Below the pieces are notes generated by a model. That model was given only the letters and a program-made list of their open reading frames with translations, did not search any database and was not told the DNA's origin. Made by a program: the position numbers and the translations under genes. Shown here piece after piece: positions 1-64,000 of a stretch of 64,000 bases of DNA; position 1 is the first letter of the stretch, and every line of letters begins with the position of its first letter. The stretch is from Rhina ancylostomus (lineage: Eukaryota), in contig JARFYF010000074.1 of NCBI GenBank assembly GCA_030265395.1, positions 25,965,660 through 26,029,659 of the forward strand, written 5' to 3'.

Positions 1-248
1 ATCAGAGCTCCAAGTATCGATCCAAGCTCTAAGCTCATCCGCCTTATTGACAATACTCCTCGCGTTAAAATAGACAGATCTCAAGCCTGTCTGGACACAT
101 CCCTTCGCTATCACCTGCCTACGGTACTTACTCCTAGCCTCCTCTATCTGAGTGCCTGCCATCTCTTCCCTGGCCTCTCCAGTACAGATCCCACCCCCAC
201 CCCCCAACAATTCTAGTTTAAACTCTCCCCAGTAGCCTTAGCAAACCT
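1..248 (-). mobile_element. CR1/HER1 LINE: ORF1 end and ORF2 endonuclease start (continues beyond the window)
   Basis: Minus strand reads RFAKATGESLN* (CR1 ORF1 C-terminus), then GLRSVYFNARSIVNKADELRAWIDTWSSD (APE N-terminal YxNARS motif). Confidence 0.85.
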
Positions 249-249
249 A

Positions 250-850
250 AGAATCTCCATTCTTTTTAGATTTTCACCATTTACAAATTACTACATTCTA
301 TCCTTTTTATATACATTACCCATACTTGCTTATACTAAAATATATTTGCCACAATTCTGTTCATTTGCTAAATCTGTTAATATCTTTGTAATTTTATATT
401 TCTGACCACACTGCTTAAAATGCTGCCTAATTTCATGTCATTATTAAACATGAATATATGGCTCCCTATGTATATTTGAACTGTTAATAAATAGGGTGAA
501 TATTTGAGACACCGACACAATACTCCCTGGGACACCAGTATTTGCATACTTCCTCCAAGAGGACCAATCCATTTTCTATGCTGTTTCCTGCTAATCAGGC
601 AAATTCCTAACCAGTTTTATGTAATTTACCTTTAATTCCAACTTTAGCTAATGTGTTTTTAGTAGGCATTTATTAAATGCCTCCTGGAACACCATATAAA
701 TTACATCCATCACCTTCCTCCATCCATCACTTCTTCAAATATTCAATTTATTCATTGAGAATAAACCAGACCTTTTGCAAATCTATTGTTGTCCTCTAAT
801 CAACTTAAACATTTTAGTGTGTTCAATCACACCCTCACTTGCAATCGTTN
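250..850 (-). mobile_element. old degenerate CR1 RT-region fragment
   Basis: Resembles the CR1 reverse complement (tactccctgggacacca ~ GVPQG; attaaatgcctcctggaac ~ DFxKAFD) with many stops. Confidence 0.5.
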
Positions 851-1739
851 NNNNAAATGGTTGATAATTCTGTGGTTTCCTACATAACACAATAGTACAT
901 GAATTTTCCCAGCCTAAAGGAGCAGTTCCTGAATTGATATTTTAATTGTGACTTCACTTTCATCTCATTGACTTCCTTTAAAACTCTGTAATAGAAACCA
1001 GTTGGGTCTCTTTAGCATTGTTATTTTCTTTATTGCTGTTATTTTGTTAATGTTAAATTTTAATGAGTTCCCTTCCCTAATTCAATATTCCACATCTGCT
1101 TCAGGTGTGGAATTCCAATTACCCATACCATGTTCATTCACTCCTATTGTGTTATATTCATGACCATCAGACCTAATTAAGAGTTGCAAATGCTGACAGA
1201 ATAATTAACATAAAAATAACTTTGATAATTTAAATTATACTGACTCAGAACTGGGGACTCTGGAAGAAATGTGTTAAATCTGTAACACCAAAGCTCAGAT
1301 TAAAATATATCTTTCTTCCTCAGAAACATACAAATGCAAAATAAATGTGTATTTTGTAGAATTAGCAAATGCTTGGTAGAAACAGACTCAACAGGATTGG
1401 TAAAAGGAGCAACATTGAGTGACATTTTCTTATTTTAAACTTAATATTTTCTTGTATAAAGAAAGAATTGGAACTAAACTTGCTAAATTAAATTCTTGGT
1501 AACAATATCTGAAGTAAGTGACATTTATTTTCAGGTTATATTTCTGAAGAACTGTGTTATGACTTAAATAACTAAACAATTAAATACATATTTCATAGCC
1601 TAGTTCTATTATCACAATTGTGATAATAATAGTTCTATTATCTACTTGTTCAACATGCTGGAAGTCTTCACGATGGATTATTGTGGATTTTTTCATTATT
1701 AAGTGGATCATAAAAATGATTCTAACATTGTCATGGAGG

Positions 1740-2840
1740 GGCGAGAGAAGGTGAAAATGATCCTATGGCAAAATACCAGAAATGAAAGGTTGTGCAAGTC
1801 ATTAAACATTACATGGACTGGATGTCTAAGCACTTGAAAAGAGAAGACTGTGGATTTAGTCAGAGGGCTTTAAGATTAAGAAAGAGAGTAATAAGGCAGA
1901 TATGGAGAAAATGTTTCCATTGTGAGAAAACTAGAGGCAATTACAGAATCATAGAATGATTAGAGCACAGAAGGAAGTCACTCAGCCAATCAAGTCCATA
2001 TTAGCTCTATGCAAAAGCAATCCAGCCAATCCCACTCTCCTGGCCTCTCTCATAGCCCTGCAAATTTTTAGCAAGCTACTTTTTGAATGCGACAATTGTA
2101 TCAGCTTTCAAACTCTACTCACTGCAGAGACAAAAAAAAATCCTCATGAGAGCATACTGGTTCATTTTGTCGATAACATTCATTCTGCCTCCTAAAGTTC
2201 TTGACTCCTTTATCAAGACAACAACTTCTCTGTATTTATTGTCTATATCTTGCATGATTTTAAATTCCTCTATCAGATACTTTCCCTGTTTCAAGGAAAA
2301 TGGCCCCAATTGTCCAGTCTATCTACAACTGGACACTAATTCCCTCATTCCTGGAACTAATTTAGTAAATCTCTCCTGCACCCTTCCCAAAAGCTGTTGC
2401 ATTCTCCTTGAAGAGTGGCCACCAGAACTGGACACACTAGTTCAATTGTGATCATACTAGTGCTTTAATAAGGTTGGTCATGATTTCCTTGTTCTTTTTG
2501 CCATTATTTTCTTTAACTACTTTATCAACTTGCCCTACCACTTTCAATATTCTGTCCACGCATATCCCTAGGTTGCTCTATTCTGGCACACCTTTTGGAA
2601 TATAACGGTCATTAATAACTCTTCTGGATAATTCAGAAATTTCTTTAACCAGAGAATAGTTAGAAGGTTGAACTCACTACCACAAGAAGTAGTTGAGGTA
2701 GCTAGATAATATTACATTACAAGTGAAAATAGTAAACATTCAAGGAAAACAGGAATTGGAGGATATATTATGGTTAAATGTTGAGTATAAATATTTTATA
2801 TGGATATGCTGAGGCACATGGCCTATTTCAATGCAGTAAG
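1740..2840. mobile_element. nested CR1 3' fragments (plus-strand copy interrupted by a minus-strand copy at about 1945-2600)
   Basis: Plus-strand CR1 3' motifs at 1860-1945 and 2630-2835; minus-strand tail starts agaatcatagaatg and includes ccagaactggacac. Confidence 0.6.
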
Positions 2841-2929
2841 TATAATCTAATATTATGTTATCCCAACAATTTAATTGAAGAATATTGAAACCAGTTTTCA
2901 AAAAATTCTGCAACTTTGACTAGTTAAGA

Positions 2930-3760
2930 CAGAATTTGTTCCTTGTGGCAAGTCACCTGTATCCACTGCTGACAAGTGGAAATATATAAACTTAGCTCTT
3001 GCAGATCCCTTAATGTCAACTTGCCTGGATCCCAATTAATGAGGCAGTGATATGCTCTTGTGGAGTGAATTGACTGACCCACCAATGCCTGCCAGAGGGT
3101 TGATAACATGGCATTTTATCATAGAAATGTCAAGAAGATAGTTATACTCTCTCAGGTTGTTGCCTAGCATAAGTCCAACATGAAAATGACTTGTGACATA
3201 AAACCCCAATGCCTGAATATTGTCCAAATATTGCCTCATACAAATCTGGATTGCTCCATTATCTGAAGAGTTGTGAATGAAACTGAACATAGTGTATTCT
3301 TCTGCAAAATCCTTACATCTGGCTGAATGGTGACAGAAAAAAATGGTTTCTACCCTAAGAAATCTGTGGACATGTCCTGGGGCTGAGATGATTGACCTTC
3401 AATATTTACTACCACATTTGTGCCCTGGAGTGAAGAGTTTTACCATTACTTCACAATGACTAGTTATAGCTAAGCTCATTGATAATACGTTTGGTCAAAC
3501 TTTGTATCAGTGTTAAGGATAGCCATCTTACTTCACCTCTGGAATTCAGATTCTTTCCATGTTTGTTGTAATGGTGAGTGGAAATGAGCAGTCCTGCCAA
3601 TGCCCAAACCAATAATTAGGGACCCAGTTATTGGTGGGTAAGTACAACAAAGAAGTCTTGTCCATGACACTGTCTATCATTTTGCTGAGGTGTGAGAATA
3701 GATATTGGGGCAGTAATTAGCTGGTTGGATTTGCCCTGCACTTTGTGGATTCATATTGAC
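2930..3760 (-). mobile_element. CR1-clade LINE reverse transcriptase remnant
   Basis: Minus-strand FAEEYTMFSFIHNSSDNGAIQICMRQYLDNIQALG resembles the FADD..MQQDLDNIQAW RT segment; decayed. Confidence 0.7.
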
Positions 3761-6379
3761 CAGCTATCCCAGAGATATTCTAAATGCTTCTGAGGAGGCT
3801 ATGGATCAATAGATAAACCTGTCAGTTGTGAATGTCTGTACAAAGTGATAAAATAAAATCCCAGAGCAATGCTAAGATTCTGCACCAATCAAGAACTATT
3901 TGACATGGGAACACAGAAAGTAAAGCAAATTAAGATATTTACAGATAATCTGCTTCCCTAAATAAAGGTTATTTGCTGCCTATGCTGGAGCCTGTCCCTG
4001 TTTTGATCTACAATAAAAATATTTTGTGACATTCTGGAAAATTGCTTGGAAGCTACTTCTCTCCAAAAGGTTATTGTCACACAGTGAGAGCTGATGCTGA
4101 GTTTCTGGTTGCTTGCATTTCCACAATAGTCAATTACATGCCCATTTGCTCCATCTTATTGCCAATACTTCTGCTTGTTATTTCCCTAGAATAACCTCAT
4201 CAGTAGTTTCTCGGTGATTGAGGCACAATATTACAGGCAAACTTCAGGGAGGAAAAATTAAATCAATTAACTAGAAGTATTGAATATTAATTATTCAAAT
4301 TCTTTATTGGAATGATATTCTAAAGTGTATTTTCTTCATGTTTATCATAATCATTTACAGAAAAAGTACCTCTGAATATTTCACTATTTGTAGCTCTCAA
4401 TTCTTCTGTATATTATAAATGAAAGATAACTATGAAGAAGATACCGAGGTATTCAAATGGCCCATCAGTTTCAGGCAGGAAGTGTCAAATTCAAATCCCA
4501 GGGCTGTTCCTCACTTGAACTCTTTTGCTTCAGTCAGGGGAATTTGATCTCTTCTCAGAAGCACTTACCAATTAAGTGCTGCACAATTCAGAAGCACTCC
4601 TCCTTCAGTGAGAGGTAGAGAAACAGACACCCTTCAAAGGGCTTGGTTTGATTCATGTGTTTTCCTACCAGATAGGCAGGGATTAATAGGAATCAAAAGA
4701 GATTTACCACAAAAGCTGCATCAGGTTTCTGATTCAGGCAACAATGGTGAGAAGTCAGAAGCAAAGAAAAAATGTAGGAACAAATGAGAATCATATAATG
4801 TGTTTGTTTAGTTCAAGAATGTACAGCTGAGCCGTGTGCTGAGAAAATCAGCGTTAAGCAGTCAATTTGTGATAAGCCAAAGAACCCTTTAATCAATGGC
4901 CCACTACTAGGAAATTCAGTAGAGCATCAAACTGAAGTCATTGTGTACTACGGACTTCACACATTCAAGGCATTTTATTCACTGTTGTATAATAGCAGAG
5001 TCTAAGAAGGAAAGTCCAGGACCATGTCCAGGGTCTTGGAGGCAAAATGCCAGCTATACAGCGGGGCTGGGGTGGCATGGGGTGGGGTGAGTGGATGGGT
5101 AGAATTGTATAGCAGAGGGTATCAGTGTTGGCCAATGGGTACAAGGTCCAGGGTAGGATTAGGCTGCTGAAAATTGATGAAGGTTATTTTTGCTGTTGGA
5201 GGGTCGTTACTGGTAGTTCAGAGGTACAGGAAGGTGATAATATTGATTGTTTGGGAGGCTGGTATGGTGGTCTGGAAGATCTTAATGTTCAGAGGTCTTT
5301 GGTGGTTGTACCATAGGAGTTAGTGTTTGATGGTCAGAGGTTTGATTAGAGGGTTGTCAGGTTCGCTCCACAAATTGGAAGCTTGAGGAACTGGCTGGAA
5401 TACTAGGGTGGGGGTCAGGTAAGGGTTGTGAACATGAAAAGGGTGATGGAAGTAACTGTGCGGGCTGTGACACAGAAAGGAGAATTGGCTAAACAAATTT
5501 CTTAATGGACATCTGCCTGAACTGGGTTCCCAGTTTCAACCTGGGATGTTCATAGGTCAGTCCCCTTCATCGCCCACTGAAGCAGACTTCACAGGCACTG
5601 TCAAAGATTATTTCTGGATGAGTGGCATGGACAAGCATGTATGAATGGAAATTTTAGAAACGGCAGTCAGGTGTGCAAAGCTCACCATTCTACACAACTA
5701 TGCATTTCCGGAGTCTTCCATTCATTAGTGGTTCCATTCAGTCTAGTGGTCACAAAAGGCCTAGATTGAAAATCACAGATCTTGGGCAATTCTCAGAGTT
5801 TGATTTTTCACTGAAATTAGATCATGTAATGCACAAAAACATGGCATTACACAAGCCAATTTCTGCCACAATTTGATTAAAAGCATGGCCTTCACTGTAA
5901 AAATGACACATTCAGTTTCTAAATTATTTTTTCAACATGCCTGAAATGTGAATTAGCATGACAGTCAGGCAGGAAATAGATAATATATAGATTTTTAAAA
6001 TGGTGATTAAATTACTTTGCAAAAGATACATCTGACTAGAAATTTACTCTGGGCCGGCAGTGAAATGGAATGAATTTCAACAGCAGAGTGCAGAGTACAG
6101 ATGTTATTGAAAAGCATGTTCAGCGCCACTGGTCAGGAATAATTTTTTGGCAGTATTACTCCACTGACAAGTAGCTGTACTGTTTTAGGAGACTCAATCC
6201 AGAAAGTACAAACCAACAATCTAAATAGAGTCACGGTTAACTAGTCAATTGGTAACTTCAGTCTGAGATCAATGGAACTGACAGGTAACAGAAAATTGAA
6301 ATGTTTCTCTGATAACTCAGAGTAGTTGTTAGTGAGGGTTTAACTGTGTTCTGAAGCTAGTTTTACTTAACAGATAAAT

Positions 6380-7145
6380 ATGATGAGTCCCAAAATTGGA
6401 ATAATTATACTTATACTTCTCTAGGTTACACATGTTCTCTTAGCTATACATGTACACTCTTAGTTAATGTTTACACATGTTCAACACAATTGTCTACTCT
6501 AAACTTACTCTTCATTAATTTAAATTTCCACTCTCTTGCTTTACGAGCTTAATTTTCTTATATCCTAACATTTGCCTCATTGACATTATTTAAAATGTAT
6601 TCTTTGATAATAACCCCTGTACAGCTTCTCTCTTTAGGGGGTAAATTATCCCAATGTCCTTGTATAGCCCTTCATGCTGTTTTCTGCATCCTCCTCAACT
6701 GCATTGTTTGGTGACCACAACATAAATTCCAAGTGTAGTAAGATCAGTCCCTTAACAAGGCTTAGCAGGATCTCAGTGCATTTATCTTTCTGTAAAACCC
6801 AGCATTTATTTGTGTTTTAATTGTTTTGACACAAAGCTTCAACATTGAAAAGGTCGTTATTCCCAAATCTGTTTTAAGTTTCTCTCTACTAATCATATTC
6901 CATTTATTGCATGCTGATTTCATTTTCTTCACCCAAGGCCCAGTACGTTACATGTGAATATTACATTTCATTTGTGATATCAGTTATATAACTGATCCAA
7001 GCACTTCTGAAAATCTCAAACAGTATAGCATGAGTGATTTTAACTCACCCTGCCCACTATTGCTTCATTTATGCCCATAAACATTTAGACCCTGTTGATC
7101 ACCTGGATGCCTGAAATACCCACATTACTCCATATTACTAATGTG
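6380..7145 (-). mobile_element. very degenerate CR1 fragment
   Basis: Weak CR1 reverse-complement motifs (cacaacataaattccaagtg, tacatttcatttg). Confidence 0.4.
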
Positions 7146-7151
7146 CAGTAA

Positions 7152-8908
7152 TAAAGGTCATTCTGCGTGTTCCCCATCCAGAAACCATAGATGAAGTGGG
7201 AGATCGACTCCCTACAGGTCTAGGTCTGCAGCGTTCAAATCGGGTGATCCTGACCAATACAAGAAACCGAGGTATGACTTCATAAAGCTATCAGGGATGC
7301 CAAGAGACNNNNNNNNNNNNNNNNNNNNNNNNNNNNNNNNNNNNNNNNNNNNNNNNNNTTGCGTGCTATATCAGGCTACAAAACAAAGGTGACAGACAGA
7401 TTTGCTGACCCCATTGAGCCCATTGCATTCAATGCATGTTTTGAACAGAAGAGCAATGAAATGACACCACCTGCCCCAATAGCCTCCAGCACATCTGTAC
7501 CCACAGTCATCATTGAAGATGTCAGATCAGCCTTCCAGAGAGTGAACCCTCTGAAAGCATCTGTCCTGGATGAGGTCCTCAGCCATATCCTCAGATTCTG
7601 CATGGATCAGCAGGCAGGGGTATTTGCAGACAATTCTAACTTCTCCTTACTGCAAGTTGAGGTTCCCACCACCTGCTTTAAGAAGACCCCTATCATCCCA
7701 ATGCCAAAGAAAATAAAGTAACATGCCTTTATGATTATTGCCCAGTTGCTTTGACATCCAGCACCATGAAGTGATTCGAGAGGCTGGTCATTGCACGCAT
7801 TAACTCCAGCCTCCCAAATAACCTTGACTGACTTCAATTCACTCACTGCCGAAACAAGTCCACAGCAGATGCCATCTCCCTGGCCCTACACTCATCTCTG
7901 GAGCATTTGGATAACAAAGACACCTACAGCAGCCTCCTATTTATTGACCACAGCTCTGCCTTGAATACCAAGAGGACTCATATTCAAACTCCTATACCTG
8001 GGACTCAACACCTCCCTTTGCAACAGGATGCCTGACATTCTGACCAACAGACCACAATCAGTAAGGATAGGCAGCGACACCTTCACCATGATTATCCTCA
8101 GCTCTGGTGCCCCACAAGGTNNNNNNNNNNNNNNNNNNNNNNNNNNNNNNNNNNNNNNNNNNNNNNNNNNNNNNNNNNNNNNNNNNNNNNNNNNNNNNNN
8201 NNNNNNNNNNNNNNNNNNNNGACACCTTCACCATGATTATCCTCAGCTCTGGTGCCCCACAAGGTTGCATCCTCGGCCCCTTACTTTACTCCCTATACTC
8301 TGACAACTGTGCGGCCAGATTCAACACTAACTCCATCTACACGTTCGCAGGTGACACCACCATAGTGAGCCAGATCTCAAATAGGAAGCTAGAGAACCTA
8401 GTGGTATGGTGTCAAGATAACAACCTTTCCCTCAATGTCAGCAAAACAAAAGAGTTGGTCATTGACTTCAGGAAGCGGGGTGGAACACATGCCCCTGTGT
8501 GTATCAATGGTGCTGAAGTGAAGATGGTAGAGAGCTTCAAGTTCCTAGGTGGAAACATCACCAATAGCTTGTCCTTGTCCAACCACTCAGACACAATGGC
8601 AAAGAAAGCTCACCATTGCCTCTACTTCCTTGGAAGGCTAAGGAAATTCAGCATTTCCCCATTGACCTTCACCAATTTTTATAGATGTACTATAGAAAGC
8701 ATCCTATCCGAATGCATAACAGCTTGGTACAGCAACTGCTCTTCCCAAGACTGCAAGAAATCAGAGAGAGTTGTGAATACAGCTCAGTCTATCACCAAAA
8801 CCAGCCTCCGCTCCATAGATTCTGTCCATACTTCCCACTGCCTCAGGAAAAACAAAGTTTATCCACTGTATCTTGGTACATGTGACAGTAATAAACCAAT
8901 TACCAATA
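7152..8908 (+). mobile_element. Rex1/Babar-type LINE, RT region and 3' tail, decayed
   Basis: GAPQGCILGPLLYSLY, FAGDTTIV (YADD equivalent), WCQDNNLSLNVSKTKELVIDFRK, FYRCTIESIL; tail catgtgacagtaataaaccaattaccaat. Confidence 0.9.
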
Positions 8909-10943
8909 AGTACTTCTCCAGTCGCTTTATGGCTCCTAATGATCACCATTTATGCTTCTAATAATATAGCCAATTGTAGCAAAACTAGAGGTTCCCAAAG
9001 GGAGGGAACAAGTTCCTGTGGAGTCCCAGAGAAGTCTCAAGGCCCACAAGAGACAATATGGTCACAGTGACCAGTATTAGTTGAACAGCATAATCAGAGT
9101 TTGGCATACTGCCTTTGGGTGCAAATTTTGTCAATTTGCTGAATTTAACTAAAGTTCAATATTTAAAATGGACTGGGCCTCTTACAGTATCCCCAGCAAA
9201 TCTAACTACACATTGTGGGCTGAAAATGGACTCCTTCGTCTCTGCTGCTCTCTCACTTTAGAACTCTCTGCTCATTTGACCAGCTTCATTTTGGTATGCT
9301 GACCATATTTAAGTAGATTGGAAACAATTGGTCCAAACACTGCTTTTCACACTCAACTCCCACCCCACCCACTCCCCACCAGTCTGACATAACAACACTT
9401 ACCTGATTCTGGTACAAATCAAATTCAAATCCATTTCATATTCTACCTTGGAATAACTTGTAGCTAGTACAGATTGTGGGATTTCATTTGAAACTCTGCT
9501 TACAGCTTCCTATATGTCAAAAGTATCAGTAACCATTATCAATTCATGCATTGGCTCTCCATCATCAAGATTTATCTGGCAGGTGCTTTCTTTCAAAATC
9601 CTGCATGTTTTTTATTAAACAATAACTACAAAAGTACTTCGAGGATAGAGAACAGCTTCCCTAACTGTTCTGCTGTACTGGAGGCAAAGCTCTAGGCCTG
9701 CAGTTGCCTTTATTTTCGTTAATCACCTTTCAAAATCTATGTGCTATTCCCCTGCTGCAGAATCTCACCAGCTTCTAATGTTGTTTTCTTCATGGTAGCC
9801 AAGGCAACGTAACTGAAATTTGCTCATTAAACTTCTTCAGCACCCCGAACTATACATTCCTTGCACCCTATGAGCTGAAGGACTCTCAGATTACCACATA
9901 CTGAACAGTAAAGAGCATATTGTAGTCAATGACAAGAGGCCATTCTAGTATTAACCTTTTATAAATACTATCAGACATTTTCCTAATCAATTTAATTATT
10001 CTGTCTTCAATTATTTGGCTGCAATTTCTATGCTTTAGAAATCTAACTGTTTTAATAACCCACAGTCTGGTTACTGGAAAAATGCTTTAGGGTTAATAAA
10101 AAAAATGTGAAAAATTTTGAACCTTGGGTTTTGTTTTTACAGCCATGTTTGATAAGGTTGTAGTTTTGGGAAAAGAATTTACATTCTACAATCCAAACAA
10201 CTGGAGCTGATGAAGGACCAAAACTAAAAGGTACCAAAGTATTTTCAGTCAATACATGTTCTATGATGGCTGGAGTGTCTTGAGTAAGGTTGCTGACTTT
10301 CCACATCAGAATGAGATCACAGGGGCTCAAGATAAGTGTATTGAATGAGACTTCATGATGTTCTCAAGATGAGGAAGGTGGGGTGTGGGAGGAAGGATCC
10401 TTCTCCTCCTGGCATTATATTGAAAGAAAACTAGACAAATGAGTTAAATGCCTTCTTCTGCTTTGATTTTTTATTTTGTTTCAGTTTACCTGACCAGAAA
10501 TCTGGTTGGAATCAATATTTTGTGTCTGAGCCCCAACCTGGAAATCTAACTAGGGGCCCATTGTAATGGCCTTTATGGAAAACAGGTTCACATTGAGCAC
10601 AGTAGGGTTCAAGTGGGATATCAATAGGGAAGCTGCTCAGTCAATTTCACCAGGCTGAAGCTTACAGAGGGTGGGGGATGAAAGGCCAACCACCAGAGGA
10701 TTGATAAAGTCTAGAACTGTTCTAGAAATCTAGGATAAATGCATGGCTGATGAGCTGAGGTAATAATGTTATGAAGGTGAGTATGGGTGACAAATAGGTT
10801 GGAAATTCAGCTTAGTAAACTACCAAATCAAGGTACTTAACTAGTTTATGATTATTTTTCTTGTGTAGTTTTAAGCACGTTCTACTTGTCTCAGACTAAG
10901 GTATTTTCAGCAATGCATTTCAGACAGCTTGCTTTCTTTATAA

Positions 10944-11163
10944 ATGGAAGGCCATTCAGCCCATCAACTCCAGTTAGTTCTTAGAGCAATTCCATCAAGC
11001 CCATCCTCCTACATATTTCCCTGCAACCCATCCTCTCCCACATGCCCATTAACTCCCCAATTCTCCTGCCACCTACCTAGGGCAAACTCCACACAGACAC
11101 CACTGGGGGTTAGGACTGAAGCTATAAGATAGCAGCACTACTGGCCCAAGCACTATGCCACTG
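10944..11163 (-). mobile_element. HE1-like V-SINE, internally deleted
   Basis: ggccattcagccc tail end and caaactccacacagac V-domain edge in reverse orientation. Confidence 0.6.
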
Positions 11164-12032
11164 TTTTGGTTTAGCTCAATTAAGTGAAGTTTTGCTTTTA
11201 GAAATCATCACCTGGATTTGTTGATGGTGACACAATTAAACTGACAATCCTGAGATAATTGCACGCGCAGATCTTAACAGAAATAAAGAAATGATGTTGA
11301 TGATTCAGCCCTCCTCAACAGGCAATGCTAATTTAGAGCTTTCTTCACTGCAATCAAGTTATCTGAAGTGACACAAACTTAAGGTTCTTTGTTAAGCACA
11401 ATCTAGCTCTACAAAATATCATGAATATATTACACTCTGTTGCATTAGACGGGAGAAAGCTTTAAATGGCATCCTCAGTCATAGTTACGATTTGGCAAAT
11501 ACTCTAGGCTAAGTTTGTAAATATGGGTTGTATTTTCCTCAAGATAAATATGTCAAAGGTAATGAATTTTAAAATTAAATAAATATTTCCAATAGATTTA
11601 CTTGTGATATTTAAACTTCACATCTCACCCAAGCATATATGTTCCAATCTTTAGTTAGCATACTTAGAAAATTAATCAAAAAATGTAGTTTTCCAAAATA
11701 GAAATTCTTGTAATGTGATTGGCTGCATAATCAACTTAATGATACCTCAGCTGCAGAGAGCCATGAAAACTCCTTCGAACTGATACCTGACAGCAACTGG
11801 TATTGGCAAAGAGAAAGTCCACTCCCAAGTAGCTCCCAAGTAAGTGAAGGCATTTGTTCTGGAGAATCTGCCTCTGCAATTATATGTTTAGGTTTAGAAA
11901 TCCTTTTCATTTAAATAAGCATTTTCAAGATGGAGATTAGGAAAAAAAGGTAAGGTGTTATTTGTGTTTTAGACAATTTAGTTTATGTTAAAATTTTAAA
12001 TAATTTCTCAGCGTTGAAATCATTTTTCATTA

Positions 12033-12286
12033 CAGGCAGTCCCTGGGTTCTTTAAGCATTCTGTTCCTGAGAACTCCCTGTAATCCGAATTCTCTGTAAA
12101 TTAGAAATGTCCATTTTCTATAGCTACCTATAAGTCTTGCTCTGTATAAACTTGCTATAATTCTTTCACTTCATTACTATTATTATTATTTCTATTACTA
12201 GTTTGAAAAATGCTTTAAGATGTGTGAGAAGACACATAAAGTTGGATTTCCATAAGTCAGATCATTAGTAACCCAGAAAGTCCCTG
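12033..12286. mobile_element. Tc1/mariner (pogo/Tigger-like) MITE
   Basis: TA|caggcagtccctgggtt ... aacccagaaagtccctg|TA: imperfect terminal inverted repeats with TA on both flanks. Confidence 0.7.
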
Positions 12287-13290
12287 TACATTTATACTCC
12301 CTTTTAATAAGTTCTTAGCTTTTGAAAATGATTTAAAGCAATTTACCAGAGACATTTAAAACCTGTTTAAAAAGCCCTCTAGTTTGGGACTCCACCCTTG
12401 GCCTTGCTTCCTACCAAAGACTGTCAGGCTGTTCTGGGGGCAGGACCTCAGTGGTAAGCTTGCTGAGCCCTGGTCACCATTAAGGTTAAATGCCTGACCA
12501 TTGGTGAAGAGTAATGTTACTTGACCCTCTGTATCAGTATTAGTATCAGAAACATGCCCAGTATCAAAAGTGGTAAGCCAAATTTAGGTCTATTTGGTCC
12601 CTAATTTGAGTTCAATACTCCATCATTATAGGGTTCTTACTTGTGCCTTTTAATAGCAGGATGGCAGATTGACGTTGATTCTAAACATGAAAATTGATGG
12701 TGCAGACAAGGAGTTTATGTTGTGCAGTTACTACTGGACTTCATAACTAAGGAAACATGTCGGCATTTGCCTTTGAGGCATGTAGCAAAATAAAATGTAC
12801 TTTCCACAGCTGGTTTAACAAACATTTAGATCATTAGATTGGCCTATAAAACATTAATGAATTATTGTTACAAACATTTCATAAAGGCTGGTATTTCTAA
12901 ATGTCATTATTGAAATTATACTTTCTGTACTTAAACATTTCAAAATGTTGTAGTACCATGAGATCACAATTTATGCTATAATGACAGGCACTTTTTCCAG
13001 TTTGTTCCATAGATTAATATGGAGACTCTGACTCTGCCAATCAACCATTTAAACATGTGATAAAAACAGATCAAAAGTGAAATAAATGGAAAACCAATGC
13101 CAAGAAACCGGATCAATTGGCCCTTGTATAATGTGCTAATCACACAATAATTTGTTATACCTGGAGCAGATATGCAGGTGACTAAGTCTAGGTGAAATTG
13201 CACACATGGTGAAGTTCCATTCATGATCCACCATGCACTGTGTGACCTTTTCCTGGCACCAGACCCACACCTAACAATATTCACAGTCAC

Positions 13291-13349
13291 CACCCCACCC
13301 CAGCACTTTCCCCCCACCCCCCCCCCCCCACCCCCCCCCACCCCCCCCC
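13291..13349. repeat. poly-C low-complexity tract running into a gap
   Basis: C runs directly visible. Confidence 0.9.
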
Positions 13350-13850
13350 NNNNNNNNNNNNNNNNNNNNNNNNNNNNNNNNNNNNNNNNNNNNNNNNNNN
13401 NNNNNNNNNNNNNNNNNNNNNNNNNNNNNNNNNNNNNNNNNNNNNNNNNACTGATATTCTGATCGATAGTTACCCCTCAATGCACATCACTAACATAGAC
13501 AGCCTGTCTGTTACTACAGTTTCATTTGTGAGAGCTTGCTGTGCAACCATATTTAAATAGGTACTCTATTAACATCAGCAGACCTGATGGGGGTGCTTCG
13601 GATATGACCATACACTTCTCAAACATATTCCAAAGTTCACATTGGAGTGCTAACATGAAGAGGAAGTGCCTTCTCCAGCATACAGGTGCTGAGATATTCA
13701 TTTCCTGGATATGTTTGTAGTGACACAGTATTTTAGGCATCACAGGTCATTTGGGAACCTTGGGGCAGGAAGCTTCGACGTGGCCATCAGCGAAGAGACT
13801 GCCACAGACTCTTCATAGACATCTGATCCTACCTGAATCTTGCAGCAATA

Positions 13851-14090
13851 AAATTGCAGATGATGGAAATCTGAAACAAAATAAGAAAATGTTGCAAAAT
13901 CTCATTGCTCAGCAGCATCTGTGGTGAGGAAAAGACAGTTAAAATTTCCAGTCAGTGACCTTTCATCAGAACCTGATATAAATTCTGATCAGAGTTCTGA
14001 TGAAAATTCCTGATTTGAAACATTATCTCTGCATCTCTCTCGACAGATGCTGCCTGACCTCCTGAGTATTTCCAGGATTTTCTGTTCTCA
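13851..14090. mobile_element. Penelope-derived fold-back element with hammerhead-like cores
   Basis: Inverted arms (cagcatctgt / acagatgctg); CTGATGA..GAAA on both strands; degenerate flanking direct repeat. Confidence 0.7.
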
Positions 14091-14544
14091 ACTCTAACCT
14101 GGATCTCTCTAGCGATAAATGTATTCATAAACTTATGTTTTCTAAGGCTATAATTACTGACAAATGTGACATTCTGCAGGTAGACATTGAGCTGCGCTTT
14201 CATTGTTGGACAGCTCTCTGTACTGAGGCCAAGATTTTGTTGACTCTCAAGTTGTTCACCACTAAATCTTTCCAAGTGGATGCAGCAGAGAGCTGCCATG
14301 CTTTGATCAAAGAGGTAACTCAGGCACGACACAGGAAGGAAGGAATTCATCTTTTTGATCTCAGTGAGGCATAGATGGTACCTCGATCACCGGTGGTTGC
14401 CCACAAGTACAGGTAGCCGTTGACTACACTTACATGTAAGATGAGGGCTACCCTCAATCTCCATGGCTGTTCACATCATTGTGCTCTGTGACAACACCAG
14501 CTGGGTGCAAATAGAACAATCAGCAAGTTACCAGGATAAAACAT

Positions 14545-14685
14545 GGAATATAAAGAACATAGAACACTACAGCACAGTACAGGCCCTTCAGCCCACAATG
14601 TTGTGCCGACTTTTTATCCTGCTCCAAGATCTATCTAACCCTTCCCTCCCACATAGCCTACCCCCCATCTCTCTATCATTCATGT
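14545..14685 (-). mobile_element. HER1/CR1 3' tail
   Basis: aacatagaacactacagcacagtacaggcccttcagccc is the reverse complement of the CR1 3' end. Confidence 0.8.
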
Positions 14686-15269
14686 GCAGTGGTAAACCTC
14701 CACAGTTCTCCAGATAAGTTCCATTCCCTCATCAATCTGCAGGAGTTGGGTAATAAAACAAGCAGTAGTGAGTACTTTATCACTGTGTGCTGCATACTGC
14801 ACAATCTTGCCAACAGACAGTGGTAGTTGATGCTGGAGGATGAGCAACAAGGCCCTTGCAGCCTGAAAGCCATCTGATAGGGCTTGAAAAACAGCAGGAG
14901 CAAGAGAAACATGAGCAAGAAGAAATACAGCACAGCAATATTCCTACCTAGCATCTACAGCTTCATCTCCCAGTTGAGTCAAAGAGACTGGTATAGACTG
15001 CACAGCTTACTGGATTCCCCAATAGGGAAAGGCATTTCTTCCACAGAACTGTGAAATTGTAGCCCCCGAAGCAAGCAAGTGGCTTTATCCACTCTCCTCT
15101 TGAACAGCAATCAGATGGAGTTGCTAGATGACATAATCATCCCTCATATGCAGTTTTCCAGTCCACCTGTACTGATTCAATTCCTCATTCAAGTACACTA
15201 CAAATGTCTTCATTTTCTGAGGCATTCAAGGACGGTTTACTTTCCCTCCAGTTCTGTGAGGGTCCTGAG

Positions 15270-16150
15270 GTGATGATGAGGCCAGTGCGGGGCCCACAGA
15301 TTCTACTGCAAATGGGGCAGGAGGTTCTTGATGGCAAGGATGGTTGCTTTTGAGGCTGTGCACTCCTTCCACTTGCTACCCACACTTAAGGTTTGAAGTG
15401 CTATCTCCAATACTCCTTCTCCGCTTTAAGTGGACATAAACTGGGGAATCCCAGGTGTTGGTGAGAATGTTGCTTTTTTTCCCCCTCAAGGATGCTTTAT
15501 GAACCTTCTTGAATCTTTTCTTCTGTCTGCCTGGTAATCTGCTCCTGTGACAGAAATCAAGAGTGTCTATTTTGGGCATGCAAATGATGGGGCCTTCCCA
15601 ATAGAGCCAGCTTACTGTAAATAGGACTCACACACGGGATGTTGGTGTGGGAAAAGACCTTGTGGATTTGGAGGATTTTCTGGTGAGAACTTTGAAATGC
15701 CTACTGTATGTAGTCCATCTTGGAAGCATGTAGAAGGGAAGGGATCATTTCCCAGTAGACTGTGATTTTGATCTTCGTCATCAAGCACACTCCTTCAATT
15801 GGCCAAAAGCTCAGTACAAATAAATTCAATGGTGTGCAGCTCCCACAGCTCATCTTGTGAGGACTTGAGCTTTATCTTTGTACCATTCCATTGAAGTGAC
15901 AGCTGGAGCCATTTCCATGCCTGACAGGACCTCCTTCATGCTATGTATCACAATGACCAGGATTTCCATGCCCACCTCACTGAACAGGAAGCTAACTATT
16001 CCCGGCAAGGCAATCATAGTGTGTTGCTGCTGTCTGGCTGCCATACAGAGTGTATCTTTAAGGGTCAAAGCCCTTCACAGACTGGTGTGCACCAAACTGT
16101 CAGAAATTACACTTACTTTGTGGTCCTTTATACAGAAACCACAGGTCCCA
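15270..16150 (-). mobile_element. RTE (BovB-like) LINE 3' region
   Basis: Minus-strand RLPGRQKKRFKKVHKASL..NI...WDS and CPICSRICGPRTGLII match the RTE ORF C-terminus and its zinc finger. Confidence 0.8.
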
Positions 16151-17134
16151 TCTTAGCACATGATTTTGACTGCAAGACATCCTAATGCTGTATTAATGAA
16201 TTTGACCAATTTTATGATTTTTTTTGTAGGGGACTGCAATTAGCATAAGTACTGAATGCCAACACAGTATGGAACAAGTCTCCAGGGTGACAATGTTACT
16301 CCACTGTGGTTGCCAATGTCAAACAACTTAATACACAATTAGAAATTAGATTTGCGGATAAATATAATATGAAAATTTAGATTTTTGTTTCCAAATGCTT
16401 CCTGAAATAAATGGGCAAGAAATGTTCATTTCCAGAAACATTAAAAAATATAGGAGAAGCCACAATGTAGCTTCTGCTGCAAGAATATCAGGAATATACA
16501 TGTATGGCCACTTTGTCTCTAACAGTCGGTACTACATTGTGTACACATAGAAACAAATGTTCTCAATCAGTGTCCTGCTGCTACATTCATTCACGGTGCA
16601 GTTTTGGAGTTAAATCCCAAGCTGTGCTGGTTCAGAGAATGCAGGCGATTGTTACTGTAGCAACAGAGCTCCAGAATAATGGCTCTCTTGGGCAGAAGCA
16701 GTGTTGCCAGATTGGGATATTCACGCCCAATTGGGCTTATATTTTCTTTTACTGTGTGGGAAAAATATGTGCCCAATTTTTTTCGTCATATTTTCTCTCA
16801 TGTATAGCACACAACCTCCTTCCCTACCCCAGCTTTGAATGATCAGCAGTTACCCCAACAGCCCCACCCTAACTGTGCAGCACTACCACTCATGCTGCTT
16901 CTGATTCTCACACATTCTTGGCAGGCATTCGGATTTGAAAGCACATTGAAAGCACCTCCTTCCTTTCCATTTTAAAAATAGCATTCACTATATTTTTCAA
17001 CAGTAGACAAGGCTATAACATAAGCTCCAGTTTTCCCTCTGGTGTATCTATAACACATGTTAACATGGATGTTACTTACTGCTGTACATTAGGTTCAAGT
17101 AGTATGCATTTCAGGCAGACCAATTAACTAAAAA

Positions 17135-17310
17135 GAATGAAAGAAAGGTTTGCATTTACGCCCACCTTTTATAACCTCGGTTTGTCCCAAAGTGCTTTAT
17201 AGATAATTAAGTATTTTTGCAAATACTGTTGTTATTTTGGAAATGAGGCAATCTATTTGCAGGCACCAAGGTGCCACAAATAGCAACAGATTAGATGGTC
17301 CAATCTGCTG
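17135..17310 (-). mobile_element. Deu-domain SINE remnant (SacSINE1/AmnSINE1-like)
   Basis: ttgcatttac..gtcccaaagtgcttta..aagtattttt..caaggtgccacaaatagcaa resembles the reverse-complement DeuSINE 3' half. Confidence 0.6.
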
Positions 17311-17726
17311 ACTATCGATTAGTCCTGCGACTGCTGTAACTTGCCAAACTTTCATGATGGGACTTGGACGAACTGCTCATACTCACCTTTGGCGGTCTGT
17401 TCACCACAGGCAGCGGGAAGCCTCCCGACCTTCACATCAAATGGTGAGTTTCACTCTCAGCCCAGAGTTTGCAGCACACAGACTGAGGAGAGGTCTCCAA
17501 CTGAGTGAGAGCTGGGAAGTCTGAGACTAGCTCTGAGGCTCAGTTTGGTGTTGGGAGAACTGGTCTTAATTTTAATACTTACTCTGTGATATCTACAATA
17601 GCAAAAGATAGAATCCAGCATCCATTCACCAAGACTCTTTGCATACCAGACATGGGCAAGATGGCAAGTTTGGGTAAATATGCATTGTGCTCCACTCCCA
17701 TCTCCTTCTCTGGGTGTCCTATCCAA

Positions 17727-17784
17727 CTATTGTAGGATGGAGACAGTTCAAACCAGGATCTGAACTGTCTCCATCCCATAATAG
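17727..17784. repeat. 24-bp stem hairpin (16 bp perfect), 10-nt loop
   Basis: ctattgtaGGATGGAGACAGTTCA-aaccaggatc-TGAACTGTCTCCATCCcataatag. Confidence 0.9.
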
Positions 17785-19034
17785 ACCATCTTCAAGTCTC
17801 CTTTTCCCTCCCAGACTCCAAATGATCTGCAGATTTCACTTTACTGATTCCATGCACAACACGGTTTATTTCTTCCCTAAATGCCACTGAATATTTTGAA
17901 CCGATGCCCTGTTACATGGGGTGAATACTGGGTGCTTTGGTGTTAGGCAACTCTACTACAAGGTGTGGTATGTTAAAAAGTAGACATCAGGAAGCCTAAC
18001 AATAAATGGACATCTTAAAAAATAAAAGGAAAAGAAAATGAATGATATCTTCTGACCTTCATAACCCAATCACTTCCCAAGGCAAAGAGAGGATTACTTT
18101 TAATCTATATCTAAACTGGAGATTAAATTTCCAAAAACAAAAGGAGTTAGCCCCACAGGACCTCCATATGTGTATGTCTCTTTTTCAAAGGGTGATGATG
18201 GACAGTCAGAAAAATAACTTGGCTTTGGTCTACTTCATGGACAAACACTTCAAATGTAGCTTCCCTTTGGCATCTGGCTGTGTTCCAATTTCACCAGATG
18301 CAACAAATCAAGGAAAATCAGAGAGGGAGGATTTTGTGTCAGGAAGAGAGCTTATCCAAATTTATGTCTAAGTGGAGATAAAATGAGAAGGGATGATTGA
18401 ATGATTCCACTCAGGCGATTCAATATGGCATGGTTAGGAATAATGAAATGTGTCACATAGTTTCCACATAACATAAGTGTTATTTCTGCAGCTGCATTGT
18501 TCAGAAGGGAAGAAATTTTTTATTTCCTGTGGACAGAAAGAGAGGATAGAAAGAGGATGATATGAAGAGTGTGTACAGACAGTCAGTTCAAGATAATTGC
18601 TTGGACAGATGATCAGATAAGGGTATGGGTGTCAACTGGATCATTATGGGTGATGGTTCAGTAGGTGAGGGATGGATGGAGCCAGGAGGCCTCTGGAAGA
18701 GTGAGAGTCCAGGCATGATTAGGTCTCTTGATATACAGGGAGGTGAGGTGGGCTCACACAGCTTGAGAAACCTCTTACATAAGGTAGTAATGGATCCAAA
18801 ACTGCTTCTAAAAATCCACATCATGTCTGCTTTTTTAATTAATGAAGAAGACATCTTCAGTCTGATTACTGGGTTAGACGCAGCAAGTTAACCAATGAGT
18901 CTGAATGAAGTGATGGCAGGCAGGGTGGATGGCAACCTTTGTCCCAGGCCTCACTTCACAACAGCCTGCACAGCCCCTGGCAACACTCATCTCTCACACA
19001 TAAAGTTATAGTGCAGGAAGTTCTGCTTCACCAC

Positions 19035-20590
19035 CGTTATGTTGCAACTTTACAAAACACTGGTTAGGCCACACTTGAAGTACTCTGTGCAGTTCTGATC
19101 ATGACACTATGGGAAAGACGTGGTTTCACTAGAGAAAGTGCAGAGGAGATTCACCAGGATGTTGCCTGGATTGGAGGATTTCAGTTATGGGGAGAGANNN
19201 NNNNNNNNNNNNNNNNNNNNNNNNNNNNNNNNNNNNNNNNNNNNNNNNNNNNNNNNNNNNNNNNNNNNNNNNNNNNNNNNNNNNNNNNNNNNNNNNNNNN
19301 NNNNNNNNNNNNNNNNNNNNNNNNNNNNNNNNNNNNNNNNNNNNNNNNNNNNNNNNNNNNNNNNNNNNNNNNNNNNNNNNNNNNNNNNNNNNNNNNNNNN
19401 NNNNNNNNNNNNNNNNNNNNNNNNNNNNNNNNNNNNNNNNNNNNNNNNNNNNNNNNNNNNNNNNNNNNNNNNNNNNNNNNNNNNNNNNNNNNNNNNNNNN
19501 NNNNNNNNNNNNNNNNNNNNNNNNNNNNNNNNNNNNNNNNNNNNNNNNNNNNNNNNNNNNNNNNNNNNNNNNNNNNNNNNNNNNNNNNNNNNNNNNNNNN
19601 NNNNNNNNNNNNNNNNNNNNNNNNNNNNNNNNNNNNNNNNNNNNNNNNNNNNNNNNNNNNNNNNNNNNNNNNNNNNNNNNNNNNNNNNNNNNNNNNNNNN
19701 NNNNNNNNNNNNNNNNNNNNNNNNNNNNNNNNNNNNNNNNNNNNNNNNNNNNNNNNNNNNNNNNNNNNNNNNNNNNNNNNNNNNNNNNNNNNNNNNNNNN
19801 NNNNNNNNNNNNNNNNNNNNNNNNNNNNNNNNNNNNNNNNNNNNNNNNNNNNNNNNNNNNNNNNNNNNNNNNNNNNNNNNNNNNNNNNNNNNNNNNNNNN
19901 NNNNNNNNNNNNNNNNNNNNNNNNNNNNNNNNNNNNNNNNNNNNNNNNNNNNNNNNNNNNNNNNNNNNNNNNNNNNNNNNNNNNNNNNNNNNNNNNNNNN
20001 NNNNNNNNNNNNNNNNNNNNNNNNNNNNNNNNNNNNNNNNNNTGGGGTTATCAAAAACAAGTAGGCATAGGCTTAATGGAGACACAAGAGACTGCAGATG
20101 CTGCTAATCTAGAGCAACATGCAAAGCACTGGATGAACTCAGCAGGTCAGGTAGCATCTGTGGAGGGAAATGGACAGTTGACGTTTCGGGTCGAGACCCT
20201 TCATCTGGATGAGATCCAGATGAAGGGTCTCAACCCAAAACATCAACTATCCATTTCCCTCCATAAATGCTGCCCGACCTGCTGAGTTCCTCCAGCACTT
20301 TGTAGGCATAGGCTTAAGGTGAGAGAAAGGAATTTTAAAGGGGATCTGAGGGGTGAGCTTCTTTACACAGGGAGTGGTTGATATCTGGAACTCACTGCCA
20401 GAGCAGATGGTGAAATCAGATACAACCACGATGTTTAAGAGGCATTTAGACAGACACTTAAATTGGCAAGGATTAGAAGGACAGGGTCCTAATGCGAGCA
20501 AATGGGATCAGTGTGGATGAGCAAAATGGTCGACATAGATGAGGTGGGTCGAAGGGCCCGCCTCTGTGCTGTACAACTCCATTACACTGA
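19035..20590 (+). mobile_element. HER1/CR1 LINE 3' part (spans an N gap; interrupted at 20077-20301)
   Basis: LEKVQRRFTRMLPGLEDFSYGER; 3' UTR ending gggtcgaagggcccgcctctgtgctgt. Confidence 0.85.
20077..20301. mobile_element. Penelope-derived fold-back element with exact 16-bp TSD
   Basis: gtaggcataggcttaa at 20061-20076 and 20302-20317; long inverted arms centred on atctggat-gag-atccagat. Confidence 0.85.
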
Positions 20591-21013
20591 CCTAATAGCG
20601 ATGCTGAAGATACAAAATGTGTGTTTAACTGGTCTAGCGTTACCACTGTATTCGCCTTTTTGTTTGTGCGATTAGTTTAAATCTGTAGATCCAGCAGCAA
20701 TGTGTACAGAAAAATACATATGACACATCCAAGACAATAATCAGGACCTTCACGTCCCATGAAAGATTGAAGAAATTATGTTATTAACAAAACAGGAGAT
20801 GCTGTTGAAAACTTTGCTGAAATAAAGCTGCATTCAAACCTCATTAAAAGGGATCTGTTTGTGCTTGGGATATCAAATGTGGTCAAAATAAGTCATTGGG
20901 TTTAATACTGTAAAGTAGCCTTCTATGTATTAAGATTCATAACATAGATTATAAAACATCTTCCTGTGTTCAGAAAATAGTAGAATTCACAGTGAGACAA
21001 TTTTTATTCCCAG

Positions 21014-21247
21014 ATTCCCTATTGATAACAAAGGAAAATGAGGTGCCAGCTGTTGCCTGTCAGGGCTTTGGAGGGCACACCTTTAATGCAGGTTTCCTCA
21101 ACACACAGGAGGCCTTGCCACATGACCTCACACACCTGGCAATGAGAGCAACATGGAACTCACTGGAGGGAGAGACTGCTGAACTCCTTCAGGAGTTTGT
21201 GAGAATCAATGAGGCTTTGTTAAGCAGTGCGCGCATGCTACTGCCAG
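21014..21247 (+). CDS. candidate orphan coding exon (234 bp, phase 1-1), product unknown
   Basis: Acceptor tttttattcccAG, donor cagGTAAGA, open frame DSLLITKENEVPAVACQGFGGHTF...LLSSARMLLP; no homology recognised. Confidence 0.25.
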
Positions 21248-21389
21248 GTAAGAAGCTGATCATCAGTAGGTCAGTCTTTCTGGCATTAAGACTTAGATAC
21301 CAGTAAATTTAAGGCAACACCAGCATCTCAACAGGAATGAAAAACTGCTGAGGTTTCAGATGAATTGAGCAAAATGTTAAAGCACAGTA

Positions 21390-21715
21390 GTTCATCCTCT
21401 GTGGTTTGGAGAGTCATGAACAAAGGCACAGAGCTACAAAATAATGGGCCTGTCATTTAAAACTAGGTGAGCAGAAATTTCCTCACTCAGAATCTCTGGA
21501 ATTCTCTGCCGCTGAGGATGGTAGAGACCAGATCATTAGATATAATTAAGGTGATGACAAATAAATATGTGAAAGATCGAGGAATTTAAGGTTATAAGAA
21601 ACTGGCACAAAAGAGGAGTTGAGACCATCATAGATCAGCCATGATCATAATGAATAGCAGAACAGACTTCAGAGGCCTGGTGACCTACTCCTGCTCCTAT
21701 TTTCTTGCGTTCTTG
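21390..21715 (+). mobile_element. CR1 3' end
   Basis: ctctggaattctctgcc ... gatcagccatgatcataatgaatagcag ... cctactcctgctcctattttctt. Confidence 0.8.
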
Positions 21716-21790
21716 TGGAAAACATTGGCAGGGAATAATTTTTGCAATTCCATGGTCAAGAAAGTTAAAACAGAGATAGATGTGTGATGA

Positions 21791-21849
21791 AAGAGGTCCA
21801 TGGGAGAAAAGGGATCCATGGGAGAAAAAGAGATCCATGGGAGAAAAAG
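21791..21849. repeat. about 19-bp tandem repeat, 3 copies
   Basis: Core tccatgggagaaaa present three times in tandem. Confidence 0.85.
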
Positions 21850-23309
21850 AAAGGAAGAAGCTGAAGCCATGGTTTGATGGATCAGAGAGTGTGGTGAACT
21901 GGGGAGAGGAGCCCCTTTTTTCCAGCTACAGGACCTATTGTTGATACCCAGGCAGATTAATTATCATGCATATGGTGGGATTAAGGGGTGAGGCTTCACA
22001 GCTCTCACTGGGGCTGTTGGAAGAATCAGTTTGCTTCACTGTATGGACTGGTTCATAATTAAGATTTTTACTTGGGAGTGAGGCCAGAGCCAATTCTCCA
22101 GTTAGAATAGGAGGTATACAGGCATAATATTCTGCTTGTGGGTAGTCTGATTTCTTGCTTGGTTAGTGGGAGGTATCCAGGAGTTGTGTTATGGAAAAAA
22201 ATGACAAGAAGCTGTAGTCCTTTTGAGGTGTGGCTGGGTGTGGGGTTCAAGGTGAAGTTGCATTCTGGTGCAGGGGAAGGAGCAGACACAGATCTCAATA
22301 CTTTGTACTGCTGATATAAACTCAATAGGTCAGGCAGTATTTGTGCAAGTGGAAGGGTTAGGAGGTTAGGCATGCTAAGAGGTGAGATTAACAACCCACG
22401 GTCAGAATCTTGAAATATTACCATCCTCGCTCAACACTGGCTGCCTGGTCTGCTGAGTTTTGTTTCAAATTTCCAACATCTACAGGATCGTGCTTTCTCT
22501 CTGCTGCTAGCGATGATCTTTAGTAGCTCACAGCTGGAATGGTATTGAGTTTCTTTGCAATAGGATTCATTTNNNNNNNNNNNNNNNNNNNNNNNNNNNN
22601 NNNNNGCAACAAATGTTACATTTACCTTGCCTTTCCTATTATACGTGATTTCTGATATAACTATGGAGTGACACACTACCTCTGACATTTAGCCTACTAG
22701 TAAATATTGAAGAACATGTAGCAACTTCGATACAACCCCTGCCACTATTTTTGGAGTTGAGTCAGAAGACCATATACACAACTTCAGTTCAGTGCCTTTT
22801 TACATTAAAGTTACTCACTGTGGTTAACTGATAAGGTTTTGTACAACACACCAGTCACATAATATCAGTCATATAAAATAGTTCTCTTGGTGCCACCTAC
22901 AGGTGCTGTACTTGTGGAAGGTAACAAGCCATTTATATGATTGCGTTTTATTGCATAAGACAATGGCATGTCAAAAAATGCATGAATCCATCCAGAAGTC
23001 TTATGTTCAAATTGGTTTATCTACTCACTGGCCATATTTGGAAATCTTTCCCAATCATGTTTTCATATCCTTTAATTGCAAATGTTCCACTGGATTAACA
23101 GTCCAATTTTAGCAACACAAATGGATCAAAAGTTCTGTATCCTTCAATGTTAATGAACACCGGCAAGTTAGCCTGAAAAGTCAAATGATTGCTATTGCCA
23201 CTATGGCAACCTGATCGCCCTTCATGTAAATTTCCAGTTAGTTTCTCTAAATTAATGAAAATAATTTCTAGGCCAAGCCACACATCAAAACCAAATAGAC
23301 AGTGTTTCC

Positions 23310-23460
23310 AGAGCAACAAAAATGTGCTGGAAGAACTATGCAGCATTTGTGGGAGGAAAGAAATTGTCAACATTTTGGGTCAAAACCCTGCATAATCTGC
23401 TAGTTACGTCAGCACATTGTTTGTTGCTCCAGATTCCAGCATCTGCAGTCTCTTGTGTCT
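23310..23460. mobile_element. Penelope-derived fold-back element, centre deleted
   Basis: agagcaacaaaaatgtgctggaagaact ... cagcacattgtttgttgctccagattccagcatctgcagtctcttgtgtct; imperfect TSD gacagtgtttcc / ggcaatgtttcc. Confidence 0.75.
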
Positions 23461-24655
23461 TCGGGCAATGTTTCCTGTTCACTATAAAAGCCTGATCAGT
23501 ATCCATTTGGTGTAAGAGATGTTCTGGGGAGACGAGCAGAAATATTTACAAAAATCTCACTAATCCTCTTCTCTTCAAGTGTTTTTGTGTTTGCTTTACA
23601 AAGTCAAGGCCTTGATTTCCAAGCACCACTGAACCACTTACACCCATCACTGATCTTCAAATTGTTCCCACTTAATTTTTTCACGTTCCCTGGCGAAAAC
23701 TTGTTGGACCTGGTGAGCTCTTAAATCAGCACTCAGTGAAGCAAGGGAACCCAGACCAAGCATCAGCCATGAAAAACTTGAAAAAGCTGACAGCCAGAAA
23801 GCCACATTCCTTGACTTAACAGCTGTCAAACACTAGGATTACTTCTGAATATTTCTGATAAAAAATACCCAAACTATCATATTTATTAATGTTCCAATTT
23901 TTCCAACTTCTATAAACACCCTGCCCTGAAAGCATTTAATTATTTGACATGGTTACTGTATTTTCAAGCATTGAAAAAAATATTCCATCTTCTTACACCC
24001 AACACTAAATATGAATATTGAATTATTCAACATCATGATCATGAGTGTTTTGCTATTGGCACTTCCCTTAGTAAATTCATCAGATAGAATATTATATACA
24101 TTTGATATCAAGTGACTCCGAAATATCACATAAACCTTGATTCACAGACCTAATCAAGATGGCTTGAATGCTTTGGCAGAATTCTGCCTCACAAAGCACA
24201 CATTACAGTTTACTGCAAGAACTTTGATTAAATTTAAAAACAATATGTTAAAGCTGACCTTCACCAACATTCATCTTTGGACTTTTTAACAAAATAGAAT
24301 GATGTAAGAACAGTGGTTCCTTGGCTCAACCATCTCATCTACGGTCTTATTGTCATTAATAAACAAAATGAAACATTCTTATGATGACAAGTTTACATAG
24401 TTGTTAAAATCAAGCAGCATCTTTCTTATCCTAAGTAATGATTGAACTTTCATAGACTAGGAAATCGTAAACATGGAAGAGAACACACTGAAAACATCTA
24501 TTGTTGACTTTAGGACAAAAGCCATAGAAGCCTTAAATGAGACAAGGTAATTCAATTTGTTGAAGTTATCCCTTCCAATAGTCTACGTACAATTCTTAAA
24601 ACTCATGGACATCTCAACTTGCTGCATAGCATCCAGTGGATAATGAACAACTGGA

Positions 24656-24879
24656 ACAAAAAGCTGCTGGAAGAACTCAGCTGGTTCAGCAGCATCTGTG
24701 GAGGTAAGGGGATGGTTGACGTTGGGTCGAGATCCTGCACCATGAAACATGATGCACCATGTCTCAACCCGAAATGTTGATCATCCCTCTCCTTCCACAG
24801 ATGCTGCTCAACTCGCTGAGTTCTTCCAGAAGTTTGTTTTTTTCTCCAGATTCCAGTATCTGCAGTCCCTTGTGTCTCC
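24656..24879. mobile_element. Penelope-derived fold-back element
   Basis: Inverted arms ctggaagaactcagc / gctgagttcttccag; TSD aatgaacaactgga / aatgaaaaactaga (12 of 14 match). Confidence 0.8.
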
Positions 24880-25659
24880 AATGAAAAACTAGACCCTGAA
24901 GTTCCACAATGTTTATAAGAGTATTTGTTTATTTGCACTAGAGACACGTGGAACTTGAAATAACATTGAAGGTCCCAGCAACCTTTTAAAAAGATGTAGC
25001 AAAGTGCCCTACTCCTTCAAGATTTCCAGAGTACAGACTACATATTTATTAATTATTTTTATCTACTTTAGTTCAGTTCACCCAAAAGACATTGCTACAA
25101 GCTTTATCAACCAGTCCAGAAATATCAGTCCTGAAACACAGGTACACTCTCTGTTTTTTCTTTCATCCAATCAACTTCTCAGCTTAGACTAATTTTGATT
25201 AGAGAGTCGTCGTCATCTCCATGCCCCAGTGAAACCTACACCATGTATCTAAGCACTGAGTTCTGAGAGAAATTTTAAAAAAGGTTTTATTTAATTAGAT
25301 GTAATTATTTTGTTATGGTAAATTGTCATAAATTACATGTTCTAGTGGAGTATAATTTGGATTGAATCAGGCTAAAAACCCAAATCAGAATTAATTATTT
25401 AATACTTTATCCACTTCAGCTGGATTTATCAACAAACAGGTACAGTTTACTCAACATCTAAAGCATATTACTGAGGTTCTATTTATAAATAACAACTTCA
25501 GGGTTTTTTTAGGAATAGTGCAACAGCACGATCACAACTTGTTCTGCATTACAGCGAAGGGAATAATTCAATCCTCAAACTAAAATTTTCTCCTATTTTA
25601 TCTGAATCATCCCATTGCTGCAAAACAATTAATTTCAGTTCTGCCTTGGTGAAAACCTT

Positions 25660-26720
25660 TCTTTCTTAAAGTGAAGGCCCAGAAAAGGAAGTGGTCTCCA
25701 ACTGTACCATAATATAGGATCTGTATTAATTTGACATGAACTCTCTATTTTTGCTCTGCAACCTTAATTATAAAACCAAGGGTTCCAAATACTATTTTAC
25801 GATTAGCTTCTTAGGATTAGTATATCTAAATCCCATTATCTCTAAGCCTTTAAGTATTTTGCCATCCAAGGTTAATTTTATATTCTTATTATTCACTCTA
25901 ACATGTATGATTTTATATTTCTCTGCATTAAGTTTTATCTACCTAACCTCAAGTACTGATTTGGCTAAGTCCTCTTGAAGTCATCTTCTCTTTTAACCAC
26001 ATTATAAGCAATGAGAAGAGTACTAGCACCAACACTGCCCTCTGGAAGATATGACAGTTTAAATGCATCAGGCACAACTTTCTATTCTTTAACCAGTTTG
26101 TTGATTATATTGCTGCCCTGTATGACTGAAGCAAAAGATTCCCCTTTTTCTGCTCAATACTCCTTCCAAGAATGGCCCAGTTAACCTTCCTAATTCCGTG
26201 TTGTAGGGGTATGTTGATTCCATGAACCATTACACTTTGACCCATCTGTACATGAACATTTACCAACCATGCGTATATATCATTACCTCTATGAGTATAT
26301 GAGTAATGCACAGGGAAGATCAAGCTGTACTTCTGCACAATGGATGTACAAAAGTTGCAGTAGGTAAGAACATTTCTGAGTCTCTGTTCTTCTGTTCTTC
26401 CTGTGAAAGGGAATAACCTCATATTTTCCATCTTCCACTTTCTTGCTAATTCTCATCACCTGTGAATATCACTTTGCTGACCCTCTGCTTCCTGCTCATA
26501 GCTCATTTTCCCACCAATTGTTACATTCTCAGCAAAATTGGATGTGTTAAATTCTGTCTGCTTCATTGTTAATATCAATTGTAAATAACTGATGGTGTAG
26601 TGCTGATTTCTGTGGCAACCCAGTGGTAGCAGCCAACAATGCTGAAAATCATCCTGTTATCCCTATTTTCTCCTGTAACTTTTCCTCTATCCATTCTAAC
26701 ATGTTACCCTCAAAGCATAT
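25660..26720 (-). mobile_element. degenerate CR1 fragments
   Basis: ORF 26105-26431 ends KVNWAILGRSIEQKKGNLLLQSYRAA, like CR1 ORF2; cagcaaaatt ~ KFAD. Confidence 0.5.
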
Positions 26721-26749
26721 GAGGTTCTACTTAAAGTAACACCACTTTG

Positions 26750-26945
26750 CAACAGCCAGAACCTCCTGGTGGCCACCCACTTCAATTCCACATCCCACTC
26801 CCATAGTGACATGTCTATCCACAGCCTCCCCTACTGGCAGGTTGAGGCCAGACACAGTTTAGAGGAACAACACCTCACATTCTGCCTTGAGAGTCTCCAA
26901 ACTGATGGCCTCAACTTCAATTTCTCTAACTTCTGGTAACTCCAC
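26750..26945 (+). mobile_element. Penelope-like element, GIY-YIG endonuclease C-terminus
   Basis: PELLVATHFNSTSHSHSDMSIHSLPYWQVEARHSLEEQHLTFCLESLQTDGLNFNFSNFW* matches the Penelope ORF end. Confidence 0.85.
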
Positions 26946-27456
26946 CCTTCTGTTTCTTCACCTCCCCCCCCCACCCCGCTCCTTGTCTTCCCTTATTGCT
27001 GTGGCTCCCTTCCNNNNNNNNNNNNNNNNNNNNNNNNNNNNNNNNNNNNNNNNNNNNNNNNNNNNNNNNNNNNNNNNNNNNNNNNNNNNNNNNNNNNNNN
27101 NNNNNNNNNNNNNNNNNNNNNNNNNNNNNNNNNNNNNNNNNNNNNNNNNNNNNNNNNNNNNNNNNNNNNNNNNNNNNNNNNNNNNNNNNNNNNNNNNNNN
27201 NNNNNNNNNNNNNNNNNNNNNNNNNNNNNNNNNNNNNNNNNNNNNNNNNNNNNNNNNNNNNNNNNNNNNNNNNNNNNNNNNNNNNNNNNNNNNNNNNNNN
27301 NNNNNNNNNNNNNNNNNNNNNNNNNNNNNNNNNNNNNNNNNNNNNNNNNNNNNNNNNNNNNNNNNNNNNNNNNNNNNNNNNNNNNNNNNNNNNNNNNNNN
27401 NNNNNNNNNNNNNNNNNNNNNNNNNNNNNNNNNNNNNNNNNNNNNNNNNNNNNNNN

Positions 27457-27492
<36 letters not shown>

Positions 27493-27530
27493 CCTCCCTC
27501 CCTCCCTCCCTCCCTCCCTCCCTCCCTCCT
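27457..27530. repeat. (CT)n then (CCCT)n microsatellite
   Basis: Directly visible after the gap. Confidence 0.95.
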
Positions 27531-27534
27531 CCAG

Positions 27535-28060
27535 TTACAGTGTTCTTTGGCTGCTCCAGAATCTAGGGAATTTTGGATGACTCATTAATACTAACACTGT
27601 CTTCCCAGCAACCCCTTACAACGCTGGAATGAAGGCTATCAAATCCAGATTTGTTGTCTTTTCACTCTCTTTTAGTTTCTCTTCAATCATACTAATTACT
27701 TTAGGTTATTAGAACTTTGGTTCTCCTCTATTTCTGCTACGTTTATTGGGATGGCTGCGATTGTGACATAATCAGAATATTTATTAATGCCTGTTATTTC
27801 TTTCTTCCCTGTTATAATTTCTCCTACCTTTGCATTTGAGGGACCCACATTTATTTTTGATATTCTCTTTTTTTGACACAGTTATAGAAACACTTATAAT
27901 CAGTTTTCTATAGTTCTTTCTTCCACATTCCATGTTCTTCCCGCTAATTTTTTTGATCATGTATTGCTGCTTCCTAAAACTCTCTCAGACATTAGGTTTA
28001 CAACTCTTCTTGCAATATTCAGCTTTGCTCTTAATCTAATGTTACCTTCTTAGCGGTGGT
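27535..28060 (-). mobile_element. old CR1 fragment
   Basis: tctagggaattttgg, gagggacccacattt and ttataatcagttttcta resemble the CR1 ORF2 reverse complement. Confidence 0.4.
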
Positions 28061-28819
28061 TATATTTCTCAACAGAAAGCATAGTCACACAAAAAATGCT
28101 GCCATAATGAACTTTACTATTGCTAACACGTTGAATCAGGAAGGAAGCAAAATTTGACTTTGATTCCTGTGAAATCAAACTTAGCAATGTTCATCATATT
28201 CCTTGGTTGGCTAATGAGCACAGCTATAAACTTGTGCAAATATATGTTTTCATGATTTCAGTAAGGTTGTTAACAATTCTTCCTCATACAAGAACATAAA
28301 TCAATTAATAATTCATTNNNNNNNNNNNNNNNNNNNNNNNNNNNNNNNNNNNNNNNNNNNNNNNNNNNNNNNNNNNNNNNNNNNNNNNNNNNNNNNNNNN
28401 NNNNNNNNNNNNNNNNNATCAATTAATAATTCATTCAAGAATAGTCAAGAATCAAAGAACATTGGGGAATGAATCCCTGTAGTTCCTTACAGAACCAGTG
28501 TGGAAGGACAACCAATTTGAGGACTCTGTAACAATGCAGAAGTCCTGTATTTATTGTTATTCTTTGACATCCTTTTCCAGACTGCATCCTGATCTAGAAA
28601 AGAACAGCTATAAGGCAGTTTTCATGTTTTTCAATTGTCCAAATGTGTTCTTTAATGTTATGGTTTAACTTTATTTAATATTTTTACTAATGTTTAACAT
28701 TTTAAAACTTCCTGATTTTAATTTTTTTAAATGTTTTTGAATAGCAGTAAGTTTGACAGCCAACTAAGCCAGGGTGCTTGTTTCATCAGCTATCAGGCCT
28801 TTCCAGCAGGTTAGTTAGC

Positions 28820-29240
28820 AGGGCTCACTCTGGCGAGCTCAAGAGAGATACTCGAGATTGGAAAAGAAGGATGCACAAAGGTCTGTAAGGGTGAAAGAGA
28901 TTACAGAGGCAGGGTTGGAGATCATGATGAGATCTTGTGAATGAAGAAAAGAATTGTGATATAGAGGCAATCAGAGGCCAGAGGCAAAGCTGGAAGCCAA
29001 ATATAGGGGTGATCTGTGAAGTGTGCAGTTTAAAGCAGTGCAGCAGAATTCTGGATGATTGCAATGTTAGTGCAGGTTGAAGGTTGGGAGGAAGGATAGC
29101 AATGATTTGGAATAGCAAAATCTGGACATATTAATATCATGTTCCAAAAATATGTTGAAGCTGGGCAAAATTATGGAGCTGAAATCAGGCACTTTTCATA
29201 TAGATATAACATGGGTTTGGCAGCTCAGTTCAGGGTTGGA
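28820..29240 (-). mobile_element. L2-type LINE remnant
   Basis: Minus-strand decayed equivalent of LQLIQNSAAR..ITP (tcatccagaattctgctgcac, cagatcacccctat). Confidence 0.6.
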
Positions 29241-30799
29241 TAAATTCAACATTTGCATTAAAAGCAGACAAATATAGATAAGTGTGGCATACAAAAACAA
29301 CAATTACTAAGGTGAATTACAAAACCAGGACGTGTAGTCTTACCAGTGACTTATGCAAAAAGTATAAAAGTTCACCCTCTGTTGCATCTGCCATGTTCAA
29401 CTGCATTTTTGAAATTAGGTTCCTTGAAATTCCATGAAATTCTTGCTATCTCCCTCAATAATTTTACTAAGAAGAAGGAGAAATGTCCCTACTTAGCTGT
29501 TTTCTTCCACTTCCACTTCCACTTATGGTGCGCCTGAAGACAGCTTCAGTATTTTCAGGCACTTAATTCTTTTTGTAGCCAAATCTCTTCGAGATGTAGT
29601 CAAATACTTAGTACTTTTGCTAATGTCAACTGCTCACTGATTGGATACATTCAATGAACTATAAGGGACATAGAGCAATTCTTTCTTCCTAGCATTAAGC
29701 TTCAGTGGATGGAGCAACAATCTATCAGGGCCACGGTTTGCAGCTTTATTTCTGATCCACACTCTTATCAAATAGTCTCAGTGCTGGGATTGCTGGATCA
29801 TTATATTTTCTCCTTATAATCACAACTCAAACATCATTTTTCATTTGTTAACAGACTCTCCTTTCAATTTGTTTTAATCCTATCCAGCGTCATGGGTGGA
29901 TTCTTCCCTACCACGTTTGGTGGTCATGCAATTACTGGTGGCAGTGCCAGGATATGCATTCAATCTATTTTCTTTCCTTTAATTAGGTGTTCCTTTTAAA
30001 CTTCATCAGTCTATTCATCAGTGTATGCTTGATTGCTTTGACTTTACAAATACCTGACCTTTATATGCTGTATGGCCACTCGCACAAGTAATAAGTAGCT
30101 TTTCAAAAACGAATAATGGTATTTCTTGCCAGACTAATGAATTTCAAACCTTACATCAGCCTTACAACAAAGACATTTACTCTTAAATCTGTTGTCATGA
30201 ATTGAGGTCCAAACCTACCTTACACTCAACTCCACCACAGGACGCATACGTGTCTTATAAAGCACAATAAAGTATTATCTCATCTTTCTCAAACAGTTTG
30301 GCACGTGTGCTATCTGTGATATGCTCGAGGGATTCAAATGATGTCATGAACATCAGTGAAGCCATTATCTGAACTGTGAGATTGTGTTACACCCCCATGG
30401 CATTGTGCACAAGGCACCTGCTTTTATGATATATACAATGGTCTGTTTTGTTTTTCAGTTTTGTTTCTTCAGTTGCCACTGCCACGCTTTATCAATTTTT
30501 CTTTATATCATCTAACAATTCCACACTTTTAATTAAACATGCTTCTAACTCTTACTGGTCTAATAGCAGTTTCTACTAACTCCATTTCCTTTTACCTGAA
30601 ATCTATATCTTTTCCATGTATTTTTCATCATAAAAACATATAATCTGAAAGGATTACCAATAACCCCATAAATTTAACAAAGTCTATGAAATCCATCAAA
30701 CTGGCAGTGTAAAAGTTTATGAACTAAAGCAAGCAATACACCAAGTAATTTCTTTTGAAATAGAAACAAGAAATAGTATTATTTCATAAAAACTAAAGA

Positions 30800-31665
30800 A
30801 CAAGGTCCCGCTTGGTAGGCTGGTCCAGAAGGTTAAGGCACATGGGATCCAAGGCAAACTGGGTAATTGGATACAAAATTGGCTTGGCGATAGGAGGCAG
30901 AGATGAGTAGTGGAAGGATTCCTTTCTGATTAGAAGTTGGTGACAAGTGGTGTACCACAGAGATCAATACTGGGACCCTTGTTATTTTAACAATTTATGT
31001 GTGAATATAGGAGATATGATTAAGTTTGTGGATGGCATGAAAGTTGGTGGCGCTGTGGATAGTGAGGAAGTTTGTCAAAGGCTACAGCAGAATACGGATC
31101 AGATGGAAAGTTGGGCAGAGCACTGGTAGATGGAATTTAATCCTGACAAGTGCAGGGTGATACATTTTGGAAAGTCAATTAGAGGTGGACCTATACAGCA
31201 AATGTTGTGGCGCTAAGGAATGGTGAAGAACAGATGGACCTTGGGATTCAAGTCCATAGCTCCCAGAAAGTGGCAAGACAGGTAGATGGAGTGAACAGTT
31301 CTGGTTGCCACATTATAAAAAGGATGTGATTGTGCTGGAGATAATGCAGAGGCAATTCACCAGGATGATGCCTGGAATTGGAGGACTTTAGTTATGTGGA
31401 GATATTGAATTGGCTTGGATGTTTTCTTTGGAGTGAAGTAGACTTAGAGATGATCTGATAGAGGTATATAAAATTATGAGGCACGGATAAGGTAGGTAGA
31501 ATCCTTTTACTGTGATAGGGGTATCAAAAACAAGAGGGCATTGGTTTAAGGGGAAAGGTAGGAGTTTTAATGGGGATTTGAGGGGAAAGTGTTTTCACAC
31601 AGAAATTTTGGTTGATATCTGGAACTCACTGCCTGAGGAGGTGGTGAAGTCAGATAAAGTTACAC
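30800..31665 (+). mobile_element. HER1/CR1 LINE RT and 3' fragment
   Basis: ggtgtaccacagagatcaatactgggaccc (~GVPQGSVLGP), KFVDGMKVGG, IWNSLPEEVV. Confidence 0.9.
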
Positions 31666-32234
31666 TTACTAATATGCCATCCTTCATGTACGGGGGTTAA
31701 AATTCATGCCCCATTCAAATATAATTGGTGTGAAAGGTAGAAAGAGCAATATTGCTTCCACCTATACATCAAACATAACAGTTGCTGTATCACAGAGGAC
31801 CTTGCAATAACTTAAAGTGAAAACATTCCTGCACTTGAGTTGACCCCTCTCATATTGACTCCTGCCCACTCCTATTGTTTATTTTCACATCAGTGTTGTC
31901 TGTGCCAAATTTAAAAAAATCAATGCCCAATTATCAACATCAGTCTGTTTCAATGAAATAATTTCTCGGCAGGCTTTATTTTTTTAAAGTTTACCACTGA
32001 TTAGGGCATAAACATTCTAACTTAGTCACAGAGACCATTAGACTGGAGCTCATCATAATGACTCAGATGTTCTGGCAATGCTAAATACACTGATCATTGG
32101 CTGAGTGCCCATTTTAGGAGAACAGAAAAGAAAGCAGGAAAAAGAAGCATCTCTGACAACATGAAAATACAGCCGAGACCACTGAAGCAGACAGTATACT
32201 CTGGCTAAGTGGCAGGGTACACTTCTGAATAAAG

Positions 32235-32425
32235 AAATTGCTGCAAGGCCAAATTCTCAATATGGCTTTGAAGACCCTGATTCAGGTGATGATCTGGAAC
32301 AGAAAGATCTTGTTCCTCCCGGATCAAGAAAACATCATTGCCATCATAGGAAAGAGCCTATACAAAGAAGCTTATGTCAGAAACTGGTACCATACAGAAA
32401 AATGCTCACTAACCTCATCAGTTAC
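32235..32425 (+). pseudogene. Harbinger Myb/SANT-like partner gene remnant
   Basis: MALKTLIQVMIWNRKILFLPD..RNWY/RKMLTNL resembles LExLxxxVxxRRxILFP..RTWxQCRKKFNDL. Confidence 0.4.
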
Positions 32426-32636
32426 AAAGCTCATCATTCCTTGAACACCACATCTCCCCCACCCAACCCCCCAATCCCCCACCATTTCTTGTTACTCTTC
32501 TACAATCTCTGCACCAGACATCACTTCATTTTCTTCTCTTCACCTTCATATACCATCAGCATCCTGCTCTCAACACTGTTCACTTCTTCCCTTTCCATTG
32601 CTCAGTATCAATCCATGTTTGTTAATCAGATACTCA

Positions 32637-33765
32637 TGATAGGCTGATCCAGATTAAAACATTTGGGATCTACAGTGATTTAGTAGATTGGATTCAAAAT
32701 TGGCTTGGCCCAAGAAGACAGAGTGTTGTGATGGTGGGGTCTATTTTTGACTAAAGGTCTGTGACCACTGGTGTTTCTAAAAGATCAGTGGTGGGACCTC
32801 TGTTGTTTGTGATATATATGTAAGTGATCTGAACAAAAATGTAGCTGGGCTGATAGGTAAGTTTGCAGATTTCACATAAAGTGGTGGAGTTGTGGATAGT
32901 GAGGAATGTTGTCAAAGGATACAGCAGGATATAGGTCAGTTGGACATATGGGCAGAGAAATCACAGATGCAGTTTTATATGAAGTGTGAGATGTTGCACT
33001 TTGGGAGGTCAAAAGTAAGTGGAAAGTAAAAAGTAAATGGCTGGACTCTTAGGAGCACTGATGTACAGAGGGATCTTGGGGTGCAAGTCCATAGCTCCCC
33101 AAAAGTGGCAACACAAGTAGGTAGGGTGATAAAGAAAGTGTTCGGCATAGTTGATTTCATCAGTCAGGGTGTTGAGCATAAAGCTATGGAAGTTATGTTG
33201 CAGCTGTATAAAACTTTGGATAGGTCACATTTGGAGTATTGTGGTCATCACATTTCAGGAAGGAAGTGGGGGATTTGGAAAGGGTGCAGAAGAGGTTCAT
33301 CAGGATGTTGCCTTGGTTAGAGAGTATTAGCTATAAGAAGAGATTGACAAACTTGGATTGTTTTCTTTCGATTGTCGGAAGCTGAAGGGCGACCTGATAG
33401 AAGTATATACAATTATGAGATGCATAGATGGGGTGGATAGAGTTTTTTTTCCCCAGGGTGGAAATCTCAAATACTCAAATACATAGATTTAAGGTGTAAG
33501 GAGGAAAGTTTAAAGGAGATTTGCATGGCAAGTTTTTTTTACACAATGAGTGATAGGTGCCTGGAAGGCATTGCCAGGGGAGGTGATGGAGGCAGAAACG
33601 ATAGCAATGTTTAAGAGTCATTTAGACGGGCACATGGACAGGCAGGGGATGGTAGGATCTAGAGCATGTGCAGGCAGATGGGATTAGTTTAAATTGGCAT
33701 CATGGTCTGCACAGGCATTGTGTGCCAAAGGGCCTGTTCCTGTGTTGTACTGTTCTATGTTCTAA
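32637..33765 (+). mobile_element. HER1/CR1 LINE, RT to 3' tail
   Basis: aagtttgcagat (KFAD), VMLQLYKTLDRSHLEYC; tail gggcctgttcctgtgttgtactgttctatgttcta. Confidence 0.92.
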
Positions 33766-35212
33766 TGTAGCAAATGAACTTCAGAAAAGAACCATGATAC
33801 AAGTATAGGATTCTCGCTTAAATATTAATGAAGTTTAGTATTGTTTCTGGCATATGCCCTATATGGCCTTGAAGGAGAGGAAACAAGCATGTACAGAGTG
33901 AATGAACACTTACCATTCACCATTCAGCATTCTGAGTGGCCCTTGTAGATTTAGAGAGGTTATGAATTAATTTATGAACTGAAATATCAGTCCACAAGAT
34001 TTGTAAGTATAAAAAAATTGCTTGTATAAAAATTACTCTGAATGCTGCACAACAAAAGAGCTTTGTTATCTTGTGATGATTCAGAAAGCACTTAAAACCC
34101 AGCTTCCATTATTTGTACCCCTGGAGGTGCTCTACACTAAAACAAAATGCCTACGTAACAAGATTTTATAAATAGTCCAGAGAGAAACTGAAAATGGCTT
34201 AGATAGTACTGATGAAGCACAAATAAGAATGCATTTCATTCAATAAAAAGAAATTGATTAAAAAATGACATTTCTAGAAATAGGCCTTTTGCAATAATCA
34301 TACAAATAACAGCAATGGTATTTAATACATTTGGACTAAGTGATATTCAAATAATTTCTAGAAATATTTTCAGTTATATATCTAAACAGCCTTGGTCTGG
34401 TTCCTGCTACAATGTGTCCAACTGAAAAATCTATACCAATTGGTCAGAGCTTTAAAAGGATGTTGAGTGTATAGCCACAGATCAAAGAGTCTTATCATTT
34501 TTAAAGCTGAAGCAATATTGGAGTACAGAATCCATCCCAGGTTGTTTCCAACATTTCGGATTCCTGTCTCAGCTTCTGAGATTCTAAGCTCAGTTTGGTT
34601 CAGTAAAAATATAGAAAGTTCATCAACGATACTTTAATTTCTTGATTTCCACTCATTTTAATTGAGTCACAGGGTTAAAAAGAAACTTGGATGAAATTCA
34701 CACTTTGAAACAAAACACGGAGATTNNNNNNNNNNNNNNNNNNNNNNNNNNNNNNNNNNNNNNNNNNNNNCCACAGCTTCAGGCGAACAGATGACAACTG
34801 CAGAACATGCCTGTTTATAACATAAACTAGCAGCCTGTGTTTCAAGGAGTAGAATGAGCTAACACTTTAGACTGCTGGAAAGAATAGCTTACAAAATAAT
34901 GAAGGATTTGTTTCCAAATTATTCATGTCATCAGAAATTCCTCCAGTAAAGTTATTCATATAGTTAGAAATTCCTCCAATGATTACAGTGAAATATGATT
35001 CTACCCATGGGATCAATCCAATCCATGGAGGAGTTTCTTCTCAATACCAAAGGAAGTTGTCATCCTGCTTTTCCTAAATCTTTGTTTCAGGTGTCTCATG
35101 TTACTGATAAGTTACGTAAATGTGGCAGAGTCTATTTTGAGAATCATTGATTCTGAGAGTATGCCTACCAGCTCTCTTTCTTTTGGTTGTTTCTTGCACT
35201 AAGAAAAGCAGG

Positions 35213-35406
35213 TGACTCTGGAGCGCACTGCCAGGGCAAGTGGTGGAAGCAGATATGAGAGCAACATTTAAGAGGCACTTAGACATGAACAGGAAGGGAA
35301 TTCAGGCATATAGACCAGGCAGATGTGCAGTTTAAATTAGCATCATGGTCAGAACAGATATTGTGGGCTGAAAGGCCTGTTCCTGTGCTATTCTGTTCTA
35401 TGTTCT
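35213..35406 (+). mobile_element. CR1 3' end
   Basis: ctggagcgcactgccaggg ... gggctgaaaggcctgttcctgtgctattctgttctatgttct. Confidence 0.85.
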
Positions 35407-36964
35407 TTTGGCCTTAATAGTATTTAGTAGTGATTTGAACAGCCATTTCCACTTTTACTTTAATAATATACTTGGTTTGCCCTTCCTTATCTCTGAATTA
35501 GGGTTGTGTCACCTACAGAACAAGAATGTAGTTCATAAGTGTTAACATTCTCAAGGAATACTGAAACTTCATCAGAGTAGCATTTTGCATCACCAGCTGG
35601 AAATAGGGTCAAGGCTGACAATCTTGGCTTCCTTCAGTGTAAATATGTACAATAAATTATGCAAATTAATGCCAATAAAGGACATTGCTTAGATTCCCCT
35701 TTTCAAAGTGTTGTATTGACCACCATCCTATTCTCTGCAAACAATAAACTATTTTTGTTAGCTGTCAACACATTCATGTACACATCATGCTTCCACTGAG
35801 GATCTCTTTGAGAACAGCAAGACTACCAATTTTTCAGCACCAACTACTGCCGCTGAGGCAGTGATTATCAGAAGGGATGGAAGAGCTGTTAAAACGTCCC
35901 CAAGTACTGACGCTAAAGATCCATGCAATGCCTTGCCTGAGACCAAGCCCTGCCTAAAGAAGTTCATAGTACTTATTTCCCAGTTCCGACCCATGCTAAT
36001 TCCAGGAAAACTGGGCAGAATGTGAGGAAAATGCACTAATGACTGCAACTACTCCTTTCAAACCCCCTGACCTGAGCAGCTCCCATGAAACATCAGGTAC
36101 CAGGTAATCGCCATTGATTCGGGTGGAATCACAGAAGAGAATCTTGCCCTACTACTATAATGAAAGCTTCTTGGACTTCTGATCTATTTACACCCAACTT
36201 ATGGTAATTATTTTATTAATATCTTGAACCAACAAGTGATTTTTTAATAGAATGAAGAATCAAAGCCCTTCTTCGAATTAATGTAAATGACTTGGACTGG
36301 TTTGGTCCCTAATAATAGCACATACAAGTCTTCTCACAGATGCAAATGGTGAAAGATGTGGAAACATACATAACATTCATAAAGACGTGGGTTGACATTA
36401 AAAAAGGTTGACAGTTTGCTCCAATCGTCTATAATACAACTGGAAATGCACACTGACATGTAGATATTTAAGTTGTTGGGCTGAACTATGTTGTCCTGAG
36501 GTATGAAATATTTAGCAACTGAAACTAAATGACTTCTCCAGATACAAAACTCTTATCTACCAAAAGGCAGAATTATNNNNNNNNNNNNNNNNNNNNNNNN
36601 NNNNNNNNNNNNNNNNNNNNATTGTTTATATGCAGCTTTGGGATAATTATTAAAAGTCATTAGGGAACATGATGCTTCAGCTTTGCTTGTTAGTTGAACT
36701 GGTTATCAAAACAATTCTGGGGAGAGGTCTGGAGCATTCCAGCAGTGGGAGATCGCTTCCTAGTCAAAGGAAGAGCCCTTTTATTTTTTCTCAGCCTACT
36801 TATCTGTTATATGCTGACCTACACAATATATCAACCAGGCCTGAAGAAGCAAATTATGAATGATGTGTCATCTTAATCAATCAAACCACCGACTGCATCT
36901 TCCACCCACTACTCTCGGCACCCACATCTACTGACCCAAAATTTCCCAATTATTAGTTGCATGT

Positions 36965-37990
36965 TTTTCAGGCACAAAATTTGTCCAATCAATTTGATTG
37001 AATTTTTTGAAGAGGTAACAAAATGTGTTGATGGCAGAGCAGTTGATGTAGGCTACATGAATTTCAGCATGGCCTCTGACAGGGTCCCGCAAAAGAAAGC
37101 TGGTCCAATAGGATCCAAGACAAGTCAGCAAATTGAAGCCAAAATTTACTTCGTGGTAGGAAACAGAGGGTGATGGTGGAGAGTTATTATTGTGATTGGA
37201 AGTCAGTGACCAGTGGTGTTCCAGAGGGATCAGTGCTAGGACCCTTACTGTTTGTCTTATACGATAACAATTTGGATATGAATTTAGAACGTATGATTCG
37301 TAAGCTTGCAGGTGACATGAAAATTGCTGGTGTTGTTGATAGTGAGGAGGAGAGTCATAGATTACAAGAAGGTATTGGTAAAATGGGCAGAGCAGTGGCA
37401 GATGGAATATAATCCTGATAAGTGCAAGGTGATGCACATTTGAAGGGCTAAAAAGGGTAGGATACTGCAATGAATGGTAGTGCCTGAGGGAGTATTGAGG
37501 AACAGAAACACCTTGGAGTACCGATCCAAAAATCCCTGAAGGTCACAGCAGCAGTAAATGAGGTGGTCAAGAACGTATGTGGGATCCTAGCCTTCATTGT
37601 CCAGGGCATAGAATTGAAGAGTATGGTGTTCTTGTACGGCTTCATAAAACATTGGTAATGACACAGCTGGAATATTGTGTGCAGTTCTGGTCAGCACACT
37701 GTGGGATAAAGGTGATTGCAATGGGAAGGATGCAGAAGAGATTGACCAGGATGTTGCCTGGGATGCAGTATTTTACTTACGAAGGGAGAATAGACAGGTT
37801 GTGTTTGTTTGGAGTGGAGGAGGTTGAAGGAAGATCTGACCGAGGTATAAAAATGATGAGGGAAATTGACAGGGTAGATAGCAGGAAATGTGTCCCCAAA
37901 ACAGAGCTGTCAAAAACTAGAGAACATAGGTCAAGGTGAAGGAAGGAGAGATTTAACAGGGGCCTTAGGAAGAATTCTTTCACTATAGGA
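36965..37990 (+). mobile_element. HER1/CR1 LINE RT region
   Basis: NLIEFFEEVTKCVDGRAVDV, VTSGVPEGSVLGPLLF, LEYCVQFWS. Confidence 0.92.
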
Positions 37991-38790
37991 TGGTTATATA
38001 AGGTGACTCTACCTTGGCAGGAGCTTCTTGTCTAAACACTGACTCCTTCTGCATTACCTTCCCTGCACCCAAGTCTTAACACTTTGCTTCAAATTCCAAG
38101 ACAGTCAAAAATAATAAGGCATGGTGTGTGGGTAAAAAAAAACAAATCAATGCAAAGTTGAACAAGACAGCTTACAAAAAAAAAGGAATTGAAACAGTTA
38201 ATCAGTTTTTGGAAAAAGTGCACACTGCTGCTTCAGCAACCAGCTTTGGCAGTACAAATTGCTTATCATATCACCATTTTTGCATTCATTGGGTAAGTGC
38301 ATTGAATGATGATGGGAATCCCTGGACAGAACAGTTTGTTTCCTTGGTGGATATTTTTTTCTCAAGAGGAGAGAGAAATTGGTGAAATCTGACATGTTTC
38401 ACTTTAATTGTGGTCCAGCTAGCCAATCAAGGAATAGTGTTGAAAGCAGCCATGGAGAAGTCTTCATGAGAACAAGAAATCATGCATAAATAGTAATTTC
38501 AAATACATGCATGCATGACATTATGGACCAAGAGTATNNNNNNNNNNNNNNNNNNNNNNNNNNNNNNNNNNNNNNNNNNNNNNNNNNNNNNNNNNNNNNN
38601 NNNNNNNNNNNNNNNNNNNNNNNNNNNNNNNNNNNNNNNNNNNNNNNNNNNNNNNNNNNNNNNNNNNNNNNNNNNNNNNNNNNNNNNNNNNNNNNNNNNN
38701 NNNNNNNNNNNNNNNNNNNNNNNNNNNNNNNNNNNNNNNNNNNNNNNNNNNNNNNNNNNNNNNNNNNNNNNNNNNNNNNNNNNNNNNNNN

Positions 38791-39110
38791 TATCTCCCTT
38801 GAACTTCCCACCCATTACTTTAAAGCCATGCCCTCTTGTATTGAGCATTGGTGCCCTGGGAAACAGGTGATGGCTGTCCACTCTATCTATTCCTCTTAAT
38901 ATTTTGTACACCTCTATCATGTCTTCTCTCCTCCTCTTTCTCTCCAAAGAATAATGCCCTAGCTCCCTTAGTCTCTCCTCATAATGCATACTCTCTAAAC
39001 CAGGCAGGATCCTGGTAAATCTCCTCTGCACCCTTTCCAATGCTTCCACATCTTTCCTATAATGAGGCAACCAGAACTGGATACAGTACTCTAAGTTTGG
39101 TCTAACCAGA
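38791..39110 (-). mobile_element. HER1/CR1 3' ORF2 fragment, little decayed (runs into a gap)
   Basis: PHYRKDVEALERVQRRFTRILPGLESMHYEERLRELG...TRGHGFKV. Confidence 0.92.
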
Positions 39111-39419
39111 TATGTAGTATAATTTTCTATTATGGATCAGAAACCAGGTATTAGCTTTATTGACCCTCACATTGGACATATCATGAAATCTAAATCTTGT
39201 GATCAATTGACTACTTAGACATCAGGGGAAAATTTTCCAGAGTTTTCCTGATTTCTTATTGCAACATCTAACAGGAGGCTCATAGCCTCTGAGGAATGGT
39301 GTAAATGTTTTGATCACTTATGTAGTTTGTCCCAGGACTTCTGTCAGGCATTCCATCTATTTTATGTCAAGAGATCAGCTGACTTTTCCAAAATTGTTTA
39401 AAGCACTGCAAGTTAGACT

Positions 39420-39740
39420 TAAAGGCAACTGAGTCATACAGATAAAAAGGTCTCAAATTCAATGTTTGGTCTATGCTCTGTTTACCAGTCAATGCTAAGT
39501 TGATCAGTTGCACACTATAGGGGAGATGCAATTGGGCTGTATTTCCTTGAGCTAGGATGACATGACTGAAGTGATTCTGCATTTGATTGCTATCCAGTGA
39601 CTTTGGTTTAGCATGAATGTATGAATGGACATTAGATGGGAAAATGATTAGTCTTGGCTTGAATACACCTTGCAGTGAATTCCTGGCTAATATACTTGAC
39701 TATCCAGGGAGCTCAAGTATGATATTAGCCTTGGGAACAT
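39420..39740 (+). mobile_element. ancient tRNA-head SINE-like remnant
   Basis: actgagtcatacaga..aaggtctcaaattcaat (B-box-like) and tgattgctatccagtgac resemble an old chondrichthyan SINE; from recall only. Confidence 0.35.
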
Positions 39741-42700
39741 GATGAAGTTAGAATTAATTCTGAAATTTCCCTCCATTTCCCCAGAGCAATTCTGGAAGCC
39801 AGGAACACATGGGCAGCCTCTATGTTGCCAAGTTACAAATCATGCAACATGGATTATCTGACATGTTTCTATCATTTACTTAAATTATGTAATCTGCCCA
39901 ATCCATGCTAATTTAGGCAGAAAATGTCAGAAATAGCTTAGCTGGGAAAGAACAGGTTCCTGAAGGAGTTTCCATTATAATCCCTTGGAGCTATGTGTGG
40001 GAGATAGTATACACCCAGTGGAAAACCTGAACCAATCTCTTCAGAGAGAAGAGGAATGGATAAAATCAGCCAAGATGAAACGAGGAAAATAATCAGGCTG
40101 ATTCTGTCTGCAGCAGATTATACTTTTGGTTAGTTACAAAATCGTATAAAATCACTTGTTATAATTTTGTTTCATTAAATGATCAGCTACATAAAGATAA
40201 ATACCTGAAATAACCTATATCTATCTCCTTTGGAGAGAGAGTTGTATTTAAAATGATCTATTCAAATAGTTTGGCAAATGGATTTAGTTTGGAAATTGGA
40301 GCAAGAAACAAAATCCCAGCTGCGATTAATTTCAGCATAGTTCCATGACCATTGTGATGAATTATTATTATCTGATATGTTTACGTTGTGGATACAATAT
40401 TTTGCACTTTTATGGGTAGTGAACTATTTTTTGTGCAAAAGATCAACTGTCAAATGTTGAAACATTCTTATCCATGAAACAGCTGTAAGTTTTACCACTG
40501 AATTCAATTTTTCCGGTCTCCTTTATGCCTACATTAAAAAAAATCTAAACAAATGAATATTGATCTTTATATGAATCTCTGTAATTGTTGGATTTTCATT
40601 TTTTTTCCAAAGCAATTTCATTGTATTGAACCACTGAGAGCCCTGCTCTTAAAGAAACCCATGCACGCAATGATAATGATGGAACTTAAGGTTATGAAAT
40701 AAGTATGAAATTGACAAGCAGATCATTAAGCCAGAGATGGAGGATCCACAAGGGAAAATGCTGCATTACAGGAATAGAATTTTGCTATCTTTCAAAGACA
40801 GCACATAGGCATTTCTTTTCCATTACAGTACTCAGAGCAGACAAACACATTTTTTGTGTCAATGATTAAGATTCTTTCCAACACTCTGAGGTAGATGTGG
40901 GCATCCAAGCATTAAACAGGACCATGCTGAATTGAATAGAGCCAATGCAGGATTCTGAAATGTAATATATTCATTACAATGCATACTCAAATTTTTGTTT
41001 ACTATGTAGGTCAGTAGACAACTCATTAGAAAGCTAACATTGATATACACTGTGCTTGATACACAAAATAATCTACTAATGCCACGCATTAAATCTTGTA
41101 CCAGAGTTTCAGTGTTGCTACTTTATTGCTATTGACTATATAATTACAGCATGACTCACAGGTAGCTTTGCTTTGGTTCAGACAAGTGTGCTGAGTGGAC
41201 ATAATGGCCCAGAAATGTCAGTACAAATGCAAATAATCCTTGACAAGGCAATGCTTTTGTGACTTTAAAATGTCAAGAAGAAGGCTCAAATCATTTGTTA
41301 TTACTTCACTTTCAGACTCTTTTTAAGGCCAAAATATTGAACAAGAAAGACAAATTCAGCAGAAAAATAATACATAATAAACGTATCCCAGAATTATTTT
41401 GCTTTGATATTGGTCAAAGTCAGAAATCATTAATATTTCAACAAAGTAAAAAGTAAGAGACTAGCAATTCTTAATAAGCATAAAATAAGGCTTCACAGAG
41501 GATCTGTACCAGCTTCTTCCTTATCGGAACAATTTACTTAGGTTCACAATGTGCAAGGAATTGTGTGTGCAGAGGAATGAATCACAGGCCTTTCATGCAA
41601 ATATACACAGTAGTGACCTGCAATTTCAGCAGCTGGGGAAGAAGTGTCAACATACCTGCACAATCACCTGCCACGCAGGAAGACCTTCAAGAGGCAGTTG
41701 TCAATGGAAACCCCTGCTTCAAACAGAGCAGCTAAAGTGGATGATATTATGCCAGACATGGTGGGAGCTGCACTTTGCTTCTCTTGATAAACAACTGGAT
41801 ATCATGGTGTTTGAGCTCAGGATCCCATTCAAAGAAAACAACTAGCTTTACCTGGAATATCACAGGAATCTTATCCATCAGGGAGGATTCCATGCTCTTC
41901 TTCAGTGACAGACACTCTGTCAGTGGGTCTGCTGGAGACTTCTTTAATTGCCATTCATGCATGCCTTCATCCTCCTATTAAGGTCTGCTTTCCCTGTAGA
42001 GGCCATTTCTACAGCAACCACGCATGCTGACATCACTGCTATGCATGCTGCATCTTCCATGCACTGACATACCACACACAAGAGGGAGAGTGACTGAATT
42101 TCATGTCCTGTGCTATGCATGCAAGGAAATGACCGTTGTATTTAGTGATCAATTGTGCACTTCTGTTCAATCAAACAGTGCAAAAAAAAGCATTATGCAT
42201 TTGAGTTCATTAGCTTCTGTTACGTTTTTCTTATCAAACTAATTGCTATGAATATTGTTCCATGAGTGATATTCAGATGGGGCCCAAATCCATTGAAAGA
42301 GCCCAGACAATTACATACCAATGGTAGTGTTTCAGCTGAGGCAGTTTAAGGGCAAAGCCTTACTAATTACCCTGAAAGCAATGTATCCATTTGATTCTTA
42401 GCAAATCTATTGTTTAACTTCTATTACTAGCTAATTATCTGTGTAACTTCACAAGTACAGCTACTTGTTTGCCATGCAGATAGTGGATCTATATTTAATT
42501 ACTGCATGTGCCAGGATTTATAAATGTTTATTCATGTCTCTTTAATTTCTTATTTATTAATTAGTTATTTTCAGTTGTCACATTCTCTGGAAACAATCAA
42601 ACATACTTTACTGTGAAGTTCTCAGAATCATGGAAAAACAATTAATACAGCAGAGGGAAGGTCATTTAGCTCACCAGTTTGTACTGGCTTCTTGTAAAGC

Positions 42701-43173
42701 AAACTGTCCAGTCCCATTTCCACATACAGCATTCTTTTACCATGCCCCTGCAAATTATATCCTCTGTTTGGCTGCACAGTTTTCCCCGGACCATTGATCT
42801 TGTATTTGCAGAGAAATCTCTGGGCTCAGAAGGGTTGTATGGCCAAACAAGGAGAGAGGGAGACAGCAACTTCCATGACATTTAGCAGGTGATGAGAGCA
42901 ACTGTAGAATCCAGGTGGTTTGGCAACACATGGAGCAAGTGCAGCCAGTCCTCAGAAGTGGCCTGCCCTCACTGTGATGGCCAGGGTACACTTCTGTGCC
43001 CCCATCTCAGAGCTGAGCAACACTAGCGCTCAAGACCGCCTCATTACACTGTGCTGTGGGTGATTCTCTGCTGCAGGATCACCAGCAGGGATTTGTGCCA
43101 GTTTCTTGGCACAGATGGCCGCAGCAGTGAGGAGGACAAGGGTTCACACCGGGTTTCCAGTGCCCAGGTTCCC

Positions 43174-43452
43174 AGTAGCGTAACGCTTTACAGCGCCAGT
43201 AACCTGGGTTCAATTCCCGCCGCTGTCTGTAAGGAGTTTGTGCGTTCTCCCCATGTGTGCATGGGTTTCCTCCGGGTGCTCTGGTTTCCTCCCACGTTCC
43301 AAAGACATACAGGTTAGGAAGTTGTGGGCATGCCATGTTGGCGCCGGAAGCATGGTGACACTTACAGGCTGCCCCCAGAACACTCTACACGAAGAGATGC
43401 ATTTCACTGTGTGTTTCGATGTACATGTGACTAATAAAGAGATCTTATCTTA
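43174..43452 (+). mobile_element. V-SINE with Rex1-like tail
   Basis: B box gggttcaattccc, V domain ggagtttgtgcgttctcccc..gggtttcctccgggtgctctggtttcctcccac, tail gtacatgtgactaataaagagatcttatctta. Confidence 0.9.
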
Positions 43453-43589
43453 CAGCAACACACAGCAGCAGGGAGGGCAGTTCCTGACACAGCAGTGCTG
43501 TCAGTCAAACATCTTTTTATACAAAATGCTACAATGACCCCTTCCATCTTGAGAATGCGTGATATCAATTCTGCCAGCTTACCTATGTG

Positions 43590-44120
43590 CATGTGCAGTC
43601 AATTACTATTGTCCTTAGAACCTTGGCAAGTTTGTGTCATCTGCAAGTTTTACCTTGCACACCTTTTTCTAATTCTTTAAGGGATATAAGTAAAAAGTAG
43701 TGATCCAAGCACCAATCCTTGGGAGCACCAGTGTCTGCCGTTCTCCAGTCTGAAAAACTACCATTTACTTCAACTCTTGGTATTCAGTCCTTTCATTGAT
43801 CATTATCCATGCTACCATGAACCCTTTAACTTTGCACAGCTGATATGCTTTTACATGGTACTTCGTCAAAACACTTCTAAATAATCTAAATAGATGACAT
43901 ATGTCTTGCATACCAAAGTAAAAGAATGATCAAGTTAGCCTAAAAATATTTGCCTTTAAAAATCTACGCTACCTCTCCATTTTTAACCTAAATTTCTCCA
44001 GTGTCTATTTCCCCCTGATTACTATTTCTTAAAGCTTCCATGCCACTAGACGTAAACTGGGCAATATGTAGTTGTCTGGGATGCTCTTAAACCTTTCCTG
44101 CCATTTTCCTGTCTTCTGAT
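43590..44120 (-). mobile_element. old CR1 RT fragment
   Basis: gtgtcatctgcaagtt (~FADDT) and caatccttggggagcacca-like segment (~GxPQG) in reverse orientation. Confidence 0.6.
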
Positions 44121-44218
44121 ACCTCCACTCTATCTAGGGAAGACAAGACCCTGCTTCAAAAGGGCAGTAATCATACCAGTGCCCAAGAAGAGCAGAGTGA
44201 GCTGCCTCAATGACTTTA

Positions 44219-44463
44219 CTTTTTTTTACATTTACAGCGTGGTAGCAGGCCCTTCCGGCCCAACGAGTCCACACCGCCCATTTTAAACCCCAAATTAACC
44301 TACCCGTACGCCTTTGGAATGTGGGAGGAAACTGAAGCACCCGGAGGAAACCCACGCAGACACGGGAGAACGTACAAATTCCTTACAAGCAGTGGCAGGA
44401 ATCGAACCTGGGTTGCTGGCGCTGTAATAGCGTCGTGGTACCCACTACGCTACTGTGCTGCCC
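44219..44463 (-). mobile_element. V-SINE (HE1-like) with CR1-type tail
   Basis: Reverse-complement V domain gtgggaggaaactgaagcacccggaggaaacccacgcagacacgggagaacg; tail gggccggaagggcctgctaccacgctgt followed by A-rich sequence. Confidence 0.9.
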
Positions 44464-44690
44464 ACTGGACTATTGTCCAGTGCACTCACATCTACTGTGA
44501 TGAAATGCTTTNNNNNNNNNNNNNNNNNNNNNNNNNNNNNNNNNNNNNNNNNNNNNNNNNNNNNNNNNNNNNNNNNNNNNNNNNNNNNNNNNNNNNNNNN
44601 NNNNNNNNNNNNNNNNNNNNNNNNNNNNNNNNNNNNNNNNNNNNNNNNNNNNNNNNNNNNNNNNNNNNNNNNNNNNNNNNNNNNNNNNNN

Positions 44691-45465
44691 AAAGGGTGAG
44701 CAGCTTCGTGTTCCTGGGCATCAACATCTCAGAGGATCTATCCTGGGCCCAATACACTGATGCAATCATGAAGAAGGCATGCCAGTAGCTCTACTTCGTT
44801 AGGAGTTTGAGGAGATTTGGTGTGTCACCAAAGACTCTTGAAAATTTCTATAGATGTACGGTGGAGAGCATTCTGACTGGTTGTATCACAGCTTGGTATG
44901 GAGCCTCCAATGCACAGGATTGCAAGAGGCTGCAGAGGGTTGTAGACTCAGCCAGCTCCACAACAGGCACAACCCATTGTTCTGTGATTGTTTTTACTCT
45001 GTACTAACTCAATGCACTGTGTAATGAATTGATCTGTACAAACAACACGCAAGACAAGTTTTTCACTGCCCCTCGTTACAAGTGACAATAATAAACCAAT
45101 ACCAATACCAAACCGTCCCCACGATCAAGGACATCTTCAAGAGGTGGTGCCTCAAGAAGGTGGTATTCATCACTCAGGACCCTCGCCATCTGGGACATGC
45201 CCTTTTCTCGTCACCACCATCGGAGAGGAGGTACAGGAGCCTGAAGGCCCATAATCAATGATTTAGGAATAACTTCTTCCCCTCTACCATCAGATTTCTG
45301 AATGGTCCATGAACCCATGAACTACACTACATCATTATTCCTCTTTTACACTATTTATTTATTTTGTAATTTATAGTAATTTTATGTCTTTGGACCGTAC
45401 TGCTGCTAGAAAACAACAAATTTCATGACATATAAGTCAGTGATGATAAACCTGATTCTGATTCT
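44691..45465 (+). mobile_element. Rex1/Babar LINE 3' part with a nested Rex1-type tail (about 44976-45110)
   Basis: LENFYRCTVESILTGCITAWYG; final tail ataaacctgattctgattctga; inner tail gtgacaataataaaccaataccaatacca. Confidence 0.88.
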
Positions 45466-45484
45466 GAAATCCCAGCAAGATGTT

Positions 45485-46335
45485 ATAGAACATTGAACAT
45501 AGTGTAGGACCAGGCCCTTCTGCCCTGATGTCAGTGCCAACCATGATGACAAATTAATGTATTCCCATCTGCCAGCACATGGTCCATATCCCCCCATTCT
45601 CTGCATGTTCATGTGCCTATCTAACTGCCTCTTAAACATCATCATCCATATCTGCTTCCACCACCTCCATTGGTAGCAAGTTCCAGGCACATACCACTGT
45701 CTACGTAAAAAACTTGCCATGGACATCTCCTTTCAATTTTCCCCTCTCACGTTAAATCTATGCCCTCTAGTATGTGACATTTCCACCTTGGGAAAAAGAC
45801 TCTGTCTACGCTATATCTCTAATAATTTTATAAGGTTCTAGCAGGTCTCCCCTCTAATGCTGCAGAAAAAACAACTCAAGTTTGTCAAACCTCTCCTTAT
45901 AGCTAATACTTTCTAATCCAGGCAATCCCTGTGAACGTCTTCTGCACCCTCTCCAAAGCCTCCACATCCCTCCTGTAATGCAGTGAACAGAACTGCACAC
46001 AATTCTCTTATTTCTCTGTCCTCATTTCCAACTAGTCTGTATCCTGCTGTAGCCCGTAACAACCTTCCCCACTATCCATAACTCCACAAATTTTGTGTGT
46101 CATCTGCAAATTCACTAATCAGCCCAGCTACATTTTCATATCATATAGAGAGGTCCCACCACTGATCCCTGCTGAACACCATTGGTCGTAGACCTCCAGT
46201 CAGAGAAACACCCCTCCATCACAACTCTCTGTCTTCTAGGACCAACCCACTTTTGAATCTGATTTACTGGGTCACCATGAAATCCCATGTGTCTTAATCT
46301 TCTGGATCAGCCTACCAAGGACCTTGTCAAATGTC
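45485..46335 (-). mobile_element. HER1/CR1 LINE 3' part
   Basis: Starts with reverse tail atagaacattgaaca..caggcccttc; includes gtcatctgcaaa (FADD) and actgatccctgctgaacacca (~GVxQGS). Confidence 0.9.
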
Positions 46336-46574
46336 TCCTACAATCTCCAACCCCACTTCCTTCAGGAACATAGGATATATCACATTCAGATCAGGTGGCC
46401 TATTTATTTTAAATACAGCCCGCCTTTCAAGTACTTCCTCTTTATCAGTTTTCACCCCCTTCATTATCAACATTCTGTCCCTGCTACTGAGATTTGGTAA
46501 TATACTTTTCTTTGGGAAAGGCCAATAAAATTAGTCATTGTATTCCAACCACATCTTCTGCCTCTTGTGCATAA

Positions 46575-46745
46575 GAGTCAAAGAATAAACAGCATGGAAA
46601 CAGGCCCTTCAGTGCCAACAAAGTTGTTTCCTTGAGCTAGTCCCATTTTCCCACGTTTGACCCATTTCCCTCTAAACTTTTCCTACCCATGTATCTATCT
46701 AAACGTCTTTTAAACGTTGCAATTATACCTGCCTTTACCACGAGC
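46575..46745 (-). mobile_element. CR1 3' tail
   Basis: acagcatggaaacaggcccttcag..ccctctaaactttt. Confidence 0.75.
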
Positions 46746-46837
46746 TGCCAGAGAAATGCTTCAGGGAGTTCACCAGTAAATTAATGAATATAATGTTACT
46801 TAGATTTTTGTAATTTAGTTTATTTCACATGTAATAA

Positions 46838-46920
46838 CAGGTGACCCTGCTTTACAGGGGGTTGTGTTCCTAGAAAATGGTCCACATCATGATTTCCATA
46901 ACGCAAAGCCATGTCATTCA
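46838..46920. mobile_element. Tigger-like MITE terminus fragment
   Basis: caggtgaccctgctttac..gttcctagaaaa is similar to the 12033 and 58305 termini. Confidence 0.4.
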
Positions 46921-48009
46921 TGCCTGTTGAAAAAAATTTGTTTATTTATTTACTATTTATCATTTTAATTCCATAAGAGATAATTTTATACTGCATCTCA
47001 GATTCTTGGGTAGGGAATTGTGAATTCTGTAAGGATGAATTTACATTACCCAAATGGCAGAAATGTGCCCTGTATAAAAGATGCCATTAATTTCATTGTT
47101 AGTTTAATAAGGAACAGTTCAGTCAGCTGTATAAGGCAGCACATTAAGCTGTGGTACAGTTCTGAAGAGCAAACACAGCAGGTACCAACTCCCTTAAGGG
47201 AGTCTTCCCTGGATTCTGAGATTGACAACATTGTGGCCATAGAAAAGATCACAGAAACTGAAGAAAATCAGTAACTGTATGAACTAGAAGGACCAAAAAT
47301 TTCTACTGTAAGTTAAGGGGAAAGAGATTTAGGTGCAGTGAGATAGGATGAAGAGCTGTAAGAAAGCAAGTCGGGGTGCTGAAAGAATTTTCAATCAAAA
47401 TAGAATGGTGGAGGTATTTTCATATTGTTTAATCAGATGCATTTGTTTTTATTTGTGATTGTCATCTGATAGATTCTCTGGAGGGTACACACAGGTTGCC
47501 TGCAAGTATTGTTTTGTGCCATGACAGGTCTATAGCATAGTTATGACACCCACAACTCTAGATGCTATCTGCTGAATAATTTGCTACTGACATTGAGTTG
47601 CCTCTTTAGAGACTTGTAATAATATACATCATTAACATTGACATAGGCTCTTGTTAGTTTCTATTTCCTTTTTCCTTTGCGTGTGTATTTCTGACACTGT
47701 GCACTCTTGGGATAGCTGTATACAAATATAATTATTTATTCTTATTTTAAATTCTACTCTAATCATAACTGCTACAATTCTAATACTGCCAGGTGACTCA
47801 TTAAAATTATTTGAATTGTTTATTTACTACTGAAGTATCAATTTTAAGCAAAAACATAGAAAATATTTTTGGATTAATTTTTCTGTTTGCTTCTCAAAAA
47901 TGAATGCATTCTGCAATGATTGAGGAAGATTCTGCAATTTCTTGAAAGTAAGAAATGGGTAATCAACATATTTATAGTATGTGTGGGTTGCTCTTCAGAC
48001 ACTATGTTT

Positions 48010-48170
48010 TATCCTAAGGATCTTGGCATTCCTGACAATGGCAGCATTTATTGTCCAACCCTGGTTGCTGTTCAATCTTCTCCAACCCTGGTTGTTGTTC
48101 TTGAAGTCAAGAATGGAGACAGCTTGCTCGGACACTTCAATGGCACCTAAGAGTCAGCATATATACGGCT
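48010..48170 (-). mobile_element. CR1-clade LINE 3' end with internal 27-bp-period duplication
   Basis: ggatcttggcattcctgacaatggcagcatttattgtcc (same family as 57775); tccaaccctggttg(c/t)tgttc at 48054 and 48081. Confidence 0.6.
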
Positions 48171-48217
48171 GAATTCCTGGTTTATTTTCAGACACAAAGT
48201 GAATCTACAGCCTAAGC

Positions 48218-48341
48218 TACACAGACAAAAAGTGCTGGAGAAACTCAGCAGGTCAGGCAGCATCTATGGAGAGAAATAAACAGTCGATGTTTCGGATCGA
48301 GACCTTCATCAGGATTCCAGCATTTGCAGAATCTCTTGTGC
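48218..48341. mobile_element. Penelope-derived short element, 13-bp exact TSD, hammerhead-like core on the minus strand
   Basis: ctacagcctaagc at 48205-48217 and 48342-48354; minus strand 48281-48316 reads aatc-CTGATGA-aggtctcgatcc-GAAAC-ATC-gactg. Confidence 0.8.
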
Positions 48342-48799
48342 CTACAGCCTAAGCCACCAGTTCTACAGTAACTTTAAGCTCTTCCTTGAACACTACTCCC
48401 TCAGGAACAGTATTTGATTAAACTAGGGCTGCCTCTTGACCCCAAATGCACAAGGATTACAGAGGCCCTGTCCCAGTTCATACTTTTCTTTGTTTTCTTG
48501 TCAAAAGTGAAAGCAGGCAACCTCACAGGTCTGCACAAAGTCAATCAGTTCGGTGTTTGATGCCAGCTAAACACAGCCACGTAAAACCCGACATCAGCAA
48601 GGTGGGATTGAGACCGGGTGAACATTAAACCCCCCAATGTGTTGACTCACAAGATCAGTTTCTAGATAATATTGGGAATCTGGTAGTTTCCTTGCTAATT
48701 ATTTTCAAAAGCTTCCAGAAGTCTATTTAAAGTGGGAATGTATCTCTTTAAGCAAGGTGGTATTGCCTGATTTCATGTTTGATTGAAGACTGTAGTAGT

Positions 48800-48965
48800 T
48801 AAAATAAATCATAAGACTTCATCCCCAGAGGTGCTGAGGTGGTCAGGGTGAGGTACCCGAGCGCCATCAAAGCCATTCTTCAGCAGGCTTGGACAAAAGT
48901 TATTGACAAAGTTAATGCCATCAGCATTAACTCTGGGCCTAGTTTCCATGATTAGCTGCAGGTAA
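48800..48965 (+). pseudogene. Harbinger Myb/SANT-like remnant
   Basis: LQQAWTKVIDKVNAISINS resembles AWxxVAxxVNA; followed by a cagGTAAAT donor-like site. Confidence 0.4.
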
Positions 48966-49724
48966 ATGTCTCATTTAAAACAGGTTAGGTTATACTCAGC
49001 TACCATCTTCACTAGCTGCAATTTCCTTATGTCTGGCTAAATTCTTGGTGGGATCCTCGTTTTGTCACAGAATCCAAATATCAAGGACTCTGACCAACAG
49101 TGCTGAGCACCTGGCCAATATCCTTTTAGTTGTGATCAGAAATGGCTGACGGGGCACCTTTAAATCGCAAAGACAAGGACTTTCTCTCCAAGTTGGGAAC
49201 CCAATTATCTCATTCCCAGATAAAAGAGATAAAACTGAGGCCTAAACTATGATTATTGCAGACATTAATAAATTGGTGCAAAGAAAAGTCCCGTGCAAGA
49301 ATAAAATTTAATGTTTTTAATCGGACAGGTGTCAGACATCCATCACGAAGTTTTAGTAAATGAATGAAAATGCCTGCAGTTCCAATCTACCCTCTATGGA
49401 TCAAACACAATCCCTCCCAATGGGAAAAGACTCACATCTCCACTTTCTGTAATTGAGGCAAATTGGCTGGTGCGGAGAACCGAAACCAGACTGTCTCAAG
49501 ATTAGATTACCGGGTCTGTCAGAAGTCTGCCTGGCTTCAACACTGTCATTACATATGTCATATTTTACTTTTAAGCAACTTGACTACTAAAATAATCAAT
49601 TTACCAATCATTATGTGAGTTGCCAGTGGCCAGATGCCCATCTGAAGATGCACTTTAATAAAACCAAAATTGGTACAAAACTGGGCTAAAATATAATTCT
49701 TCAAAAGCTGACAGAGAAATTGAG

Positions 49725-49875
49725 TTACATGGCATTTTTCACAACCTCAGAGCATCATGTTTTAGAATCAATTATTTGCTTTTGAAGTGTAGTCACTGTT
49801 GCAGTGTAAGGAAATACAACAGCCAATTTGTACACAGCAAGGTCCCACAAACAGCAGGAAGTAGTGAGATCACTG
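49725..49875 (-). mobile_element. Deu-domain SINE remnant (SacSINE1/AmnSINE1-like)
   Basis: ttttgaagtgtagtcactgttgcagtgtaaggaaatacaacagccaatttgtacacagcaaggtcccacaaacagc closely matches the Deu-domain reverse complement. Confidence 0.8.
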
Positions 49876-50594
49876 CCAGTGATCCACAGCGAACATTAGC
49901 TAGAGTATAAATAATAAATCATTATGTAATGGCCCATTATTTGTTGGTATTGATCTATTCAAAACAATGAATAATCCATGAGCCTCTTCTTAGCACATGC
50001 TTGGCACCAGGATCAGACAGTAGCATCAGTTTTTTTTAAACAGAGACAATTCTGAATGTAATTATTTTATTTTTAATTCACCTTGTCAGAAGAGGGGATG
50101 TGAGTGTATAGCTCAGTAAAATTAAGAGGATTACTTAGAGAATCAATTTATGAAACTAATTACATTTTAAATCAAGGCTCTGGCTTTCTTTCTGCTTATG
50201 GGTATTTCAGACAATTACAAATTATAAACTGTGTGTCATACCAGATTTCAGATTCTATAATGTGGAGTTGTTTACTCCACATAAGAAATCAATCAGACTA
50301 TTAAAGCACCATCTGCTCGAAAAACGCTGATAGCTTTAATCTTCTGAGCATCACAGTAACCTTTCCTCTGCTGAAAGTATTTTTAATCATATTATTGTAA
50401 TGGGATAGTTTGTTGTCAGGGATGGAGGAGAGATGGAATATGGTAAATTCTTTAATGATTCTTTTCAATAATGTCTTTTAATGTGAATTACATTATGGTT
50501 AAGAGCAAACAATAACATTTAATAAATATTATTTGAGTTTTTCTTTCAATGATAATCGTAAGGTTGCAACATATTTATATCTATTTATATATTG

Positions 50595-50665
50595 TATTGA
50601 TTGGCTGGCCCCAGAACTGCCTATGCAAAATGCATTTCACTGCGTATTTCAATAAAGAAATCTCA
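50595..50665 (+). mobile_element. isolated 3' tail of the 43174-type V-SINE
   Basis: ggctggccccagaact..atgcatttcactgcgtatttcaataaagaaatct resembles 43367-43445. Confidence 0.6.
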
Positions 50666-50984
50666 TGTAAGCTCTCTGACACCTTATATAATGACCCAAA
50701 TATTAATATGAAGTTTGCACAGAGCAATAGGAAGAGGCAAAATGTATGGGTGATATCCAGAGATCAAATGACATTGTTAGAATCTGCAAACGTAACTCAA
50801 CCGAACCAATTAATTTTAACATTTGAGTTTTGTATCTCAAAGTTGCACAGCAACAATGATGCACAAAAACATGATGCATTCACAGCTGCAATTAAAACAG
50901 AAGTACAGAATTGGAAATTAGAGGTTTTAGGACAAAATGTCTGAGCAAAAATAGGCATGGCATGAAAGGCCAATGACAAACTTT

Positions 50985-51540
50985 TGTACCGTAAGTTTTA
51001 ATGCCTCACCAAGATGTGTCAGTGGCTACTTTCAGGATGTGAGGGAGAAACTTTACTGTAGCATTGATGCAAAAAGATCTTGGCTCTGTGACTAAGGGGA
51101 TCTGGTTGGACATAGCTGAGCAGCAGGGGTGTGGTATCCAAGTCATGGATGCGTTGTAAAAAGTGGTTTATTAATCTAACCAAGTCAAGTAGAACTGCTA
51201 ATTAGCTGTACCCCATACTATAGCCACTCCATCAGTTCACTCTGCCTTGCTGAGCAGTGTCCATCATAACCACTTGCTTTCAGTATGATGCAGCCTTCAC
51301 TTAGAATTCACCTCATCAGTTCCCTATTTGATTGTCTCAATTCACCACAAACCTTCTGCATTTTGATGCACCTGCCTCATTGTCACCCTCCCCAGTGCAC
51401 CAATTCATTGGGGAAACATGATCTTCATTTGCTCACACTTTTGTTCCACTTTTACACAAAGGAGAGGAAAAGGGTTGGTGTTGGCCTGTCATAAGCAAGA
51501 CAGATACAGAAGAGGATGCTATGGAGTTAGGTGGCACATC
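50985..51540 (+). pseudogene. two-exon Harbinger Myb/SANT (Myb_DNA-bind_5-like) gene remnant
   Basis: REKLYCSIDAKR/SVTKGIWLDIAE/SRGVVSKSWMRCKKWFINLTKSSR (frameshifted); after a pyrimidine-rich spacer, ERKRVGVG/TDTEEDAMELGG (~RERxxTGGG..LTxxEExALEL). Confidence 0.7.
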
Positions 51541-54500
51541 AACTCCCCGCCAACCAAAGACAGAACTTGCAGAAACCCGTTAAAAGAATGAAAAACAAAT
51601 ACAAATTTTATCTTGTCTATGGCTGAGGTGTGAAGTTCTGAGGTTCACTGGGACTAATTCAACTCCACTTCTTTTGTCCTCCAAGGCTTTCGCATGTTGA
51701 GCAAAGGATGACAAATCTTCAGACAATCTTACTTTGCTTGATGGTGCACCATCAAGGATCATTTAACCATGCATGGAGACAAGTACCGATGAACATTTTG
51801 GTGGATTCAGTTATACAATTTTAGACTATCATCTTTTGATTGATTATTCTCAAATGAGCGCAAGCAGACACTGATGGAAGGGGCAGCAACAGAGAATCCT
51901 GATCAAGTGGAGACCATGTTCTCCAAGCTTCACTCAGTTGGACATTGACTATTAACCACAGTAACTGTTATTGAGAAGGAGAACATTAAAAGGACACCAG
52001 TCTCATAGCCGAGTACTGACAAACACACAACACACAATCTCCATAGTACGTAGTGGATGGAGAACTCTGACTGAATCAGTAGCAAATTGGAGTCGCCTGT
52101 CTCCAGAGAGCTTCACTCAGATGAGTCCGTGTAGCAATATGGTCGGTGCTGCAGAACTGTGTGGTGATGAAAGGGAACATGACAGACCTCTCAAGGGCTT
52201 CAAATCCAGAGGACAAATGGGAAAACCATCTTGCTGTCTCCCTCATTGTATTCTGTTTCTACCAGTAAACCCCTCTGTTGCCAGTGCCATCCAGAACAGA
52301 TTGCACCACTGAACAACCTCCCNNNNNNNNNNNNNNNNNNNNNNNNNNNNNNNNNNNNNNNNNNNNNNNNNNNNNNNNNNNNNNNNNNNNNNNNNNNNNN
52401 NNNNNNNNNNNNNNNNNNNNNNNNNNNNNNNNNNNNNNNNNNNNNNNNNNNNNNNNNNNNNNNNNNNNNNNNNNNNNNNNNNNNNNNNNNNNNNNNNNNN
52501 NNNNNNNNNNNNNNNNNNNNNNNNNNNNNNNNNNNNNNNNNNNNNNNNNNNNNNNNNNNNNNNNNNNNNNNNNNNNNNNNNNNNNNNNNNNNNNNNNNNN
52601 NNNNNNNNNNNNNNNNNNNNNNNNNNNNNNNNNNNNNNNNNNNNNNNNNNNNNNNNNNNNNNNNNNNNNNNNNNNNNNNNNNNNNNNNNNNNNNNNNNNN
52701 NNNNNNNNNNNNNNNNNNNNNNNNNNNNNNNNNNNNNNNNNNNNNNNNNNNNNNNNNNNNNNNNNNNNNNNNNNNNNNNNNNNNNNNNNNNNNNNNNNNN
52801 NNNNNNNNNNNNNNNNNNNNNNNNNNNNNNNNNNNNNNNNNNNNNNNNNNNNNNNNNNNNNNNNNNNNNNNNNNNNNNNNNNNNNNNNNNNNNNNNNNNN
52901 NNNNNNNNNNNNNNNNNNNNNNNNNNNNNNNNNNNNNNNNNNNNNNNNNNNNNNNNNNNNNNNNNNNNNNNNNNNNNNNNNNNNNNNNNNNNNNNNNNNN
53001 NNNNNNNNNNNNNNNNNNNNNNNNNNNNNNNNNNNNNNNNNNNNNNNNNNNNNNNNNNNNNNNNNNNNNNNNNNNNNNNNNNNNNNNNNNNNNNNNNNNN
53101 NNNNNNNNNNNNNNNNNNNNNNNNNNNNNNNNNNNNNNNNNNNNNNNNNNNNNNNNNNNNNNNNNNNNNNNNNNNNNNNNNNNNNNNNNNNNNNNNNNNN
53201 NNNNNNNNNNNNNNNNNNNTGTATATTCTATTAAACACTTGCCAATGGGAATTGAAACATCAGCTGTAACAAGTAAGTTTTTATTCAGAAGGGACCATGA
53301 CAGGTTTAAATAACCACCTGAACAGCTTCTCAAACTCACCTCCATTTCCCAAGCAGCTGCACAAGCTAAACACAGGGCAAAGTTAAAACAATTTAAAGAG
53401 AGCTTATTAACAAAATCTGGGCAAGTTGATTGGCCCATTAAATACCTAGCCACATTCTATAACGAAACCCTGACAAAACATTTGCCTTTTTGGTTTGATG
53501 GAACTAAACTGAGAAGTCAGTTTATAATTATCATGGATGTGAGCAGCATGGTACTTTAAAGACAGGTTGCATTATTTTATGCACAATTATGAACAATTAT
53601 GTCACAAGAGGGAAATTTCCTAATGTTTGCTTAAACTTTGCTCTCTATTCAACTTTTTATAACACTTTGAATGTTTCCTGTTATTTTAAAGTTTTTTTTC
53701 ATTTCTTCCTCAGTATTGCCTCTTACTTTCTCTTCCTGAAAGGATCATTTATATTTTCCTTTCCATCCTCCGTTTTGTCAGAATACATCTACCAAGGTTG
53801 GATGTGTAAATGCTTTTTCATTACACAATGCATAAAGAGGAAAGAAATAGAGACAATGAAGTGAATCAGGAAACATGAAGCAAGATTATTTAAAGAATGG
53901 AAGAGGGGATTTAATACTTTGTAAATGACAAATGAAAAGCAACTAACTGGGCATCAGGAAAAATACAGGGCACCAAAATCAAGATGTCAGGATGCCCTCA
54001 AAGTTTATTTAAAATTTTAGATTATAACAGAATCTTTATATCTTGAAATTAACACTTCCCACCCAATATGTGAAGCAATTCTGATAACAATTATATTATT
54101 CCTTTGCTCACAAGCATTGCTCTACACATATACATTCATGCAACTCCAAAATGGTTCTGAAATGTTATTCTTTCCTTAGAGGCTTCCCGGTTGGAGCATT
54201 TCCTGTTATTATTATGTATGAAATCACTTCTCCGGTGTTGGAACAATCATTAAGAACTGTGGCATTACCACCTGTATGTATGCAGCATAACAGGTGGTGC
54301 TTAGACAGGCCATCAAACATCTACAGCATCAGACTATTTTCTAGATGGTCACAAATAAAACCTGAATGCAAAGACAAATGTTATTTAAATCTGAAACAGA
54401 TTGAATAGTGCAACAACTACACTACCCTTTATTTCTTAATGCAGCATATTATATGTTTTTGAGCTAAGTGCAATGGAAATATTTTATAGTAAATTACTAA

Positions 54501-56970
54501 GTGTCAAAGTGGTTTGTTAAAGTTCAATCATCGCTCCTGAACTGTCCCAAGAGTCTTAAATCATTAATCTTATGGTAATGAAGAGACTTTTAAAGCACTA
54601 TAAGCAATAAAGTTGCTCAGGCAAATAAACCAGTGATATGATTTAGGAAATATGGGAACTTTAAGCATTCTCCCTTCTAGTTTTTGTTTTTGTTTCCTGT
54701 AATGATACTTTGAACAGAATCCTTCTCTTCACACCATTCTGAGAAATTTAACCTCTCTGACATGCCATGAAAGTTTCACAGGCTTCTTTGTTATCTCTCT
54801 CTGAAGTATCCATTTATGTCTAATGGTGTTAGAATTTTAATACACACACAGTACTCTAGAAAACTTTCATTTTCAAATTAAAACATCTCTTATTCAAATA
54901 GTGTTCAAACAACACTGGAGTACTTCATAAGAAACTTTATTCAAAATTTATTCTGAGTCAACATATTAGCATTGCATCTTTCTCCTGAAGCTACCGTATA
55001 TAACATTTTAAGAATCAGATTTGATTTGATTTATTTCTTTCAGGTTCAGGCAGAAGATAATATTTGCTGCTCAGATTCCATACTAAAATCTTTTTGGTGA
55101 AATGATCCGCTACCTTTCTTTGCATTGTACCATTTTGTGGACTGATAATAAAATTATTCCAAAGGCAATGTTAGTGCTACCTATTAAATGGGAAATAACT
55201 TTTTTTAATTGATACACACCACAACCTGATTTAAAAACAATCTCATAAAAGCCAATTTCTCAATGAAGTAACATTATTCAAGATTTAGGACATTAAACAG
55301 GAAAATCTACTCCCCGAGGTACAAACAAAATTGAGCATTAAATCACACAGAAAAAAAAGAGAATGTTAATGATTCTTTTAAGGGGCAGTCATTTCCCATG
55401 CATGACAGACCCCAATCAGGATTCCCACAACCATGTCTAAGATCGTTATAAACCCTGAGGGAAATGCTTGCATTGCTGGTGCTAGATTGTGGTATCACAA
55501 GAAGCCACTGCTGCTTGCATGTAGCGAGCAGGAAGGAAAGCTAGTAACACACCCTGTGGAGATGACGTAGCTGGAAGGAAGTGCATCCAGCTTGGGTGGT
55601 ACATTTTGGGTGCAATCCCTGATAAAAATTGACTTGATTAGTAACCCAAACTCATCAAAGCAGTCAATCATTGTTGTGCTTCCCTTACCCCATTACCTTC
55701 AGAAAGAGTAGGTTGCTAAAACCATTAAGCCAGGTTATGTCATAGCCTGCCACTGTACTAACAGGGATAACCAACTAAACTCTACCAAATGCCAGGAGGA
55801 ACAACAGTTCTGTGTGTACCAATGGCATATACCCAAGCAGAACCACTTCATACATCCAGGTGACTTTGCAACCCCCTATATCTCAGGTGGGTAAGTACAA
55901 CAACTGATACATGAACAAATTCTGAGTTACTGAAGTCACTGGCGTTGCTTTTCACTCACACAAATTATATGCACAGCCAATATGACAAATAAGGGTTCAC
56001 TATATTACAGGTAATTGGGGCCAAAATAATTATAGCATGCACCTTTTTATCTACAACATTAGATTTTAAGCATAACTTGCTAATATATATTGCATAAAAT
56101 CACAGTAACATGATGTAGTTCACAAAATCTATGTTACATCTCTTTGCCTGGTTCTCTTCCTTGGGTTCCCAGAAGATAGCTTTCAGTATAATTTGTCTCA
56201 CCAAGACCAAGATGAGGTACTGCAAATGATGGTAGACCAGGTCAGTGAGAAATGTGTGTTTTACCTTTCAGACTTACTCTCTCTGCCCAAAGAACAGTCT
56301 AGCCAGGACGAAGGGGGGGAGGGACACCAGAAAGAGTCCCAAGGACAAAGTGGACATAGAGAACAGATGTGAACAGCTCCAGCACCAGACCAATCAGATG
56401 ATTGTAGGGGTTAGGCAGAAGATGTATGCACTCAGAGTAAACATTCATCAAGAGTTTCAGAAACTCAAAGGGAAAATTCAAAAATGGTTTCAGGAGACTT
56501 GAGATCTGACAACGTCCCACCCGAGTCCCCTGAAACTGCTAGCTGCCAGTGTGTAGGAGATGGTGGCCAAGATGACAGTTCCTCCTTGTCCAGAGCTGGT
56601 GGCTAGGGCAGAGGCTGAACCAGCAGGACAGTCCAGTAGTTCTGCTTCACAGGGGTGCACACAGAGTGGTTGGCAGACCTACAAAAGACAAGAGGATGGA
56701 TCTGTAAACTTTGGGCAGAATACCATGAACTATATTTTTTTGTTTGTTGCATGTGTTCTGCAATGCTACACAGCACCCTTTTATTGTTGTCTACCTCCAG
56801 TTGTGCTGGGGCAGACACTGGAGATGACACAAATTTGTGTAAACTTTCACTTTGTATGGAAAGAACATTTCAGTTCCTTTTGGGTCGATTGATGCTCATA
56901 TTTTGACTAAAGTTGAGCAGCTCAGGAATGTGCAAGAGCATAATAGAGGGTAATGGAGTAAAGAGAAATA

Positions 56971-57150
56971 AAATCAGACAATGCTCAGCCACTCAGGCAG
57001 TACTGTGGAATTAATGTTTCAGGATGAAGGATCCTTGATCTGAAATGTTACCCCTGCTTCTCTTTCCACAGATGCGGGCTGACGTGCTGGGCATTTTCAG
57101 AATTTTCTGGTTTTAGTTCAGATGTCCACCATCTGCAGTTTTTTGATTTT
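56971..57150. mobile_element. Penelope-derived fold-back element, degenerate
   Basis: gatgaaggatccttgatctgaaatgtt core, ccacagatgc, catctgcagtttttt; imperfect TSD gagtaa(a/g)gag. Confidence 0.65.
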
Positions 57151-57774
57151 CAATTAGAGTAAGGAGGATATGTTTATTACAATGGAAGCATGCCCATGTA
57201 ACCAACCATTGTGGTGGTCTTCAAGAATGTAATATGACTAATACTCATTCACTATAACCAATCACTAATTAGTGTATAATGGATGAATAAACCTATGGCA
57301 TTCCTAAATAATTAACAATGATCGTAATGGGCTGTGTCTTTTCTCCTTCAGAAGCTGTCTGGGCAAATAAAATATTCAATATTGCCTGGAACTGACCACA
57401 TATTTTCTATCGATATGTAACATTTTCACCAATGCATTTAGACACTAAAATCATTTCTTGAAATTTTTAGATGCATAAATGATAAGGTATACGGTGGCAT
57501 AACAGAACTGATTGAATTCATATCAGTGACAAGGACTTAAAGCTGAACCTGATGAACAACCACTGCTCCTATAAATAAATTCAATGAGTGAGGAGGTGGA
57601 CATAAAATCCAAACAGAAGTATTCAGCTTGGCCACAAATAATCTTACATTTAACACAAAGCAAAATCTAGTGATCTCACTGTTACTTAGCATCCAAGTTA
57701 ATGAAGGATTTGTTAGACCATTATCATGATTTGACCTTCAGACTTTCTTATGAGTTTATTTTACCCATTTTTCA

Positions 57775-58075
57775 GGATCTTGGCATCATTGGCGAGGTCA
57801 GCTTTTATTGCCATCGCCAGCTGCCGTTGAGAAGGTGGTGGCGAGCACCACCTTGAATAAGTGCCGTCACTGCAGTGGTTCTAGTGACGGCACATCCACG
57901 CTACTGCTAGATAGAGAATTGCAGGATTTGGAGCAGGCAACAAAAAGCAACCAGTAATATACTTCCAGGTCAGAATGGTGCGTGACCTGGAGGGAAACCT
58001 GCCAGCGGTGGTGTTCTCATCCACCTACTGCCCTTGTCCTTCTCAGTAGTAGAGCTTGTAAGTTTCAAGGGATAT
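57775..58075 (-). mobile_element. CR1-clade LINE 3' end
   Basis: ggatcttggcatcattggcgaggtcagcttttattgcc..ttgagaaggtggtgg..ggtggtgttctcatccacctactgcccttgtccttct. Confidence 0.75.
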
Positions 58076-58304
58076 TATAGATTTGTTCTTGTTCTCTAAA
58101 TATACCTGGCGACTGGCAAATGATTAATATTTTTGATGCTAAAGATCACCTTATTTTCTGATGTTGCCCAAACTCAGAAAATCATAGTGCAATCAAGATA
58201 TGAAAGAAGTCTTTGGGTTTGTATTTCCAGTTTTACTTTATACTTCTACAGCCATGATTGAAAACCCCTTTAAACTTGTGACCAATGCAGTGTATGCAAG
58301 TAGA

Positions 58305-58365
58305 TAGATGAAGTCCCCAGGTTCCAACAGGGTTCCATTCCCGAGAACTGTTCGTAACTCGGAAA
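58305..58365. mobile_element. Tigger-like MITE terminus fragment
   Basis: agtccccaggtt..gttccattcccgagaactgttcgtaactcgga. Confidence 0.5.
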
Positions 58366-58580
58366 TAGTGCTCCAGATGTGGCCTAACCAACATCTTGTA
58401 CAGCTGCAACACGACATCCCAACTCCTGTACTCAGTGTTCAGATCGATGAAGGCAAATGTGCCATTTTCTTCACCACCCTGTTGACCTGCATTACCACTT
58501 TCAAGGAATTATGTACCCCTAGGTGTCTGTTCTACAACAAGCCCCAGGGCCCTGCTATTTACTGTGTAAGTCCTGCCCTC
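58366..58580 (-). mobile_element. CR1 fragment
   Basis: ctccagatgtggcctaaccaacatcttgtacagctgcaac is the reverse complement of LQLYKMLVRPHLE. Confidence 0.8.
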
Positions 58581-59434
58581 ATGTCCCACACCATGACACA
58601 CTGTATTAACACATAAAAACACAGCAGCTTTTGGGATGTCTGTGTAACCAATGTTTAANNNNNNNNNNNNNNNNNNNNNNNNNNNNNNNNNNNNNNNNNN
58701 NNNNNNNNNNNNNNNNNNNNNNNNNNNNNNNNNNNNNNNNNNNNNNNNNNNNNNNNNNCCCCCCAACCCCTATCCCACCGGCCTCCAAGGCACTCACTAT
58801 CTATGAGTCCAGTGTACATAACCTGGGGAGGACTTGTACCTGGAAATTACATCCTTACCAATCAAGGTCTGAAACATGATGATACTACAAATGATATTCT
58901 CTCAACCTAGAGACACTGCTGATGCCAAGCCTGTATCTTTGTGAAGTTTCTCCTTTCAAAATTAAGCCATACTCCTATTCTTTGATGCAAATAAAATGGG
59001 AGCATTGTATTTGCTTGTAAGACAGTACCCTCAGCTTCTTAATAATTTTCAGGAGTCACAACATAATATCCCTTTTGATAAATAAGTAAACATATCATAT
59101 GTTGTTTCTCCTCCTCTGGCAATTGTTAATCACAATAAATATAGCAGATTTATCGGGAAAGGTTACATGATTCTATAAGAATCCATTCACCCAGACAAAC
59201 AAGGTTTAGGTTTCATGCAAATATGACAGCACTAATGGACTTTTGCCAATAAGAATAAAAATATAAATTAATATACTACAATATTTTGAAAAGTAAATCA
59301 TGGGATTAAAAATGCGGCACTTCTGTTTCCCAATTCAAAATATTTCTTCCTGAAAAGTCAATCACCTGCCAGTTTTTCAGAATTATTTGGTCTTGGTATT
59401 GGTCAGGGACAACATTCCACATGCAATGTGGATG

Positions 59435-59530
59435 CAAGATGGCGCCAGAGCGTGGTGAGCCGTCGCAAGCTGCTCTCTACAGATCTTCTCATTACCTTTA
59501 CTTATAATCGTTCTACACTTTTAAATTTAA
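59435..59530 (+). mobile_element. possible LINE (Rex1-type) 5' terminus
   Basis: CpG-rich caagatggcgccagagcgtgg start with a YY1-like aagatggcg motif. Confidence 0.35.
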
Positions 59531-61239
59531 ATTCTATGTCACTTACTATTACTAATTAACCAAATTAGTTACTTCCATTTCTGACATAATCTTGGTATTC
59601 ATTCATGTCAAATTGTGTTCTTCAGCTAAATGAGCATGTTGGTCTCATTCATAAAATCTTTAGCCCATAGATATCTCAGACAATATTGCCAATGTCATTC
59701 TTACATCCATCTATCAGTGAGCAAATTTATGTGGTTGTATTTCTTTTTGACTCCCTTCTTTTAAAGAATTTGTAAATTAAGATGCATTCAAAGCATTCTA
59801 TTCGTGATCATATTCTTTCAACCACAGAGCTAGTCTGCATTATGAAGTGAAACATAAGTTATTAATCCCACATAATGGATCCACATCAATACTGTCACAG
59901 TTTCAGAAATAAATTGGAAGAAATTACAGAAGATGGTCAGGGTAGTAGAGTTGAAAGTTGGGAGTGGTTGTTGAGAAGGCATCCTTCTCTATCTCCTTCT
60001 ACCTGAAATGGAAACAAGGTATGTGGGACTGCCAAAGTAAACACCTGAAGCAAGGATCAGGAGATGTCCAAATCATTTTCAGGTCATGTAGGACATTTCA
60101 ATGTAGTTCATGACTTGTTGTGAGGTGTATGAGGCCAGAGGGGCTAGTCAACTGTGGAAAATCATCCAACTTGTACATTGAGCTGGCCTCCCAAGTTAGG
60201 GTTAGGCTTGGAAGTCAATCCTCAGTGGGTGAGCTCTGCTGTCGGTAGGCTGCAGTAGTTCTGTGCAGGCAGAGCTTTTGTGTGCAGCTTGGTTCCATAA
60301 AAATAAAAGAAAGAAGGTTTCAAGCACATTAGCGGCTAGCCCTCAGCAGCTCCTTTAATGATTAATAACTTCTCTACATTCAGCCCAATATAAATCTGTG
60401 GAATGAATATGACGCATCACCAGCTCATTTACATATTTAAGTTATAACCAGAGAACACAGGATCGTTTTATTTTACACAGCTTCCTCTCCATTTTGAATT
60501 GGTTTCTGTTTAATTATTGAAATCTGAATAGATGGCCTCCAACATCCATCCCCGACCCCTCCACAATGTTAAACCATTTGTTATTCATTTATCATATAAG
60601 AAACCAGTTAAAAATCCTTCCATTTGGCACCATCATCACAGGATTCTTTCATGCTTCTTTTCAATTGGTTATGGAAAATAGTACTGAGATTAACCGATTC
60701 TGGGTGTTGCCTTTTGAAATGTTATATTTTTCTTTCCAATCAATGAGCTAAATTTGGTTATTTTCTCCCTGGGGCTATTTAGTTGGATGTATTTCTGGTG
60801 GCTTTTTTTACATAGTTTTTGCCTTAACCCATCCTATCCATAGAGCCTATTATACATCACCAATAAACAAAATTATCCACAGAAAATATAAAAAAGTTTT
60901 TTTAAAATGATCCGGTGTTTCTTTCCTCATCTTCTGGCTGAGTCTTTGAACTTTAACTCCTAGGGGTTAATAGAATGACCCTACTTTTCTTGGACTGTCT
61001 GCTTATCAGGAATTGATGGAATGTGACAGCCCATGATGGAGCAGTATAGTTTCCTCTCCCTGCTACTTAAGACAAAATTAGTAAGAGAATAGAGCCAGTT
61101 GCTGGAAAAATACGTGATCATTCAGTAACACTAGATATGTTGAGCAGATTTTGTAACATTATTGAAAAATGAGATTCTTTGAGATGGACATTTGATCACA
61201 CCCAAAAACAACATTGCAGGGAGTGGAGCTGGCACGTGT

Positions 61240-61870
61240 TAGCTGGTTCTGTGCAGAACAAGATTGCGCAATAAACCGCACCCACACGCCCCGCACCCCC
61301 CTCCCCCAGAATGATCAATGAAAGCAAAGCATTGCTTGAGCATGCCCATTGTCTGGTTAATGGCATTTCTGATAATGGACTGGCTCTTGTTTTGGGTCAG
61401 ATATGCAGCTGTGCCTGAGTTCCTGATAGGAATCATAAGCCACGTCTGAAGGGGAAAGTCCTTGTCAATCACAGGCAGCCTCTGTCTCGACCCCTCTAGT
61501 GAAATAGAAAAGACCTGGAAGACTGGCACAGGACGACCATTGTGCCTGCTGCCAAGAAACTATTCAGAGGTCTGCAGGATCACAAACCAGCAGAACAATG
61601 AGGGTATGGAATCTCCTTCAACAGATAAGGATGTGGAGCCTATTATTATACATAAACCAATCTGGGTGTCATCCATGGCACTTTCCTTCACATTATCTGT
61701 GGATGAATGTAATGGTGCAGCGATCCTTGGGGATTTCCCCAGTTGTGGTAGATATCAGCAGCGAGGTGTTACTGACGTCACCTGCGCCAGTCTGAAAAGG
61801 AGGGGCGTTTAGTGAAAAAATTAAGTACTTCAGTCATCTTAGCAACCAAAGGCAATGCTGTCATTGTCCT
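61240..61870 (-). pseudogene. PIF/Harbinger (HARBI1-like) transposase remnant
   Basis: Collinear minus-strand motifs: TALPLVAKMTEVLNFF, FQTGAGDV, AMDDTQI (~AIDCTHV), FHTLIVLLVCD, GSRHN, DKDFPLQTWLMIPIRN, RNAINQTMGMLKQCF, DHSGG, LRNL. Confidence 0.85.
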
Positions 61871-62433
61871 GGTAAGGTGCTCAAATTGTGGCTTTTTTAA
61901 AATCAAAATTGCCTCTACAAACTAGGGATAGAAAAATGCTTCTGAACAACCAATGTGGATATGGCCTCCTAAGGTCTTCTCCCTCATGTTACTCTTGCAC
62001 TTTCCCTCTTCTGTTTGCTTTGCTGCTGCCCCCAAGCTCCAGGCCTGAGGCAGGCTCAAACAGGCAGACAGCCAATATAGTGCAGACCCAGTAACAATCA
62101 CCCAGCTGCCTGAGTTAAGATGATCAGCGTCAGAAAACTGGCTGTAAGTTGCCCAGGTGTTAACCATCAGCTTCAAATGTCAAAGCAGCAATGGGACTTT
62201 AAATACCATTGCTGAATGCTCCATCCTGTCTAGTACCATAAAAAATTGCCAGGGAAGTTCGATAAATGTGAATCAGATACTGAAGTAGCACAGTATCAGA
62301 AGGAGATTTAACAAGTACAGGGTCCTTATTTAAATCTGTAATCTTAATTGTGCTGATATGTACTCCGGATGTCTTTATAGATGCCTGATTCAATGTGTGG
62401 CATGATGAACTTTTAGTTTCTTGTGGGCAAACA

Positions 62434-62758
62434 CAGGTTGTCCCGCAGTTACGAGTGGCTGACTTGTGGACAACATGTACACAGAAACGAGCTCCCATAA
62501 TATTATTAAATTCAGAAGTCCGTTGTAGATACGTACATAAATTCATTCCTATGAATGGCAGGACTAGTATTCTCTCTCTCTCTCCACTTTTCGCAATTAT
62601 CCTTTCTTATCACCTTATGTGCTTTAGATACAATTCATTACAATACTATGGAGGTATAGTTACTAGACATATCAAGTGATTTTTGTGTATTTTACAGACA
62701 AAGTCCACTTATGGGCGTCTGTACAAAGAGAACCTTTTTGTTACATGGGGAAACTCCA
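62434..62758. mobile_element. Tigger-like MITE, degenerate
   Basis: Left end caggttgtcccgcagttacgag; right end ttgttacatggggaaact. Confidence 0.55.
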
Positions 62759-63467
62759 TGCACCCAGACTGAGTGTCTGTTTTCCATCTGATAAAAGGAT
62801 GGAGTACCATCAATTTCCTAGGCTAGTGTTTGTTCAGTGAATGCACTGGTAGACTAAAACATGAAGAAATTCCATGGCAAGAACATCTGCAATCAGTTCA
62901 AGCAAAATAATTCTCTGCGCTCGCTGAAACTCAACTCAGACATTTTCTGTATTAAAGATTAAAATTGATTTTTAACCAGAAATAAAGATATTTAAGAAAA
63001 AACATAAATGTGAAAATTAGTTGATGGTGAAGCTGCAGATTTTGTGATTTTAAAAATAAGGAGAGCATTGATAACGCTCTGATCAAATAAGGCACTAATT
63101 TTAGAGGTGGAATGTATTTTAACTTTTAACTTTCAAGAGATATTAAAATAACTAATCTTCCATCACTATAACTAAAATCTCCAAAGTTTATAAGAGCAGT
63201 TCATATAAAAACATGACAAAAACAAATAACTTGAACAAGCCAGAAACTTGAAATTCCATTACTATTTCACAAATTAATACACTGAATAAATGCCACAAAA
63301 TAATATATATTGTTCCCACATGGAATAACACTAAAAAGTAATTGAAGTCATATTGAAATGGTGTCAAACTGAAGATGCCATACTTGAAGAAGACAACTCA
63401 TTTGAATTATCAAGAAATCTATGCAGAGTACTCCCAATACAATGATACTGCTTATTCCTTCTCATTA

Positions 63468-63625
63468 GAACATAGAACAGGACAGTACAGGAACAGGCCC
63501 TTCAGCCCACCATGTCTGTACCAACCATGGTGCCAAATTAAACTAATCCCCTCCTCCCACATGTAATCCATATCCCTCCATTCCCTATCAATGTGTCTGT
63601 CTAAATGCCTCTTAAATGCCACTAT
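63468..63625 (-). mobile_element. HER1/CR1 3' tail
   Basis: gaacatagaacaggacagtacaggaacaggcccttcagccc..gtctgtctaaatgcctcttaaatg. Confidence 0.85.
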
Positions 63626-63628
63626 GAC

Positions 63629-63790
63629 ATTCAGATTCAGATTAGTTTCTTGTCATATACACCAGGGTGAAGCTCACAGAGTAAACAATGTACATGGTAG
63701 TAATAAATACAACAATAAATACAGCGACAAGTGTAAAACAGCAGAATGGTGCAGAGATTTGGTGCATTCTGAGGCAGTGCAAAAAGAAAT
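63629..63790 (-). mobile_element. Rex1-type LINE/SINE 3' tail
   Basis: attcagattcagatt..ttgtcatatacacc is the reverse of an (aatctg)n tail. Confidence 0.5.
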
Positions 63791-64000
63791 ACTAGAGTGA
63801 CAATAACAGAATAACTGAGAAAGGTGGAGGTAGGAGTCTGAGAACGCGGCAGCACAACCGGGAAGGGGATGTGAAAGAGGTGATCGGTTCACAACAGTAT
63901 TGAGGTTTAGGGAAGGGTGGGAAGACTTGAAGGTAACCATGCATTTTGTTCTTTGTGCTTTAACTTATTACAAAATATAAACTAAAGACAATCAGATAGA

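Follow-up and report, generated by a model that had tools for sequence, protein, structure and literature searches.

Head-to-head insertions of Penelope-like elements (PLEs) are not new. The complex insertions of Pen2a_Av in Adineta contain an inverted pLTR and a tail (PMC3846280; scheme in PMC8557442), and truncated PLEs are reported to carry hammerhead pairs on opposite strands, 100-700 bp apart (PMC4209133). The layout discussed below is thus already published in these three papers. The origin of the inverted ends and the tail, as well as the role of the hammerhead, are stated to be open in PMC8557442, PMC4209133 and PMC11167929. Our searches revealed no papers on twin priming in PLEs, and none on chondrichthyan Neptune elements.

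The copies considered here have in common with Pen2a_Av, as described in the papers above, the head-to-head 5'-truncated copy, a tail of 30-40 nt at one end, partial tandems, and a duplication of 8-10 bp or longer. They differ from it in that the arms are often stumps of 90-135 nt that contain no ORF, and in that the copy number is very high. Also unlike in those reports, the presence of one tail per pair and a hotspot of 5' stops are here counted rather than noted singly. With the metazoan PLE hammerheads of PMC4209133 they share the short helix I, the extra base between positions 9 and 10.1, the G10.1-C11.1 pair, and the palindromic ACGU that replaces helix III, while U4A is fixed in one large subfamily here and a C follows G8 in another. 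U4A was not found in the text of that paper; its supplementary figures may hold it.

Two further systems are relevant. In the Poseidon element PAc of Anolis (PMC11167929), the uncleaved RNA serves as the template and the tail lies between two start sites of reverse transcription. PAc and the present element both have tandem units in which a hammerhead and a tail occupy the 5' end of the following ORF. Unlike PAc, however, the shark/ray-type element has the Zn-finger linker of Neptune and Nematis, and in its intact unit L266 (see below) the ORF begins downstream of the tail and not within the hammerhead. The animal non-LTR retrozymes (PMC7229834; bioRxiv 10.64898/2026.07.22.740005) are likewise non-coding and PLE-related, with a type I hammerhead and with duplications longer than those of plant retrozymes. 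They consist of head-to-tail tandems with intact cores and give circular RNA, whereas the copies here are head-to-head and truncated and have no fixed unit. Tandem units with intact cores, by which retrozymes are defined (PMC7229834, bioRxiv 10.64898/2026.07.22.740005, PMC6155905), are thus not what is found here.

Results and Discussion

Structure of the insertion

All positions refer to the window, that is, the whole 64-kb stretch of DNA that was analysed. The insert comprises 225 bp (20077-20301) and lies between exact 16-bp direct repeats, the left one at 20061-20076 and the right one at 20302-20317. It breaks the 3' region of a LINE on the plus strand (20043-20575, from the alignment to another LINE copy), which we take to be CR1-type on the basis of its protein motifs. 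When the insert and one of the repeats are deleted, the flanks align ungapped across the junction to the LINE copy at 31518-31656 (80.6%), the left flank in this alignment being the 18 visible bases that follow the assembly gap at 19198-20042. This means that the 16-mer was single-copy before the insertion. The repeats and the reconstructed empty site bear out the earlier note, which had reported that an insert of 225 bp, flanked by a perfect 16-bp duplication, interrupts a LINE copy.

That note had also described inverted arms with CAGATGA in both and a decayed plus arm, and this description stands: the inverted arms (20122-20210 and 20214-20302) are 89 nt each and 88% complementary, and GAAA has become AAAA in the plus arm. 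What it missed is that 20077-20121 is unpaired. This is a tail of ~45 nt, present on the minus arm only and of the kind described in PMC8557442 and PMC11167929, and it makes the insert asymmetric. In the numbering used below, 0 is the first T of TCC(A/T)GATGA, which falls on 20209 in the minus arm and on 20215 in the plus arm. The long arm (20077-20209, minus strand) corresponds to the last ~133 nt of a PLE 3' terminus, with the hammerhead region and the tail; it matches the consensus of the CAGAUGA subfamily at 89%, and its 5' truncation point is the upstream edge of the hammerhead. The short arm (20215-20301, plus strand) is the same PLE end without the tail, and it has the same 5' stop and a decayed hammerhead. 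The arms, which thus represent the last 88-133 nt of a PLE, are joined by a filler of 5 nt (20210-20214) that is unique among the junctions seen. We are highly confident that the insert is a pair of PLE ends. The copy itself is probably ordinary retrotransposon scrap and inert, since the hammerhead is predicted to fold in neither arm.

Another option considered was a fold-back of the MITE or DNA-transposon type, or a hairpin formed by local rearrangement after the insertion of a single arm. The small size and the long inverted arms would fit such an origin. However, the two termini do not form an inverted repeat, a tail of ~44-45 nt being present on one side, and the arms are ends of PLE RNA. 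Furthermore, the duplication surrounds both arms, which implies that they arrived together and speaks against a rearrangement, and the MITE is refuted by the variable lengths of the duplications (10-17 bp). We consider this origin to be highly improbable.

Including the one above, there are six copies in the window, in agreement with the earlier estimate of about one copy per 10 kb. All five relatives that had been listed (13851, 23310, 24656, 48218 and 56971) exist, but their repeats are weaker than claimed and none is 22 bp long. Head-to-head pairs are present at 13851-14085 (older subfamily with canonical core; long arm minus, short arm plus; a doubtful, displaced 10-nt repeat with one mismatch), at 23311-23460 (short arm minus, strongly truncated tailed arm plus) and at 24656-24880 (short arm minus, tailed arm plus), the latter two each with a repeat of 10-11 nt with one mismatch. 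The pair at 56971-57145 is old and decayed; its tailed arm is on the plus strand, its repeat is 10-11 nt with one mismatch, and its inverted arm can be discerned by eye but is under the BLAST threshold. At 48215-48343, a short arm on the minus strand (0-98, canonical core) is paired with a tail-only arm on the plus strand (102-132), such that the two have no common sequence, and the duplication is 13 bp when exact and 16 bp with one mismatch.

Some other features of the window can be mentioned here. A reverse transcriptase (RT) remnant of a non-LTR retrotransposon (7278-8961, plus strand) matches RVT_1 and ALKBH8_N, and a 45-bp repeat (8076-8120 and 8221-8265) that flanks a 100-N gap is probably an assembly artefact. 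The 58-nt imperfect palindrome at 17727-17784 has no match to the PLE end references. Another short repeat, presumably SINE-like, occurs as two inverted copies that are 83% alike and ~1 kb apart (43183-43314 and 44302-44433). A remnant of a DDE_Tnp_4 transposase, likely of PIF/Harbinger type, is seen at 61242-61559 on the minus strand (E=2.6e-4, below the cut-off). No host exon was identified in the 8 ORFs scanned of the 72 listed for the window; a 130-codon open frame just past the host LINE (20914-21306, plus strand) has no Pfam match and may be an exon or due to chance.

Identity of the arms

Judged by its sequence, each arm is the terminus of an abundant Neptune-type PLE. At 26739-27013 on the plus strand, the window contains, by homology, the C-terminus of a PLE endonuclease followed by the start of a pyrimidine-rich 3' UTR, which enters an assembly gap. 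The Penelope endonuclease remnant placed at 26750 by the earlier note is therefore the C-terminal end of a PLE GIY-YIG domain; alone it is too short for a Pfam match, and its closest protein matches are from stingray and devil ray. With the remnant (26739-26936) as query, 23,396 first-look candidates were obtained in the genome (2.2 Gb). In 16 of 36 endonuclease loci the minus-strand arm is found behind the pyrimidine-rich UTR, ~300-380 nt past the endonuclease stop on the same strand and with 74-87% identity; in one of the 16 it is only 30 nt past the stop, after a deletion. Most of the remaining 20 loci hit gaps or end earlier. The arms are ordinary PLE 3' ends, and the previously proposed RNA-mediated insertion by the Penelope machinery is supported.

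A related subfamily is represented by an intact tandem unit, in circularly permuted form, on the contig of L266 (C2762; G000:C2762:1-3287), in the order RT, CX4CxxC linker, GIY-YIG, UTR, hammerhead, tail and start of the next ORF. The hammerhead is at 929, and the next ORF starts 167 nt past the core, with an ATG at 1096 from which 730 codons are open. These overlap the 212-codon start of the contig, which gives an open ORF of ~900 codons, in which both the RVT_1 and the GIY-YIG matches are below the curated Pfam cut-offs. A CX2-5CxxC linker between RT and endonuclease marks Neptune and Nematis (PMC8557442), and it was found both in the ORF of L266 and in P0002; the label Neptune-type is given on the basis of this linker. 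L266 probably represents a young, collapsed family, and it is a candidate for an active element. ORF-bearing copies with the same inverted partner also occur (for example L245, L246 and L248), with arms of up to kilobases.

Pairs, tails and duplications

We now turn to the genome. Two samples, 160 copies in total and both from one contig, were picked irrespective of shape: sample 1 consists of 90 of the first 100 listed matches (of 2992) to a 26-mer within the arm, and sample 2 of 70 of the first 100 listed matches (of 2910) to a tail 26-mer. Setting aside the 27 copies with a gap at the 5' end (22 in sample 1 and 5 in sample 2) leaves 133 gap-free copies, the BLAST ends of which are uncertain by a few bases. 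A head-to-head partner was found for 47 of them, namely 20/68 in sample 1 (within 60 nt) and 27/65 in sample 2, where L275, a UTR match, was excluded as a false partner.

The 3' ends of the sample 1 copies are bimodal, at ~+95 and ~+131. Among the 20 pairs of this sample, 14 have one tail, 4 have none, 1 is intermediate and 1 has two, compared to 6.2 two-tailed pairs expected (p=0.006). In sample 2, there is 1 tailed partner among 27 against 15 expected (p=1e-8). Over both samples, two-tailed pairs amount to 2/47. Duplications of 10-17 bp accompany 23 of 43 pairs (10/17 in sample 1 and 13/26 in sample 2), while duplications of at least 10 bp occur in only 1.4% and 1.1% of the shuffled flanks for the two samples, respectively. 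The earlier assertion that the duplications are long and variable, and not of the MITE type, is supported. For unpaired copies the corresponding number is 14/77.

The arms of the pairs are truncated independently. Their 5' ends span -104 to +104, the inner ends are more than 20 nt apart in 21/47 pairs, and the arms share no sequence at all in 3/47 pairs, to which the window copy at 48218 can be added (the latter two numbers are hand counts). With a pattern that spans the centre, 75 CAG/CAG fold-backs were found in the genome. The 50 listed among these have 50 different junctions, and ~95 of their 100 arm ends retain just 0-5 upstream bases (both by eye).

These data bear on the possibility of a self-propagating non-autonomous fold-back, retrozyme- or SINE-like, which would be transcribed as a whole and mobilised in trans by the PLE. 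The animal retrozymes do come from PLE pLTRs (bioRxiv 10.64898/2026.07.22.740005). Here, both arms end at the same point in many copies (4619 first-look candidates), as seen also in the 75 exact CAG/CAG centres, and the hotspot described below would also be expected from a short master RNA with its start at the edge of the hammerhead. In addition, among the 28 best matches to the 20077-20301 copy there is one position that is A in 11 short arms and in no long arm. This skew, which also goes against a shared template for the two arms, likely has query bias as its cause; in an unbiased set, the same position is A in 2-3/14 and 1/13. A master copy would be expected to give shared junctions and arm-specific variants, but there is no common junction among the 50 listed fold-backs (of 75) or among the 28 distinct best matches, and the arms are closer to each other within a locus (identity 0.81) than long arms are between loci (0.78). 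Also against a master are the unbroken series of sizes up to ORF-bearing arms, the head-to-head rather than tandem arrangement, and the occurrence of CAGAUGA on ORF-bearing copies. A master element is, on this evidence, very unlikely. The distinct non-autonomous retrozyme-like family that the earlier note had proposed is not supported either, as the arms are ordinary PLE 3' ends, truncated independently and with unique junctions.

Derived alleles are shared by the arms of one locus in 119 cases compared to 79.5 in permuted pairs (0/5000 permutations; L020 and L025 excluded as duplicates), and both arms belong to the same subfamily in 21/23 confident pairs, with 31% expected. The other two (L197 and L307), whose arms differ at subfamily-diagnostic positions, were considered as candidates for chimeric pairs of two subfamilies, but they were unconvincing on inspection.

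The 5' stops

In sample 1, 26 of the 48 arms that reach +12 end within -5 to +12. With this bin fixed beforehand, 22 of 32 arms stop within it in sample 2, compared to 4.8 expected (p=1e-11). The predicted hammerhead cut site (+27 to +33) shows no such excess, with 6/96 5' ends against 5.6 expected, and the idea that the arms start at the cut site was accordingly rejected. We have also considered whether the hotspot could be an artefact of upstream UTRs that are not represented, but the 40 nt upstream of the 26 stops in sample 1 have a mean pyrimidine content of 45%, compared to 83-88% in the UTR. Even when all gap-censored copies are counted as passing, the hotspot remains at 26/60.

The stop sits after a polypyrimidine tract and a CAG, which are kept in 17/18 long U4A copies and 48/57 canonical ones. 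By sequence, the site resembles three things at once: the 5' strand of helix I, a 3' splice site and an initiator. The Penelope of D. virilis has a start site in its pLTR (PMC8557442) and an intron that ends at the 5' edge of helix I (PMC4209133). We tentatively favour the interpretation that the hotspot would be the 5' end of the RNA. An extra G at the stop, which could derive from a cap, was dropped as an argument, since a GAG is present there in a long copy too and is likewise produced by local filler. For L266, no GT-AG joint at the CAG/TAG boundary was found among the 15 joints listed (50 more were unlisted), in contigs of four runs that were only guessed to be RNA.

The hammerhead and its CAGAUGA subfamily

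The hammerhead remnant of the insert (20175-20209, minus strand), identified by sequence and helix prediction, has the core CAGAUGA (U4A) at 20207-20201, followed by an extra A, helix II at 20199-20188 and GAAA at 20187-20184, with the cut predicted between 20180 and 20179. The 5' strand of its helix I is truncated and the first pair is mismatched. In the plus arm, CAGATGA is accompanied by the loss of both GAAA (AAAA, G12A) and the ACGT palindrome. Compared to the conserved core C3 U4 G5 A6 N7 G8 A9 / G12 A13 A14, both arms and the whole subfamily thus carry U4A. The Rfam scan of the 64-kb window gave no hammerhead or other meaningful match at E<=10.

Clustering of 303 copies, a set enriched for U4A by the searches used, resulted in six consensuses, of which three are canonical; the others are U4A, a variant at N7, and a form in which C follows G8. 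Helices I and II, the extra base at 9/10.1 and the palindromic helix III region are present in the subfamily consensuses, and in one of these a helix I pair has changed from C-G to U-A. The minimal type I motif of the earlier note is supported. The C-after-G8 subfamily (CUGAUG-C-AG; L292, L296, L305, L322 and window 23311-23460) is a second lineage with an altered core.

There are 86 exact 29-mers with CAGATGA in the genome, compared to 151 with CTGATGA. A long UTR is found upstream in at least 10 of 30 CAGATGA loci, and the end of the PLE ORF is in register at three of them (L069, L085 and L090). This means that U4A is a trait of a coding PLE subfamily, and CAGAUGA as a marker of the fold-backs was rejected since it occurs on copies that bear the UTR and the ORF end. 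Among 40 RT loci there was no full-length ORF-bearing CAGAUGA copy, only the ORF end being found. The earlier suggestion of a CAGAUGA lineage that has spread is supported. Two loci, C64:15880295-15880507 and C65:7638501-7638702 (G000), each carry a pair of exact CAGATGA motifs in direct orientation, with spacings of 184 and 173 bp, respectively; such short direct tandems would be a retrozyme-like arrangement.

U4 belongs to the conserved core, and U4C reduces the activity in vitro (PMC3088659); for U4A, no kinetics or activity measurement was found in the literature. From its core, the U4A hammerhead is likely 'dead'. The subfamily has spread nevertheless, so cutting is probably not needed for the jump. 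The helices are predicted to form in the isolated U4A consensus. For transcripts of 20077-20301, helix II has a predicted probability of 0 whichever strand is read, and the complementary arm is always transcribed first. Self-cleaving RNA from either strand, as had been envisaged for the family, is therefore unlikely for this copy, its helix I being also truncated and mismatched. If transcribed, the copy would form long double-stranded RNA.

Mechanism

On balance, we regard it as fairly probable that the head-to-head pair of 5'-truncated PLE ends is made anew at each insertion by priming on both target strands. The PLE protein would nick the two strands 10-17 nt apart, and reverse transcription would be primed by one nick at the outer start site (~+132) and by the other at the inner one (~+95), with RNA of the same element as the template for both strands. 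Both cDNAs would run across the hammerhead, which is still uncleaved, and in many cases stop immediately upstream, the simplest reason being that the RNA starts there. Their ends would then be linked through a few bases of filler, and the target-site duplication would result from gap repair. With one start site per strand, such a scheme would account for the single tail, the independent truncation and the non-overlapping pairs, and also for the junction filler and the duplication that encloses both arms.

It is known that a PLE protein nicks and extends both strands in vitro, that reverse transcription begins there at two internal sites bounding the tail, and that hammerhead mutants insert normally, cleavage being dispensable in vitro (PMC11167929). 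Against the two-strand priming, the start site was equal on both strands in those experiments (PMC11167929), such that the one-tail rule would need a coupling between the strands. In addition, 20/43 pairs have no duplication of at least 10 bp, and 4/20 pairs in sample 1 are tailless on both arms.

We have also considered snap-back self-priming, as proposed in PMC3846280, with the same PLE origin. Here, the cDNA or an antisense template would fold near helix I and copy itself, the product would be trimmed at the inner tail site on integration, and the asymmetric pairs would result from later central deletions. This would fit the symmetric pairs and the subfamilies and derived alleles that are common to the arms of a locus. 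The hotspot lies where the 5-bp helix I complement ends, junction fillers often repeat the adjoining sequence, and several pairs join an end at ~0 to one at ~+30-40, as the fold predicts. However, 21/47 pairs are asymmetric by more than 20 nt and the arms have no common sequence in 3/47 pairs and at 48218 in the window. An extra step would also be required for the second arm to terminate at ~+95, while in vitro two start sites have been shown (PMC11167929). Snap-back is in our view rather unlikely. It should be noted that the order of events is not readable from the genomic structure, as snap-back followed by central deletion gives similar products to two-strand priming.

Conclusions

The value of the finding at 20077-20301 lies in the data that it provides on the open mechanism of PLEs, the element itself being ordinary. 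The U4A subfamily, the one-tail count and the stop hotspot were not found in print but may be present in supplements or repeat libraries. The near-absence of two-tailed pairs and the replicated stop at the upstream edge of the hammerhead, with none at the cut site, bear on this mechanism. For the role of the hammerhead, the relevant observation is an ORF-bearing U4A subfamily with an abundance comparable to that of the canonical form (86 vs 151 exact 29-mers). L266, an intact tandem unit from the same assembly, is material for in vitro work.

One can speculate that the stumps are a genome-wide record of PLE integration, a broader reading that we hold only tentatively. A dimer of the protein would then prime both target strands, assigning one RNA start site to each, and a short 'strong-stop' stretch up to the 5' end of the RNA would be integrated twice with the RNA uncleaved. 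The U4A subfamily would have amplified equally to the canonical one, the conserved part being the boundary between helix I and CAG, and it would show that cleavage is dispensable in vivo.
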